Source of the DNA: Octopus sinensis
Lineage: Eukaryota
DNA length: 64,000 nucleotides
Assembly: GCF_006345805.1 (NCBI RefSeq)
Contig: NC_043023.1
Location: 17,670,001-17,734,000 of the forward strand
Direction: 5' to 3'
How positions within the stretch are numbered: position 1 is the first letter of the stretch; each line of letters starts with the position of its first letter. Positions 1-64,000 of the stretch are shown piece after piece. The notes under the pieces were generated by a model that had not been told where the DNA came from, did no database searches, and worked only from the letters and a program-made list of their open reading frames with translations. The position numbers and the translations under genes were made by a program.

Positions 1-305
1 ATACATACATACATACATACATACATACATACATACATACATACATGCATACATACATACATACATACATACATACATACACATATATATACATATATAG
101 ACATACATTTATATATAATCACAGTATACATACATGCATGCATGCATGCATACATACACATATACATACATAAACGCATACATATATGCATACATACATA
201 CATACATATATACATACATACATGCATGCATGCAAATATACATACATGTATACATATATGCTTGCATACATACACATATACATACATGCATGCATGCATA
301 CATAT

Positions 306-338
<33 letters not shown>

Positions 339-378
339 CACATATTCATGCATATATATATGTATGCATGTGTATGTA
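1..378. repeat. Degenerate (ATAC)n/(ATGC)n microsatellite
   Basis: Direct reading; paralogous tracts at ~19260-19803 and ~58338-58665. Confidence 0.95.
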
Positions 379-384
379 AGTGAA

Positions 385-643
385 GGCGCATGGCTTAGTG
401 GTTAGGGCATTCGGCTGACGATTGTAAGGTTGTGAGTTCGATTCCCGGCGAGGCGTTGTGTCCTTGAGCAAGACACTTTATTTCCCGTTGCTCCTGTACA
501 CTCAGCTGGCAAAAATGGGTTGTACCTGTATGTCAAAGGGCCGGCCTTGTCACACTCTGTGTCACGCTGAATCTCCCTGAGAACTACGTTAAGGGTACTC
601 GTGTCTGTGGATTGCTCAGTCACTTGCACGTTAATTCCACGAG
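385..643 (+). mobile_element. tRNA-derived CORE-type SINE (family A)
   Basis: Pol III A box TGGCTTAGTGG (391-401), B box GAGTTCGATTCC (~434-445), CORE-like GTGTCCTTGAGCAAGACACTTTA (~458-480). Confidence 0.85.
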
Positions 644-866
644 GGTACATATCCGGGAATATTTGTTAATGGATAACCGGCAGTCACCCATGCATAACAG
701 CATAGCCTCTCTGTGCCAACAATGTTATCCAATGGCAAGTCAAAGACAGATGCAGCTTCGGCCCAGGGATGTCACAACTCATTTCAACAGTTGAGTGAAC
801 TGGAGTAAAGTGAAATAAAGTGTCTTGCTCACTAACTTCAACACACAGCCGTTCCATGAATCGACA
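644..866 (-). mobile_element. Fragment of CORE-type SINE family B
   Basis: Reverse complement of part of the 4927-5345 element (GAGCAAGACACTTTATTTCAC core); paralogues at ~20066-20286 and ~58932-59151. Confidence 0.75.
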
Positions 867-1170
867 ATGTTCGCAAAAGTAGGAGCTACCCTCATCCCTA
901 TCACCGTGCCCGATTTTTGTCTATAATTGTCCTCGTTTAAGTTGAAGAAGTTGTTATGTAGGATGGATTTTGTTCCTTCAACAATGAATTCCTTTCTTAT
1001 TCGGTCATTTGGGAAATTTTCCTGCCAGGATTCTACAGCCATTATTCCGAAATCGTGAGGAATCGATGTGTAGAGGTTTATTATATCGAATGAAACCAGA
1101 AAGGAGTCCTTACGGGAGATAGTTTAAAAAGTTCAGATCATCCCTTATAAAACTCGGTATATGTTTCACA
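867..1170 (-). pseudogene. Penelope-like element (PLE) reverse transcriptase fragment
   Basis: Manual translation gives VKHIPSFIRDDLNFLNYLP, then after a frameshift DSFLVSFDIINLYTSIPHDFGIMAV..ILHNNFFNLNEDNYRQKSGTVIGMRVAPTFANI. This matches PLE RT motifs PSYIKD, LVSLDVxSLYTxIP and YxQxxGTAMGxxxAPxxAN. Confidence 0.85.
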
Positions 1171-1296
1171 TTCCAAAAAGTGTATCCTTCAATTTTGTAA
1201 AGAAAAATATTTCAAATTTCTGTGCAATTAGCTCTAATTTCTATTACCATATACGGTCGCATACAAAACGTGCGAAACTGGGCCGTAATCTGTCAA

Positions 1297-1411
<115 letters not shown>

Positions 1412-1465
1412 TATGTCTGTCCCCACAGCATCGCTAATATAATTATATATATATATATACATGTA

Positions 1466-1630
1466 GGCGCAGGAGTGGCTGTGTGGTAAGTAGCTTGCTA
1501 ACCAACCACATGGTTCAGGGTTCAGTCCCACTGCGTGGCATTTTGGGCAAGTGTCTTCTGCTATAGCCCCGGGCCGACTAATGCCTTGTGAGTGGATTTG
1601 GTAGACGGAAAATGAAAAAGAAGTATGTCG
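1466..1630 (+). mobile_element. tRNA-derived SINE family C, 5' half only
   Basis: A box TGGCTGTGTGG, B-box-like GGTTCAGTCCC, CORE-like TTGGGCAAGTGTCTT; full copy at 20978-21395. Confidence 0.85.
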
Positions 1631-1707
<77 letters not shown>

Positions 1708-2386
1708 TATGTATGTATATGCATATATACATATATATATATATATTGGACAGATTTCCATGCAGTTTCCATGCATAAATATGTATGTATGAATGTATGT
1801 ATGTATGTATGTATGTATGTATGTATGTATGTATGTATGTATGTATGCATGTGCGAACGTATGTATGCATATATGTAGGTCTGGTTGCATGCATATATGT
1901 ATATGTATGCGTGTATGTATGTGTGCAAGCATTCATGTATATATATATGTATGTATATATGTATATATGTGTGTATATGTATATATGTATAAATGTATGT
2001 ATGAATATACGCAAGCATGGATGAATATTTGCAAGTGCATTTATATATGAATTCTTAAATGTATTAAGGGTGTGTGTATGTGTGTTTCTGTGGCTGTTTT
2101 GAGTTTTTGTGTGTATGTATGTGTGTGTGTGTGTGTGTGTGTGTGCATGCGTTAGTGAGATATTTTGTGTGTTTGCTTGTCATCTGATTGCAACCTGACA
2201 CGTTGTTACTTTGTTTATGTCACTATAAATAAACTTTTACCGTTACAGGTCGGAAGCATAAGAACAGATTACAAATAAATAAATAAATATATAGGTCCAG
2301 TTAAAGCGACGAAAATTTTTCAAGCCGGAGCCGTAGCATGGCCACAATCCAATGAACGAAAGAAATCCAAGGTTACTAAGGAGCTT

Positions 2387-3053
2387 CTAGAAGCCTGAAG
2401 CTTGCCTATGTAACCTTTCGAGGTCAAACTTAATGGTCACAGGCTTCTGATCACTGTAGTTAACGTAGTGAAATTGTGCACGCACAAATACATCTTTAAC
2501 TATACATCTAAGAAATAGCCTGTCCATATAAGATCTAGAAGACCCATCGCTATTCATCCATGTCCACAGTGGAGCGTCTGGGTGTTCTAGTATATACAGA
2601 TTTAACCAGCAAAAAACGCTTAAGCAGATCGAAGAGATACGTGTTTCTCCTCCTATCCTATTCGAGCAAACACAATCCACTAAGGAGTGTGACGTTCCTA
2701 GAAAATTCTCTAGCCTAGAAAATTGTCTAACTGTCCGGCCGTCGGAGTTCATAAACAGCCACCAGCCTGGAAGACTTATCAATGATGAGGTTTACATCAA
2801 ATACGACCAGGCTACTCCCACCCCCGGATCAATAAAGATTACTCTTGTCGCTGAATCGAATTTTAGACCACCCCTCCTCACATTTCTCGTAGCAATTTAG
2901 GAGAGGAGAAATGCTTGTCAGTCCACTCAGCCAGGTTTCTCTAACTACTACCACATCCAAATTAAGCGACACGAGGTCATTGAGGAAAAGCCCTTATTTC
3001 CAATTCGATGACAGAATGCAAACATTAAAAGACTCAACGTTGAGAGTAAACAT
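2387..3053 (-). pseudogene. Tx1/L1-like LINE ORF2 N-terminal AP endonuclease fragment
   Basis: MFTLNVESFNV..NDLVSLNLDVVVVRETWL..LEHPDAPLWTWMNSDGSSRSYMDRLF..YSDQKPV..RQASGF, corresponding to APE motifs NV, D..ET, HP..TW..S.(I/L)DR and SDH; carries stops and frameshifts. Confidence 0.8.
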
Positions 3054-3157
3054 GAAAAAAATAATTTGGTCAACCTTAGGTTGGAGATGGGCGTTCACCC
3101 CTCCCCTTCCATTTATTTCGGAGCTTGTGAAGTCTCTGGGTGTGGGTGTGTGTGTGT

Positions 3158-3197
<40 letters not shown>

Positions 3198-4077
3198 ACG
3201 TTCATGTGTGTTCTTATCCTACGATTGCAGCTTGACACGGTGTTGTTTTGTTTATGTCTCTATAAAGCAACGTTGAGCGATCCAGGACGAAAGAAATTAA
3301 TTAGAAATTAATTAGAAATAAATTAATTAGAAATTAATAAATAAACATGTCCAGTTAATCCGTCAGAAACTCTTGAAGGCGGTGCTCCAGCATGGCCACT
3401 ATCCAATGAATGAAAAAAATCGAAGGGACTGAGCGAACTGCTAAAACCTTTGATTTAAGGTTGTTCTATAGAGCTTATTACTGAATAACTCCAACCTCCC
3501 ATGCTTCACTCTCTCCCTCCCTCTCCCTCTCTCACAAACACACACACACACACACACCCACACACACCCACCCACACACACACCCACACACACACATACA
3601 AACACACACACACATACAAACCCATACACAAATAGACACAGGGAAAGAAGCACAGGCATACAGAATAAAAGCACACACGCAGACATATACGCTAACATTA
3701 ATAGGCATATTTTCAGTCAAGGGAGGCTACTCTCTATCATATGACCTGTAATAGTGAGTTACCTCCCTTAACACTATTTTATAATTCCTTTTAAATGCGC
3801 TGAATATAAACTATTTTTTACGGCCAATCGTTTCCATTTTTTAAACATCGGAACGCAGCCATGCTGGAGCACTGCATTGAAGTGTTCAGTCAACCACACG
3901 GCGAGTAGTGCTTCTCTTTATTCAGATTGCTGCTTATTTGTTTGTTCTGGCTTCATATAACAGCTACGTTACATGGATGTAAACAAAAACAGTCGATTGT
4001 CAAGTGGTGAATATTGGACAAACAGAAACATATATGGCTATATATGTATAAGTGTGTGTGTGTGTATATATATATGT

Positions 4078-4386
4078 ATCACGTGATCACGTGACCGACA
4101 AGGCTATCAGATGTTGCTTCACATCGCTGGTCACAATGCACTTCGCATTGTTTTAGCCTTCAAATGACGCCACCCCGATGGCTAAGCAAGCAGGCCAACA
4201 GACGAAAGAGTGGGAGAAAGTTGTGGTGAAAGAGTACAGCAGGGATCACCACCAGCCCCTATCGGAGCCTAGTGGACCTATAGGTCTTTTCGCACAATAT
4301 ACACTCACAACACTCGGTCTGGGAATCGATACCGCGATACTACGACCGCGTGTCCGCTGCCCGAACCGCTCGGCCATTGCGCCTCC
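4078..4386 (-). mobile_element. tRNA-derived SINE family D (tRNA-Arg-like head), full length
   Basis: Minus strand GGAGGCGCAATGGCCGAGCGGTT (A box), GGTATCGATTCCC (B box) and a CACGTGAT-repeat tail. Confidence 0.85.
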
Positions 4387-4429
4387 ATTTATAGTATATT
4401 TATTCATTTACATATATATAATATATATA

Positions 4430-4465
<36 letters not shown>

Positions 4466-4494
4466 TATATATATATATATATAAATATATATAA

Positions 4495-4531
<37 letters not shown>

Positions 4532-4586
4532 ATATATATATTATATATATATATAATTATATTAATTTATATATATATATATTTCT

Positions 4587-4845
4587 AGGGAGACATGGAG
4601 GAGATTTAACCCACCCCTCCTACATTTTTCGTGAAATACGTAGTAAAATTTGGAGATAATGATTCTAAATAAAGTCATTGTTTGTAAAATGCCATTTATT
4701 GAAAATAAAATAAATAAATCTCGCCTCCAGATTCTACGGTTTTTAACCAGACTATCTACATGCTAGAAATAGAAGCCATACCACGCGCAAAATTCTTTCG
4801 GCACATAATTACAGTCTCTGTATCGAATGCTTTGCATTTTACCTC
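4587..4845 (+). repeat. Unclassified interspersed repeat with core GATTCTACGG...CATGCTAGAAA
   Basis: About 20 related copies by eye in both orientations (e.g. near 8590, 12325, 17725, 24580, 32645, 35045, 44870, 54590); no credible ORF. Confidence 0.75.
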
Positions 4846-4926
4846 ATGGGGCCACAGAGTCACTTCGTTACTATCATCTATCTCTTTTTCCTACTCTTCG
4901 TTTTCTCTTCCTCTCTGCTTCCGCAA

Positions 4927-5345
4927 TGTGAAAGTACATGGCTCAGTGGTGAGATCGTCAGGCTCACACTCTCGAGATAGTGAGATCGATTCATGGAACG
5001 GGCTGTTTGTTGAATTTCTTGAGCAAGATACTTTATTTCACGTTACTCCAGTTCATTCAGCTGTTGAAATGATTTGTGACATCCCGGGCCGAAGCTGTAT
5101 CAGTCTTTGAATTGCCCTTGGATAACTTTGTTGGCATGGAGAGGGTATGCTGTTATGCATGGGTGTCTGCCGGTCATCCATAAACAAACTTGCCCGGATA
5201 TGTACCTTGGTGGGGAACTTTCTACGTGCAATCTCCTGGTCATTCATTACCAAAGAGGATCTAGAAAAACATGCACTACCGTACCTCCTTCTCCTAAATC
5301 TTTCACTTATCCACTAGCATGAAACTGACCCCACCCCTCCAACAG
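4927..5345 (+). mobile_element. Old CORE-type SINE family B
   Basis: A box TGGCTCAGTGG, degenerate B box GAGATCGATTC, core CTTGAGCAAGATACTTTATTTCAC; copies at ~16610-17030(-), 24778-25190, 32845-33265, 35250-35650, 45070-45475. Confidence 0.75.
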
Positions 5346-6318
5346 GATGGCAAATTTGGAGTCATTGACACTATGCAGTGGCGCCCAGTTATGTTACTTC
5401 TGTAACTCTGGATACTAAAGTTTTTGATAAGTCCTTCCAGGATCATTCAAGATATATATATTATGGCATATATTTCTCACCTACACTCTAAGGAATAGTG
5501 TCTTAATCTCTTGAGTCTTTTCCAATAGCTTATATACTGCATAGAGGCTACCTTTTTCGTGTAGCTTCGTTGTATTGTCTCACGTTCTGCGATTAATTTG
5601 TCACTGGTTGGTGACCATAGCCGAGAGCAATTATCAAAGTGGCTTAGGACAAGTGTCCTCTAGAGGACCATCATGGTTTCTTGTTCTGAATATTCTAAGA
5701 ATGCATCCAGTCAGCCGCCTACATTTCATTGCCAATTTATCAACATGCACATGAAAGGTTGCATCATTACTGATGTAAATGCCCAGGTCTCGCACTGATT
5801 GTGCCTCTGGGATTGCAATCCCTCCAGGTCTAATGTATTTACTGGGTATTGCATTCAGTTTTGCATGCTGATAGCATAAAGCTTGTAACTTTTCAGCATT
5901 GAACTGCATGCTATTCTTTTCGGCCCATTTGGTATATTTCATCCAGCTCACATTGTAGGTGCATAGCGTCTTTAGGGTTCTGTATTACATGTGAAACTTT
6001 TGTATCATCTGCATAACCTGTGATCGTGGCTCTCTGTGTGGCTGAGGGCATGTCTGAGAGGGCAATTATGAACAGTAGTTGTCCGAAAATAGTGCTTTGC
6101 GAAATAGTGCTCACTATTTGCGAGTCATTTGACTTCTATCCTTCAGAAATTCATGAAGCCATTCTCCCAATTTTCCAACCATGCCAAGATGACGCACATT
6201 GTGACATATCATTCCATGATAAAACTTTATCAACGGCCTGTGCAACGTCGAGATATAACACTTCCACATTTGAGTGGTTGAGCAGCTGTTTCAGCAACCA
6301 GTCACAGTATTGTAAGAA
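5346..6318 (-). pseudogene. Decayed CR1-group LINE reverse transcriptase fragment
   Basis: GQLLFIIALSDMP..YADDTKV..WAEKNSMQFNAEK..VRDLGI; many lesions. Confidence 0.85.
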
Positions 6319-6323
6319 TGTAT

Positions 6324-6504
6324 TAGCTTGCTAACGAATCCCAGTGTTCCATGTTCGGTCCCACTGCGTGGCAACTTGGGCATGTGTCTTCTACTATAGC
6401 CTCAGGCCGACCAAAGACGGGTCAGTGGATTTGGCAAACGGAAACTAAAAGAAGCCTATCGTATGTATGTCTATATATATATATATATTATATATAGATA
6501 TATC

Positions 6505-6536
<32 letters not shown>

Positions 6537-6705
6537 TATATATTTATTTATATATAGTGGATTTGTGTTAATTAGCTTGCTACGAACCACATTCTTCCAG
6601 GTTCAGTCCTGGTAACTTCGGCATGTGTCTTCTATTATAGCCCCAGGCCAACCAAAGCCTTGTCAGTGGATTTGCAAGACGGAAACTGAAAGAAGCCTAT
6701 CGTAT
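6324..6705 (+). mobile_element. Two tandem truncated SINE family C heads separated by (TA)n
   Basis: TAGCTTGCTAAC...GTGGATTTGG..ACGGAAACT occurs at ~6324-6465 and ~6572-6705. Confidence 0.7.
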
Positions 6706-6715
6706 ATATGTATCT

Positions 6716-6754
<39 letters not shown>

Positions 6755-6802
6755 TATATATTATATATATATATAAATTAGAGATAGAGAGACGAGAGAG
6801 AG

Positions 6803-6851
<49 letters not shown>

Positions 6852-6948
6852 CATAGATACATAGATACATAGATACATAGATAGATAGATATATAGATAG
6901 ATAGATAGATAGATAGACAGACAGATGGATAGATAGAAACGTAGATAC

Positions 6949-7011
<63 letters not shown>

Positions 7012-7078
7012 CATAGATACATAGATATATAGATAGACAGACAGATAGATAGATGGATAGATAGATAGGTAGATAGAT
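6803..7078. repeat. (GATA)n microsatellite
   Basis: Direct reading; paralogous tracts at ~37597-37967 and ~53170-53580. Confidence 0.95.
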
Positions 7079-7867
7079 ATTAATGTGTATACGTTTGTGT
7101 GCCTGTGTTTCTCCCCACAACATCACTTGACAACCGATGCTAATATATACATACATGCATGTGTGTGTGGGTGGGTGTGATAGTAGATTAGTAGATTGAT
7201 TGCATATTTCTTTCATTATTTCATCAGAGCTTTCTTCTGCCAACAAATGCCGATATGGGAATTTTTCGAAATTCCCACTAATTCTAGGAAAATCTGTTTC
7301 TAAAAGAATTCCAATATAATCAGCATGTACACCATATGTCAAACATTTTATTAAAAATAACAACCTTTCTTGAAGTTAAACCGAAGCAAATTCGAGGGTC
7401 ATATTTGTGCAGGAATAACCCATAGGCATTCGATACAGATTGTGAACGTATGTGCCAAAAACAGTTGTGTGAGATTTGGCTGTTTTCTAGCATGTGATAT
7501 CCTGTTTGAAGCCGTAGAATCGGGAGGGGTGGAGGTTGAAGCAGATTGAGATGGCAACCTCAATAGTCGGGTAGTATGATATAAAAGCACCGAGCCCATG
7601 CTGTAAATTGGTTGATGTAGGAAAGGCATCTAACCAGAAATAGGAGACCAAAGCAGACATTTGAGCGGAGTGCGTCCTTGGATCCTGTCCAGTCCAAGCC
7701 AAGAGAAAGGAACATGGATGTTAGATGATGATGACAATGATGATGATGTTATTTACTTTGTTGATGATGACAATCAAGGAAATGATGAATATGATTATAA
7801 GCAACTTAGAATTGTTTTGTAAATGATTATTGATATATATATATATATATATTGGGTGTGTGTTAAT

Positions 7868-8272
7868 TAGCTTGCTAACGAACGACATGGTTCCTGGTTC
7901 AGTCCCACTGCGTGTTACCTTGTGTATGTGTCTTCTACTATAGCCTCAGGACGACCAAGGCCTTGTGAGTGGATTTGGTTGACGGAAACTGAAAAAAGCC
8001 CATCGTATATATATATATATACACATATACGTGTGTATGTATGTGTGTGTGTGTGTGTTGTGTGTGTGGTGTATGTGTGTATGTCTGTCTGTGTGTCTGT
8101 GTGTGTCCCCGCAACGTCGCTTGATTACCGATGCTTGTGTTTTTACGACCCCGTTACCCAGCGTTTCGGCAAATTGAGAGTGATTAAATAAATAAAATGC
8201 TTACAAAAAATATCTCCTACGGCCGGTTTGCCTGTCCAAATGCGACACAGAACAAAACAGTAAAGTACAAAA
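7868..8272 (+). mobile_element. Diverged SINE family C with internal (TA)n(TG)n tract
   Basis: Head and tail similar to 20978-21395; inverted paralogue at ~12570-12995. Confidence 0.75.
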
Positions 8273-8312
8273 TTCTCTCTCTCTCTCTCTCTCAATATAT
8301 ATATATATATAC

Positions 8313-8358
<46 letters not shown>

Positions 8359-8874
8359 TATATATATATATATAATAATATATATATATATGATATATTA
8401 TATAATATAATATATATATCTATATATATATTAGATATATATATATATATAATATATATATATATGTATAATGCATGTGTGTGAAGCAAAATTGAAGGGT
8501 ACAATTGTGTAGGAATATCCCATAGGCGTTAGATACAGAGTATATACGTATGTTCCAAACGCAGTTTGTGTGCGATTTGCTGCTTTTTCTAGCATGTGGA
8601 TATCCTGTTTGAAGCCCATAGAATCGGGAGGGGAGAGGGTTGATGCAGATTTTTTTATTTTATATTCGAGAATTTCCAGAATCATAATTTCGTTTATTTT
8701 TATCACCTTTTTTGCCCCAAAAAACTTTGGAAAGCGAAAAATGAAGAAAGGAGGGTGCAATTGAAATTTGGAATCGGTATCTCCATAACCGTAAACATGG
8801 TTCTCCGTAAAAAATACAAAATCGTGTTAGGGGTGGGTTCCGTCTCCACAATGTGTACATCACCTTACCACCAA

Positions 8875-9065
8875 GGTGAACAGGAGAAAGAAATATCTCG
8901 TAGCAGTTTAGGAGGGGAGAAATGCTTCAAATTGCACCCAGCCAGGTTTCTCTCACTACTACCACATCCAAATTTTTAGACCTGAGGTCATTGAGGAAGA
9001 TCCGTTGATTCCAATTCGTTGCCTGGCGGCAAACATTTAACTACGTTACGTTGAGTGTAAACATG
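8875..9065 (-). pseudogene. Short Tx1/L1-like endonuclease N-terminal fragment
   Basis: Homologous to ~2880-3053; further short copies at ~11897-12070(+), 14660-14830(+), 33780-33935(-), 39420-39606(-), 49795-49980(-), 54880-55062(-). Confidence 0.7.
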
Positions 9066-9385
9066 AAGAAAAAATTGGTCTACCTAGGTTAGAGATGGGC
9101 GTTAACACTCACGTTTCATTTATTTGGGAGCTAGTGAAGTCTTCATGTGTGTGTGTATGTGCGTGCGTGTGGTGTGTGTGAGTCTTCATGTTTAGGTGTG
9201 TTCTCATCCTACGATCGCAGACTGACACTGTGTTGCTTTGTTTATGTCTCTATAAAGCACACATTCATTGATGAGGACGGAAGAATAAGGACAGATTACA
9301 AAAAAAAAGTAATTAAAAAGGTCCAGTGAACCCGACGGAAAACGTCAAGGACGTGCCAAGCATGCCCAAGCATGCAAAGTCTGTT

Positions 9386-9886
9386 ACGTGGTGTGGTGTG
9401 TGCGTGTGTGTTGTGTGTTTGTATGTGTGTGTATGTGTGTGTACGTGTGTGTGTGTGTGCGCGTCGTGGTGTGGTATGTGTGTGATTGTGTGTGTACGTG
9501 TGGCTGTGTGTGTGGCGTGTGCGTTATGTGGTGTGTTGTATGTGTGTGTGTGGTGTGTGTGTGGTGGTGTGTGTGTGTGTAACATGTGTGTTGTGTGTGT
9601 GTATGTGTGTGTGTGTGGCGTATGTGTGTACGTGTGTGTGCGTGTGGCGTATGTGTGTGTACGGTGGGTGCGTGTGCGTATGTGTGTGTACGGGGGGGTG
9701 TGTGTGCGTGTGCGTATGGTGTGTGTACGGTGTGTGCGTGTGGTAGTGTGGTACGTGTGTGTGTGCGTGTGCGTATGTGTGGTGTATGTGTGGTGTGTGC
9801 CGTATGTGTGTGATGTGTGTGTGTGTGCGTGTGCGTATGTGTGTGTATGTGTGTGTGTGCGTATGTGTGTGTATGTGTGTGTGTGC

Positions 9887-9936
<50 letters not shown>

Positions 9937-9947
9937 AGGTGTATGTG
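9386..9947. repeat. Long degenerate (TG)n tract
   Basis: Direct reading. Confidence 0.9.
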
Positions 9948-10572
9948 TTCATGGTTATGTTTCTCCTTATCCTATGATCGCAGCCTGACACGGTGTTGCT
10001 TTGTTTGTGTCTCCATGAAGCAACGTTGAGCGACACAAGACGGAAGAATAAGGAGAAATTACAAATAAATAAATAAATAGGTCCAGTTAACCCGTCAGAA
10101 ACTCTCGAAGGCGGTGCCCCAGCATGGCCACAATCCAATGAATGACGGAAATCCAGGGTAAAGAGCAAACTGTTAAAAGATTCGATGTAAGGATGTTCTT
10201 TAGAGCTTATTTCTGCATTACTCCATCCTCCCATGTTTTCCTCTCCCCCTCTCTCTCTCTCTCTCGCAAATACACCCACCCACCCACACCCACACACACA
10301 CATACACATACACACACATAACTCCGCATATACAAACAGATTCAAGGATAGAAGCGTTTGAACACACCGAACAAAAAAGCACACACGCAAAAAAATATAC
10401 ACGAACTTAAACAGGGATATTTTACGTCAATTATGACTTATATTTGAGAGTTACCTCCCTTAAGACTATTTTATAATTAATTTTATCTGCCTTAAATATA
10501 AATGAATTTTGACGGCCTATCGTTTGCATTACTTAAACGTTGGAAGGTTTGTGTGTGTGTGTGTATGTGTGT

Positions 10573-10643
<71 letters not shown>

Positions 10644-10764
10644 ATGTATGTGTGTGCGTGTGTGTGTGCGTGTGTGTTCATGTTTATGTGTGTCCTTATC
10701 CTTCGATTACAGCCTGACATGGTGTTGCTTTGTTTATGTTTCTATAAGGCAAATTTTAGTATTG

Positions 10765-11175
10765 AACTGCATGCTATTCTTTTCAGCCCCCTTGTATATT
10801 TTGTCCAGCTCACATTGCAGGTGCATAGTGTCTTCAGGGTTCTGTGTTACCTGTGAAACTTGTATCATCTGCATAACTTGTGATCGTGGCGTTCTGAGGG
10901 CATTCTGAGATGGCCATTATGAGCAGAAGTGGTCTCAAAACAAAGCCTTGTGGCACACGGGTCCCTATTTGCTACTACCACCTGATTTCTATACTTCAGA
11001 AAGTCATGAAGCCATTCTCAGAATTTTCGAACTATGCCAAGATCACGCAGTTTGTGACATATCATTCCATGATAAAACTTTATCAACCTTTATCGGCCTT
11101 TGCAACGTCGAGATATAACACTTCCACATTTGAGTGGCTGAGCAGCTGTTTCAGCAACCAGTCACAGTATATTAT
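10765..11175 (-). pseudogene. CR1-group RT fragment (paralogue of 5346-6318)
   Basis: YCDWLLKQLLSHSNVEVLYLDVAKADK and YADD-region DNA; plus-strand paralogues at ~40070-40320, 50460-50882 and 55555-55838. Confidence 0.75.
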
Positions 11176-11179
11176 AAGA

Positions 11180-11262
<83 letters not shown>

Positions 11263-12477
11263 AATATATATACATACATATAGTGTGTGTGTGTTTATTA
11301 GCTTACTAATGAACCACATTGTTCCAGTTTCAGTCCCACTGCTTGGCAAATTGCGCATGTGTCTTCTACTACGGCCTCGGGCCGACCCAAGTCTTGTCAG
11401 TGGATTTGGAAGACGGAGTATATGTATATATATATATATATGTATATATATATAGATATATATATATCAAACATTCTATTTGTCTTCTCTCTCTCGAAAA
11501 CCTGGAGTAATGCAGTAATAAGCTCTAAATTACATCCTTACTTCGAAGGTTTTAGTAATTTGCTCTTTTCCTTGGATTTCTTTCATTCATTGGACTGTGG
11601 CCATGCTGGGGCACCGACTTGAAGCGTTTCCGTCGAGTTGGCTTTATCTGTTTTTTATGTATTTGTAATCTGTCCTTATTCTTCCGTCCTATATCGCCGA
11701 ACGTTGCTTTATAGAGACATAAACAAAGCAACACCGTGCTAGGCTGCGATCATAGGATAAGGACACACATAAACATGAACACATACACACACGCACACAC
11801 ATACACCCACACATAGAGACTTCACTAGCTCCTAAATAAATGAAACGTGAGTGGTTAACGCCCATCTCTAACCTAAGGTAGACCAAAATTTTTCTTTATG
11901 TTTACACTCAACGTAATGTACTTAAATGTTTGCCGCCAGGCGACGAATTGAAAACAACGGATTTTCCTCAATGACCTCAGGTCTCAAAACTTGGATTTGG
12001 TAGTGTTGAGAGAAACCTGGCTGAGTGCAATTTCAAGCATTTCTCCCCTCCTAAACTGCTACGAGAAATTACCACCTTGGTGGTAAGGTGAGGTACACAT
12101 TGTGGAGACGTAACCCACCCCTAACACGTTTTTGTATTTTTTACGGAGAACCATGTTTTCGGTTTTGGAGATACCGATTCAAAATTCCAATTGCACCCTC
12201 CTTTCTTCATTTTTCGCTTTCTCAAATCTTTTGGGGCAAAATAGGTGATAAAAAAAAACGAGATCATGATACTGGAAATTCTCGAAAATAAAATAAAAAA
12301 ATCTGCATCAACCCTCTCCCCTCCCGATTCTATGGGCTTCAAACAGGATATCCACATGCTAGAAAAAGCAGCAAATCGCACACAAACTGTTATTGGAACA
12401 TACGTATATACTCTGTATCGAACGCCTATGGGATATTCCTACACAATTATACCCTTCAATTTTGCTTCACACACATG

Positions 12478-12537
<60 letters not shown>

Positions 12538-12819
12538 ATATATAATTATATATTATAAAATATATATATTTGTTTCTTTACTGTTTTGTTCTTTACCGCA
12601 TTTGGACAGGCAAACCGGCAGTAGCAGATATTTTTTTGTAAGCCTTTTATTTATTTAATCTCTCTCATTTTAACGAAACGCTAAGAGACGGGGTCGTAAA
12701 AACACAAGCATCGGTAATCAAGCGATGTTGCGGGGACACACACAGACACACAAACATACATACACACATACATACACAAAAGCACACACACAAACATACT
12801 CACGTATATATATATATAT

Positions 12820-12854
<35 letters not shown>

Positions 12855-13614
12855 CGGTGGGTTTTTTTCAGTTTCCGTCTACCAAATCCACTCACAAGGC
12901 CTTGGTCTTCCTGAGGCTATAGTAGAAGGCACATACCCAAAGTAACACGCAGTAGGACTGAACCAGGAACCATGTCGTTCGTTAGCAAGCTAATTAACAC
13001 ACACCCAATATATATATACATCAATAATCATCTACAAAACAATTCTAAATTGCTTATAATCATGTTCATCATTTCCTTGATTGTCATCATCAACAAAGTA
13101 AATAACATCATCATCATTGTTATCATCATCTAACATCCATGTTCCTTCTGGCTTGGTCTGGACAGGATCCAAGGACTGCACTGTGCTCAGATCCGTTCCA
13201 TGAATCGATCTCACTATTTCGAGAGTGTGAGCCTGACGACCTCACCACTGAGCCATCTACTTTCACATAGCGGAAGGAGAGAGAAAGTGAAAATGAACAG
13301 TAGGAACTACAAGAGATAGATGATAATAACGAAGTGACTCCGTGGCCCCATGGGGTAAAATGCAAAGCATTCGATACAGAGACTGTAATTATGAGCCGAA
13401 AGAATTTTGCGCGAGGAATGGCTTCTATTTCTAGCATGTAGATAGTCTGGTTAAAAACCGTAGAATCGGGAGGTGAGGTTTATTTAATTTTCTTTTGAAA
13501 AAATGGCATTTTACAAACAATGACTTTATTTAGAATCATTATCTCCAAATTTTTCTACGTATTTCACAAAAAAGGGAGAGGGGCGAGCTAAATCCGCGCC
13601 ATATACACACACAT

Positions 13615-13647
<33 letters not shown>

Positions 13648-13663
13648 CACACAGACACACACA

Positions 13664-13734
<71 letters not shown>

Positions 13735-14511
13735 CATACACTTATACATATATAGCCATATATGCTTCTGTTTCTCAAATATTCACCACTTGAAATCAAC
13801 TGTTTTTGTTTACATCCATGTAACGTAGCTGTTATATGAAGAGAGAACAAACAAATAAGCAGCAATCTGAATAAAGAGAAGCACTACTCGCTGTGTGGTT
13901 GACTGAACACTTCAATGCAGTGCTCCAGCATGGCTGCGTTCCGATGTTTAAAAAATGGAGACGATAGGCCGTAAAAAGTACTTTAAATATGAAGCACATA
14001 AAAAATTGACGAAATAGTGTTAAGGGAGGTAACTCACAATTATAGGTCATTTAATTGACATAAAATATGCCTGTTAATATTAGAGTATATTTCTGCGTGT
14101 GTGCTTTTATTCTGTATGTACCTGTAATTCTTTGCCTGTGTATGTTTGTGTATGGGATTGTGAGGGGTGGTGGCGTGGATGTGTGTGTTTATGAGAGAGG
14201 GAGAGGGAGGGGGAGAGTAAAGCATGGGAGGTTGGAATTATGCAGTAATAAGATCTATAGAACATCCTTACATCGAAGGTTTTAGCAGTTTGCTCTTTAC
14301 CTTGGATTTCTTTTATCCATTGGATTGTGGCCATGCTGGAGCACTGCCTTCAAGTGTTTCTGACAGGTTAACTGGACCTGGTTATTTATTTGTACACTGT
14401 CCTTATTCTTCCGTCCTGTATCGCTGAACAAAGCAACACCGTGTTCGGCTGCGGTCGTAGGATAAGCACACACATAAAAGTGACCACACATATAAACGTG
14501 AACACACACAT

Positions 14512-14576
<65 letters not shown>

Positions 14577-14942
14577 ACATGGACTTCACAAGCTCTGAAA
14601 TAAATGGAACGTTAGCGGTTAACGCCCATCTCTAACCTAAGGTAGACCAAATTATTTCTTCATATATACACTCAACGTAGGGTGTTTAAAAGTTCGCAGC
14701 CTGACGTCGAATTGGAAACAAGGGATTTTCCTCAATGACTCAGATCCCATAATTTGGATGTGGTAGTAGTTAGAGAAACCTGGCTGAGAGGACAGACAGG
14801 CATTTCTCCCCTCGTAAAGTGCCAAATCTCACACAAACTGTTTTTTTGGAACATGCATATATACTCTGTATCAAATACCTATGGGGTATTCGTACACAAT
14901 TGTGCCCCTCAATTTTGCTTCACATACATGCATATATATATA

Positions 14943-16203
14943 CGAGGGACGTTCAATAAGTAATGCCTCTCACACACTTGCATCTGTTTGATCTAGCTGA
15001 AATTTTGCATGTGCAATCATTTATATCTCTATAGATGCAGTGGCAAATCACAGCTCTGAATTAATTGTGGTTTCTGATTTACAGGTGTTTGAACCGAGTC
15101 AAGTGTGAAATGGAGCCTGTTGAGTGTCGAGCAGTTGTCCGGTTTTTGTATTTGAAAGGACGCACACCACGGGAGACTTTTGATGAAATGAAAGTAACTT
15201 ATGGTGATGATGCCCCATCATATGACCTTGTAAAACGCTGGCAGCGTGAATTCAAACATGGTCGGAACTCTGTGGAAACAGCTCCCAGATCTGGTCGCCT
15301 CCTTCTGCCATTGATGAGACATCTGTCTGTAAATTTGAGGCTGCCATTTTGGAAGATCGACGCATAATTATTCGCCAAATAGCCCATGAGGTCAAGATTA
15401 GTACCGGGTATGTGGAAACTATCATTCATGACCATTTGCATATGCAAAAGGTGTCTGCCAGATGGATTCCCAGGTTGCTCACGCCTTTCCAGAAGCAAGA
15501 ACGCGTCGAGTGCTCGAGGGTGAATTTGGAGATGTGCCAAGAAGATGAGTCAAAATTTTTCAAAAGACTGATTACACAGGATGAGACCTGGGTCCTTCAC
15601 GATCATCCAGAGACCAAAGCCCAGTCAATGCAGTGGAAGCACCGTGACTCACCCCCTCCAAAGAAGGCAAGGGTGCAGCCCTCCGCTGGCAAGGTCAGGA
15701 CAGAGTAGTGATGATAGATTTCCTGGCAAAGGGTACCACAATTGCAGGAGCCTATTATGCTTCACTTTTGAGGAAATTGAGAGAAGCTATCAAAATCAAG
15801 AGGCGGGGCAAGATCAGCAAATGCATCCCTATCCTGCAGGACAACGCTCCGGTCCACAACTCGCTTGTCTCCAGATCAGAAGCACAGGCGTATGGCTATG
15901 AACTCCTCCCCATCTTTCATGACCTTGCACCCTCTGAATTTCACCTCTTCCCAATCATGAAGTTGTTTTTGAAAGGAAAGCGTTTCCCAGATGATGCAGC
16001 CTTGATTTCTGAAGCCACGTCGTGGTTGGAGGACCAGACAGGGTTCTTCTACAAAAACGGTCTCCAGAGCCGCATCAAACGATGGGAGAAATGCGTAACT
16101 CTGGGTGGTTCCTATGTAGAAAAAGATTAATTACTGTACCAAGTTTCGTTGCTCTACTGCTATGGGAAGTGGGTCAGGAGCATTACTTATTGAACGCCCC
16201 TCG
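14943..16203 (+). mobile_element. Full-length mariner DNA transposon (irritans/Hsmar2-like), inactive
   Basis: 24-bp TIRs CGAGGG(A/G)CGTTCAATAAGTAATGC with one mismatch, TA on both flanks (14941-14942, 16204-16205), length 1261 bp. Confidence 0.95.
15110..16130 (+). pseudogene. Mariner transposase, frameshifted
   Basis: Split over 3 ORFs: HTH region ..PRSGR, WIPRLLT, ITQDETW, LQDNAPVH and DLAPSEFHLF. The HPPYSP and VFWD segments are missing and the third catalytic D reads E. Confidence 0.93.
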
Positions 16204-16229
16204 TATATATATATATATATAATATTAGT

Positions 16230-16440
16230 CTTTATTGCTTTACTTGTTTCAGTCATTTGACTGTTGCCATGCTGGAGTACCGCATTTGGACAGGCCAACC
16301 GACCGCAGTAGTTATTTTTTGTAAGCCTATTACTTATTCAATCGCTCCCATTTTGCCGAAACGCTAAGTAACGGGGTCGTAAACACACCAGTATCGGTTA
16401 TCAAGCGATGTTGTGGGGACAAACAAAGGCACACAAACAC
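16230..16440 (-). mobile_element. SINE family C 3' tail fragment
   Basis: Reverse complement of ..GCGGTACTCCAGCATGGCAACAGTCAAATGACTGAAACAAGTAAA; similar tails at ~18100-18310(-), 33445-33640, 35830-36040, 45665-45880, 51535-51660. Confidence 0.75.
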
Positions 16441-17374
16441 ACACACACACACACACACACATACATATTATATATATATATAAATGTCTACTTTGGTCTC
16501 CTATTTGTGGTTAGATGCTCTTCCAAACATCAACCAATTCACAGAATGGGCTCAGTGTTTTTATCATACTATCCTACTATTGAGGTTGCCATGCAGGTCG
16601 CATAACTACAAGTCCTGTGGGGGTGGGGTCAGTGTCATGCTGGGGGATAAGGGAATGATCTAAGAGAAGGAGGTTGGGTAGTGAATGTTTTTATAAATCC
16701 TCTTTTGTAATGATTGACCAGGAGATTGCACCTAGAACGTTCCCCAACAAGGTACATATCCGGGCATGTTTGTTTATGGATGACCGGCAGTCACCCATGC
16801 ACAACAGAATACCGTCTCCATGCCAACAATGTTATCCAATGGCAAGTCAAAGACTGATACAGCTTCGGCGCAGTGATGTCACAATTCATTTCAGCAGCTG
16901 AGTGAAGTGGAGTAACGTGAAATAAAGTGTCTTGCTCAATTAATTCAACACACAGCCCGTTTCATGAATCGAACTCATTGTCTCGCGATTGTGATCCTGT
17001 CGATATCACCACTGAGCCATGCACTTCCACACAACGGAAGGAGAAAGAAAGAGAAAATGAAAAGAAGGAACTACAAGAGATAGATGATGGTAACGAAGTG
17101 ACTAGATGGCCCCGTGAGGTAAAATGCAAAACATTCGATACAGAGTCTGTAATTATGTGTCAAAAAAAGTTTGCGTGAGATATGGCTTCTATTTCTAGCA
17201 TGTAGATAGCCCGACTGAAAACCGTAGAATCGGGAGGTGAGGTTTATTTTTTTTCTTTTGAATAATTGGCATTTTACAAACAATGACTTTTTTTAGAATC
17301 ATTATCTCCAAACTTTTCTACGTATTTCACAAAAAAGTGGGAAGGGTGAGTTAAATCTGCGCCATATACGCCTA

Positions 17375-17460
<86 letters not shown>

Positions 17461-18321
17461 ATATATATATAGCCTTGACTGTCATCATCAACAGAGTAAA
17501 TAACATCATCGTCATTGTCATCATCATCTAATACCCATGTTCCTTTCTGGCTTGGACTGGACAGGATCCAAGGACTGCACTCCGCTCAAATGTCTGCTTT
17601 GGTCTCCTATTTCTGGTTAGATGCCCTTCCAAACATCAACCAATTCACAGCATGGGCTCGGTGCTTTTATCATACTACCCGACTATTGAGGTTGCCATCT
17701 CAATCTGCTTCAACATCCACCCCTCCGGATTCTACGGGCTTCAAACAGGATATCCACATGCTAGAAAAAGCTGCCGAATAACACCCAAACTGTACACACT
17801 CTGAACCGAATGCCTATGGGTTATTCCTACACAAATATGACCCTCGATTTTGCCTCCTTTTAACTGGAAGAAAGGTTCATATTTTTAGTAAAATTTTTGA
17901 TATATGGTGTACATGCTGATTATAATGGAATTCTTTTAGAAAAAGTTTTTCCTAGAATTAGTGAGAATTTCGAAAAATTCCAATATCGGCATTTTTTGGA
18001 CGAAGAAAGCTTTGATGAAATAATGAAATAAATATGCAATCAATCTACTAATCTACTACACACCCACCCATCCACACACATGCATATATACTCTTCACTC
18101 TGTACTGTTTTACTTGTTTTAGGTCATTTGATTGTGGCCATGCTGGAGCACCGCCTTTAGACAGGCAAATCGACCCAGGGCTTTTTTTTTTGTAAGCCTA
18201 TTACTTATTCAATTACCATCATTTTCCCGAACCGCTAAGTTACGGGGTCGTAAAGTCACCAGTATCGTTTGTCAAGCGATGTTGTGAGGACAAATACAAA
18301 CACACAAACATATACACACAC

Positions 18322-18352
<31 letters not shown>

Positions 18353-18499
18353 TGTATGTATGTATGTATGTATGTATGTATGTATGTATGTATGTATGTA
18401 TGCATGTAGGAAGGAGGGACTCTTGAGAGTCAAGAGCCATCCAATAAATGTTTAACCTTTTTTTTCTGTTTTTCTTTTTTTTTCTTAATGTTTAATGCT

Positions 18500-19020
18500 G
18501 TATCATACGCGGGGACATAGAAATAACCGGACTGAATACCCGATCGCGCGGTTAAACCATTGGGAGTGAAGGACTCCTAACCTTTGTTAGGGAATCCTTC
18601 TAGGAGAAGGTAACTCAGGTAACTGGGATAACTCCGACCTAAAACCTGCAGCTCAGTGGTTACCGATGATGTTGAATTGTTCTTCTTTTCGGATTATGGC
18701 TTCTGTTGCTTAGTGTGTGGGATTGACTCAGTGCACAGCCTTTCCTCACTTTAAAAAAATCTTTTTGCACAGGCATTGCACGATAACGACATTGGATTTA
18801 TTAAGGTGATTAACTAATTCATGATTGTTGATAGTGCTGTGAGTCTCAACTGAATGGCTGGTTGTAGCCTTAAAAAGCAAAAATAAATGATGTACCAAAA
18901 CAGTATAAAAATAAATGGCAGTAAGGACTCTGGAACCACATCAGCTGAAAGAGTCTGGCCCGGCAGGGGCTCCAGAGCATCACAGTCTGAACCCGGCCGT
19001 CATCATGCTACTGTGATAGA
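18500..19020 (+). mobile_element. Probable 5' UTR and ORF start of an RTE-clade LINE (single copy in window)
   Basis: CTAGGAGAAGGTAACTC motif recalled from RTE 5' UTRs, hairpin at 18568-18600, and reading frame ..GSKDSGTTSAERVWPGRGSRASQSEPGRHHATV resembling the leader before the RTE endonuclease; truncated there. Confidence 0.55.
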
Positions 19021-19453
19021 CCTGTAACGCTAAACGTTGCTTTATAGTGACATAAAAAAAGTAACAACGTGTCAGGTTGCGATCAGAGGACAAGCATACA
19101 CACAAAATATCTCACTAACGCATGCACACACACACACACACATACATACATACATACACGCAAAAACAGCGACACAAACACACATACACACACCCTAAAT
19201 ACATATACGCATTCAGATATGCGTGTACATGTAAATATTCACCCATGCTTGCGTATATTCATACATACATACATACATACATACATACATACATACATAC
19301 ATACATACATACATACATACATACATACATACATACATACATACACATATATATATACATATATAGACAAACATTTATATATAATCACATATATACATAC
19401 ATGCATGCATGCATACATACACATATACATACATAAACACATACATATATGCA

Positions 19454-19487
<34 letters not shown>

Positions 19488-19809
19488 CACGCATACATAT
19501 ATGCATGCAAACATACATACAGGCATTCTTGCATGCTTACATACATAGATGCGTACATACATACATACATACATACATACATACATACATACATACATAC
19601 ATACATACATACATACATACATGCATACATACATACATATATACATACATACATGCATGCATGCAAATATACATACATGTATACATATATGCTTGCATAC
19701 ATACACATATACATACATGCATGCATGCATACATATATACATACATACATACATATATATATACACATATACATGCATATATATATGTATGCATGTGTAT
19801 GTAAGTGAA

Positions 19810-20065
19810 GGCGCATGGCTTAGTGGTTAGGGCATTCGGCTGACGATTGTAAGGTTGTGAGTTCGATTCCCGGCGAGGCGTTGTGTCCTTGAGCAAGACA
19901 CTTTATTTCCGTTGCTCTGTCCACTCAGCTGGCAAAAATGGTGGTACCTGTATGTCAAAGGGCCGGCCTTGTCACACTCTGTGTCACGCTGAATCTCCCT
20001 GAGAACTACGTTAAGGGTACTCGTGTCTGTGGGATTGCTCAGTCACTTGCACGTTAATTCCAGAG
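19810..20065 (+). mobile_element. SINE family A (duplicate of 385-643)
   Basis: Near-identical sequence and flanks. Confidence 0.85.
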
Positions 20066-20286
20066 GGTACATATCCGGGAATATTGTTAATGGATAACCG
20101 ACAGTCACCCATGCATAACAGCATAGCCTCTCTGTGCCAACAATGTTATCCAATGGCAAGTCAAAGACAGATGCAGCTTCGGCCCAGGGATGTCACAACT
20201 CATTTCAACAGTTGAGTGAACTGGAGTAAAGTGAAATAAAGTGTCTTGCTCAATAACTTCAACACACAGCCGTTCCATGAACCGAC

Positions 20287-20590
20287 AATGTTCGCAAAGG
20301 TAGAGGCGACCCTCATCCCTATCATCGTGCCCTATTTTTGTCTATAATTGTTCTCGTTAAAGTTGAAGAAGTTGTTCTGTATGATGGATTTTGTTCCTTC
20401 AACAATGAATTCTTTTCCTATTCGGTCATTTGGGAAATTTTCCTGCCAGGATTCTACAGCCATTATTCCGAAATCGTGAGGAATCGATGTGTAGAGGCTT
20501 ATTATATCGAATGAAACCAGAAAGGAGTCGTTACGGGAGATGGTTTAAAAAGATCAGATCATCCCTTATAAAACTCGGTATATGTTTCAC
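20287..20590 (-). pseudogene. Penelope-like RT fragment (duplicate of 867-1170)
   Basis: Same sequence and junctions. Confidence 0.8.
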
Positions 20591-20715
20591 ATTCCCAAAA
20601 GAGTATCCTTCAATTTTGTAAAGAAACATATTTCAAATTTCTGTGCAATTGGCTCTAATTTCTATTACCATATACGGTCGCATACAAAACGTGCGAAACA
20701 GGGCCGTAATCTGTG

Positions 20716-20762
<47 letters not shown>

Positions 20763-20839
20763 ATGTGGTGGTGTGTGTGTGTGGTGTGTGTGTCTATGTC
20801 TGTCCCCACAGCATCGCTTATATAAATATATATATATAT

Positions 20840-20969
<130 letters not shown>

Positions 20970-20977
20970 ATTATATA

Positions 20978-21141
20978 GGCGCAGGTGTGGCTGTGTGGTA
21001 AGTAGCTTGCTAACCAACCACATGGTTCAGGGTTCAGTCCCACTACGTGGATCTTGGGCAAGTGTCTTCTGCTATAGCCCCGGGCCGACCAATGGCTTGT
21101 GAGTGGATTTGGTAGACGGAAAATGAAAGAAGCGTGTCGTA

Positions 21142-21184
<43 letters not shown>

Positions 21185-21395
21185 GTTTGTGTGTCTGTGT
21201 TTGTCCCCCTAGCATTGCTTGACAACCGATGCTGGTGTGCTTACGTCCCCGTCACTTAGCGGTTCGGCAAAAAGAGACCGATAGAATAAGTAATGGGCTT
21301 ACAAAGAATAAGTCCCGGGGGTCGATTTGCTCGACTAAAGGCGGTGCCCCAGCATGGCCGCAGTCAAATGACTGAAACAAGTAAATGAAAGAGAA
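20978..21395 (+). mobile_element. Full-length SINE family C
   Basis: tRNA-like head, CORE-like segment, internal (TA)n/(TG)n, tail GGCGGTGCCCCAGCATGGCCGCAGTCAAATGACTGAAACAAGTAAA; flanked by (TA)n. Confidence 0.9.
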
Positions 21396-21439
21396 AGATA
21401 TATATATATATATATATATACATATATATACATACACAA

Positions 21440-21496
<57 letters not shown>

Positions 21497-22407
21497 GTAT
21501 GTATGTATGTATGTATGTATGTATATGCATATATACATATATATATATATATTGGACAGATTTACATGCAGTTTCCATGCATAAATATGTATGTATGAAT
21601 GTATGTATGTATGTATGTATGTATGTGTGTGTGTGTGTGTGTATGTGTGTATGCATACGTATGTATGCATGCATGCATGTATTTATGTATATATGTGATT
21701 GTATATATGCATGTATGTATATATATGCATATATGTATGTATGTATTTATATATGTATATATATATATATATGTGTGTCTGTATGTATATATATATGTGA
21801 TTGTATATATGTATGTAGGTATGTATGTATGCATGCATGTATGTATGCATGCATGTATGTATGCATGCATGTATGTATGCATGCATGTGCGAATGTATGT
21901 ATGCATATATGTAGGTCTGTTTGCATGCATATATGTATATGTATGCGTGTATGTATGTATTCAAGCATGTATGTATGTATGTATGTATATATGTATATAT
22001 GTGTGTATATGTATATATGTATAAATGTATGTATGAATATTTGCAAGTGCATTCATATCTGAATTAGTAAATGTATTAAGGGTGTGTGTATGTGTGTTTG
22101 TGTGGCTGTTTTGAGTTTTTGTGTGTATGTATGTGTGTGTGTGTGTTATGTGTGTGTGTGTGTGTGCATGCGTTAGTGAGATATTTTGTGTGTTTGCTTG
22201 TCATCTGATCGCAACCTGACACGCTGTTACTTTGTTTATGTCAATATAAAGCAACGTTTACCGTTACAGGTCGGAAGCATAAGAACAGATTACAAATAAA
22301 TAAATAAATATATAGGTCCAGTTAAAGCGACGAAAATTTTTGAAGCCGGAGCCGTAGCATGGCTACAATCCAATGAACGAAAGAAATCCAAGGTAACTAA
22401 GGAGCTT

Positions 22408-23089
22408 CTAGAAGCCTGAAGCTTGCCTATGTAACCTGTCGAGGTCAAACTTTCTGGTCTCAGGCTTCTGATCACTGTAGTTAAAATAGTGAAATTGTGC
22501 ACCCACAAATGCATCTTTATCTATACATCTAAGAAATAGCCTGTCCATATAAGATCTAGAAGACCCATCGCTATTCATCCATGTCCACAGCGGAGCGTCT
22601 GGGTGTTCCAGTATATAAAGATTTGCCAGCAAAAAACGCTTAGACAGATCGAAGATATACGTGTTTCTCCTCCTATCCGTATTCGAGCAAACACAATCCA
22701 CTAAGGAATGTGACGTACCTAGAAAATTCTCTAGCCTACAAAATTGTTTAACTGTCCGGCCATAGGAGTTCATAAACAGCCACCAGCCTGAAAGACTTAT
22801 CAATGATGAGGGTTACGTCAAAGAGGACCAGGCTACTCTCACTCCCGGATCAATAAAGATTACTCTTGTCGCTAAATTCAGTTTTTCTTGAGCAGAATTT
22901 AGACCACCCCTCCTAACATTTCTCGTAGCAGTTTAGGCGGGGAGAAATGCTTGTCAGTCCACTCAGCCAGGCTTCTCTAACTACTACCACATCCAAATTA
23001 AGCGACACGAGGTCATTGAGGAAAAGCCCTTATTTCCAATTCGATGACAGAATGCAAATATTGAAAGACTCAACGTTGAGAGTAAACAT
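22408..23089 (-). pseudogene. Tx1/L1-like endonuclease fragment (paralogue)
   Basis: LEHPDAPLWTWMNSDGSSRSYMDRLF..YSDQ. Confidence 0.8.
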
Positions 23090-23977
23090 GAAAAAAATAA
23101 TTTGGTCAACCTTAGGTTCCATTTATTTCGGAGCTTGTGAAGTCTCTGGGTGTGGGTGTGTGTGTGTGTGTGTGTGTGTGTTCACGTTTATGTGTGTTCT
23201 TATCCTACGATTGCAGCCTGACACGGTGTTGTTTTGTTTATGTCTCTATAGAGCAACGTTGAGCGATCCAGGACGAAAGAAAAAGGAAAAATTAGAAATT
23301 AATAAATGAACAGGTCCAGTTATTCCGTCAGAAACTCTTGAAGGCGGTGCTCCAGCATGGCCACAATCCAATGAATGAAGGAAATCCAAGGTAAAGAGCA
23401 AACTGCTAAAACCTTCGATGTAAGGATGTTCTATAGCGCTTATTACTGAATAACTCCAACCTCCCATGCTTTACTCTCTCCCTCCCTCTCCCTCTCTCAC
23501 AAACACCCACACCCACACCTACCCACCCACAAACAAACATACCCCCCACACACACACAAATAGACACAGGCAAAGAACCACAAGCACACGGAATAAAAGC
23601 ACACACGCAGAAATATACGCTAATATTAATAGGCATATTTATGTCAAGGGAGGCTACTCTCTGTTTTATGAACTGTAATTGTGAATTACCTCCCTTAACA
23701 CTATCTTATAACAATTTTTAAATGCGTTAAATATAAACTATTTTTACGGCCCATCGTTTCCATTTTTTTAAACATCGGAACGCAGCCATGCTGGAGCACT
23801 GTATTGAAGTGTTTAGTCAACCACACAGCGGGAAGTGCTTCTCTTTATTCAGATTGCTGCTTATTTGTTTGTTCTGTCTTCATATAACAGCTACGTTACA
23901 TGGATGTAAACAAAAACAGCGGATGTCAAGTGGTGAATATTGGAGATACAGAAACATATATGGCTATATATGTATAA

Positions 23978-24009
<32 letters not shown>

Positions 24010-24012
<3 letters not shown>

Positions 24013-24318
24013 ACGGGATCACGTGACCGACCAGGCTCTCAGATGTTGCTCCACATCGCTGGTCACAATGCACTTCGCATTGTTTTAGCCTTCAAATGAC
24101 GCCACCCCGATGGCTAAACAAGCAGGCCCACAGACGAAAGGGTGGGAGAAAGTTGTGGTGAAAGAATACAGCAGGGATCACCACCAGCCTCTATCGGAGC
24201 CGAGTGGACCTATAGGTGTTTTCGCACAATATACACTCACAACGCTCTGTCTGGGAATCGAAACCGCGATACTACGACCGCGTGTCCGCTGCCCGAACCA
24301 CTTGGCCATTGCGCCTCC
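24010..24318 (-). mobile_element. SINE family D (duplicate of 4078-4386)
   Basis: Same sequence and flanks. Confidence 0.85.
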
Positions 24319-24365
24319 ATGTATACATGTATATTATTTATTTACACACACACACCACACACACC

Positions 24366-24404
<39 letters not shown>

Positions 24405-25491
24405 ATATATATATATTTTATATATATATATTATATAGGGAGACATGGAGGAGATTTAACCCACCCCTCCTACTTTTTTCGTGAAATACGTAGTAAAATT
24501 TGGAGATAATGATTCTAAATAAAGTCATTGTTTGTAAAATGCCATTTATTGAAAATAAAATAAATAAATCTCACCTTCCGATTCTACGGTTTTTAACCAG
24601 ACTATCTACATGCTAGAAATAGAAGCCATTCCTCGCGCAAAATTCTTTCTGCTCATAATTACAGTCTCTGTATCGAATGCTTTGCATTTTACCCCATGGG
24701 GCCACAGAGTCACTCCGTTACTATCATCTATCTCTTGTAGTTCCTACTCTTCGTTTTCTCTTCCTCTCTGCTTCCGCAATGTGAAAGTACATGGCTCAGT
24801 GGTGAGATCGTCAGGCTCACACTCTCGAGATAGTGAGATCGATTCATGGAACAGGCTGTTTGTTGAAGTTATTGAGCAAGACACTTTATTTCACGTTACT
24901 CCAGTTCACTCAGCTGTTGAAATGATTTGTGACATCACTGCGCCGAAGCTGTATCAGTCTTTGACTTGCCCTTGGCATGGAGAGGGTATGTTGTTATGCA
25001 TGGGTGACTGCCGATCATCTTTAAACAAATTTGCCCGGATACGTACCTTGGTGGGGAACTTTCTAGATGCAATCTCCTGGTCATTCATTACCAAAGAGGA
25101 TCTACAAAAAACATTCACCACCGTACCTCTTTCTCTTAAATCATTCACTTATCCACTAGCATGAAACTAACTCCACCCCTCCAACAGGATTTGTACTTCT
25201 GCGACCCGCATGGCAACCTCAATAGTCGGGTAGTAAGATAAAATCACCGAGCCCATGCTGTAAATCTGTTGATGTTATGAAGGGCATCTAACCAGAAATA
25301 GGAGACCAAAGCAGACATTTGAGCGCAGTGCAGTCCTTGGATCCTGTCCAGTCCAGGCCAGAAAATAACATGGATGTTAGATGATGATGACAATGATGAT
25401 GATGTTATTTACTCTGTTGATGATGACAAACAAAGAAATGATGAACATGATTATAAGCAATTTAGAATTGTTTTGTATATGATTATATGTG

Positions 25492-26824
25492 TTTTTTTTT
25501 TTTTTTTACTTCATCTAGTTTCAGCACAGGGGACGTGGTCATGCTGGGGCTCTGACATTTGGTGTTAGTACATAATTCTACTTCACGAATGCTTTGTAGC
25601 AATTGGCATTTGGTGCATGAGAGAGTTTCATGCAGCTGCCCTCATCTGCACCTATTGACATGAAGTTGGTTCATCTGGGACATTTGACAGGAAGAGGTCC
25701 AGCATTATTTTGAAGACACCTGCATCCACCCCATGCAGGTGTCTCAGGTCCATCGGGAGGATATTGAAGAGTTGTGGATCTCTAAAGCCCAGGCTACTGC
25801 AGTATATTTTCCTACATCTTGATGGCAAGTTTGGAGTCATTGACACTATGCAGTGGCGCCCAGTTCTAGTATTTGTGTAACTCTGGATGCCAAAGCTTTT
25901 GACAAGTCCTTCCAGGATCTTCCAGATGTATATTATGGCATATCTTTCTCGCCTACGCTCTACAGAATAGAGTCTTAATCTCTTGAGTCTTTTCCAATAG
26001 CTTATATACTGCATAGAGGCTATCTTCTTCGTGTAGCTTCGTTGTATTGTCTCACGTTCTGCGATTAATTTGACACTGGTTTGTGACCATAGCTGAGAGA
26101 AATTGTCAAAGTGGGTTAGGACAAGTGTCCTCTAGAAGACCATCATGGTTTCCTGGTCTCTTGTTCTAAACGTTCTCAGAATCCATCCGGTCAGTCGCCT
26201 ACATTCCATTGCCAATTTATCAACATGCACATGAAAGGTTGCATCATTACTCATGTAAATACCCAGGACTCACGCTGATTGTGCCTCTGGGATTGCAATC
26301 CCTCCAGGTCCAATGTATTTACTGGGTACTGCATTTAGATTTGCATGCTGATAGAACAAATCTTTAAATTTTTCAGCATTAAACAGTATGCTATTCTTTT
26401 CGGCTCATTTGGTATATTTCATCCAGCGCACATTGTAGGTGCATAGCGTCTTTAGGGTTCTGTATTACATGTGAAACTTTTGTATCATCTGCATAATTTG
26501 TGATCGTGGGTCTCTGTGTGGCTGAGGGCATGTCTGAGAGGGCAATTATGAACAGTAGTTGTCCGAAAATAATGCTTTGCAAAATAGTGCTCACTATTTG
26601 CGAGTCATTTGAGGTGGCCCCATTGGCTACTGCTACCTGATTTCTATCCTTCAGAAATTCATGAAGCCATTCTCCCAATTTTCCAACCATGCCAAAATGA
26701 CGCACATTGTGACATATCATTCCATGATAAAACTTTATCAACGGCCTGTGCAACGCCGAGATATAACACTTCCACATTTGAGTGGTTGAGCAGCTGTTTC
26801 AGCAACCAGTCACAGTATTGTAAG
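25492..26824 (-). mobile_element. Old 5'-truncated CR1-group LINE retaining 3' end and A-tail
   Basis: YADDTKV..SYWKRLKRLRLYSVERRRERYAIIYIWKILEG..QLFNILP..LDLFLSNVPDEP; plus-strand T-run at 25492-25507 is the A-tail. Confidence 0.88.
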
Positions 26825-26826
26825 AA

Positions 26827-26897
<71 letters not shown>

Positions 26898-26911
26898 ATA
26901 TATATATATAT

Positions 26912-27032
26912 GGCCTGCTCGCGTAGCCAGCGGGGTGGCGTCATTTGAACGCTAAAACAATGCGAAGCGCGTTGTGACCAGCGATGTGTAGCAACATCTG
27001 ATAGCCAGGTCGGTCACAGTGATCACGGTGAT
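26912..27032 (+). mobile_element. SINE family D 3' fragment
   Basis: GGCCTGCT...GGTCACAGTGATCACGGTGAT matches the reverse complement of ~4078-4197. Confidence 0.75.
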
Positions 27033-27048
27033 ATCTATATATACATAT

Positions 27049-27217
<169 letters not shown>

Positions 27218-27256
27218 GCATACATACGTACATACATATATACATACATACATACA

Positions 27257-28018
27257 TTTTTTATGGCTACCCCCTCGTTATCGATTTTGGCCATTGCACG
27301 GATCTTAACTGTTACTGGTGCAGTGATCGAATGTGACTTCTTAGCCCAGCTAAAGATCTACAATGAATTGTACAAAATTGGCAACTAAAACATTTACTGG
27401 TAATAGCCGGCTGTAGTTGTAACTGGGCTTCATGTACCTTTGCATCTCGTTTAAGTCCTCCTGCCGAATTACACCCTCTTCCACATGCCCGACAGATATG
27501 ATTATTATGGTGTGTTACAACACCACCGGTGGCCAGGTTGTCACTTATCTGTCTCGTTTTATGACTACGAAGATGACTCATGAATCCAGCTTTACTGAGG
27601 CAGGGTCTTGCTCAGACATTGCATGTCAGAATCAAAGGAAGACCCTTCCCTTATGGAAGTGTAACAGCAATGCTCTTCCTGACATCCCTCCTTACTTTCT
27701 CATGTGCAACTCGAGATTTTTTCAAATGTGGCTGCCCTCTCATGCACAATCCTTCTCCACCTGCTACGATCAATAGCTATGCCTTCCCATGTGTCATGAG
27801 AGATGCAAGCATCTCTTAAGGAAGCCTTCAGCAAGTACTTATACCTCTTGTTTGGTTTATGTGGAGGTCGTTCTCCTTTAGCTAACTCTCCATAAAAGAG
27901 TTGTTTTGGCACCTTGAATCCTTCATTCTGACCAGATGACCACTCCATCTGAGCCTTTGCTTTAACACAAGAGCTTCTATACTTCTATACTTCCAATAGT
28001 TCAAGATCACTGATGCGG
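27257..28018 (-). mobile_element. RTE (BovB-like) LINE 3' fragment
   Basis: PKQLFYGELAKGER..DRSRWR, C-terminal C2H2-like motifs, short 3' UTR and A-tail; paralogue of 30513-32173. Confidence 0.85.
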
Positions 28019-28581
28019 TTATTGACGTAAAATATCCCTGTTTAAGTTAGTGTATATATTTTTGCGTGTGTGCTTTTTTGTTCGGTGTGTTCAAACGCTT
28101 CTATCCTTGAATCTGTTTGTATATGCGGGGTTATGTGTGTGTATGTGTATGTGTATGTGTGGGTGGGTGGGTGTGTTTGCGAGAGAGGGAGATGGAGGGA
28201 AAGAGGAAAGCATGGGAGGTTGGAGTAATGCAGAAATAAGCTGTATAGAACATCCTTACATCGAATCTTGTTACAGTTTGCTCTTTACCCTGGATTCTCT
28301 TCATTCATTGGATTGTGGCCATGCTGGGGCACCGCCTTCAAGATTTCTGACGGGTTAACTGGACCTATTTATTTATTTATTTGTAATTTGTCCTTATTCT
28401 TCCGTCTTGTATCGCTCAACGTTGCTTTATAGAGACATAAACAAAGCAACACCGTGTCAGCTGCAATCGTAGGATAAGGACTCTCATAAACATGAACACA
28501 CACACACCTAGAGACTTCACAAGCTCCTAAATAAATAGAACTGTATGTTTTAACGCCCATCTCCAAACTAAATTGTTTCTT

Positions 28582-29262
28582 CATGTAGGGAGTTTAAATG
28601 TTTACATCCTGTCATCGAATTGGAAATAAGGGCTTTTCCTCAATGACCTCGTGTCGCTAAATTTGGATGTGGAAGTAGTTAGAGAAACCTGGCTGAGTGG
28701 ACTGACAAGCATTTCTCCCCGCCTAAACTGCTACGAGAAATTTATTTCTCCTGGTCACCCAGAATGTGAAGACGGGCGGTCGTAGTTCTGCTCAAGAAAA
28801 ACTGGATTTAGCATCAAGAGTAATCTTTATTGATCCGGGGGTGGTCGTATTTGATGTAACCCTCATCATTGATAAGTCTTTCAGGCAGGTGGCTGTTTAT
28901 GAACTCCGACGCCCGGAGTTAGACAATTTTCTAGGCTAGAGAATTTTCTAGGTACGTCACACTCCTTAGTGGATTGTGTTTGCTCGAATACGGATAGGAG
29001 GAGAAACACCTACCTCTTCGATCTGCTTAAGCGTTTTTTGCTGGTAAATCTGTATATACTGGAACACGCCGACGCTCCCCTGTGGACATGGATGAATAGC
29101 GATGGATCTTCTGGATCTTATATGGACAGGCTATTTCTTAGATGTATAGATAAAGATGCATTTGTGCGTGCACAATTTCACTACGTCAACTACAGTGATC
29201 AGAAGCCTGTGACCAGTAAGTTTGACCCCAAAAGGTTACATAGGTAAGCTTCCGGCTTCTAG
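28582..29262 (+). pseudogene. Tx1/L1-like endonuclease fragment (inverted paralogue)
   Basis: LEHADAPLWTWMNSDGSSGSYMDRLF. Confidence 0.78.
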
Positions 29263-29880
29263 AAGCTCCTTAGTTACCTTGGATTTCTTTCATTCATTGG
29301 ATTGTGGCCATGCTGGGGCTCCGCCTTGAAGAATTTTCGTCGCTTTAAATGGACCTATATATTTATTTATTTATTCGTAATCTGTTCTTATGCTTCCGAC
29401 CTGTAACGCTAAACGTTGCTTTATAGTGACATAAACAAAGTAACAACGTGTCAGGTTGCGATCAGAGGACAAGCATACGCACAAAATATCTCACAAACGC
29501 ATGCACACACACACACACACACATACATACACACAACAACTCAAAACAGCCACACAAACACACATACACACACCCTTAATACATTTACGAATTCAGATAT
29601 GAATGCACTTGCAAATATCCATCCTTGCTTGCGTATATTCATACATACATTTATACATATATACATACATTCGCACATGTATGCATACATACATGCATGC
29701 ATACATACATGCATGCATACATACGTACATGTATACATATATGCTTGCATACATACATACATACACACATACATGCATACATACATACATACATACATAC
29801 ATACATACATACATACATACATACATACATACATACATACATACAAATTTATGCATGGAAACTGCATGGAAATCTGTCCA

Positions 29881-29930
<50 letters not shown>

Positions 29931-29956
29931 TATATATTATATATGTATATATGCAT

Positions 29957-30023
<67 letters not shown>

Positions 30024-30051
30024 CGATGCTGTGGGGACAGACATAGACACA

Positions 30052-30505
<454 letters not shown>

Positions 30506-30512
30506 GCATACA

Positions 30513-32173
30513 TTTTTTTATGGCTGCGCCCTCGTTATCGACTATGGCCATTGCACGGATCTTAACTGTTACTGGTGCTGTGATCGAATGTGACTTTTTA
30601 GCCCAGCTAAAGATCTACAATGACTTGTACAAAATTGGCAACTAAAACCTTTACTGGTAATAGCCGGCTGTAGTTGTAACTGGGCTTCATGTACCTTTGC
30701 ATCTCGTTTAAGTCCTCCTGCCGAATTACACTCTCTTCCACATGCCCGACAGATATGATTATCATGGTGTGTTACAACACCACCGGTGGCCAGGTTGTCA
30801 CTTATCTGTCTCGTTTTATGACTACGAAGATGACTCATGAGTCCAGCTTTACTGAGGCAGGGTCTTGCTCAGACATTGCATGTCAGAATCAAAGGAAGAC
30901 CCTTCCCTTATGGAAGTGTAACAGCAATGCCCTTCCTGACATCCCTCCTTACTTTCTCATGTGCAACTCGAGATTTTTCAAATGTGGCTGCCCTCTCATG
31001 CACAATCCTTCTCCACCTGCTACGATCAATAGCTATGCCTTCCCATGTGTCATGAGAGATGCAAGCATCTCTTAAGGAAGCCTTCAGCAAGTACTTATAC
31101 CTCTTTTTTTGATTTATGTGGAGGTCGTTCTCCTTTAGCTAACTCTCCATAAAAGAGTTGTTTTGGCATCCTTGAATCCTTCATTCTGACCAGATGACCA
31201 CTCCATCTGAGCCTTTGCTTTAACACGAGATCTTCTATACTTTCACGCCGAGAGCCTTCGAGTATTTCAAGATCACCGATGCGGTCCTTCCACTTAATGC
31301 CATAGATCCGTCTGAGGCACATCTGATGGAAACGTTCCAGTTGTTTAAGGTGGTATCCATGTATGACCCACGTCTTGCAGGCATAGAAAAGAGAAGGGAG
31401 CACACATACCTTGTACACCTTTATCTTTGTCTTTCTGCATATGTCTCGCGGACTCCAGGGGCGCTTTTCTAGCCTTCCGAAAGCAACACATGCTTTCCTA
31501 ATTCTATATGGAATTTCATCATCCGTACTGCCATATCTATTAATAGTACTTCCCAGGTAGTCAAACTGATCGACTACATCAAGTCGTTTACCATTCACAT
31601 AGATATTTGGTACACTATACTGCTTACCAGGGGCAGGTTGATGCATGACAACAATTTTCTTGAGATTGACTGTCAATCCTAAGGCAGTGCAAGCATCAGA
31701 GAATGCATTCAAAATGTGTTGCATATCAATCTCTGTGTGTGCTACCAGCTCACAATCATCAGCATACAAAATGTATTTTATGATAGAGGTAATAATATTT
31801 GTTTTTGCAGCAAGGCGCCTGATATTAAATATGTTGCCAGAGGTTCGATAATGGACGTAAACACCGTATCTGCAGTTTCTGAATGCAATACAGAACACAA
31901 TCGCGAAATATATGGAAAATAGGGTCGGTGCCAGAATATTCCCCAGTTCCACTCCATTTTGTATTGAAATGGGCTCCGGCATCTTCCCTCTAACATTCAC
32001 CCTACCATTCATATCTTCATGAAAAGACCTAACCAAAGCAAGGAACATTTCAGGACACCCAATTTTTTGAGGACTTTCCATATTGCTTTTCTATTGACGG
32101 TATCAAAGGCTTTTGTCAGATCGACAAAAGCCTGATACAAATCCTGACCCTGTTCCACACACTTTTCCTGAAG
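30513..32173 (-). mobile_element. 5'-truncated RTE (BovB-like) LINE with RT domain and intact 3' end
   Basis: LQEKCVEQGQDLYQAFVDLTKAFDTVNR, LAPTLFSIYF, LYADDC, FDYLGSTI, RLRWSGHLVRMKDSRMPKQLFYGEL; frameshifted; A7 tail at 30513-30519. Confidence 0.93.
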
Positions 32174-34816
32174 CGGGTGTGATTTGGCTGCTATATCTAG
32201 CATGTGGATATCCTGCTTGAAGCCCGTAGAACCTAGAGGTGAGGGAGTTGAAGAAGATTGAGATGGCAACCTCAAGAGTCGGGTAGTAAGATAAAATCAC
32301 CGAGCCCATGCTGTGAATTGGTTGATGTTAGGAAAGGCATCTAACAAGACATTTGATCGGAGTGCAGTCCTTGGATCCTGTCCAGTACAAAGCCAGAAAG
32401 GAACATGGATGTTAGATGATGATGACAATGTTGGTGATGTTATTTACTCTGTTGATGATGACAATCAAGGCTATATATGTATAAGTGTATATATATATAT
32501 ATATGTATGTATGTATAGCCGTATGTGGCGCAGATTTAACTCACCCTTCCCATTTTTTTTGTGAAATACGTAGAAAAGTTTGGAGGTAGTGATTCATTGT
32601 TTGTAAAATGCCATTTATTCAAAAGAAAAAAAAACCCTCGCCTCCAGATTCTACGGTTTTCAACCAGGCTATCTACATGCTAGAAATAAAAGCCAAATCT
32701 CGCGCAAACTTTATTTGGCACATAATTACAGACTCTGTATCGAATGTTTTGCATTTTACCTCATGGGGTCATCTAGTCACTTCGTTACCATCATCTATCT
32801 CTTGTAGTTCCTTCTTTTCATTTTCTCTTTCTTTCTCCTTCTGTTGTGTAGAAGTGCATGGCTCAGTGGTGATATTGACAGGATCACAATCGCGAAATAA
32901 TGAGTTCGATTCATGGAACGGGCTGTGTGTTGAAGTAATTGAGCAAGACACTTTATTTCACGTTACTCCAGTTCACTCAGCTGTTGAAATGAGTTGCAAC
33001 ATCACTGCGCCGAAACTGTATCAGTCTTTGACTTGCCATTGGATAACATTGTTGGCATGGAGACGGTATTCTGTTGTGCATGGGTGACTGCCGGTCATCC
33101 ATAAACAAACTTGCCCGGATATGTACCTTGTTGGGGAACGTTCTAGGTGCAATCTCCTGGTCAATCATTACAAAAGAGGATCTATAAAAACATGCACTAC
33201 CCTACCTCCTTCTCTTAGATCATTCCCTTATCCCCTAGCATGACACTGACCCCACCCCCACAGGACTTGTAGTTATGCGACCTGCATGGCAACCTCAAAA
33301 GTCAGGTTGTATGATAAAAACACTGAGCCCGTGCTGTGAATTGGTTGATGTTTGGAAGAGCATCTAACCACAAATAGGAGACCAAAGTAGACATTTATAT
33401 ATATATATAATATGTATGTGTGTGTGTGTGTGTGTGTGTGTTTGTGTGCCTTTGTTTGTCCCCACAACATCGCTTGATAACCGATACTGGTGTGTTTACG
33501 ACCCCGTTACTTAACGTTTCGGCAAAATGAGAGCAATTGAATAAGTAATAGGCTTACAAAAAATAACTACTGCGGTCGGTTGGCCTGTCCAAATGCGGTA
33601 CTCCAGCATGGCAACAGTCAAATGACTGAAACAAGTAAAGCAATATATATGTATATATATATATGCATGTATGTGAAGCAAAATTGAGGGGCACAATTCT
33701 GTATGAACTCTCCATATGTATTCGATACAGAGTATATATGCATGTTCCCAAAAACAGTTTGTGTGAGATTTGGCAGTTTAGGAGGGGAGTAATGCCTGTC
33801 TTTCCTCTCAGCCAGGTTTCTCTAACTACTACCACATCCAAATTATGGGACCTGAGTCATTGAGGAAAATCCCTTGTTTCCAATTCGACGTCAGGCTGCG
33901 AACTTTTAAACACCCTACGTTGAGTGTATATATGAAGAAAAAGTTTGGACTACCTTAGGTTTGAGATGTGCGTTAACCCGTAGTGTTCCATTTATTTCGG
34001 AGCTTGTGAAGTCTTTATGTGTGTGTGTGTGTGTGTGTTCACGTTTATGTGTATGCTTATGCTACGATCGCAGCCGACCACGGTGTTGCTTTGTTTATGT
34101 CTCTATAAAGCAACGTTGAGCGATACAGGACGAAAGAATAAGGACAGTGTACAAATAAATAAACGGGTCCAGTTAACCCGTCACAAACTCTTGAAGGCGG
34201 TGCCCCAGCATGGCCACAATCCAATGAAAGAAGGAAAACCAGAGTAAAGAGCAAACTGTTAAAACCTTCGATGTAAGGATATTCTATAGAGCTTATTACT
34301 GCATAATTCCAACCTCCTATGCTTTCCTCTCTCCCTCCCTCTCCCTCTCTCAGAAACACACCCACCAACACCCACACACCACACACACACACACACACAA
34401 TCCCATACGCAAACATACACAGGCAAAGAATTACAGGTACACACAGAATAAAAGCACACACGCAGAAATATACTCTAATATTAACAGGCATATTTTACGT
34501 CAATTAAATTACCTATAATTGTGAGTTACCTCCCTTAACACTATTTCGTCAATTTTTTACGTGCTTCATATTTAAAGTACTTTTTACGGCCTATCGTTTC
34601 CATTTTTTAAACATCGGAACGCAGCCATGCTGGAGCACTGCATTGAAGTGTTTAGTCAACCACACAGCTAGTAGTGCTTCTCTTTATTCAGATTGCTGCT
34701 TATTTGTTTGTTCTGTCTTCATATAACAGCTACGTTAGATGGATGTAAACAAAGACAGCGGATGTCAAGTGGTGAATATTTGAGAAACAGAAACATATAT
34801 GGCTATATATGTATAA

Positions 34817-34861
<45 letters not shown>

Positions 34862-34869
34862 TGTGTGTG

Positions 34870-34913
<44 letters not shown>

Positions 34914-36040
34914 TAATTGGCGCGGATTTAGCTCACCCTTCTCCTTTTTTTGTGAAATACGTAGAAAAGTTTGGAGATGATGATTCTGAAAAAGTCATTG
35001 TTTGTAAAATGCCATTTATTCAAAAGGAAAAAAATAAACCTCACCTCCCGATTCTACGGTTTTCAATCGGGCTATCTACATGCTAGAGATAAAAGCCATA
35101 CCTCGAGCAAACTTTATTTGGCACATAATTACAGCTTCTGTATCGAATGTTTGGCATTTTACCCCCATGGGGCCACAGAGTCACTTCGTTACCATCATCT
35201 ATCTCTTGTAGTCCCTACTATTCGTTTTCTCTTACTCTCTCCTTCCGCTTTGTGAAAGTACGGGACTCAATGGTAAGATCGCCAGGCTCACAATCAGGAG
35301 ATATTGAGTTCGATTCATGGAACGGGCTGTGTGTTGAAGTTCTTGAGCAAGACAGTTTATTTCACGTTACTCCAGTTCACTCAGCTATTGAAATGAGTTG
35401 TGACATCCCTGGGCCGAAGCTGTATCAGTCTTTGAATTGCCATTGGATAACTTTGTTGGCATGGAGAGGGTATTCTGTTATGCATGGGTGTCTGCTGGTC
35501 ATCCATAAACAAACTTGTCCGGATACGTACCTTGGTGGGGAACTTTCTAGGTGGAATCTCCTGGTCATTCATTACCAAAGAGGATCAAACATATGCACTT
35601 CCCTACCTCATTCTCTTATCCACTAACTTGAAACTGACCCCCCTACCCGCAACGAATAGTCAATAAGTATGATAAAAGCACTGAGCCCATGCTGTAAATT
35701 GGTTGATGTTAGGAAGGGCATCTAACCAGAAATAGCAGACCAAAGCAGACATTTATATATATGATGTATACATTTATATATATGTGTGTGTGTGTGTGTT
35801 TGTATGTGTGTATGTGTGTGAATGTATGTTTGTGTGTCTGCCTTTGTCCCCACACCATCGCTTGACAACCGATGCTAGTGTGTTTACGACCCCGTAACCC
35901 AGCGGTTCGGCAAAATGAAAGCGATTGAATAGGTAATAGGCTTACAAAAAATATGTCCTGGGGTCGATCGATCTAAAGGTGGTGCTCCAGAATGGTCAAA
36001 GTGAAATGACTGCAACAAGTAAAACAGTAAAGAGAAAAGA

Positions 36041-36136
<96 letters not shown>

Positions 36137-36462
36137 TGTGTGTGTGAAGCAAAATCGAGGGGCACACATGTGTAGCAATACCCCATAGGCATTCGATACA
36201 GACTATATACGTATGTGCCCCAAAACAGTTTGTATGAAATTTCGCTGCTTTTTCAAGCACGTAGATATCTTGTTTGAAGCCCTGTAGAATCGGAAGGGGA
36301 GAGGGTTTATGTGGATGTGGTGGGGGGCGGATTTCAGTTTCATGAACAGTTATTTTTCAGAATCATAATGTCGGTTGTTTTAATCACATAATTTGTCAAA
36401 AAAGTTACAAGAAAAAGTGAAAAATGAAGAGGTGGGTTACGTCTCTACCATGGGTACCTCAC

Positions 36463-37518
36463 CTCACCTCCAGGAGGATATTGAAGAGATTTGCACATCT
36501 GAAGCCCGGGCTATCACAGTACCTTGTCCTACATCTTGAGGGCAAATTTGGAATCCTTGGCACTATAAAGTGGCGCCCAGTTCTTGTACTTGTGTATCTC
36601 TGGATGCTAAAGCATTGGTCAAGTCCTTCCATGATCTTCCACATGTATATTATGGCATATCTTTCTCGCCTACGCTCTAAGGAATAGAGTCTTAATCTCT
36701 TGAATCTTTCTCAATAGGCTATATGCTGCATAGTGGCTATCTTTTTCGTGTAGCTTCGTTGGATTGCCTCAAGTTCTGCGATTAATTTGACATTGGTTGG
36801 TGATCATAGCTGGGAGCAATTTTCAAAGTGGCTTAGAACAAGTGAACTCTAGAGGACCATCATGGTTTCCTGGTCTCTTGTTCTAAACGTTCTCAGAACC
36901 CATCCGGTCAGCCGCCTACATTTCATTGCCAGTTTAGCAACAAGCATATGAACGGTTGCATCATTACTGATGTAAATACTCAGGTCTTGCACTGATTGTG
37001 TCTCTTTGATTGCAATCCCTCCAAATCCAGTGTATTTATTGCCTTTATTTTTGCATGTTGATAGCATAAAGCTTGAAACTTTTCAGCATTAAACAGCATG
37101 CTATTCTTTTCAGCCAACTTGTATATTTTGTCTAGCTCACAATGCAGGTGCATAGTGTCTTCAGGGTTCTGTATTACCTGTGAAACTTTTGTATCATCTG
37201 CATAACTTGTGATCGTAGCCTTCTGTGTGGCTGAGGTTATTCTGAGAGGGCCATTATTAGCAGAAGTGTTCCCAAAACAGAGCCTTGCGGAAGACCGGTC
37301 CCTATTTGCGTATCATTGGAGGCGGCTACATTGGCTACTACCACCTGACTTCTATCCTTCAGAAAGTCATGAAGCCATTCTCACAATTTTGCAACTATGC
37401 CAAGATCACGCAGTTTGTGACGTATCGTTCCATGATCGACTTGGGAAAGTCGAGATGTATCACTTCAACGTCTGAGTGGTTGAGCATCTTTTTCAGTACC
37501 CGGTCAGAGTGTTCTAAG
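36463..37518 (-). pseudogene. Decayed CR1-group RT fragment (paralogue)
   Basis: WKIMEG..RTGRH..ANLFNIL and GWVLRTFRTRD; YADDTK-coding DNA near 37190-37205. Confidence 0.85.
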
Positions 37519-37522
37519 AATG

Positions 37523-37570
<48 letters not shown>

Positions 37571-37596
37571 GAGAGAGAGATAAATAGTTCGTCAGT

Positions 37597-37628
<32 letters not shown>

Positions 37629-37671
37629 AAGATAGATAAATAGACAGACAGATAGACAGATGGATAGATAC

Positions 37672-37732
<61 letters not shown>

Positions 37733-37825
37733 CAGATGGATAGATAGATAGGTAGATAGATAGATAGATGGATAGATAGATACATACATACATACATACA
37801 TACATACATAGACAGACAGATAGAC

Positions 37826-37906
<81 letters not shown>

Positions 37907-38825
37907 TATAGATAGATAGGTAGGTAGATAGATAGATAGACAGATAGATAGATAGGTAGATAGATATTAATGTGTATACGTTTGTGTGCCTGTGTCTCTC
38001 CCCACAACATCGCTTGACAACCAATGCTAATATATACATACATGCATGTGTGGATGGGTGGGTGTGATAGTAGATTAGTAGATTGATTGCATATTTCTTT
38101 CATTATTTCATCAGAGCTTTCTTCTTCCAACAAATGCCGATATGGGAATTTTTCGAAATTCCCACTAATTCTAGGAAAAACTGTTTCTAAAAGAATTCCA
38201 ATATAATCAGCATGTACACCATATGTCAAACATTTTATTAAAAATAACAACCTTTCTTTAAGTTAAACCGAAGCAAATTCGAGGGTCATATTTGTGCAGG
38301 AATAACCCATAGGCATTCGATACAGATTGTGTACGTACGTGCAAAAACGGTTTGTGTGAGATTTGGCTGCTTTTTCTAGCATGTGGATATCCTGTTTGAA
38401 GCCCGTAGAATCGGGAGGGGTGGAGGTTGAAGCAGATTGAGATGGCAACCTCAATAGCGGGTAGTATGATAAAAGCACCGAGCCCATGCCGTGAATTGGT
38501 TGATGTTAGGAAAGGCATCTAACCAGAAATAGGAGACCAAAGCAGACATTTGAGCGCAGTGCAGTCCTTTGATCGTGTCCAGCCCATGCCAGAAAGGAAC
38601 ATGGATGTTAGATGATGATGACAATGAGGATGATGTTATTTTCTCTGTTGATGATGACATTCAAGGAAATGATGAACATGATTATAAGCGATTTAGAATT
38701 TTTTTGTAAATGATTATTGATATATATATATATATATATATATATCGGGTGTGTGTTAATTAGCTTGCTAACGAACGACATTGTTCCTGGTTCAGTCCCA
38801 CTGCGTGTTACCTTGGGTATGTGTC

Positions 38826-39018
<193 letters not shown>

Positions 39019-40434
39019 TGTGTGTGAAGCAAAATTGAAGGGTACAATTGTGTAGGAACATCCCATAGGCGTTCGATACAGAGTACACACGTATGTTCCA
39101 AACGCAGTTTGTGTACGATTTGCTGCTTTTTCTAGCATGTGGACATCCTGTTTGAAGCCCATAGAATAGGGATGGGGGAGGGTTGATGCAGATTTTTTTA
39201 TTTTATTTTGGAAAATTTGCAGAATCATAATCTGGTTTATTTTTATCACCTATTTTGCCCAAAAAAATTTTGGAAAGCGAAAAATGAAGAAAGGAGGGTG
39301 CAATTGAAATTTTGAAGCGGTATTAACATAACCGAAATCATGGTTCTCCGTAAACATTACAAAAGCGTGTTAGGCTGGGTTACGTCTTCACAATGTGTAC
39401 CTCACCTTACCACCAAGGTGAATAGGAGAAAGACATTTCTCGTAGAAGTTTAGGAGGGGAGAAATGCTTCAAATTGCACTCAGCCAGGTTTCTCTCACTA
39501 CTACCACATCCAAATTTTGCGACCTGAGGTCATTGAGGAAAATCCGTTGTTTCCAATTCGTCGCCTGGCTGCAAACATTTGAAGACCTTACGTTGAGTGT
39601 AAACATGAAGAAAAAATTTGGTCTACCTTAGGTTAGAGATGGGCGTTAACCACTCACGTTTCATTTATTTAGGAGCTAGTGAAGTCTTCATGTGTGTGTG
39701 TATGTGCGTGCGTGTGTGTGAGTGAGTCTTCATTTTTAGGTGTGTCCTTATCCTACGATCGCAGCCTGACACGTTGTTGCTTTGTTTATGTCTCTATAAA
39801 GCAACGTTCATTGATAGAGGAAGGAAGAATAAGGACAGATTAAAAATACATAAATAAACAGGTAAAGCTAACCCGACGGAGACGCTTCAAGGCGGTGCCC
39901 CAGCATGGCCACAATCCAATGAATGAAAGAAATCCAAGGAAAAGAGCAATTTACTAAAACCTTCGATGTAAGGATGTACTATAGAGCTTATTACTGCATT
40001 ACTCCAGGTTTCCGAGAGAGAGAATAGTAATAGAATGATTAATATATATATATATATATATATATACATTCTTACAATATACTGTGACTGGTTGCTGTTA
40101 TATCTCGACGTTGCAAAGGCCGATAAAGGTTGATAAAGTTTTATCATGGAATGATATGTCACAAACTGCGTGATCTTGGCATAGTTGGAAAATTGTGAGA
40201 ATGGCTTCATGACTTTCTGAAGTATAGAAGTCAGGTGGTAGTAGCCAATGGGGCCTGTGTGCCTGCAATGTGAGCTGGGGACAAAATATACAAGGGGGCT
40301 GAAAAGAGTAGCATGCAGTTCATTACTAAAATTTGCTTTATAGAGACATAAACAAACCAGCACCATGTCAGGCTGCAATCGTAGGACAAGGACACACATA
40401 AACATGAACACACATACACACACACACACACCCG

Positions 40435-40468
<34 letters not shown>

Positions 40469-40510
40469 CATACACAAACACACACATATATACACACGCA
40501 CATACACACA

Positions 40511-40542
<32 letters not shown>

Positions 40543-40644
40543 TACACACACACACACATACACAAACACACACATATACACACACACACATACACACACA
40601 CACATACACACACCCGCACACACACACACACATATAAACACACA

Positions 40645-40692
<48 letters not shown>

Positions 40693-41371
40693 CACAAACC
40701 TTCCAACGTTTAAGTAATGCAAACGATAGGCCGTCAAAATTCATTTATATTTAAGGCAGATAAAATAAATTATAAATAGTGTTAAGGGAGGTAACTCTCA
40801 AATATAAGTCATAATTGACGTAAAATATCCCTGTTTAAGTTAGTGTATATTTTTTTGCGTGTGTGCTTTTTTGTTCGGTGTGTTCAAACGCTTATATCCT
40901 TGAATCTGTTTGTATATGCGGGTTTCTGTGTGTGTATGTATGTGTGTGTGTGGGTGGGTGGGTGTGTTTGCGAGAGAGGGAGAGGGAGGGAGAGAGGAAA
41001 GCATGGGAGGTTGGAGTAATGCAGTAATAAGCTCTATAGAACATCCTTACATCGAATCTTTTAACAGTTTGCTCTTTACTCTGGATTTCCTTCATTCATT
41101 GGATTGTGGCCATGCTGGAGCACCGCCTTCAAGAGTTTCTGACGGGTTAACTGGACCTATTTATTTATTTGTAATTTCTACTTATTCTTCCGTCTTGTAT
41201 TGCTCAACTTTGCTTCATAGAGACATAAACAAAGCAACACCGTGTCAGGTTGCAATCGTAGGATAAGGACACTCATAAACATGAACACACATACACCTAG
41301 AGACTTCACAAGCTCCTAAATAAATAGAATTGTATGTTTTAACGCCCATCTCCAACTTGAGTTTTTTCTTC

Positions 41372-42085
41372 ATGTTTACACTCGATGTAGGGTGTTTAAA
41401 TGTTTACATCCTGTCATCGAATTGGAAATAAGGGCTTTTCCTCAATGACTTCGTGTCGCTTAATTTCGATGTGTTAGTAGTTAAAGAAACCTGGCTGAGA
41501 GGACTGACAAGCAATTCTCCCCCCCCCCCACCCTAAACTGCTACGAGAAATTTATTTCTCCTGGTCACCCAGAATGTGAAGAGGAGCGGTCGTAGTTCTG
41601 CTCAAGAAAAACTGGATTTAGAGACAAGAGTAATCTTTATTGATCTGGGGGTGGGAGTAGCCTGGGCGTATTTGATGTAACCCTCATCATTGATAAGTCT
41701 TTCAGGCTGGGGGCTGTTTATGAACTCCGACGGCCGGACAGTTAGACAATTTTCTAGGCTAGAGAATTTTCTAGGAACGTCACACTCCTTAGTGGATTGT
41801 GTTTGCTCGAATATGGATAGGAGGAGAAACACGTATATCTTCGATCTGTCTAAGCGTTTTTTGCTGGCAAATCTGTATATACTGGAACACCCAGACGCTC
41901 CGCTGTGGACTTGGATGAATAGCGATGGGTCTTCTAGATCTTATATGGACAGGCTATTTCTTAGATGTATAGTTAAAGATGTATTTGTGGGTGCACAATT
42001 TCACTACGTTAACTACAGTGATCAGAAGCCTGTGACCATTAAGTTTGACCTCGAAAGGTTACATAGGTAAGCTTCCGGCTTCTAG
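41372..42085 (+). pseudogene. Tx1/L1-like endonuclease fragment (inverted paralogue)
   Basis: Same motifs as 2387-3053. Confidence 0.8.
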
Positions 42086-42589
42086 AAGCTCCTTAGTTAC
42101 CTTGGATTTCTTTCGTTCATTGGATTGTGGCCATGCTGGGGCTCCGCCTGGAAGAATTTTCGTCGCTTTAACTGGACCTATATATTTATTATTTTACTTG
42201 TAATCTGTTCTTATGCTTCCGACCTGTAACGGTAAAAGTTTCTTTATAGTGACATAAACAAAGTAACAACGTGTCAGGGTGCGATCAGATGACAAGCATA
42301 CACACAAAATATCTCAGGGACGCATGCACACACACACATACACACACCCTTAATACATATACGCATTCAGATATGAATGCACTTGCAAATATTCATCCAT
42401 GCCTGCGTATATTCATACATACATCTATACATATATACATACACACACATATATACATATATACATACATACATGCATGCTTGCATACATACATACATAC
42501 ATACATACATACATACATACATACATACATACATACATACACGCAAACATACATACATACATACATGCATGCATACACACATACATACA

Positions 42590-42623
<34 letters not shown>

Positions 42624-42738
42624 CATACATATATGCAATCACATATATATATACATACATATATATATATATATATGTATACATATATATATATATAAAT
42701 ACATACATACATATATACGTATATATACATACATGCAT

Positions 42739-43762
42739 CGTTTTATGACTACGAAGATGACTCATGAATCCAGCTTTACTGAGGCAGGGTCTTGCACAGA
42801 CATCGCATGTCAGAATCAAATGAACACCCTTCCCTTCTGGAAGTGTACCAGCGATGCCCTTCCTGACATCCCTCCTTACTTTCCCATGTGCAACTCGAGA
42901 TTTCTCAAATGTGGCTGTCCCCTCATGCACAACCCTTCTCCACCTGCTACGGTCAATAGCTATGCCTTCCTATGTGTCAGGAGAGATGCAAGCATCTCTT
43001 AAGGAAGCCTTCAGCAAGTCCTTTTACCTCTTTTTTGGTTTATGTGGAGGTCGTTCTCCTTTAGCTAACTCTCCATAAAAGAGTTGTTTTGGCATCCTTG
43101 AATCCTTCATTCTGACCAGATGACCACTCCATATGAGCCTTTGCTTTAACACAAGAGCTTCTATACTTTCACACCGAGAGCCTTCGAGTATTTCAAGATC
43201 ACCGATGCGGTCCTTCCACTTAATGCCATAGATCCGCCTGAGGAACATCTGATGGAAACGTTCCAGTTGTTTAAGGTGGTATCCATATTTGACCCACGTC
43301 TCGCAGGCAGAGAGAAGAGAAGGCAGCCCACATGCCTTGTACACCTTTATCTTTGTCTTTCTGCATATGTATCGCGGACTCCAGGGGTGTTTTTCTAGCC
43401 TTGCGAAAGCAACAGTTGCTTTCCTAATTCTATATGGAATTTCATCATCCACATTGCCATATCTATTAATAGTGCTTCCCAGGTAGACAAAGTGATCGCC
43501 TACATCAAGTCGTTTACCATTCACATAGATATTTGGTACACTACACTGCTTACTAGGGGCAGGTTGATGCATGAAAACAGTTTTCTTGAGATTGTCTGTC
43601 AATCCTAAGGCAGTGCAAGCATCAGAGAATGCATTCAAAATGTGTTGCATATCAATCTCTGTGTGTGCTACCAGCTCACAATCATCAGCATACAAAATGT
43701 CTCTTATGATAGAGGTAACTATCTTTGTTTTTGCAGCAAGACCCCTGATATTAAATATGTTG
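42739..43762 (-). pseudogene. RTE RT fragment (paralogue of 30513-32173)
   Basis: YADDCELVAH..YLGSTI..WSGHLVRMKDSRMPKQLFYGEL. Confidence 0.9.
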
Positions 43763-44679
43763 TTACGCGGATTTAGGGCGTAACCCTACGTTGAGTGTAA
43801 ATATGAACAAAAAATTTGGTCTACCTTAGGTTAGAGATGGGCGTTAACCCCTAACGTTCAATTTATTTCGGAGATTGTGAAGTCTCTATGTGTGTGTGTG
43901 TGTGTCTGTGTGTGTGTGTTCACGTTTATGTGTTTGCTTATCCTACGATCGCAGCCGAACACGGTGTTGCTTTGTTTATGTCTCTATAAAGCAACGTTGA
44001 GCGATACAGGACGGAAGAATAAGGACAGTGTACAAATAAATAAACAGGTCCAGTTAACCCGTCACAAACTCTTGAAGGCGGTGCTCCAGCATGGCCACAA
44101 TCCAATGGATAAAAGAAATCCAAGGTAAAGAGCAAACTGTTAACAGATTCGATGTAAGGATGTTCTATAGAGCTTATTACTGCATAACTCCAGCCTCCCA
44201 TGCCTTCCTCTCTCCCTCCCTATCCCTCTCTCGCAAACACACCCACCCACACCCACCCACCCCCACACACGCAAACCCATACACAAACATACACAGGCAA
44301 AGAATTACAGGTACACACAGAATAAAAGCACACACGCAGAAATATACTCTAATATTAAGAGGCATATTTTACGTCGATTAAATGACCTATAATTGTGAGT
44401 TACCTCCCTTAAAACTATTTCGTCAATTTTTTTATGTGCCTTTTACATAAAGTACTTTTTACGGCCTATCGTCTCCATTTTTTAAACATCGGAACGCAGC
44501 CATGCTGGAGCACTGCATTGATGTGTTTAGTCAACCACACAGCGAGTAGTGCTTCTCTTTATTCAGATTGCTGCTTATTTGTTTGTTCTCTCTTCATATG
44601 ACAGCTACGTTACATGGATGTAAACAAAAACAGTCGATGTCAAGTGGTGAATATTAGAAAAACATTGTGTGTCTCTGTG

Positions 44680-44745
<66 letters not shown>

Positions 44746-45595
44746 GCGGATTTAGCTCGCCCCTCTCCCTTTTTTGTGAAAGACGTAGAAAAGATTGGAG
44801 ATGATGATTCTGAAAAAATTTTTGTAAAATGCCATTTATTCAAAAGAAAAATAAATAAATCTCGCCTCCCGATTCTACGGTTTTTAACCAGACTATCTAC
44901 ATGCTAGAAATAAAAGCCATATCTCACGCAATCTTTTTTGGCACATAATTACAGACTCTGTATCGAATGAATTGCATTTTACCCCCATGGGGCCACCGAG
45001 TCACTTCGTTACCATCATCTATCTCTTGTAGTTCCTTCTTTTCATTTTCTCTTTCTTTCTCCTTCCGTTGTGTGGAAGTGCATGGCTCAGTGGTGATATC
45101 GTCAGTATCACAATCGCGAGATAATGAGTTCGATTCATGGAACGGGCTATGTGTTGAAGTTCTTGAGCAAGACAGTTTATTTCACGTTACTCCAGTTCAC
45201 TCATCTGTTGAAATGAGTTGTGACATCCCTGGGCCGAAGCTGTAGCAGTCTTTGAATTGCCATTGGATAACATTGTTGGCACGGAGAGGGTATTCTGTTA
45301 TGCATGGGTGACTGCCGGTCATCCATAAACAAACTTGCCCGGATACGTACCTTGGTGGGGAACTTTCTAGGTGGAATCTCCTCGTCATTCTTTACCAAAG
45401 AGGATCAAAAATATGCACTTCCCTACCTCATTCTCTTATCCACTAACTTGAAACTGACCCCCCCCCCCCGCAACGAATAGTCGGTAAGTATGATAAAAGC
45501 ACTGAGCCCATGCTGTAAATTGGTTGATGTTTGGAAGGGCATCTAACCAGAAATAGCAGACCAAAGCAGACATTTATATATATAATGTATACATT

Positions 45596-45637
<42 letters not shown>

Positions 45638-46229
45638 TATGTGTGTATGTGTGTGGATGTATGTTTGTGTGTCTGCCTTTGTCCCCACACCATCGCTTGA
45701 CAACCGATGCTAGTGTGTTTACGACCCCGTAACCCAGCGGTTCGGCAAAATGAAAGCGATTGAATAAGTAATAGGCTTACAAAAAATATGTCCTCGGGTC
45801 GATCGATCTACCTGTCTAAAGGTGGTGCTCCAGAATGGTCAAAGTGAAATGACTGCAACAAGTAAAACAGTAAAGAGAAAAGACTGTATATATATATATA
45901 TGCAAGTGTGTGTGAAGCAAAATCGAGGGGCACACATGTGTAGCAATACCCATCGGCATACGATACAGACTATATACGTATGTGCCCCAAAACAGTTTGT
46001 ATGAAATTTCGCTGCTTTTTCAAGCACGTAGATATCTTGTTTGAATCCCTGTAGAATCGGAAGGGGAGAGGGTTTATGTGGATGTGGTGGGGGGCGGATT
46101 TCAGTTTCACGAACAGTTACTTTTCAGAATCATAATGTCGGTGGTTTTAATCACATAATTTGTCAAAAAAGTTACAAGAAAAAGTGAAAAATGAAGAGGT
46201 GGGTTACGTCTCTACCATGGGTTCCTCAC

Positions 46230-47298
46230 CTCACCTCCAGGAGGATATTGAAGAGATTTGCACATCTGAAGCCCGGGCTATCACAGTACCTTGTCCTACA
46301 TCTTGATGGCAAATTTGGAATCCTTGGCACTATAAAGTGGCGCCCAGTTCTTGTACTTGTGTATCTCTGGATGCTAAAGCTTTGGACATGTCCTTCCAGG
46401 ATCTTCCACATGTATATTATGGCATATCTTTCTCGCCTACGCTCTAAGGAATAGAGTCTTAATCTCTTGAATCTTTCTCAATAGGCTATATGCTGCATAG
46501 TGGCTATCTTTTTCGTGTAGCTTCGTTGGATTGCCTCACGTTCTGCGATTAATTTGACACTGGTTGGTGACCATAGCTGGGAGCAATTTTTAAAGGGGCT
46601 TAGAACAAGTGAACTCTAGAGGACCATCATTGGATTCTGGTCTCTTGTTCTAAACGTTCTCAGAATCCATCCGGTTAGCCGCCTACATTTCATTGCCAAT
46701 TTAGCAACAAGCACATGAACGGTTGCATCATTACTGATGTAAATACCCAGGTCTTGCACTGATTGTGTCTCTGGGATTGCAATCCCTCCAAATCAAGTGT
46801 ATTTATTGCATTTAGTTTTGCATGTTGATAGCATAAAGCTTGAAACTTTTCAGCATTAAACAGCATGCTATTCTTTTCAGCCATCTTGTATATTTCATCC
46901 AGCTCACAATGCAGGTGCATAGTGTCTTCAGGGTTCTGTATTACCTGTGAAACTTTTGTATCATCTGCATAACTTGTGATCGTAGCCTTCTGTGTGGCTG
47001 AGGTTATTCTGAGAGGTCCATTATGAGCAGAAGTGTTCCCAAAACAGAGCCTTGCGGAAGACCGGTCCCTATTTGCGTATCATTGGAGGCGGCTACATTG
47101 GCTACTACCACCTGACTTCTATCCTTCAGAAAGTCATGAAGCCATTCTCACAATTTTGCAACTATGCCAAGATCACGCAGTTTGTGACGTATCGTTCCAT
47201 GATCGACTTTATCAAAGGCCTTGGCAAAGTCGAGATATATCACTTCAACATCTGAGTGGTTGAGCAGCTGTTTCAGTACCCAGTCAGAGTGTTCTAAG
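46230..47298 (-). pseudogene. Decayed CR1-group RT fragment (paralogue)
   Basis: Near-identical to 36463-37518. Confidence 0.85.
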
Positions 47299-47301
47299 AA
47301 C

Positions 47302-47427
<126 letters not shown>

Positions 47428-47588
47428 ATTGCATGGGGACTGTCTTGGGTCCGCTACTCTACATATAAAAAGTCCATTACTTAGCGGTGCGGCAAAATGA
47501 GAGAGATTAAATAAATAAAATGCTTACAAAAAATGTCTACTACGGCCTGTTTGCCTGTCCAAATGCGGTAAAGAACAAAACAGTAAAG

Positions 47589-49498
<1,910 letters not shown>

Positions 49499-50386
49499 AT
49501 TATATTTATAATTATATACTGTTTGAAGCCCATAGAATCGGGAGGGGAGAGGGTTGATGCAGATTTTTTCATTTCATTTTGGAAAATTTCCAGAATCATG
49601 ATCTCGTTTTTTTTTATCACCTATTTTGCCCCAAAAACATTTTGGAAAGCGAAAAATGAAGAAAAGAGGGTGCAATTGGAATTTTGAATCGGTATCTCCA
49701 TAACCGAAAAGATGGTTCTCCGTAAAAAATACAAAAACGTGTTAGGGGTGGGTTACGTCTCCACAATGTGTACCTCACCTTACCACCAAGGTGACCAGGA
49801 GAAAGGAATTTCTCGTAGAAGTTTAGGAGGGGAGAAATGCTTCAAATTGCACCCAGCCAGGTTTCTCTCACTACTACCACATCCAAGTTTTGCGACCTGA
49901 GGTCTTTGAGGAAAATCCGTTGTTTCCAATTCGTCGCCTGGCTGCAAACATTTAAAGACCTTACGTTGAGTGTAAACATGAAGAAAATATTTGGTCTACC
50001 TTAGGTTAGAGATGGGCGTTAACCATTCACGTTTCATTTATTTAGGAGCTAGTGATGTCTCTATGTGTGTGTGTATGAGTCTTCATATTTAGGTGTGTCC
50101 TTATCCTACGATCGCAGCCTGACACGGTGTTGCTTTGTTTATGTCTCTATAAAGCAACGTTCAGCGATAGAGGACGGAAGAATTAGGACAGATTACAAAT
50201 ACATAAATAAATAGGTAAAGCTAAACCGACGGAGACGCTTCAAGGCGGTGCTCCAGCACGGCCACACTCCAATGAATGAAAGAAATCCAAGGTAAAGAGC
50301 AAAGTACTAAAACCTTCGATGTAAGGATGTACTATAGAGCTTATTACTGCATTACTCCAGGTTTCCGAGAGAGAGAATAGTAATAA

Positions 50387-50458
<72 letters not shown>

Positions 50459-50981
50459 TCTTACAATATACTGTGACTGGTTGCTGAAATGTGGAAGTGT
50501 TATATCTTGACTTTGCAAAGGCCGATAAAGGTTGATAAAGTTTTATCATGGAACGATACGTCACAAACTGCGTGATCTTGGCATAGTTGGAAAATTGTGA
50601 GAATGGCTTCATGACTATCAGAAGTATAGAAGTCAGGTGGTAGTAGCCAATGGGGCCACCTCCAATGATACGCAAATAGGGACCGGTGTCCCGCAAGGCT
50701 CTGTTTTGGGAACACTTCTGCTCATAATGGCCCTCTAGGAATGCCCTCAGAACGCCACGATCACAAGTTATGCAGATGATACAAAAGTTTCACAGGTAAT
50801 ACAGAACCCTGAAGACACTATGCACCTGCAATGTGAGCTGGACAAAATATACAAGTTGGCTGAAAAGAATAGCATGCAGTTCATTAGTAAAATTTGCTTT
50901 ATAGAGACATAAACAAACCAACACCATGTCAGGCTGCAATCGTAGGATAAGGACACACATAAACATGAACACACACACACG

Positions 50982-51032
<51 letters not shown>

Positions 51033-51665
51033 ACACACACACACACACACAAAACCTTCCAATGTTTAAGTAATGCAAACGATAGGCCGTCAAAATTCAT
51101 TATATTTAAGGCAGATAAAATTAATTATAAAATAGTGTTAAGGGAGGTAACTCTCAAATATAAGTCATAATTGACGTAAAATATCCCTGTTTAAGTTAGT
51201 GTATATTTTTTTGCGTGTGTGCTTTTTTGTTCGGTGTGTTCAAACGCTTCTATCCTTGAATCTGTTTGTATATGCGGAGTTATGTGTGTGTATGTGTATG
51301 TGTGTATGTGTGGTGGGGGTGTGTTTGCGAGAGAAGGAGAGGGAGGGAGAGAGGAAAGCATGGGAGGTTGGAGTAATGCAGAAATAAGCTCTAAAGAACA
51401 TCCTTACATCGAATCTTTTAACAGTTTGCTCTTTACCCTGGATTTCCGTCATTCATTGGATTGTGGCCATGCTGGAGCACCGCCTTCAAGAGTTTCTGAC
51501 GGGTTAACTGGACCTATTTATTTATTTATTTGTAAAGCGATTGAATAAGTAATAGGCTTACAAAAAATATGTCCTGGGGTCGATCGATCTACCTGTCTAA
51601 AGGTGGTGCTCCAGAATGGTCAAAGTGAAATGACTGCAACAATTAAAACAGTAAATAGAAAAGAC

Positions 51666-51713
<48 letters not shown>

Positions 51714-52039
51714 AGTGTGTGTGAAGCAAAATCGAGGGGCACACATGTGTAGCAATACCCCATAGGCATTCGATACAGACTATATACGTATGTGCCCCAA
51801 AACAGTTTGTATGAAATTTTGCTGCTTTTTTAAGCACGTAGATATCTTGTTTGAATCCCTGTAGAATCTGAAAGGGGGAGGGTTTATGTGGATGTGGTGG
51901 GGGGCGGATTTCAGTTTCACGAACAGTTACTTTTCAGAATCATAATGTCGGTTGTTTTAATCACATAATTTGTCAAAAAAGTTACAAGAAAAAGTGAAAA
52001 ATGAAGAGGTGGGTTACGTCTCTACCATGGGTTCCTCAC

Positions 52040-53095
52040 CTCACCTCCAGGAGGATATTGAAGAGATTTGCACATCTGAAGCCCGGGCTATCACAGTACC
52101 TTGTCCTACATCTTGATGGCAAATTTGGAATCCTTGGCACTATAAAGTGGCGCCCAGTTCTAGTACTTGTGTATCTCTGGATGCTAAAGCTTTGGACAAG
52201 TCCTTCCAGGATCTTCCACATGTATATTATGGTATATTTTTCTCGCCTACGCTCTAAGGAATAGTGTCTTAATCTCTTGAATCTTTCTCAATAGGCTATA
52301 TGCTGCATAGTGGCTATCTTTTTCATGTAGCTTCGTTGGATTGCCTGAAGTTCTGTGATTAATTTGACATTGGTTGGTGATCATAGCTGGGAGCAATTTT
52401 CAAAGTGGCTTAGAACAAGTGAACTCTAGAGGACCATCATGGTTTCCTGGTCTCTTGTTCTAAACGTTCTCAGAACCCATCCGGTCAGCCGCCTACATTT
52501 CATTGCCAGTTTAGCAACAAGCATATGAACGGTTGCATTATTACTGATGTAAATACCCAGGTCTTGCACTGATTGTGTCTCTGGGATTGCAATCCCTCCA
52601 AATCCAGTGTATTTATTGCATTTAGTTTTGCATGTTGATAGCATAAAGCTTGAAACCTTTCAGCATTAAACAGCATGCTATTCTTTTCAGCCAACTTGTA
52701 TATTTTGTCTAGCTCACGATGCAGGTGCATAGTGTCTTCAGGGTTCTGTATTACCTGTGAAACTTTTGTATCATCTGCATAACTTGTGATCGTAGCCTTC
52801 TGTGTGGCTGAGGTTATTCTGAGAGGGCCATTATGAGCAGAAGTGTTCCCAAAACAGAGCCTTGCGGAAGACCGGTCCCTATTTGCGTATCATTGGAGGC
52901 GGCTACATTGGCTACTACCACCTGACTTCTATCCTTCAGAAAGTCATGAAGCCATTCTCACAATTTTCCAACTATGCCAAGATCACGCAGTTTGTGACGT
53001 ATCGTTCCATGATCGACTTGGGAAAGTCGAGATGTATCACTTCAACGTCTGAGTGGTTGAGCATCTTTTTCAGTACCCAGTCAGAGTGTTCTAAG
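52040..53095 (-). pseudogene. Decayed CR1-group RT fragment (paralogue)
   Basis: Near-identical to 36463-37518. Confidence 0.85.
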
Positions 53096-53096
53096 A

Positions 53097-53174
<78 letters not shown>

Positions 53175-53293
53175 ATAGATAGATAGATAGATAGATAGTT
53201 AGTCAGTTAGATAGATAGATAGATAGATAGATAGAAAGATAGATAAATAGACAGACAGATAGACAGATGGATAGATATATAGATAGATAGATC

Positions 53294-53347
<54 letters not shown>

Positions 53348-53456
53348 CAGATAGACAGATGGATAGATAGATAGGTAGATAGATAGATAGATAGATAGAA
53401 AGATACATACATACATACATACATACATAGATAGACAGACAGATAGACAGATAGAT

Positions 53457-53534
<78 letters not shown>

Positions 53535-55507
53535 GTAGGTAGATAGATAGATAGACAGATAGATAGATAGGTAGATAGATATTAATGTGTATACGTTTGT
53601 GTGCCTGTGTTTCTCCCCACAACATCGCTTGACAACCAATGCTAATATATACATACATGCATGTGTGGATGGGTGGGTGTGATATTAGATTAGTAGATTG
53701 ATTGCATATTTCTTTCATTATTTCATCAGAGCTTTCTTCTGCCAACAAATGCTGATATGGGAATTTTTCGAAATTCCCACTAATTCTAGGAAAAACTGTT
53801 TCTAAAAGAATTCCAATATAATCAGCATGTACACCATATGTCAAACATTTTATTAAAAATAACAACCTTTCTTTAAGTTAAACCGAAGCAAATTCGAGGG
53901 TCATATTTGTGCAGGAATAACCCATAGGCATTCGATACAGATTGTGTACGTACGTGCAAAAACAGTTTGTGTGAGATTTGGCTGCTTTTTCTAGCATGTG
54001 GATATCCTGTTTGAAGCCCGTAGAATCGGGAGGGGTGGAGGTTGAAGCAGATTGAGATGGCAACCTCAATAGCGGGTAGTATGATAAAAGCACCGAGCCC
54101 ATGCTGTGAATTGGTTGATGTTAGGAAGGGAATCTAACCAGGAATAGGAGACCAAAGCAGACATTTGAGCGCAGTGCAGTCCTTGGATCCTGTCCAGTCC
54201 AAGCCAGAAAATAACATGGATGTTAGATGATGATGACAATGATGGTGATGTTATTTACTTTGTTGATGATGACAATCAAGGAAATGATGAATATGATTAT
54301 AAGCAATTTAGAATTGTTTTGTAAATGATTATTGATATATATATATATATATATATATATATCGGGTGTGTGTTAATTAGCTTGCTAACGAACGACATGG
54401 TTCCTCGTTCAGTCCCACTGCGTGTTACCTTGGGTAGGTGTCTTCTATATATATATATATATATATATATGCATGTGTGTGAAGCAAAATTGAAGGGTAC
54501 AATTGTGTAGGAATATCCCATAGGCGTTCGATACAGAGTACACATGTATGTTCCAAACGCAGTTTGTGTACGATTTGCTGCTTTTTCTAGCATGTGGATA
54601 TCCTGTTTGAAGCCCATAGAATAGGGATGGGAGAGGGTTGATGCAGATTTTTTAATTTTATTTTGGAAAATTTGCAGAATCATAATCTGGTTTATTTTTA
54701 TCACCTATTTTGCCCAAAAAAATTTTGGAAAGCGAAAAATGAAGAAAGGAGGGTGCAATTGAAATTTTGAAGCGGTATCTCCATAACCGAAAACATGGTT
54801 CTCCGTAAAAAATACAAAAGCGTGTTAGGGTGGGTTACGTCTTCACAATGTGTACCTCACCTTACCACCAAGGTGAATAGGAGAAAGTCATTTCTCGTAG
54901 AAGTTTAGGAGGGGAGAAATGCTTCAAATTGCACACAGCCAGGTTTCTCTCACTACTACCACATCCAAATTTTGCGACCTGAGGTCATTGAGGAAAATCC
55001 GTTGTTTCCAATTCGTCGCCTGGCTGCAAACATTTGAAGACCTTACGTTGAGTGTAAACATGAAGAAAAAATTTGGTCTACCTTAGGTTAGAGATGGGCG
55101 TTAACCACTCACGTTTCATTTATTTAGGAGCTAGTGAAGTCTTCATGTGTGTGTGTATGTGCGTGCGTGTGTGTGAGTGAGTCTTCATTTTTAGGTGTGT
55201 CCTTATCCTACGATCGCAGCCTGACACGTTGTTGCTTTGTTTATGTCTCTATAAAGCAACTTTCATTGATAGAGGAAGGAAGAATAAGGACAGATTAAAA
55301 ATACATAAATAAACAGGTAAAGCTAACCCGACGGAGACGCTTCAAGGCGGTGCCCCAGCATGGCCACAATCCAATGAATGAAAGAAATCCAAGGAAAAGA
55401 GCTATTTACTAAAACCTTCGATGTAAGGATGTACTATAAAGCTTATTACTGCATTACTCCAGGTTTCCGAGAGAGAGAATAGTATAGAATGATTAATATA
55501 TATTATA

Positions 55508-55552
<45 letters not shown>

Positions 55553-55927
55553 TTCTTACAATATACTGTGACTGGTTGCTGAAACAGCTGCTCAGCCACT
55601 CAAATGTGGAAGTTTTATATCTCGACGTTGCAAAGGCCGATAAAGGTTGATAAAGTTTTATCATGGAATGATATGTCACAAACTGCGTGATCTTGGCATA
55701 GTTGGAAAATTGTGAGAATGGCTTCATGACTTTCTGAAGTATAGAAGTCAGGTGGTAGTAGCCAATGGGGCCTGTGTGCCTGCAATGTGAGCTGGGGACA
55801 AAATATACAAGGGGGCTGAAAAGAGTAGCATGCAGTTCATTACTAAAATTGTTTTATAGAGACATAACAACAACCAGCACCATGTCAGGCTGCAATCGTA
55901 GGACAAGGACACACATAAACATGAAAA

Positions 55928-56055
55928 TACACACACCGCACACACAACACACACACACACACAACATACACAGACACAGACATACACAAACACACACACA
56001 TATAAACACACACACACATAAACACACACACATATACACACACACACACATACAC

Positions 56056-56088
<33 letters not shown>

Positions 56089-56133
56089 ACAAACCACACA
56101 CACACGCACACACACACACACATACACACACAA

Positions 56134-56196
<63 letters not shown>

Positions 56197-56249
56197 CACA
56201 CACGCACACACCACACACACATACACACACACAACACACACACAAACAT

Positions 56250-56286
<37 letters not shown>

Positions 56287-56369
56287 CATACACAAATACA
56301 CACATATACACACACACACATAACACACGCACATACACACACACATACACACACACATACACACACCCG

Positions 56370-56401
<32 letters not shown>

Positions 56402-56449
56402 TACACAAACACACACACATACATACACACACACACATACACACACCCG

Positions 56450-56481
<32 letters not shown>

Positions 56482-56503
56482 TACAAAAACACACACACAC
56501 CCG

Positions 56504-56563
<60 letters not shown>

Positions 56564-56580
56564 TACACACAGACACACAA
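55928..56580. repeat. Long degenerate (CA)n tract
   Basis: Direct reading; shorter paralogues at ~40408-40696 and ~50968-51050. Confidence 0.92.
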
Positions 56581-57267
56581 AACCTTCCAATGTTTAAGTA
56601 ATGCAAACGATAGTCCGTCAAAATTAATTTATATTTAAGGCAGATAAAATAAATTATAAAATAGTGTTAAGGGAGGTAACTCTCAAATATAAGTCATATT
56701 ATTGACGTAAAATATCCCTGCTTATGTTAGCGTATATATTTTTGCGTGTGTGCTTTTTTGTTCGGTGTGTTCAAACGCTTCTATCCTTGAATCTGTTTGT
56801 ATATGCGGGTTTATGTGTGTGTATGTGTATATGTATGTGTGTGTGTGTGGAGGGGTGTGTTTGCGAGAGAAGGAGAGGGAGGGAGAGAGGAAAGCATGGG
56901 AGGTTGGAGTAATGCAGTAATAAGCTCTATAGAACAACCTTACATCGAATCTTTTAACAGTTTGCTCTTTACCCTGGATTTCCTTCATTCATTGGATTGT
57001 GGCCATGCTGGGGCACTGCTTTCAAGAGTTTCTGACGGGTTAACTGGACCTATTTATTTATTTATTTGTAATTTCTACTTATTCTTCCGTCTTGTAATGT
57101 TCAAGTTGCTTTATATAGACATAAACAAAGCAACACCGTGTCAGGCTGCAATCGTAGGATAAGGACACTCATAAACATGAACACACACACACCTAGAGAC
57201 TTCACAAGCTCCTAAATAAATAGAACTGTATGTTTTAACGCCCAACTCCAACCTAAGTTTTTTCTTC

Positions 57268-57975
57268 ATGTTTACACTCGATGTAGGGTGTTTAAATGTT
57301 TACATCCTGTCATGGAATTGGAAATAAGGGCTTTTCCTCAATGACCTCGTGTTACTTAATTTGGATGTGTTAGTAGTTATAGAAACCTGGCTGAGTGGAC
57401 TGACAAGCAATTCTCCCCCCCCCCCCCTAAACTGTACGAGAAATTTATTTCTCCTGGTCACCCAGAATGTGAAGAGGGGTGGTCGTAGTTTCTCTCAAGA
57501 AAAACTGGATTTAGCATCAAAGAATCTTTATTGATCCGGGGGTGGGAGTAGCCTGGTCGTCTTTGATGTAACCCTCATCATTGATAAGTCTTTCAGGCTG
57601 GGGGCTGTTTATGAACTCCGACGGCCGGACAGTTAGACAATTTTCTAGGCTAGAGAATTTTCTAGGAACGTCACACTCCTTAGTGGATTGCGTTTGCTCG
57701 AATACGGATAGGAGGAGAAACACCTACCTCTTCGATCTGCTTAAGCGTTTTTTGCTGGCAAATCTGTATATACTGGAACACCCAGACGCTCCAATGTGGA
57801 CATGGATGAATAGCGATGGGTCTTCTAGATCTTATATGGACAGGCTATTTCTTAGATGTATAGATAAAGATGTATTTGTGCGTGCACAATTTCACTACGT
57901 CAACTACAGTGATCAGAATCCTGTGACCATTAAGTTTGACCTCGAAAGGTTACATAGGTAAGCTTCCGGCTTCTA
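57268..57975 (+). pseudogene. Tx1/L1-like endonuclease fragment (inverted paralogue)
   Basis: NLDVLVVIETWLS..LEHPDAPMWTWMNSDGSSRSYMDR. Confidence 0.8.
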
Positions 57976-58672
57976 GAAGCTCCTTAGTTACCTTGGATTT
58001 CTTTCATTCATTGGATTGTGGCCCTGCTGGGGCACCGCCTTGAAGAATTTTCGTCGCTTTAACTGGACCTATATATTTTTTTTTTACTTGTAATCTGTTC
58101 TTATGCTTCCAACCTGTAACGCTAAACGTTGCTTTATATTGACATAAACAAAGTAACAACGTGTCAGGTTGCGATCAGATGACAAGCAAACACACAAAAT
58201 ATCTCACTAACGCATGCACACACATACATACATACACGCAAAAACAGCCACACAAACACACATACACACACCCTTAATACATATACGCATTCAGATATGC
58301 GTGTACATGTAAATATTCACCCATGCTTGCGTATATTCATACATACATACATACATACATACATACATACATACATACATACATACATACACACATATAT
58401 ATACATATATAGACATACATTTATATATAATCACATTATACATACATGCATGCATGCATACATACACATATACATACATAAACACATACATATATGCATA
58501 CATACATACATATATACATACATACATGCATGCATGCAAATATACATACATGTATACATATATGCTTGCATACATACACGTATACATACATGCATGCATC
58601 CATACATATATACATACATATATATACACATATTCATGCATATATATATGTATGCATGTGTATGTAAGTGAA

Positions 58673-58931
58673 GGCGCATGGCTTAGTGGTTAGGGCATTC
58701 GGCTGACGATTGTCAGGTTGTGAGTTCGATTCCCGGCGAGGCGTTGTGTCCTTGAGCAAGACAATTTATTTCCCGTTGCTCCTGTACACTCAGCTGGCAA
58801 AAATGGGTTGTACCTGTATGTCAAAGGGCCGGCCTTGTCACACTCTGTGTCACGCTGAATCTCCCTGAGAACTACGTTAAGGGTACTCGTGTCTGTGGAT
58901 TGCTCAGTCACTTGCACGTTAATTCCACGAG
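58673..58931 (+). mobile_element. SINE family A (duplicate of 385-643)
   Basis: Near-identical sequence and flanks. Confidence 0.85.
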
Positions 58932-59151
58932 GGTACATATCCGGGAATATTTGTTAATGGATAACCGGCAGTCACCCATGCATAAAGCATAGCCTCTCTG
59001 TGCCAACAATGTTATCCAATGGCAAGTCAAAGACAGATGCAGCTTCGGCCCAGGGATGTCACAACTCATTTCAACAGTTGAGTGAACTGGAGTAAAGTGA
59101 AATAAAGTGTCTTGCTCACTAACTTCAACACACAGCCGTTCCATGAATCGA

Positions 59152-59455
59152 CAATGTTCGCAAAGTAGGAGCTACCCTCATCCCTATCACCGTGCCCGAT
59201 TTTTGTCTATAATTGTCCTCGTTTAAGTTGAAGAAGTTGTTATGTAGGATGGATTTTGTTCCTTCAACAATGAATTCCTTTCTTATTCGGTCATTTGGGA
59301 AATTTTCCTGCCAGGATTCTACAGCCATTATTCCGAAATCGTGAGGAATCGATGTGTAGAGGTTTATTATATCGAATGAAACCAGAAAGGAGTCCTTACG
59401 GAGATAGTTTAAAAAGTTCAGATCATCCCTTAAAAACTCGGTATATGTTTCACAT
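59152..59455 (-). pseudogene. Penelope-like RT fragment (duplicate of 867-1170)
   Basis: Same sequence and junctions. Confidence 0.8.
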
Positions 59456-59585
59456 TCCCAAAAGTGTATCCTTCAATTTTGTAAAGAAAAATATTTCAAA
59501 TTTCTGTGCAATTGGCTCTAATTTCTATTACCATATACGGTCGCATACAAAACCTGCGAAACTGGGCCGTAATCTGTCAATTATT

Positions 59586-59617
<32 letters not shown>

Positions 59618-59666
59618 ATATGTGTGTGTGTGTGTTGTGTCTATGTCTGTCCCCACAGCATCGCTA

Positions 59667-59721
<55 letters not shown>

Positions 59722-59933
59722 ATAGGGTGGCAAAAAATTTTGTAGAATTTTTTTGTCACCAGCGGCCTAGTGGGAAAAAATTAAATAGTCATAGACCATT
59801 TATAATTTCAACATCACAATCAAGGAACGGCCATAATAGGCCATTCACCCACTAGAAATAACAGCCAAAGCTTCAACCGCAAAATAACATTAATTCCGCA
59901 AACCGAGAAAATAAAAAAAACGTTTACCCTGTA

Positions 59934-60040
59934 ATTTCTTATACGATGCACCGTTTCATCTACTGTTTAATGGTAAACTAACCTGATTAAATTAAATCAA
60001 GCCAATCTTCCATAGGCCCTTAGATTCGTCAGTAAGAAAT
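59934..60040 (-). ncRNA. Type I hammerhead ribozyme, copy 1
   Basis: Minus strand: stem I AUUUCUUA, CUGACGA, stem II AUCUA/(58 nt)/UAGAU, GAAA, stem III CGGUGCAUCG, UA, then stem I' UAAGAAAU. Predicted cleavage after GUA, between 59942 and 59941. Confidence 0.88.
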
Positions 60041-60444
60041 AGCCAGATCGGAACAGATATTTTCACGAGGCACTTCTGTCCCTGCCTCGGCAATATCTGA
60101 CCTGAAATTTTCAAATCATCGCACTCGCGCCAAATTTATCGGCAGCAAATAAATATAAGCCGCCGATTCCATTACGGAATCAACCAGAAAATTCATAATT
60201 AATCAATATAGGGTGGCAAAAAAACTTTGTAGAATTTTTTTGTCACCAGCGGCCTAGTGGGAAAAAATTAAATAGTCATAGACCATTTATAAGTTCAACA
60301 TCACAATCAAGGAACGGCCATAATAGGCCATTCACCCACTAGAAATAACAGCCAAAGCTTCAACCGCAAAATAACATTAATTTTAATTCTGCAAACCAGG
60401 AGAAAATTTTAAAAAATAAAAAAAAACAAAACGTTTACCCTGTA

Positions 60445-60551
60445 ATTTCTTATACGATGCACCGTTTCATCCACTGTTTAATGGTAAACTAACCTGATTA
60501 AATTAAATCAAGCCAATCTTCCATAGGCCCTTAGATTCGTCAGTAAGAAAT
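60445..60551 (-). ncRNA. Type I hammerhead ribozyme, copy 2
   Basis: Identical core; stem II is AUCUA/UGGAU (U-G wobble keeps pairing). Predicted cleavage between 60453 and 60452. Confidence 0.88.
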
Positions 60552-60737
60552 AGTCAGATCGGAACAGATATTTTCACGAGGCACTTCTGTCCCTGCCTCG
60601 GCAATATCTGACCTAAAATTTTCAAATCATCGCACTCGCGCCAAATTTATCGGCGGCAAATAAATATAAGCCGCCGATTCCATTACGGAATCAACCAGAA
60701 AATTCATAATTAATCAATATAGGGTGGCAAAAAAAAA

Positions 60738-61148
60738 CATGGTTCAGGGTTCAGTCCCACTGCGTGGCATTTTGGGCAGGTGTCTTCTGCTATAGCCCCG
60801 GGCCGACTAATGCCTTGTGAGTGGATTTGGTAGACCGAAAATGAAAGAAGCCTGTCGTATATATGTATAATATATATATATATATATATAATATATATAT
60901 ATTATATATATATATATATATATATTATGTATGTTGTGTTGTGTGTCTGTGTTTGTCCCCCTAGCATTGCTTGACAACCGATGCTGGTGTGATTACGTCC
61001 CCGTCATCTAGCGGTTCGGCAAAAAGAGACCGATAGAATAAGTACTGGGCTTACAAAGAATAAGTCCCGGGGGTTGATTTGCTCGACTAAAGGCGGTGCT
61101 CCAGCATGGCCGCAGTCAAATGACTGAAACAAGTAAAAGAAAGAGAAA
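60738..61148 (+). mobile_element. SINE family C lacking its first ~45 bp
   Basis: Starts at CATGGTTCAGGGTTCAG directly after the tandem element; the remainder matches 21021-21395. Confidence 0.88.
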
Positions 61149-61214
<66 letters not shown>

Positions 61215-61956
61215 ATACATATATATATACATATATATAAAATATATAATATATATATATATATATATAGATATATATATATATATATTATATATATATA
61301 TGTATGTATGTATGTATGTATATGCATATATACATATATATATATATATTGGACAGATTTCCATGCAGTTTCCATGCATAAATATGTATGTATGAATGTA
61401 TGTATGTATGTATGTATGTATGTATGTATGTATGTATGCATGTATGTATGCATGCATGTATGTATGCATGCATGTGCGAACGTATGTATGCATATATGTA
61501 TATGCATGCGTGTATGTATGTATGCAAGCATGCATGTATATATATATATATATGTGTATGTATATAGGTATATATGTGTGTATATGTATATATGTATAAA
61601 TGTATGTATGAATATACGCAAGCATGGATGAATATTTGCAAGTGCATTCATATCTGATTGCGTATATGTATTAAGGGTGTGTGTGTGTGTGTGTGTGTCT
61701 GTGTGTGTGTGTGTGCATGCGTTAGTGAGATATTTTGTGTGTATGCTTGTCATCTGATCGCAACCTGACACGTTGTTACTTTGTTTATGTCACTATAAAT
61801 AAACTTTTACCGTTACAGGTCGGAAGCATAAGAACAGATTACAAATAAATAAATAAATATATAGGTCCAGTTAAAGCGACGAAAATTTTTCAAGCCGGAG
61901 CCGTAGCATGGCCACAATCCAATGAACGAAAGAAATCCAAGGTTACTAAGGAGCTT

Positions 61957-62623
61957 CTAGAAGCCTGAAGCTTGCCTATGTAACCTTTCGAGGTCAAACT
62001 TAATGGTCACAGGCTTCTGATCACTGTAGTTGACGTAGTGAAATTGTGCACGCACAAATACATCTTTAACTATACATCTAAGAAATAGCCTGTCCATATA
62101 AGATCTAGAAGACCCATCGCTATTCATCCATGTCCACAGTGGAGCGTCTGGGTGTTCTAGTATATACAGATTTAACCAGCAAAAAACGCTTAAGCAGATC
62201 GAAGAGATACGTGTTTCTCCTCCTATCCTATTCGAGCAAACGCAATCCACTAAGGAGTGTGACGTTCCTAGAAAATTCTCTAGCCTAGAAAATTGTCTAA
62301 CTGTCCGGCCGTCGGAGTTCATAAACAGCCCCCAGCCTGAAAGACTTATCAATGATGAGGGTTACATCAAAGACGACCAGGCTACTCCCACCCCCGGATC
62401 AATAAAGATTACTCTTGTCGCTGAATCGAATTTTAGACCACCTATCCTCACATTTCTCGTAGCAATTTAGGAGAGGAGAAATGCTTGTCAGTCCACTCAG
62501 CCAGGTTTCTCTAACTACTACAACATCCAAATTAAGCGACACGAGGTCATTGAGGAAAAGCCCTTATTTCCAATTCGATGATAGAATGCAAATATTGAAA
62601 GACTCAACGTTGAGAGTAAACAT
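61957..62623 (-). pseudogene. Tx1/L1-like endonuclease fragment (duplicate of 2387-3053)
   Basis: Near-identical ORF-track translation. Confidence 0.8.
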
Positions 62624-62751
62624 GAAAAAAATAATTTGGTCAACCTTAGGTTGGAGATGGGCGTTCACTCCTCCCCTTCCATTTATTTCGGAGCTTGTGA
62701 AGTCTCTGGGTGTGTGTTTGTGTGTGTGTGAGTGTGTGTGTGTGTGTGGTG

Positions 62752-62786
<35 letters not shown>

Positions 62787-63620
62787 ACACGTTCATGTGT
62801 GTTCTTATCCTACGATTGCAGCCTGACACGGTGTTGCTTTGTTTATGTCTCTATAAAGCAACGTTGAGCGATCCAGGACGAAAGAAAAAGGAAAAATTAG
62901 AAATTAATAAATAAACATGTCCAGTTAATCCGTCAGAAACTCTTGAAGGCGGTGCTCCAGCATGGCCACTATCCAATGAATGAAAAAAATCGAAGGGACT
63001 GAGCAAACTGCTAAAACCTTTGATTTAAGGATGTTCTATAGAGCTTATTACTGAATAACTCCAACCTCCCATGCTTCACTCTCTCCTTCCCTCTCCCTCT
63101 CTCACAAACACACACACCCACACCCACCCACACACACACATACACACACACACACACACATACAAACCCATACACAAATAGACACAGGGAAAGAAGCACA
63201 GGCACACAGAATAAAAGCACACGCGCAGAAATATACGCTAACGTTAATACGCATATTTTACGTCAAGGGAGGCTACTCTCTATTATATGACCTGTAATTG
63301 TGAATTATCTCCCTTAACACTATTTTATAATTCTTTTTAGATGCGCTGAATATAACCTACATTTTACGGACTATCGATTGTATTTCTTAAACATTTGAAG
63401 GCTGTCATGCTGGAGCACTGCATTGAAGTGTTTAGTCAACCACACAGCGTGTTGTGCTTCTCTTCATTCAGATTGCTGCTTATTTGTTTGTTCTGTCTTC
63501 ATATAACAGCTACGTTACATGGATGTAAACAAAAACAGTTGATGTCAAGTGGTGAATATTGGACAAACAGAAGCATATATGGCTATATATGTATAAGTGT
63601 GTGTGTGTGTATATATATAT

Positions 63621-63927
63621 GACGTGATCACGTGACCGACAAGGCTATCAGATGTTGCTTCACATCGCTGGTCACAATGCACTTCGCATTGTTTTAGCCT
63701 TCAAATGACGCCACCCCGATGGCTAAGCAAGCAGGCCAACAGACGAAAGAGTGGGAGAAAGTTGTGGCGAAAGAGTACAGCAGGGATCCCCACCAGCCCC
63801 TGTCGGAGCCTAGTGGAGCTATAGGTGATTTCGAACACCATACACTCACAACGCTCGGTCTGGGAATCGAAAACGCGATACTACGACCGCGTGTCCGCTG
63901 CCCGAACCACTCGGCCATTGCGCCTCC
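63621..63927 (-). mobile_element. SINE family D (duplicate of 4078-4386)
   Basis: Same sequence and flanks. Confidence 0.85.
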
Positions 63928-63952
63928 ATTTATATATGTATATTTATTCATT

Positions 63953-64000
<48 letters not shown>

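What the first reader, a model, noticed from the sequence alone, without database searches (positions are those of the whole stretch)
59717..60737. Tandem dimer with one type I hammerhead ribozyme per unit: candidate retrozyme / circular-RNA retroelement
Seen: two head-to-tail non-coding units (486 and 511 bp) plus a 24-bp third start. Each has a complete minus-strand hammerhead core (CUGACGA...GAAA...GUA) with a perfect 8-bp stem I (AUUUCUUA/UAAGAAAU), a 5-bp stem II and a short stem III. The two predicted cut sites are 511 nt apart. Established: tandem small repeats with type I hammerheads in animals (non-LTR retrozymes, Penelope-associated hammerheads) self-cleave to monomers that can circularise. 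Inference: a minus-strand transcript would release a 511-nt monomer (60452 to 59942) that could form a circRNA and be re-inserted by a borrowed RT. The unit seems long for animal retrozymes and may be an undescribed family.
Basis: partly seen in the sequence, partly recalled or inferred. Interest (0 to 1): 0.92.

Follow-up and report, generated by a model that had tools for sequence, protein, structure and literature searches.

The report
Penelope-mobilised hammerhead retrozyme with two-ended insertions
This is one copy of a ~490-base non-coding repeat that carries a hammerhead-ribozyme fold in every unit and sits at about a thousand TA-microsatellite sites in this genome, in a two-armed pattern that shows it was likely copied in from RNA by the enzyme of Penelope-like retrotransposons.

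Summary
Observation confirmed: two minus-strand type I hammerhead folds, cut sites 511 nt apart. The family has 2,875 core-pattern hits genome-wide, control 0, and compensatory changes in all helices. New here is the insertion footprint. All 76 other loci examined touch (TA)n; 53 carry two back-to-back arms whose outer ends fall at two fixed sites 104 nt apart, always one of each, never two alike. Both arms share one haplotype in 38 of 39 loci (5% expected). Intact Penelope-like elements (PLEs) in the same genome leave the same footprint, and two-site initiation is the known PLE 'tail' mechanism (PMC11167929). So: a non-LTR retrozyme, likely mobilised by PLE reverse transcriptase, probably Hydra-type. 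Arms run through the cut site 247 times and stop there 6 times, fitting a circular or uncleaved template. The window copy is a single arm inserted after a local duplication (empty paralogues at 1430-1510 and 20810-21020). Cleavage, circles and the partner are untested; RNA data were uninformative. Unit length is not unusual. The scan noted a similar footprint for a tRNA-bearing repeat in another genome (e1-7810660).

The parts
59717..60202 (-). Retrozyme unit, 486 bp (3' unit in RNA sense); ends at the outer RT start site E1 against (TA)n
60203..60713 (-). Retrozyme unit, 511 bp (about 25 nt of local slippage insertions)
60714..60737 (-). 24-nt 3' stub of a 5'-truncated upstream unit; 5' junction of the insertion
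60445..60551 (-). Type I hammerhead 1: stem I 60551-60544/60452-60445, C3 60543, predicted cut after 60453 (GUA)
   Evidence: covariation
59934..60040 (-). Type I hammerhead 2: C3 60032, predicted cut after 59942 (GUA); long domain II
59943..59954 (-). Self-complementary stem III region (also 60454-60465), predicted double-hammerhead interface
   Evidence: duplex -19.5 kcal/mol vs hairpin -1.2; palindrome kept in three other variants
59942..60452 (-). Predicted 511-nt monomer between the two cut sites
   Evidence: cleavage untested
59717..59812 (-). 'Tail' between inner RT start site E2 (unit position ~391; window 59813 and 60300) and outer site E1 (unit position ~495; window ~59717 and 60195)
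   Evidence: end mapping in 76 loci
59667..59716 (.). (TA)n target microsatellite
   Evidence: present in the empty paralogues
60738..61146 (+). Flanking SINE-like repeat lacking the first 42-47 nt present in the empty paralogues (target deletion or later deletion)
   Evidence: SINE label recalled
59150..59578 (-). Broken Neptune-type PLE RT fragment; older bystander, also present beside the empty sites

Best explanation
The repeat is a non-coding, hammerhead-bearing mobile element (non-LTR retrozyme) that sits in (TA)n sites as two outward-facing arms ending at two fixed points, and is likely inserted by a Penelope-like RT/endonuclease copying one monomer-derived, probably circular, RNA from those two points. 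Shown by sequence: hammerhead fold under selection, dispersal at roughly 1,100 loci, (TA)n target, E1/E2 end pairing, random 5' breakpoints, one haplotype per locus, same footprint in intact PLEs. Inferred: minus-strand transcripts self-cleave (likely helped by a double hammerhead through the palindromic stem III) to ~490-nt monomers that are ligated; a PLE protein nicks both strands of (TA)n, primes one strand at E1 and the other at E2, and copies round the template, giving head-to-tail units; the two cDNAs are joined at their variable far ends by short microhomology. Odds by step: PLE-mobilised retrozyme 0.9; active ribozyme 0.85; both arms from one RNA or sister monomers 0.8; template circular 0.5; partner of Hydra type rather than Neptune type 0.6.
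For: Core intact in 131 of 137 copies, only N7 varies freely; 11 of 35 pairs with two-sided changes, 97.6% of cells paired, 0/500 shuffles, slid controls 26-47% (related sequences inflate this). 76 of 76 loci have (TA)n on at least one side, 68 on both; 53 of 76 are E1+E2, 0 E1+E1, 0 E2+E2; all 53 mixed-strand loci point 3' ends outward. Units differ 0.7% within an arm, 0.8% across arms, 5.1% between loci; arms match in 38 of 39 loci vs 74 of 1,466 cross-locus pairs; 25 haplotype classes in 58 loci; 14 locus-private variants fixed in all units, 7 across both arms. 247 read-throughs of the cut site vs 6 stops. Intact PLE ORFs exist and show (TA)n target, inverted arms and short/long ends. Hydra-type copies (DKT and CxCx5C in 3 of 3 ORFs checked, RWK in 1) have long-domain-II hammerheads, palindromic loop III, GUA and tails of ~75-120 nt, like this unit; Neptune-type have minimal hammerheads and ~40-nt tails. 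Two-site internal initiation on both strands shown in vitro for a PLE (PMC11167929); inverted arm with tail at one end described (PMC8557442). Two sister families (about 75% and 62-64% identical) keep unit length, palindrome and two-ended footprint.
Against: No cleavage or circle was observed; nothing here tests them. In one study only 1 of 9 Xenopus retrozyme dimers cleaved in vitro (bioRxiv 2026.07.22.740005), and the PLE hammerhead was dispensable for insertion in vitro with unprocessed RNA the main substrate (PMC11167929), so an uncleaved multimer could be the template. 19 variants are shared by only some units of a locus, 5 across arms, and the 27-unit array L117/L118 is an aperiodic mosaic of close haplotypes, which one circle cannot give. 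Stops at the cut site are slightly in excess (6 of 115 arms, p=0.05). No sequence homology to the ends of the PLE families sampled in 40 loci; first site lies 129 nt after the cut vs 30-44 nt in Hydra-type elements. Rfam has no hit. Loci were chosen for holding a unit or hammerhead, which inflates read-through counts. Assembly polishing may homogenise units.
Confidence: 0.72

Rival explanations
1. Same PLE-driven insertion, but the template is a long uncleaved read-through transcript of a parent array; the hammerhead is incidental to insertion and circles, if made, are by-products.
For: Hammerhead mutants did not affect PLE insertion in vitro (PMC11167929); mosaic array L117/L118; 19 partly shared variants.
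Against: 25 haplotype classes, each internally uniform, need a repeated monomer-to-array step; 7 private variants fixed across both arms; the L117/L118 mosaics of the two arms do not follow the same order; catalytic core conserved over three families.
Confidence: 0.3
2. Monomers or short arms are inserted by a PLE and the arrays grow afterwards by unequal crossover and gene conversion, as a minisatellite (model favoured in bioRxiv 2026.07.22.740005).
For: Neighbouring units share variants in a few loci (L045, L080, L116); recombinant haplotype in L117/L118.
Against: Variation is mostly star-like (177 singletons vs 19 shared); arrays are short (100 hammerheads in 39 loci) yet both arms are multimeric; inverted arms of two-unit loci already match.
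Confidence: 0.12
3. The unit is the pseudo-LTR of an autonomous PLE not yet sampled, and the arrays are its truncated insertions.
For: Same footprint as PLEs; only 76 of ~1,100 loci and 40 loci of PLE ORFs were examined; 14,034 and 10,928 RT candidates exist, 150 scored each.
Against: Units follow each other with a 490-bp period and no ORF; 5' flanks of single arms are (TA)n or unrelated to each other; no PLE sequence continues a unit without a (TA) spacer; three families keep the whole unit.
Confidence: 0.07
4. A DNA element (Helitron/Helentron derivative or MITE) with TA preference.
For: Tandem units, terminal hairpin, TA flanks.
Against: The two outer ends differ (no TIR), inner breakpoints are random, 3' ends always face outward, and an RNA catalytic core covaries.
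Confidence: 0.02

Closest known systems
Non-LTR retrozymes of animals (Cervera & de la Pena 2020, PMC7229834; Li, Clavereau & Pollet 2026, bioRxiv 10.64898/2026.07.22.740005)
   Same: Non-coding tandem units, one type I hammerhead each, low GC (37%), dimers to long multimers, co-occurrence with PLEs.
   Different: Long domain II; no PLE parent by sequence found; two-armed inverted insertions with fixed unequal ends in (TA)n ('inverted' and 'microsatellite' have 0 occurrences in the main text of PMC7229834; not described in the preprint's main text); expression and cleavage untested here.
EN+ Penelope-like elements, esp. Hydra clade (Craig et al. 2021, PMC8557442) and PAc (Frangieh et al. 2024, PMC11167929)
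   Same: (TA)n target, 5'-truncated inverted arm, tail on one end only, type I hammerhead upstream of the ends.
   Different: No ORF; tail 104 nt vs the published 30-40 (but 75-120 nt in this genome's Hydra-type copies); exact multi-unit arrays rather than partial tandems.
Non-autonomous Chlamys elements such as MRC1 (PMC8557442, passage)
   Same: Non-autonomous PLE dependants with multicopy head-to-tail insertions.
   Different: Those resemble their autonomous partner at the 3' end and most Chlamys lack hammerheads.
Newt/axolotl satellite-2 hammerheads (PMC7229834, passages)
   Same: Palindromic loop III suited to dimeric cleavage.
   Different: Stem III is 4 bp here rather than 1-2; unit longer.

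Membership tests
Non-LTR retrozyme | Type I hammerhead core and three stems in each unit | tested here: met
   (131 of 137 cores intact)
Non-LTR retrozyme | Head-to-tail units of a few hundred bp, dispersed, GC under 50% | tested here: met
   median 490 bp, GC 37%; above the 150-450 bp of PMC7229834, within 51-972 bp of the 2026 preprint
Non-LTR retrozyme | No protein ORF, no LTR organisation | tested here: met
   no ORF of 150 aa or more over 59717-60737; none of 200 aa or more within units of other loci; PBS/PPT not searched
Non-LTR retrozyme | Self-cleavage of the transcript | not testable with these tools
   bench assay needed
Non-LTR retrozyme | Expressed as linear and circular monomers | tested here: inconclusive
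   only contigs of runs guessed to be RNA
Non-LTR retrozyme | Loop I-loop II tertiary contact of canonical hammerheads | not tested
   domain II is atypically long; contact not modelled
Rfam hammerhead models | Covariance-model hit | tested here: not met
   no hit to E=10; likely the long domain II (inference)
PLE-type insertion footprint | Inverted 5'-truncated arm, 3' ends outward | tested here: met
   53 of 53 mixed-strand loci
PLE-type insertion footprint | Tail at one end only (two RT start sites) | tested here: met
   53 E1+E2, 0 like pairs; tail 104 nt
PLE-type insertion footprint | Microsatellite target bias | tested here: met
   76 of 76 loci; empty paralogues
Autonomous PLE (unit as its pseudo-LTR) | RT + GIY-YIG ORF joined to the unit | tested here: not met
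   none in 76 loci or 40 PLE loci; sampling not exhaustive
Hydra-clade dependant | Shared 3'-end sequence with a Hydra-type PLE | tested here: inconclusive
   architecture alike, no BLAST homology; short shared motif post hoc, 3.7% chance per window

The most novel reading that the evidence does not exclude
Each two-armed insertion is the genomic record of one circular ribozyme RNA being copied by rolling-circle reverse transcription from two different start sites at once, one per nicked strand, by a dimeric Hydra-type Penelope RT; the retrozyme circle is thus a true transposition intermediate, and this family superimposes on it a strict one-site-per-strand rule.
Probability: 0.35. Interest if true: 0.82.

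Novelty: new member of a known kind. Interest (0 to 1): 0.58.

Why it matters
How animal retrozymes get back into the genome is still a hypothesis (PMC7229834 proposes a primed circle and names PLEs as candidates; the 2026 preprint adds co-occurrence and pLTR similarity). This family carries the PLE enzyme's signature directly, in hundreds of young copies, with exact start sites and intact candidate enzymes in the same genome. That gives a small defined template for testing circle-templated TPRT and for explaining why PLE insertions have a tail on one end only.

Tried and rejected
Rfam scans: only microsatellite-driven miRNA noise, no hammerhead. Tandem Repeats Finder missed the array (period cap 500). 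RNA: no RNA holder listed on record; 14 of 20 runs were only guessed to be RNA, in four coded organisms; four runs laid were contigs, which cover the unit but show no ends, strand or circles. Adjacent PLE RT fragment as parent: rejected, it flanks the empty paralogues too. Search for a parent pLTR by BLAST of family 1 against 40 PLE loci and family 2 against 20 of them: only chance hits or independent retrozyme insertions. Search for retrozyme-PLE chimaeras: only neighbours sharing a microsatellite. Enrichment of 5' ends at the cut site: 8 of 104 within 10 nt, p=0.08. A YCT-N-TTG motif precedes both ends and the ends of one Hydra-type family, but spacing differs and it was found post hoc. RNAalifold on whole units missed stems I and II as long-range pairs. 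Plus-strand hammerhead: none. Scan look-up by sequence: nothing. Dfam and Repbase were not available.

Full report
OBSERVATION. The array is 486 + 511 + 24 bp at 59717-60737. Each full unit has a minus-strand type I hammerhead with stem I 8 bp, stem II base 5 bp, stem III 4 bp and a GUA cut triplet; predicted cuts lie after 60453 and 59942. Domain II continues into a long hairpin. Rfam does not detect it. The genome is microsatellite-rich, 2.7 Gb, and looks octopod to me (recalled SINE features; no call names the organism).

IS THE RIBOZYME REAL? Among 137 copies from 38 loci and the window, core positions are nearly invariant, N7 varies (C 78, A 42, U 17), and stems change in pairs, e.g. stem I A-U to G-C in 21 copies and stem II A-U to G-C in 42; 131 of 137 cores are intact. 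On 16 hand-picked variants from two families, 11 of 35 pairs change on both sides and 97.6% of cells pair, against 26-47% for slid structures (relatedness inflates the shuffle control, and the structure was derived from the window copy). Pair 10.1-11.1 is often unpaired (7 of 16). The 12 nt of stem III form a self-duplex of -19.5 kcal/mol against -1.2 for the hairpin. A pattern search for other palindromic variants found 575 copies of one, and a third family has another. This suggests double-hammerhead cleavage as in amphibian retrozymes (PMC7229834, passages); inference only.

FAMILY. An exact core pattern hits 2,875 places, reversed control 0; the first 100 hits fall in 39 loci, so about 1,100 loci (extrapolated). 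Two sister families lie at about 75% identity (~470 bp, 1,113 first-look candidates) and 62-64% (~486 bp, 1,251 candidates).

FOOTPRINT. I examined 76 loci besides the window: 38 from the similarity ranking and its neighbourhood, and the first 39 along contig C1, one shared. One of the 76 (L068) is the sister family. All touch (TA)n, 68 on both sides. 53 have both strands, all with 3' ends outward. Outer ends fall at unit position ~391 (E2) or ~495 (E1), 104 nt apart. 53 loci have one of each (47 plain two-arm loci, one duplicated locus, five with a second arm of under ~30 nt recognised by motif); none has two alike; 21 have one unassigned end and 2 run off the fetched stretch. Inner breakpoints are spread over the unit, usually with 0-7 nt overlap or short fill-ins. 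Median arm lengths are 698 and 662 nt, the longest 10.4 kb.

THE WINDOW COPY is a single E1 arm. The window holds segmental duplicates; at 1430-1510 and 20810-21020 the same site has only (TA)n followed by an intact SINE head. The nearby marker fragment is 99% and 95% identical in those copies, so the insertion is young. The filled site lacks an E2 arm and 42-47 nt of the SINE head; target deletion at insertion and later deletion cannot be told apart.

TEMPLATE. Units differ 0.7% within arms, 0.8% across arms and 5.1% between loci (38 loci plus the window). Arms match at no more than one of 54 diagnostic columns in 38 of 39 loci, against 5% of cross-locus pairs; 58 loci fall in 25 haplotype classes. 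In 66 loci, on 330 of 486 columns, there are 177 singletons, 19 partly shared and 14 fixed locus-private variants, 7 across both arms. Arms cross the cut site 247 times and stop within 5 nt of it 6 times in 115 arms from 69 loci (seven loci with complex centres or of the sister family left out). So cleaved linear monomers are not the usual template, both arms come from one RNA or its sisters, and new haplotypes pass through a monomer. A circle explains this simply. Against it: the 27-unit array L117/L118 is an aperiodic mosaic, and uncleaved RNA suffices in vitro for a PLE (PMC11167929).

PARTNER. Intact PLE ORFs of 770-1,100 aa exist. Neptune-type families (GxKF, DKG, Cx2-5CxxC) show (TA)n, inverted arms, minimal U3-A8 hammerheads and ~40-nt tails. 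Hydra-type families (DKT, CxCx5C, RWK in one; criteria from PMC8557442 section 11) show long domain II, palindromic loop III, GUA, a short end 30-44 nt and a long end about 110-158 nt after the cut. The retrozyme resembles the latter in build but not in sequence.

LITERATURE. Read: bioRxiv 10.64898/2026.07.22.740005 parts 1-3 of 5 (main text; supplements closed); PMC11167929 parts 1-2 of 4 (main text, start of methods); PMC8557442 passages and section 11; PMC7229834 passages; PMC13282606 passages (an octopus repeat annotation with 0 occurrences of hammerhead, retrozyme or ribozyme in its main text). Seven searches listed no paper on an octopus retrozyme or on inverted two-site retrozyme insertions. 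Supplements and repeat libraries were not seen and may hold this unit as an unclassified or Penelope family.

VERDICT. A real, young, high-copy non-LTR retrozyme family: a new member of a known kind. Its value lies in the footprint that ties it to PLE enzymes and makes the circle-template model testable.

Noticed in passing
L068:2403-3909 (G000:C27:17736403-17737922, just right of the window): Sister retrozyme family (~470 bp, ~75% identical, copies 94-99% alike) with the same two-ended footprint; in this locus all units share a deletion in the 3' side of stem I.
   Followed up: partly
L132:985-1320, L179-L190: Third, older family (~486 bp, 62-64% identical) with hammerhead, palindromic stem III and E1/E2-like ends.
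   Followed up: partly
L147, L149, L151, L159-L162 and others: Young, intact Hydra-type PLEs with long-domain-II hammerheads and tails of 75-120 nt, longer than the published 30-40 nt.
   Followed up: partly
L119-L134 (e.g. L119 about 6400-6560): Neptune-type PLEs whose hammerheads carry the U3-A8 core variant (UUGAAAA).
   Followed up: no
L117/L118 (G000:C25:28657158-28669837): 27-unit two-armed array with an aperiodic mosaic of close haplotypes, one recombinant.
   Followed up: partly
window 1-4457, 19429-21500, 58332-64000 and others: The window is largely segmental duplicates and inverted repeats of SINE/LINE-rich blocks at 90-98% identity.
   Followed up: partly
L102:1581-1754: A family-1 arm joined to a family-3-like tail fragment; nested insertion or template switch.
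   Followed up: no
window 15250-16127: Broken mariner-like transposase reading frames (label recalled, not scanned).
   Followed up: no

What the first reader, a model, noticed from the sequence alone, without database searches (positions are those of the whole stretch)
59934..60040. Unusual hammerhead architecture: near-palindromic stem III and a long structured insert in stem II
Seen: stem III ACGGUGCAUCGU is one base away from a perfect palindrome and leaves only a 2-nt loop if fully paired. Loop II is 58 nt and can itself pair (UUGGCUUGAUU/AAUCAGGUUAG). Stem I can extend past an internal loop (UCUG/CAGG). Established: hammerheads with short palindromic stem III cleave as dimers by swapping stem III strands. 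Inference: the two adjacent copies may form a double hammerhead, so only multimeric transcripts are processed efficiently.
Basis: partly seen in the sequence, partly recalled or inferred. Interest (0 to 1): 0.7.

Follow-up and report, generated by a model that had tools for sequence, protein, structure and literature searches.

The report
Pseudoknotted hammerhead in jumping RNA repeats
This is a hammerhead-type RNA fold, predicted to cut itself, in a 490-base repeat copied thousands of times in this animal genome; its palindromic arm is a known feature that likely lets two neighbouring copies help each other cut, while its long extra hairpin and a predicted clasp between two arms are a form I did not find described.

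Summary
On the minus strand, 59934-60040 is a type I hammerhead with an intact core, a 58-nt loop II that folds into a long hairpin, and a near-palindromic stem III. A second copy lies 511 nt upstream. Both are units of a ~490-bp dispersed tandem repeat, a non-LTR retrozyme; one 24-base stretch of the ribozyme has 2,131 exact copies in the genome.

The palindromic stem III is normal for animal type I hammerheads, and the dimer idea is in print. It is plausible here: the palindrome survives across diverged families, and the double fold is calculated as more stable in 9 of 11 arrays. 'Only multimers' is not shown.

The long insert is kept in all related families and leaves an internal loop that pairs with the stem I bulge, a predicted pseudoknot with two-sided changes at three positions. 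And 30 of 41 arrays are inverted two-armed insertions with two fixed 3' ends, usually beside (AT)n, 129 and ~232 nt past the cut site, as expected from Penelope-type copying of a circular or uncut RNA. Cleavage and expression are untested. Verdict: new variant of a known kind.

The parts
59717..60737 (-). Retrozyme array: two tandem units (~489 and ~511 bp) plus ~20 bp; single arm, 5'-truncated, 3' end of type B
   Evidence: units 94% identical, mainly through a length difference in a T-rich stretch
59934..60040 (-). Type I hammerhead, copy 1 (stems I-III and core)
   Evidence: two-sided changes in stem I (2 pairs) and stem II (1 pair) among 29 copies
59941..59942 (-). Predicted cleavage site of copy 1 (after GUA)
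   Evidence: position follows from the hammerhead consensus; cleavage not tested
59943..59954 (-). Stem III, 12-nt near-palindrome with central UGCA
59970..60013 (-). Long hairpin that extends stem II (4 bp + 14 bp, 6-nt loop)
   Evidence: z -4.2; 6 of 19 pairs with pair-keeping one-sided changes, 3 with breaks, none two-sided; hairpins of other sequence at the same place in families C and D
60015..60018 (-). 3' strand of the predicted pseudoknot (GGCC, in the internal loop of stem II)
60041..60044 (-). 5' strand of the predicted pseudoknot (GGCU, bulge of stem I)
59928..59931 (-). 3' strand of the distal extension of stem I (pairs with 60047-60044)
   Evidence: the AGGG here is kept in all families, with different 5' partners
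60445..60551 (-). Type I hammerhead, copy 2; predicted cut between 60453 and 60452; has a U.G in stem II and GACU (60555-60552) in place of GGCU, which breaks one pseudoknot pair
59942..60452 (-). 511-nt monomer that two cuts would release (candidate circular RNA)
   Evidence: length; circle not shown
59813..59830 (-). Place in the unit where the other fixed 3' end (type A) falls in other arrays
59667..59716 (.). (AT)n microsatellite at the 3' end of the array, the likely insertion target

Best explanation
The motif is the hammerhead of a non-coding tandem repeat (non-LTR retrozyme) that likely cuts multi-unit transcripts into unit-length RNAs, probably best when two neighbouring copies swap their palindromic stem III strands, with a predicted pseudoknot holding stems I and II side by side. 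Shown from sequence: intact core, covarying stems, conserved palindrome, conserved long hairpin, thousands of dispersed copies, fixed insertion ends. Inferred steps: (1) an array is transcribed; (2) the hammerheads cut, a single one slowly because its helix III is marginal (about 0 kcal/mol), a tandem pair faster through a 12-bp shared helix III; both pseudoknot strands lie on the same 'enzyme' half, so the clasp survives the strand swap; (3) the monomer is ligated to a circle, where the lone hammerhead cuts poorly; (4) a Penelope-type reverse transcriptase/GIY-YIG endonuclease nicks (AT)n, primes at two fixed places on the RNA and copies round it, which gives two inverted arms of several units. 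The long hairpin most likely serves to close the internal loop that presents the pseudoknot strand.
For: Core and stems. Palindrome kept through sequence change: family A ACGGUGCAUCGU, F ACGGUAUACCGU, B ACGAUGCAUUGU or ACAAUGCAUUGU, C ACUAUGCAUAGU, E ACGUUGCAACGU, D ACCAUGGU; central UGCA in 96 of the first 100 listed of 1,446 GUC-type copies. Helix III hairpins -2.9 to +2.9 kcal/mol; self-duplexes of these family sequences -11 to -19. Double fold favoured in 9 of 11 arrays. Pseudoknot: G-C to A-U in family F (96 of the first 100 listed of 556 A-bulge copies have the U partner; only 18 copies combine G with a non-C partner, 13 of them G.U); C-G to U-A in family E; U-A versus A-U at the outer pair. 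Own partners score 36.5 against 30.2 for shuffled partners over 9 distinct strand pairs, p 0.0017. Insertions: every 3' end of 41 arrays is of type A or B; 30 of 41 have one of each on inverted arms; 13 of 22 array-private fixed variants lie on both arms. PLE hallmarks as in PMC8557442 (passages). A young RT plus GIY-YIG family with two 3' ends at (AT)n and a similar terminal motif is in the same genome.
Against: No cleavage, expression or circle data. The active monomer fold is 2.7 kcal/mol above the free ensemble and the double fold is also 3.1 above it; these numbers ignore pseudoknot and magnesium. Two variants with no calculated dimer gain spread: UAUA with G.U (+0.8) and UGAA (+6.9; 15 copies at 5 places, two whole arrays). 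Pseudoknot exceptions: of 74 family B copies 5 have G.G at the outer pair and 3 break an inner pair; many family C copies are mismatched; window copy 2 breaks one pair. The shuffle test used hand-picked representatives and ignores relatedness; each two-sided change may be one event. Conserved UGCA could be kept for its sequence and not for its symmetry. Within-array distance (median 0.5%) is no smaller than distance to the nearest other locus (0.5%). No extended similarity between the unit and the candidate PLE. In the 2026 preprint 8 of 9 frog retrozyme dimers did not cleave in vitro.
Confidence: 0.62

Rival explanations
1. Monomer-competent ribozyme: the pseudoknot stabilises the fold enough that each copy cuts alone during transcription; the palindrome is inherited and merely tolerated.
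For: Three pairs beyond A15.1-U16.1 plus a tetraloop, more than the 1-2 bp of known dimer-dependent forms (PMC4209133, PMC7229834). Coral and mussel monomers cut at 0.8 and 0.1 per min (PMC7229834). UGAA variant fills two arrays. Copy 1 can fold about 500 nt before its partner is made (inference).
Against: Helix III is about 0 kcal/mol in most lineages. The loop stays palindromic through UGCA, UAUA and CAUG. Family D spread with a 2-pair helix of +2.9 kcal/mol. The axolotl form with 2 bp plus tetraloop cut only 22% in an hour as a monomer (PMC7229834).
Confidence: 0.23
2. Strictly dimer-dependent ribozyme: monomers are essentially inactive.
For: Only about 1% of the isolated motif is calculated to be in the active secondary structure; precedent in newt, axolotl and PLE hammerheads (PMC7229834, PMC4209133, PMC6765202 passages).
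Against: The calculation leaves out the pseudoknot; family F (at least 556 copies) has a perfect helix III of -2.9 kcal/mol; variants without dimer gain propagate.
Confidence: 0.12
3. A DNA-level satellite that carries a hammerhead-like relic and spreads by recombination, not through RNA.
For: No RNA evidence was obtained; tandem arrangement alone fits unequal crossing-over.
Against: Short arrays on many chromosomes; fixed 3' ends and ragged 5' ends; G.U pairs that work only on one strand; two-sided changes in RNA helices.
Confidence: 0.03

Closest known systems
Non-LTR retrozymes of metazoans (Cervera and de la Pena 2020, PMC7229834; parts 2-4 of 6 read, supplement too large to read)
   Same: Non-coding AT-rich tandem unit, one type I hammerhead per unit, dispersed arrays, PLEs in the same genome.
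   Different: Unit ~490 nt against the 150-450 bp given there; helix II carries a 25-50 nt hairpin and a predicted pseudoknot; the main text has no 'octopus', 'cephalopod', 'inverted' or 'microsatellite'.
Dimeric type I hammerheads with palindromic helix III: newt and axolotl repeats, PLE minimal hammerheads (PMC4209133, parts 1-2 of 4 read; PMC6765202 and PMC6155905, passages; Lunse et al. 2017 not held, title only)
   Same: Self-complementary helix III and loop that allow a strand-swapped double hammerhead in tandem transcripts.
   Different: Helix III here is 3 pairs plus A15.1-U16.1, not 0-2; helices I and II are long; pair 10.1-11.1 is A-U, A.C, A.A or U.U in family A.
Pseudoknotted hammerheads (Perreault et al. 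2011, PMC3088659; passages and supplement legends only)
   Same: [quoted passage not shown]
   Different: The example described in those passages joins loop I to a 3' tail in type II; here a stem I bulge pairs with an internal loop of stem II in a repeat-borne type I motif. I could not see their figures or alignment file, which may hold such cases.
Penelope-like elements and their non-autonomous derivatives (Craig et al. 2021, PMC8557442, passages; Li et al. 2026 preprint 10.64898/2026.07.22.740005, parts 1-3 of 5 read, supplements closed)
   Same: Partial tandems, inverted 5'-truncated arm, a tail at one end only, (TA)n targets; non-autonomous multicopy head-to-tail Chlamys elements are mentioned.
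   Different: No reading frame; the tail is ~100 nt against 30-40 bp; no extended homology to the terminal repeat of the PLE families examined. The preprint argues from homology and co-occurrence and does not describe inverted arms.

Membership tests
Type I hammerhead ribozyme | Core CUGANGA / GAAA / UH around a three-way junction | tested here: met
Type I hammerhead ribozyme | Helices I-III pair, helix I open-ended, with covariation | tested here: met
Type I hammerhead ribozyme | Match to an Rfam hammerhead model | tested here: not met
   no hit at gathering score or at E up to 10; probably because of the insert (inference)
Type I hammerhead ribozyme | Site-specific self-cleavage | not testable with these tools
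   only assembled contigs were available
Canonical metazoan type I hammerhead | 4-bp helix II closed by a short loop 2 that contacts loop 1 | tested here: not met
   loop II is 58 nt with an internal loop and hairpin
Dimeric (double) hammerhead | Self-complementary helix III and loop | tested here: met
Dimeric (double) hammerhead | Helix III too weak for the monomer, dimer much faster | tested here: inconclusive
   calculated only: 9 of 11 arrays favour the double fold, 2 do not
Non-LTR retrozyme | Short tandem unit, one type I hammerhead per unit, dispersed multicopy, GC under 50% | tested here: met
Non-LTR retrozyme | No protein-coding frame | tested here: met
   no open frame of 110 aa or more within the array
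Non-LTR retrozyme | Expressed as linear and circular unit-length RNA | not testable with these tools
   contigs cannot show ends or circles
PLE-mobilised element | Partial tandems, inverted 5'-truncated arm, tail at one end, microsatellite target | tested here: met
   30 of 41 arrays with ends A and B on inverted arms
PLE-mobilised element | Sequence shared with the terminal repeat of an autonomous PLE | tested here: inconclusive
   no extended match in 34 loci with RT; a 9-10 base motif near the tail end is shared

The most novel reading that the evidence does not exclude
An old clan of several thousand retrozyme copies uses a hammerhead architecture not described before: a bulge-to-internal-loop pseudoknot built on one strand, a conserved long hairpin, and a helix III held at the edge of stability as a switch, so that tandem precursors cut in pairs while the circle stays shut. 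Its two-armed insertions, with fixed ends far from the cut site, are a genomic record of Penelope-type rolling-circle reverse transcription of a circular RNA, and point to the partner element.
Probability: 0.35. Interest if true: 0.72.

Novelty: new variant of a known kind. Interest (0 to 1): 0.52.

Why it matters
The dimer idea itself is old. What is added: (1) a hammerhead form that Rfam misses altogether, so thousands of ribozyme copies in this genome, and perhaps in others, would be overlooked; (2) natural variants that already supply the mutant-and-rescue series for the pseudoknot and for helix III, which makes the monomer-versus-dimer question directly testable; (3) insertion ends that bear on an open question named in both retrozyme papers read, namely which machinery moves animal retrozymes and whether the template is a circle.

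Tried and rejected
Rfam: no hammerhead hit.

Expression: no RNA holder listed; all runs laid were contigs, so nothing follows about expression or ends. Their variant tables served only as leads; the stretch is held by runs of four coded organisms.

Dimeric circles as template: looked for alternating variants along arrays; patterns were irregular and partly look like assembly noise; no conclusion.

Within-array homogeneity as proof of a single template: not discriminating, since the nearest other locus is as close.

A-to-I editing of the hairpin written back into DNA: A>G is 3 of 22 private fixed changes, no excess.

The broken RT fragment beside the array (59128-59580) as part of the element: rejected; microsatellites separate them and none of the 19 other RT loci or 14 longer PLE loci examined matches the window's unit at length.

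Internal Pol III promoter boxes: looked at by eye only, not convincing, not tested.

One search had a miscounted pattern (1 unrelated hit) and was repeated. Searches were script errors, rerun. The window array failed to parse and family B representative L126 (14 of 15 used).

Literature searches listed no paper on a cephalopod retrozyme or on this architecture; most subscription papers, Lunse et al. 2017 and the supplements of PMC7229834 and of the preprint could not be seen and may bear on novelty. Look-ups of earlier scan notes by place, words and sequence found nothing on this repeat.

Full report
1. Observation. The motif is on the minus strand and is as described: stem I of 8 bp, core CUGACGA, stem II of 5 bp, a 58-nt loop II, GAAA, stem III ACGGUGCAUCGU and a GUA cut site between 59942 and 59941. 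Loop II folds into 4 + 14 bp (z -4.2, 0 of 200 shuffles as stable), and the whole motif folds much better on the minus strand (z -4.05) than on the plus strand (z -1.9). A second copy lies 511 nt upstream. Rfam finds no hammerhead in the window, even at E up to 10 over the array.

2. What it belongs to. The two copies are units of a ~490-bp repeat. A search of the own genome (2.7 Gb; size and about 30 chromosome-scale contigs fit an octopus, recalled and not shown by a call) gave 155 matches from 40 of 1,456 candidates scored, the full-length ones 93-99% identical, in short arrays on many contigs. The 24-mer round the cut site occurs 2,131 times, its reversed control 0 times. Pattern searches uncovered relatives: F (556 matches to its 5' pattern; 89% identical to the window unit), B (92 matches; about 79-87%), E (75-78%), C (67-72%) and D (73-75% over a part). 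A further 1,446 copies have a GUC site. This is the anatomy of a non-LTR retrozyme as described in PMC7229834 (parts 2-4 of 6 read).

3. The ribozyme is under selection. In 29 family A copies 96.7% of 1,158 cells pair; stem I has two pairs with two-sided changes and stem II one; the insert has six pair-keeping one-sided changes, three pairs with breaks and no two-sided change (related rows, so not a probability). Among majority letters of up to 69 arrays the fixed core does not vary and N7 takes all four bases (many arrays were found with core-containing patterns). Position 10.1-11.1 is loose (A-U, A.C, A.A, U.U); mismatches there are known (PMC3088659, passages).

4. Stem III and the dimer idea. 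PMC4209133 (parts 1-2 of 4) states that most metazoan type I hammerheads have a 1-2 bp helix III under a palindromic loop and fold as dimers, so the palindrome is not unusual. Here it is kept through sequence change: ACGGUGCAUCGU (A), ACGGUAUACCGU (F), ACGAUGCAUUGU and ACAAUGCAUUGU (B), ACUAUGCAUAGU (C), ACGUUGCAACGU (E), ACCAUGGU (D). 96 of the first 100 listed GUC-type copies have the central UGCA. As hairpins these helices lie between -2.9 and +2.9 kcal/mol. With both cores held open, the strand-swapped double fold is 5.6 kcal/mol below two separate hammerheads in the window array and 3.7-10.4 below in 8 of 10 other arrays. Against strict dependence: two arrays show no gain (UAUA with G.U +0.8; UGAA +6.9), and the UGAA variant has 15 copies at 5 places and fills two arrays on both arms. 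The helix is longer than in known dimer-dependent forms, and coral and mussel monomers cut at 0.8 and 0.1 per min, while an axolotl form with 2 bp plus tetraloop cut 22% in an hour alone and much better as a dimer (PMC7229834). The energies omit tertiary contacts and magnesium. My reading: dimer-assisted, not dimer-only.

5. The insert and a predicted pseudoknot. Every family has a hairpin at this place, shorter and of different AU-rich sequence in C and D, so it is old and structural. It turns loop II into an internal loop whose 5' side (GGCC, 60018-60015) is complementary to the bulge next to stem I (GGCU, 60044-60041). The strand directions fit a helix stacked on stem I (inference). Partners change together: A-U for G-C in family F (96 of the first 100 listed of 556; the 4 others have C), while G with a non-C partner occurs 18 times, 13 as G.U, four of them in an F-type array; U-A for C-G in family E; U-A versus A-U at the outer pair in C/D and E; and a family B sub-lineage moves the G.U from one end to the other (5 of 74 copies). 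The two strands also stay roughly in register as the helices change length: 5-8 nt from the core on stem I and 4-7 nt on stem II. Own partners beat shuffled partners (36.5 against 30.2 over 9 distinct strand pairs, p 0.0017; 14 of 15 chosen representatives parsed; hand-picked, relatedness ignored). Against: of the 74 family B copies 59 are GGCU/GGCC, 5 have G.G at the outer pair, 3 break an inner pair and 2 gain a G.U; many old family C copies mismatch; window copy 2 has GACU. I put the pseudoknot at about 0.8. Such stem I-II pseudoknots are known in general (PMC3088659, passages); I did not find this bulge-to-internal-loop form with a long extension in an animal repeat in the searches listed, but could not see that paper's figures or alignments.

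6. How it spreads. I mapped 41 arrays (20 from the best hits, 20 from variant lists, and the window). Every 3' end falls at one of two places: A, 129 nt past the cut site, or B, about 232 nt past it, usually beside (AT)n. 30 of 41 arrays have two inverted arms with one A and one B end, 1 has two B ends, and 10, including the window, have one arm. 5' ends are ragged. Arrays hold 1-13 cut sites. Family B shows the same two ends. Partial tandems, an inverted truncated arm, a one-sided tail and (TA)n targets are PLE hallmarks (PMC8557442 and its preprint, passages). A cut linear monomer could template only 129-232 nt from these ends, so the template must be a circle or an uncut multimer (inference). 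13 of 22 array-private fixed variants lie on both arms, which fits one unit copied repeatedly, though within-array distance is no smaller than distance to the nearest other locus. The genome holds a young RT plus GIY-YIG family with 784-aa open frames. Its 3' region has a minimal hammerhead with a palindromic 6-nt helix III, two 3' ends 56 and 94-98 nt past its cut site at (AT)n, and CACCCU(U)AUA near the longer end, as at retrozyme end B. That is a candidate partner, found after the fact; no extended homology was seen.

7. Mechanism. Shown: anatomy, covariation, copy numbers, ends. Inferred: transcription of arrays; cutting, helped by pairing of neighbouring copies; ligation to a circle (RtcB in PMC7229834); in the circle the active fold is calculated 4.3 kcal/mol above the free ensemble, so it would be a stable template; PLE-type priming at two sites and rolling-circle reverse transcription. 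No RNA holder was listed and only contigs could be laid, so expression is open. One caution from print: 8 of 9 frog retrozyme dimers did not cut in vitro (2026 preprint, parts 1-3 of 5).

8. Verdict. The added value is the conserved extended helix II with a covarying pseudoknot, missed by Rfam, and the two-ended insertion signature. New variant of a known kind; interest 0.52.

Noticed in passing
window 59128-59580 (minus); also about 869-1132 and 20290-20553 (minus): Broken reverse transcriptase fragments of PLE type (Pfam RVT_1 E 0.00012 for the first); the three are 80-91% alike at protein level.
   Followed up: partly
L199:3829-6180 (+) and 6868-6910; same family in L197, L198, L200-L203, L209, L210: Young RT plus GIY-YIG element with 784-aa open frames and a CxxC linker; its 3' region carries a minimal hammerhead with the U3/A8 core variant and helix III ACCGGU, and two alternative 3' ends at (AT)n.
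   Followed up: partly
L318:1459-1562 (-), L315, L316, L292, L279: Family D: same clan with helix III cut to 8 nt (ACCAUGGU) and a shorter hairpin; longer 12-nt forms occur in L301 and L302. Natural test case for obligate dimer cutting.
   Followed up: partly
L200 near 7219 (-) and L210 near 7108 (+): Two further minimal hammerhead-like motifs with palindromic AACGUU at helix III, from other repeat families.
   Followed up: no
window 2697-2729, 28920-28952, 41743-41775, 57634-57666, 62267-62299: The same 17-bp double repeat occurs five times, probably part of another dispersed element.
   Followed up: no
window 60738-60860: The 5' end of the array abuts non-microsatellite sequence that looks like a SINE (by eye; similar ends flank L109 and L122), so this insertion may have been truncated or interrupted.
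   Followed up: no
L114 (G000:C14:22914000-22922500): A whole two-armed insertion is duplicated head to tail about 1.6 kb apart.
   Followed up: no
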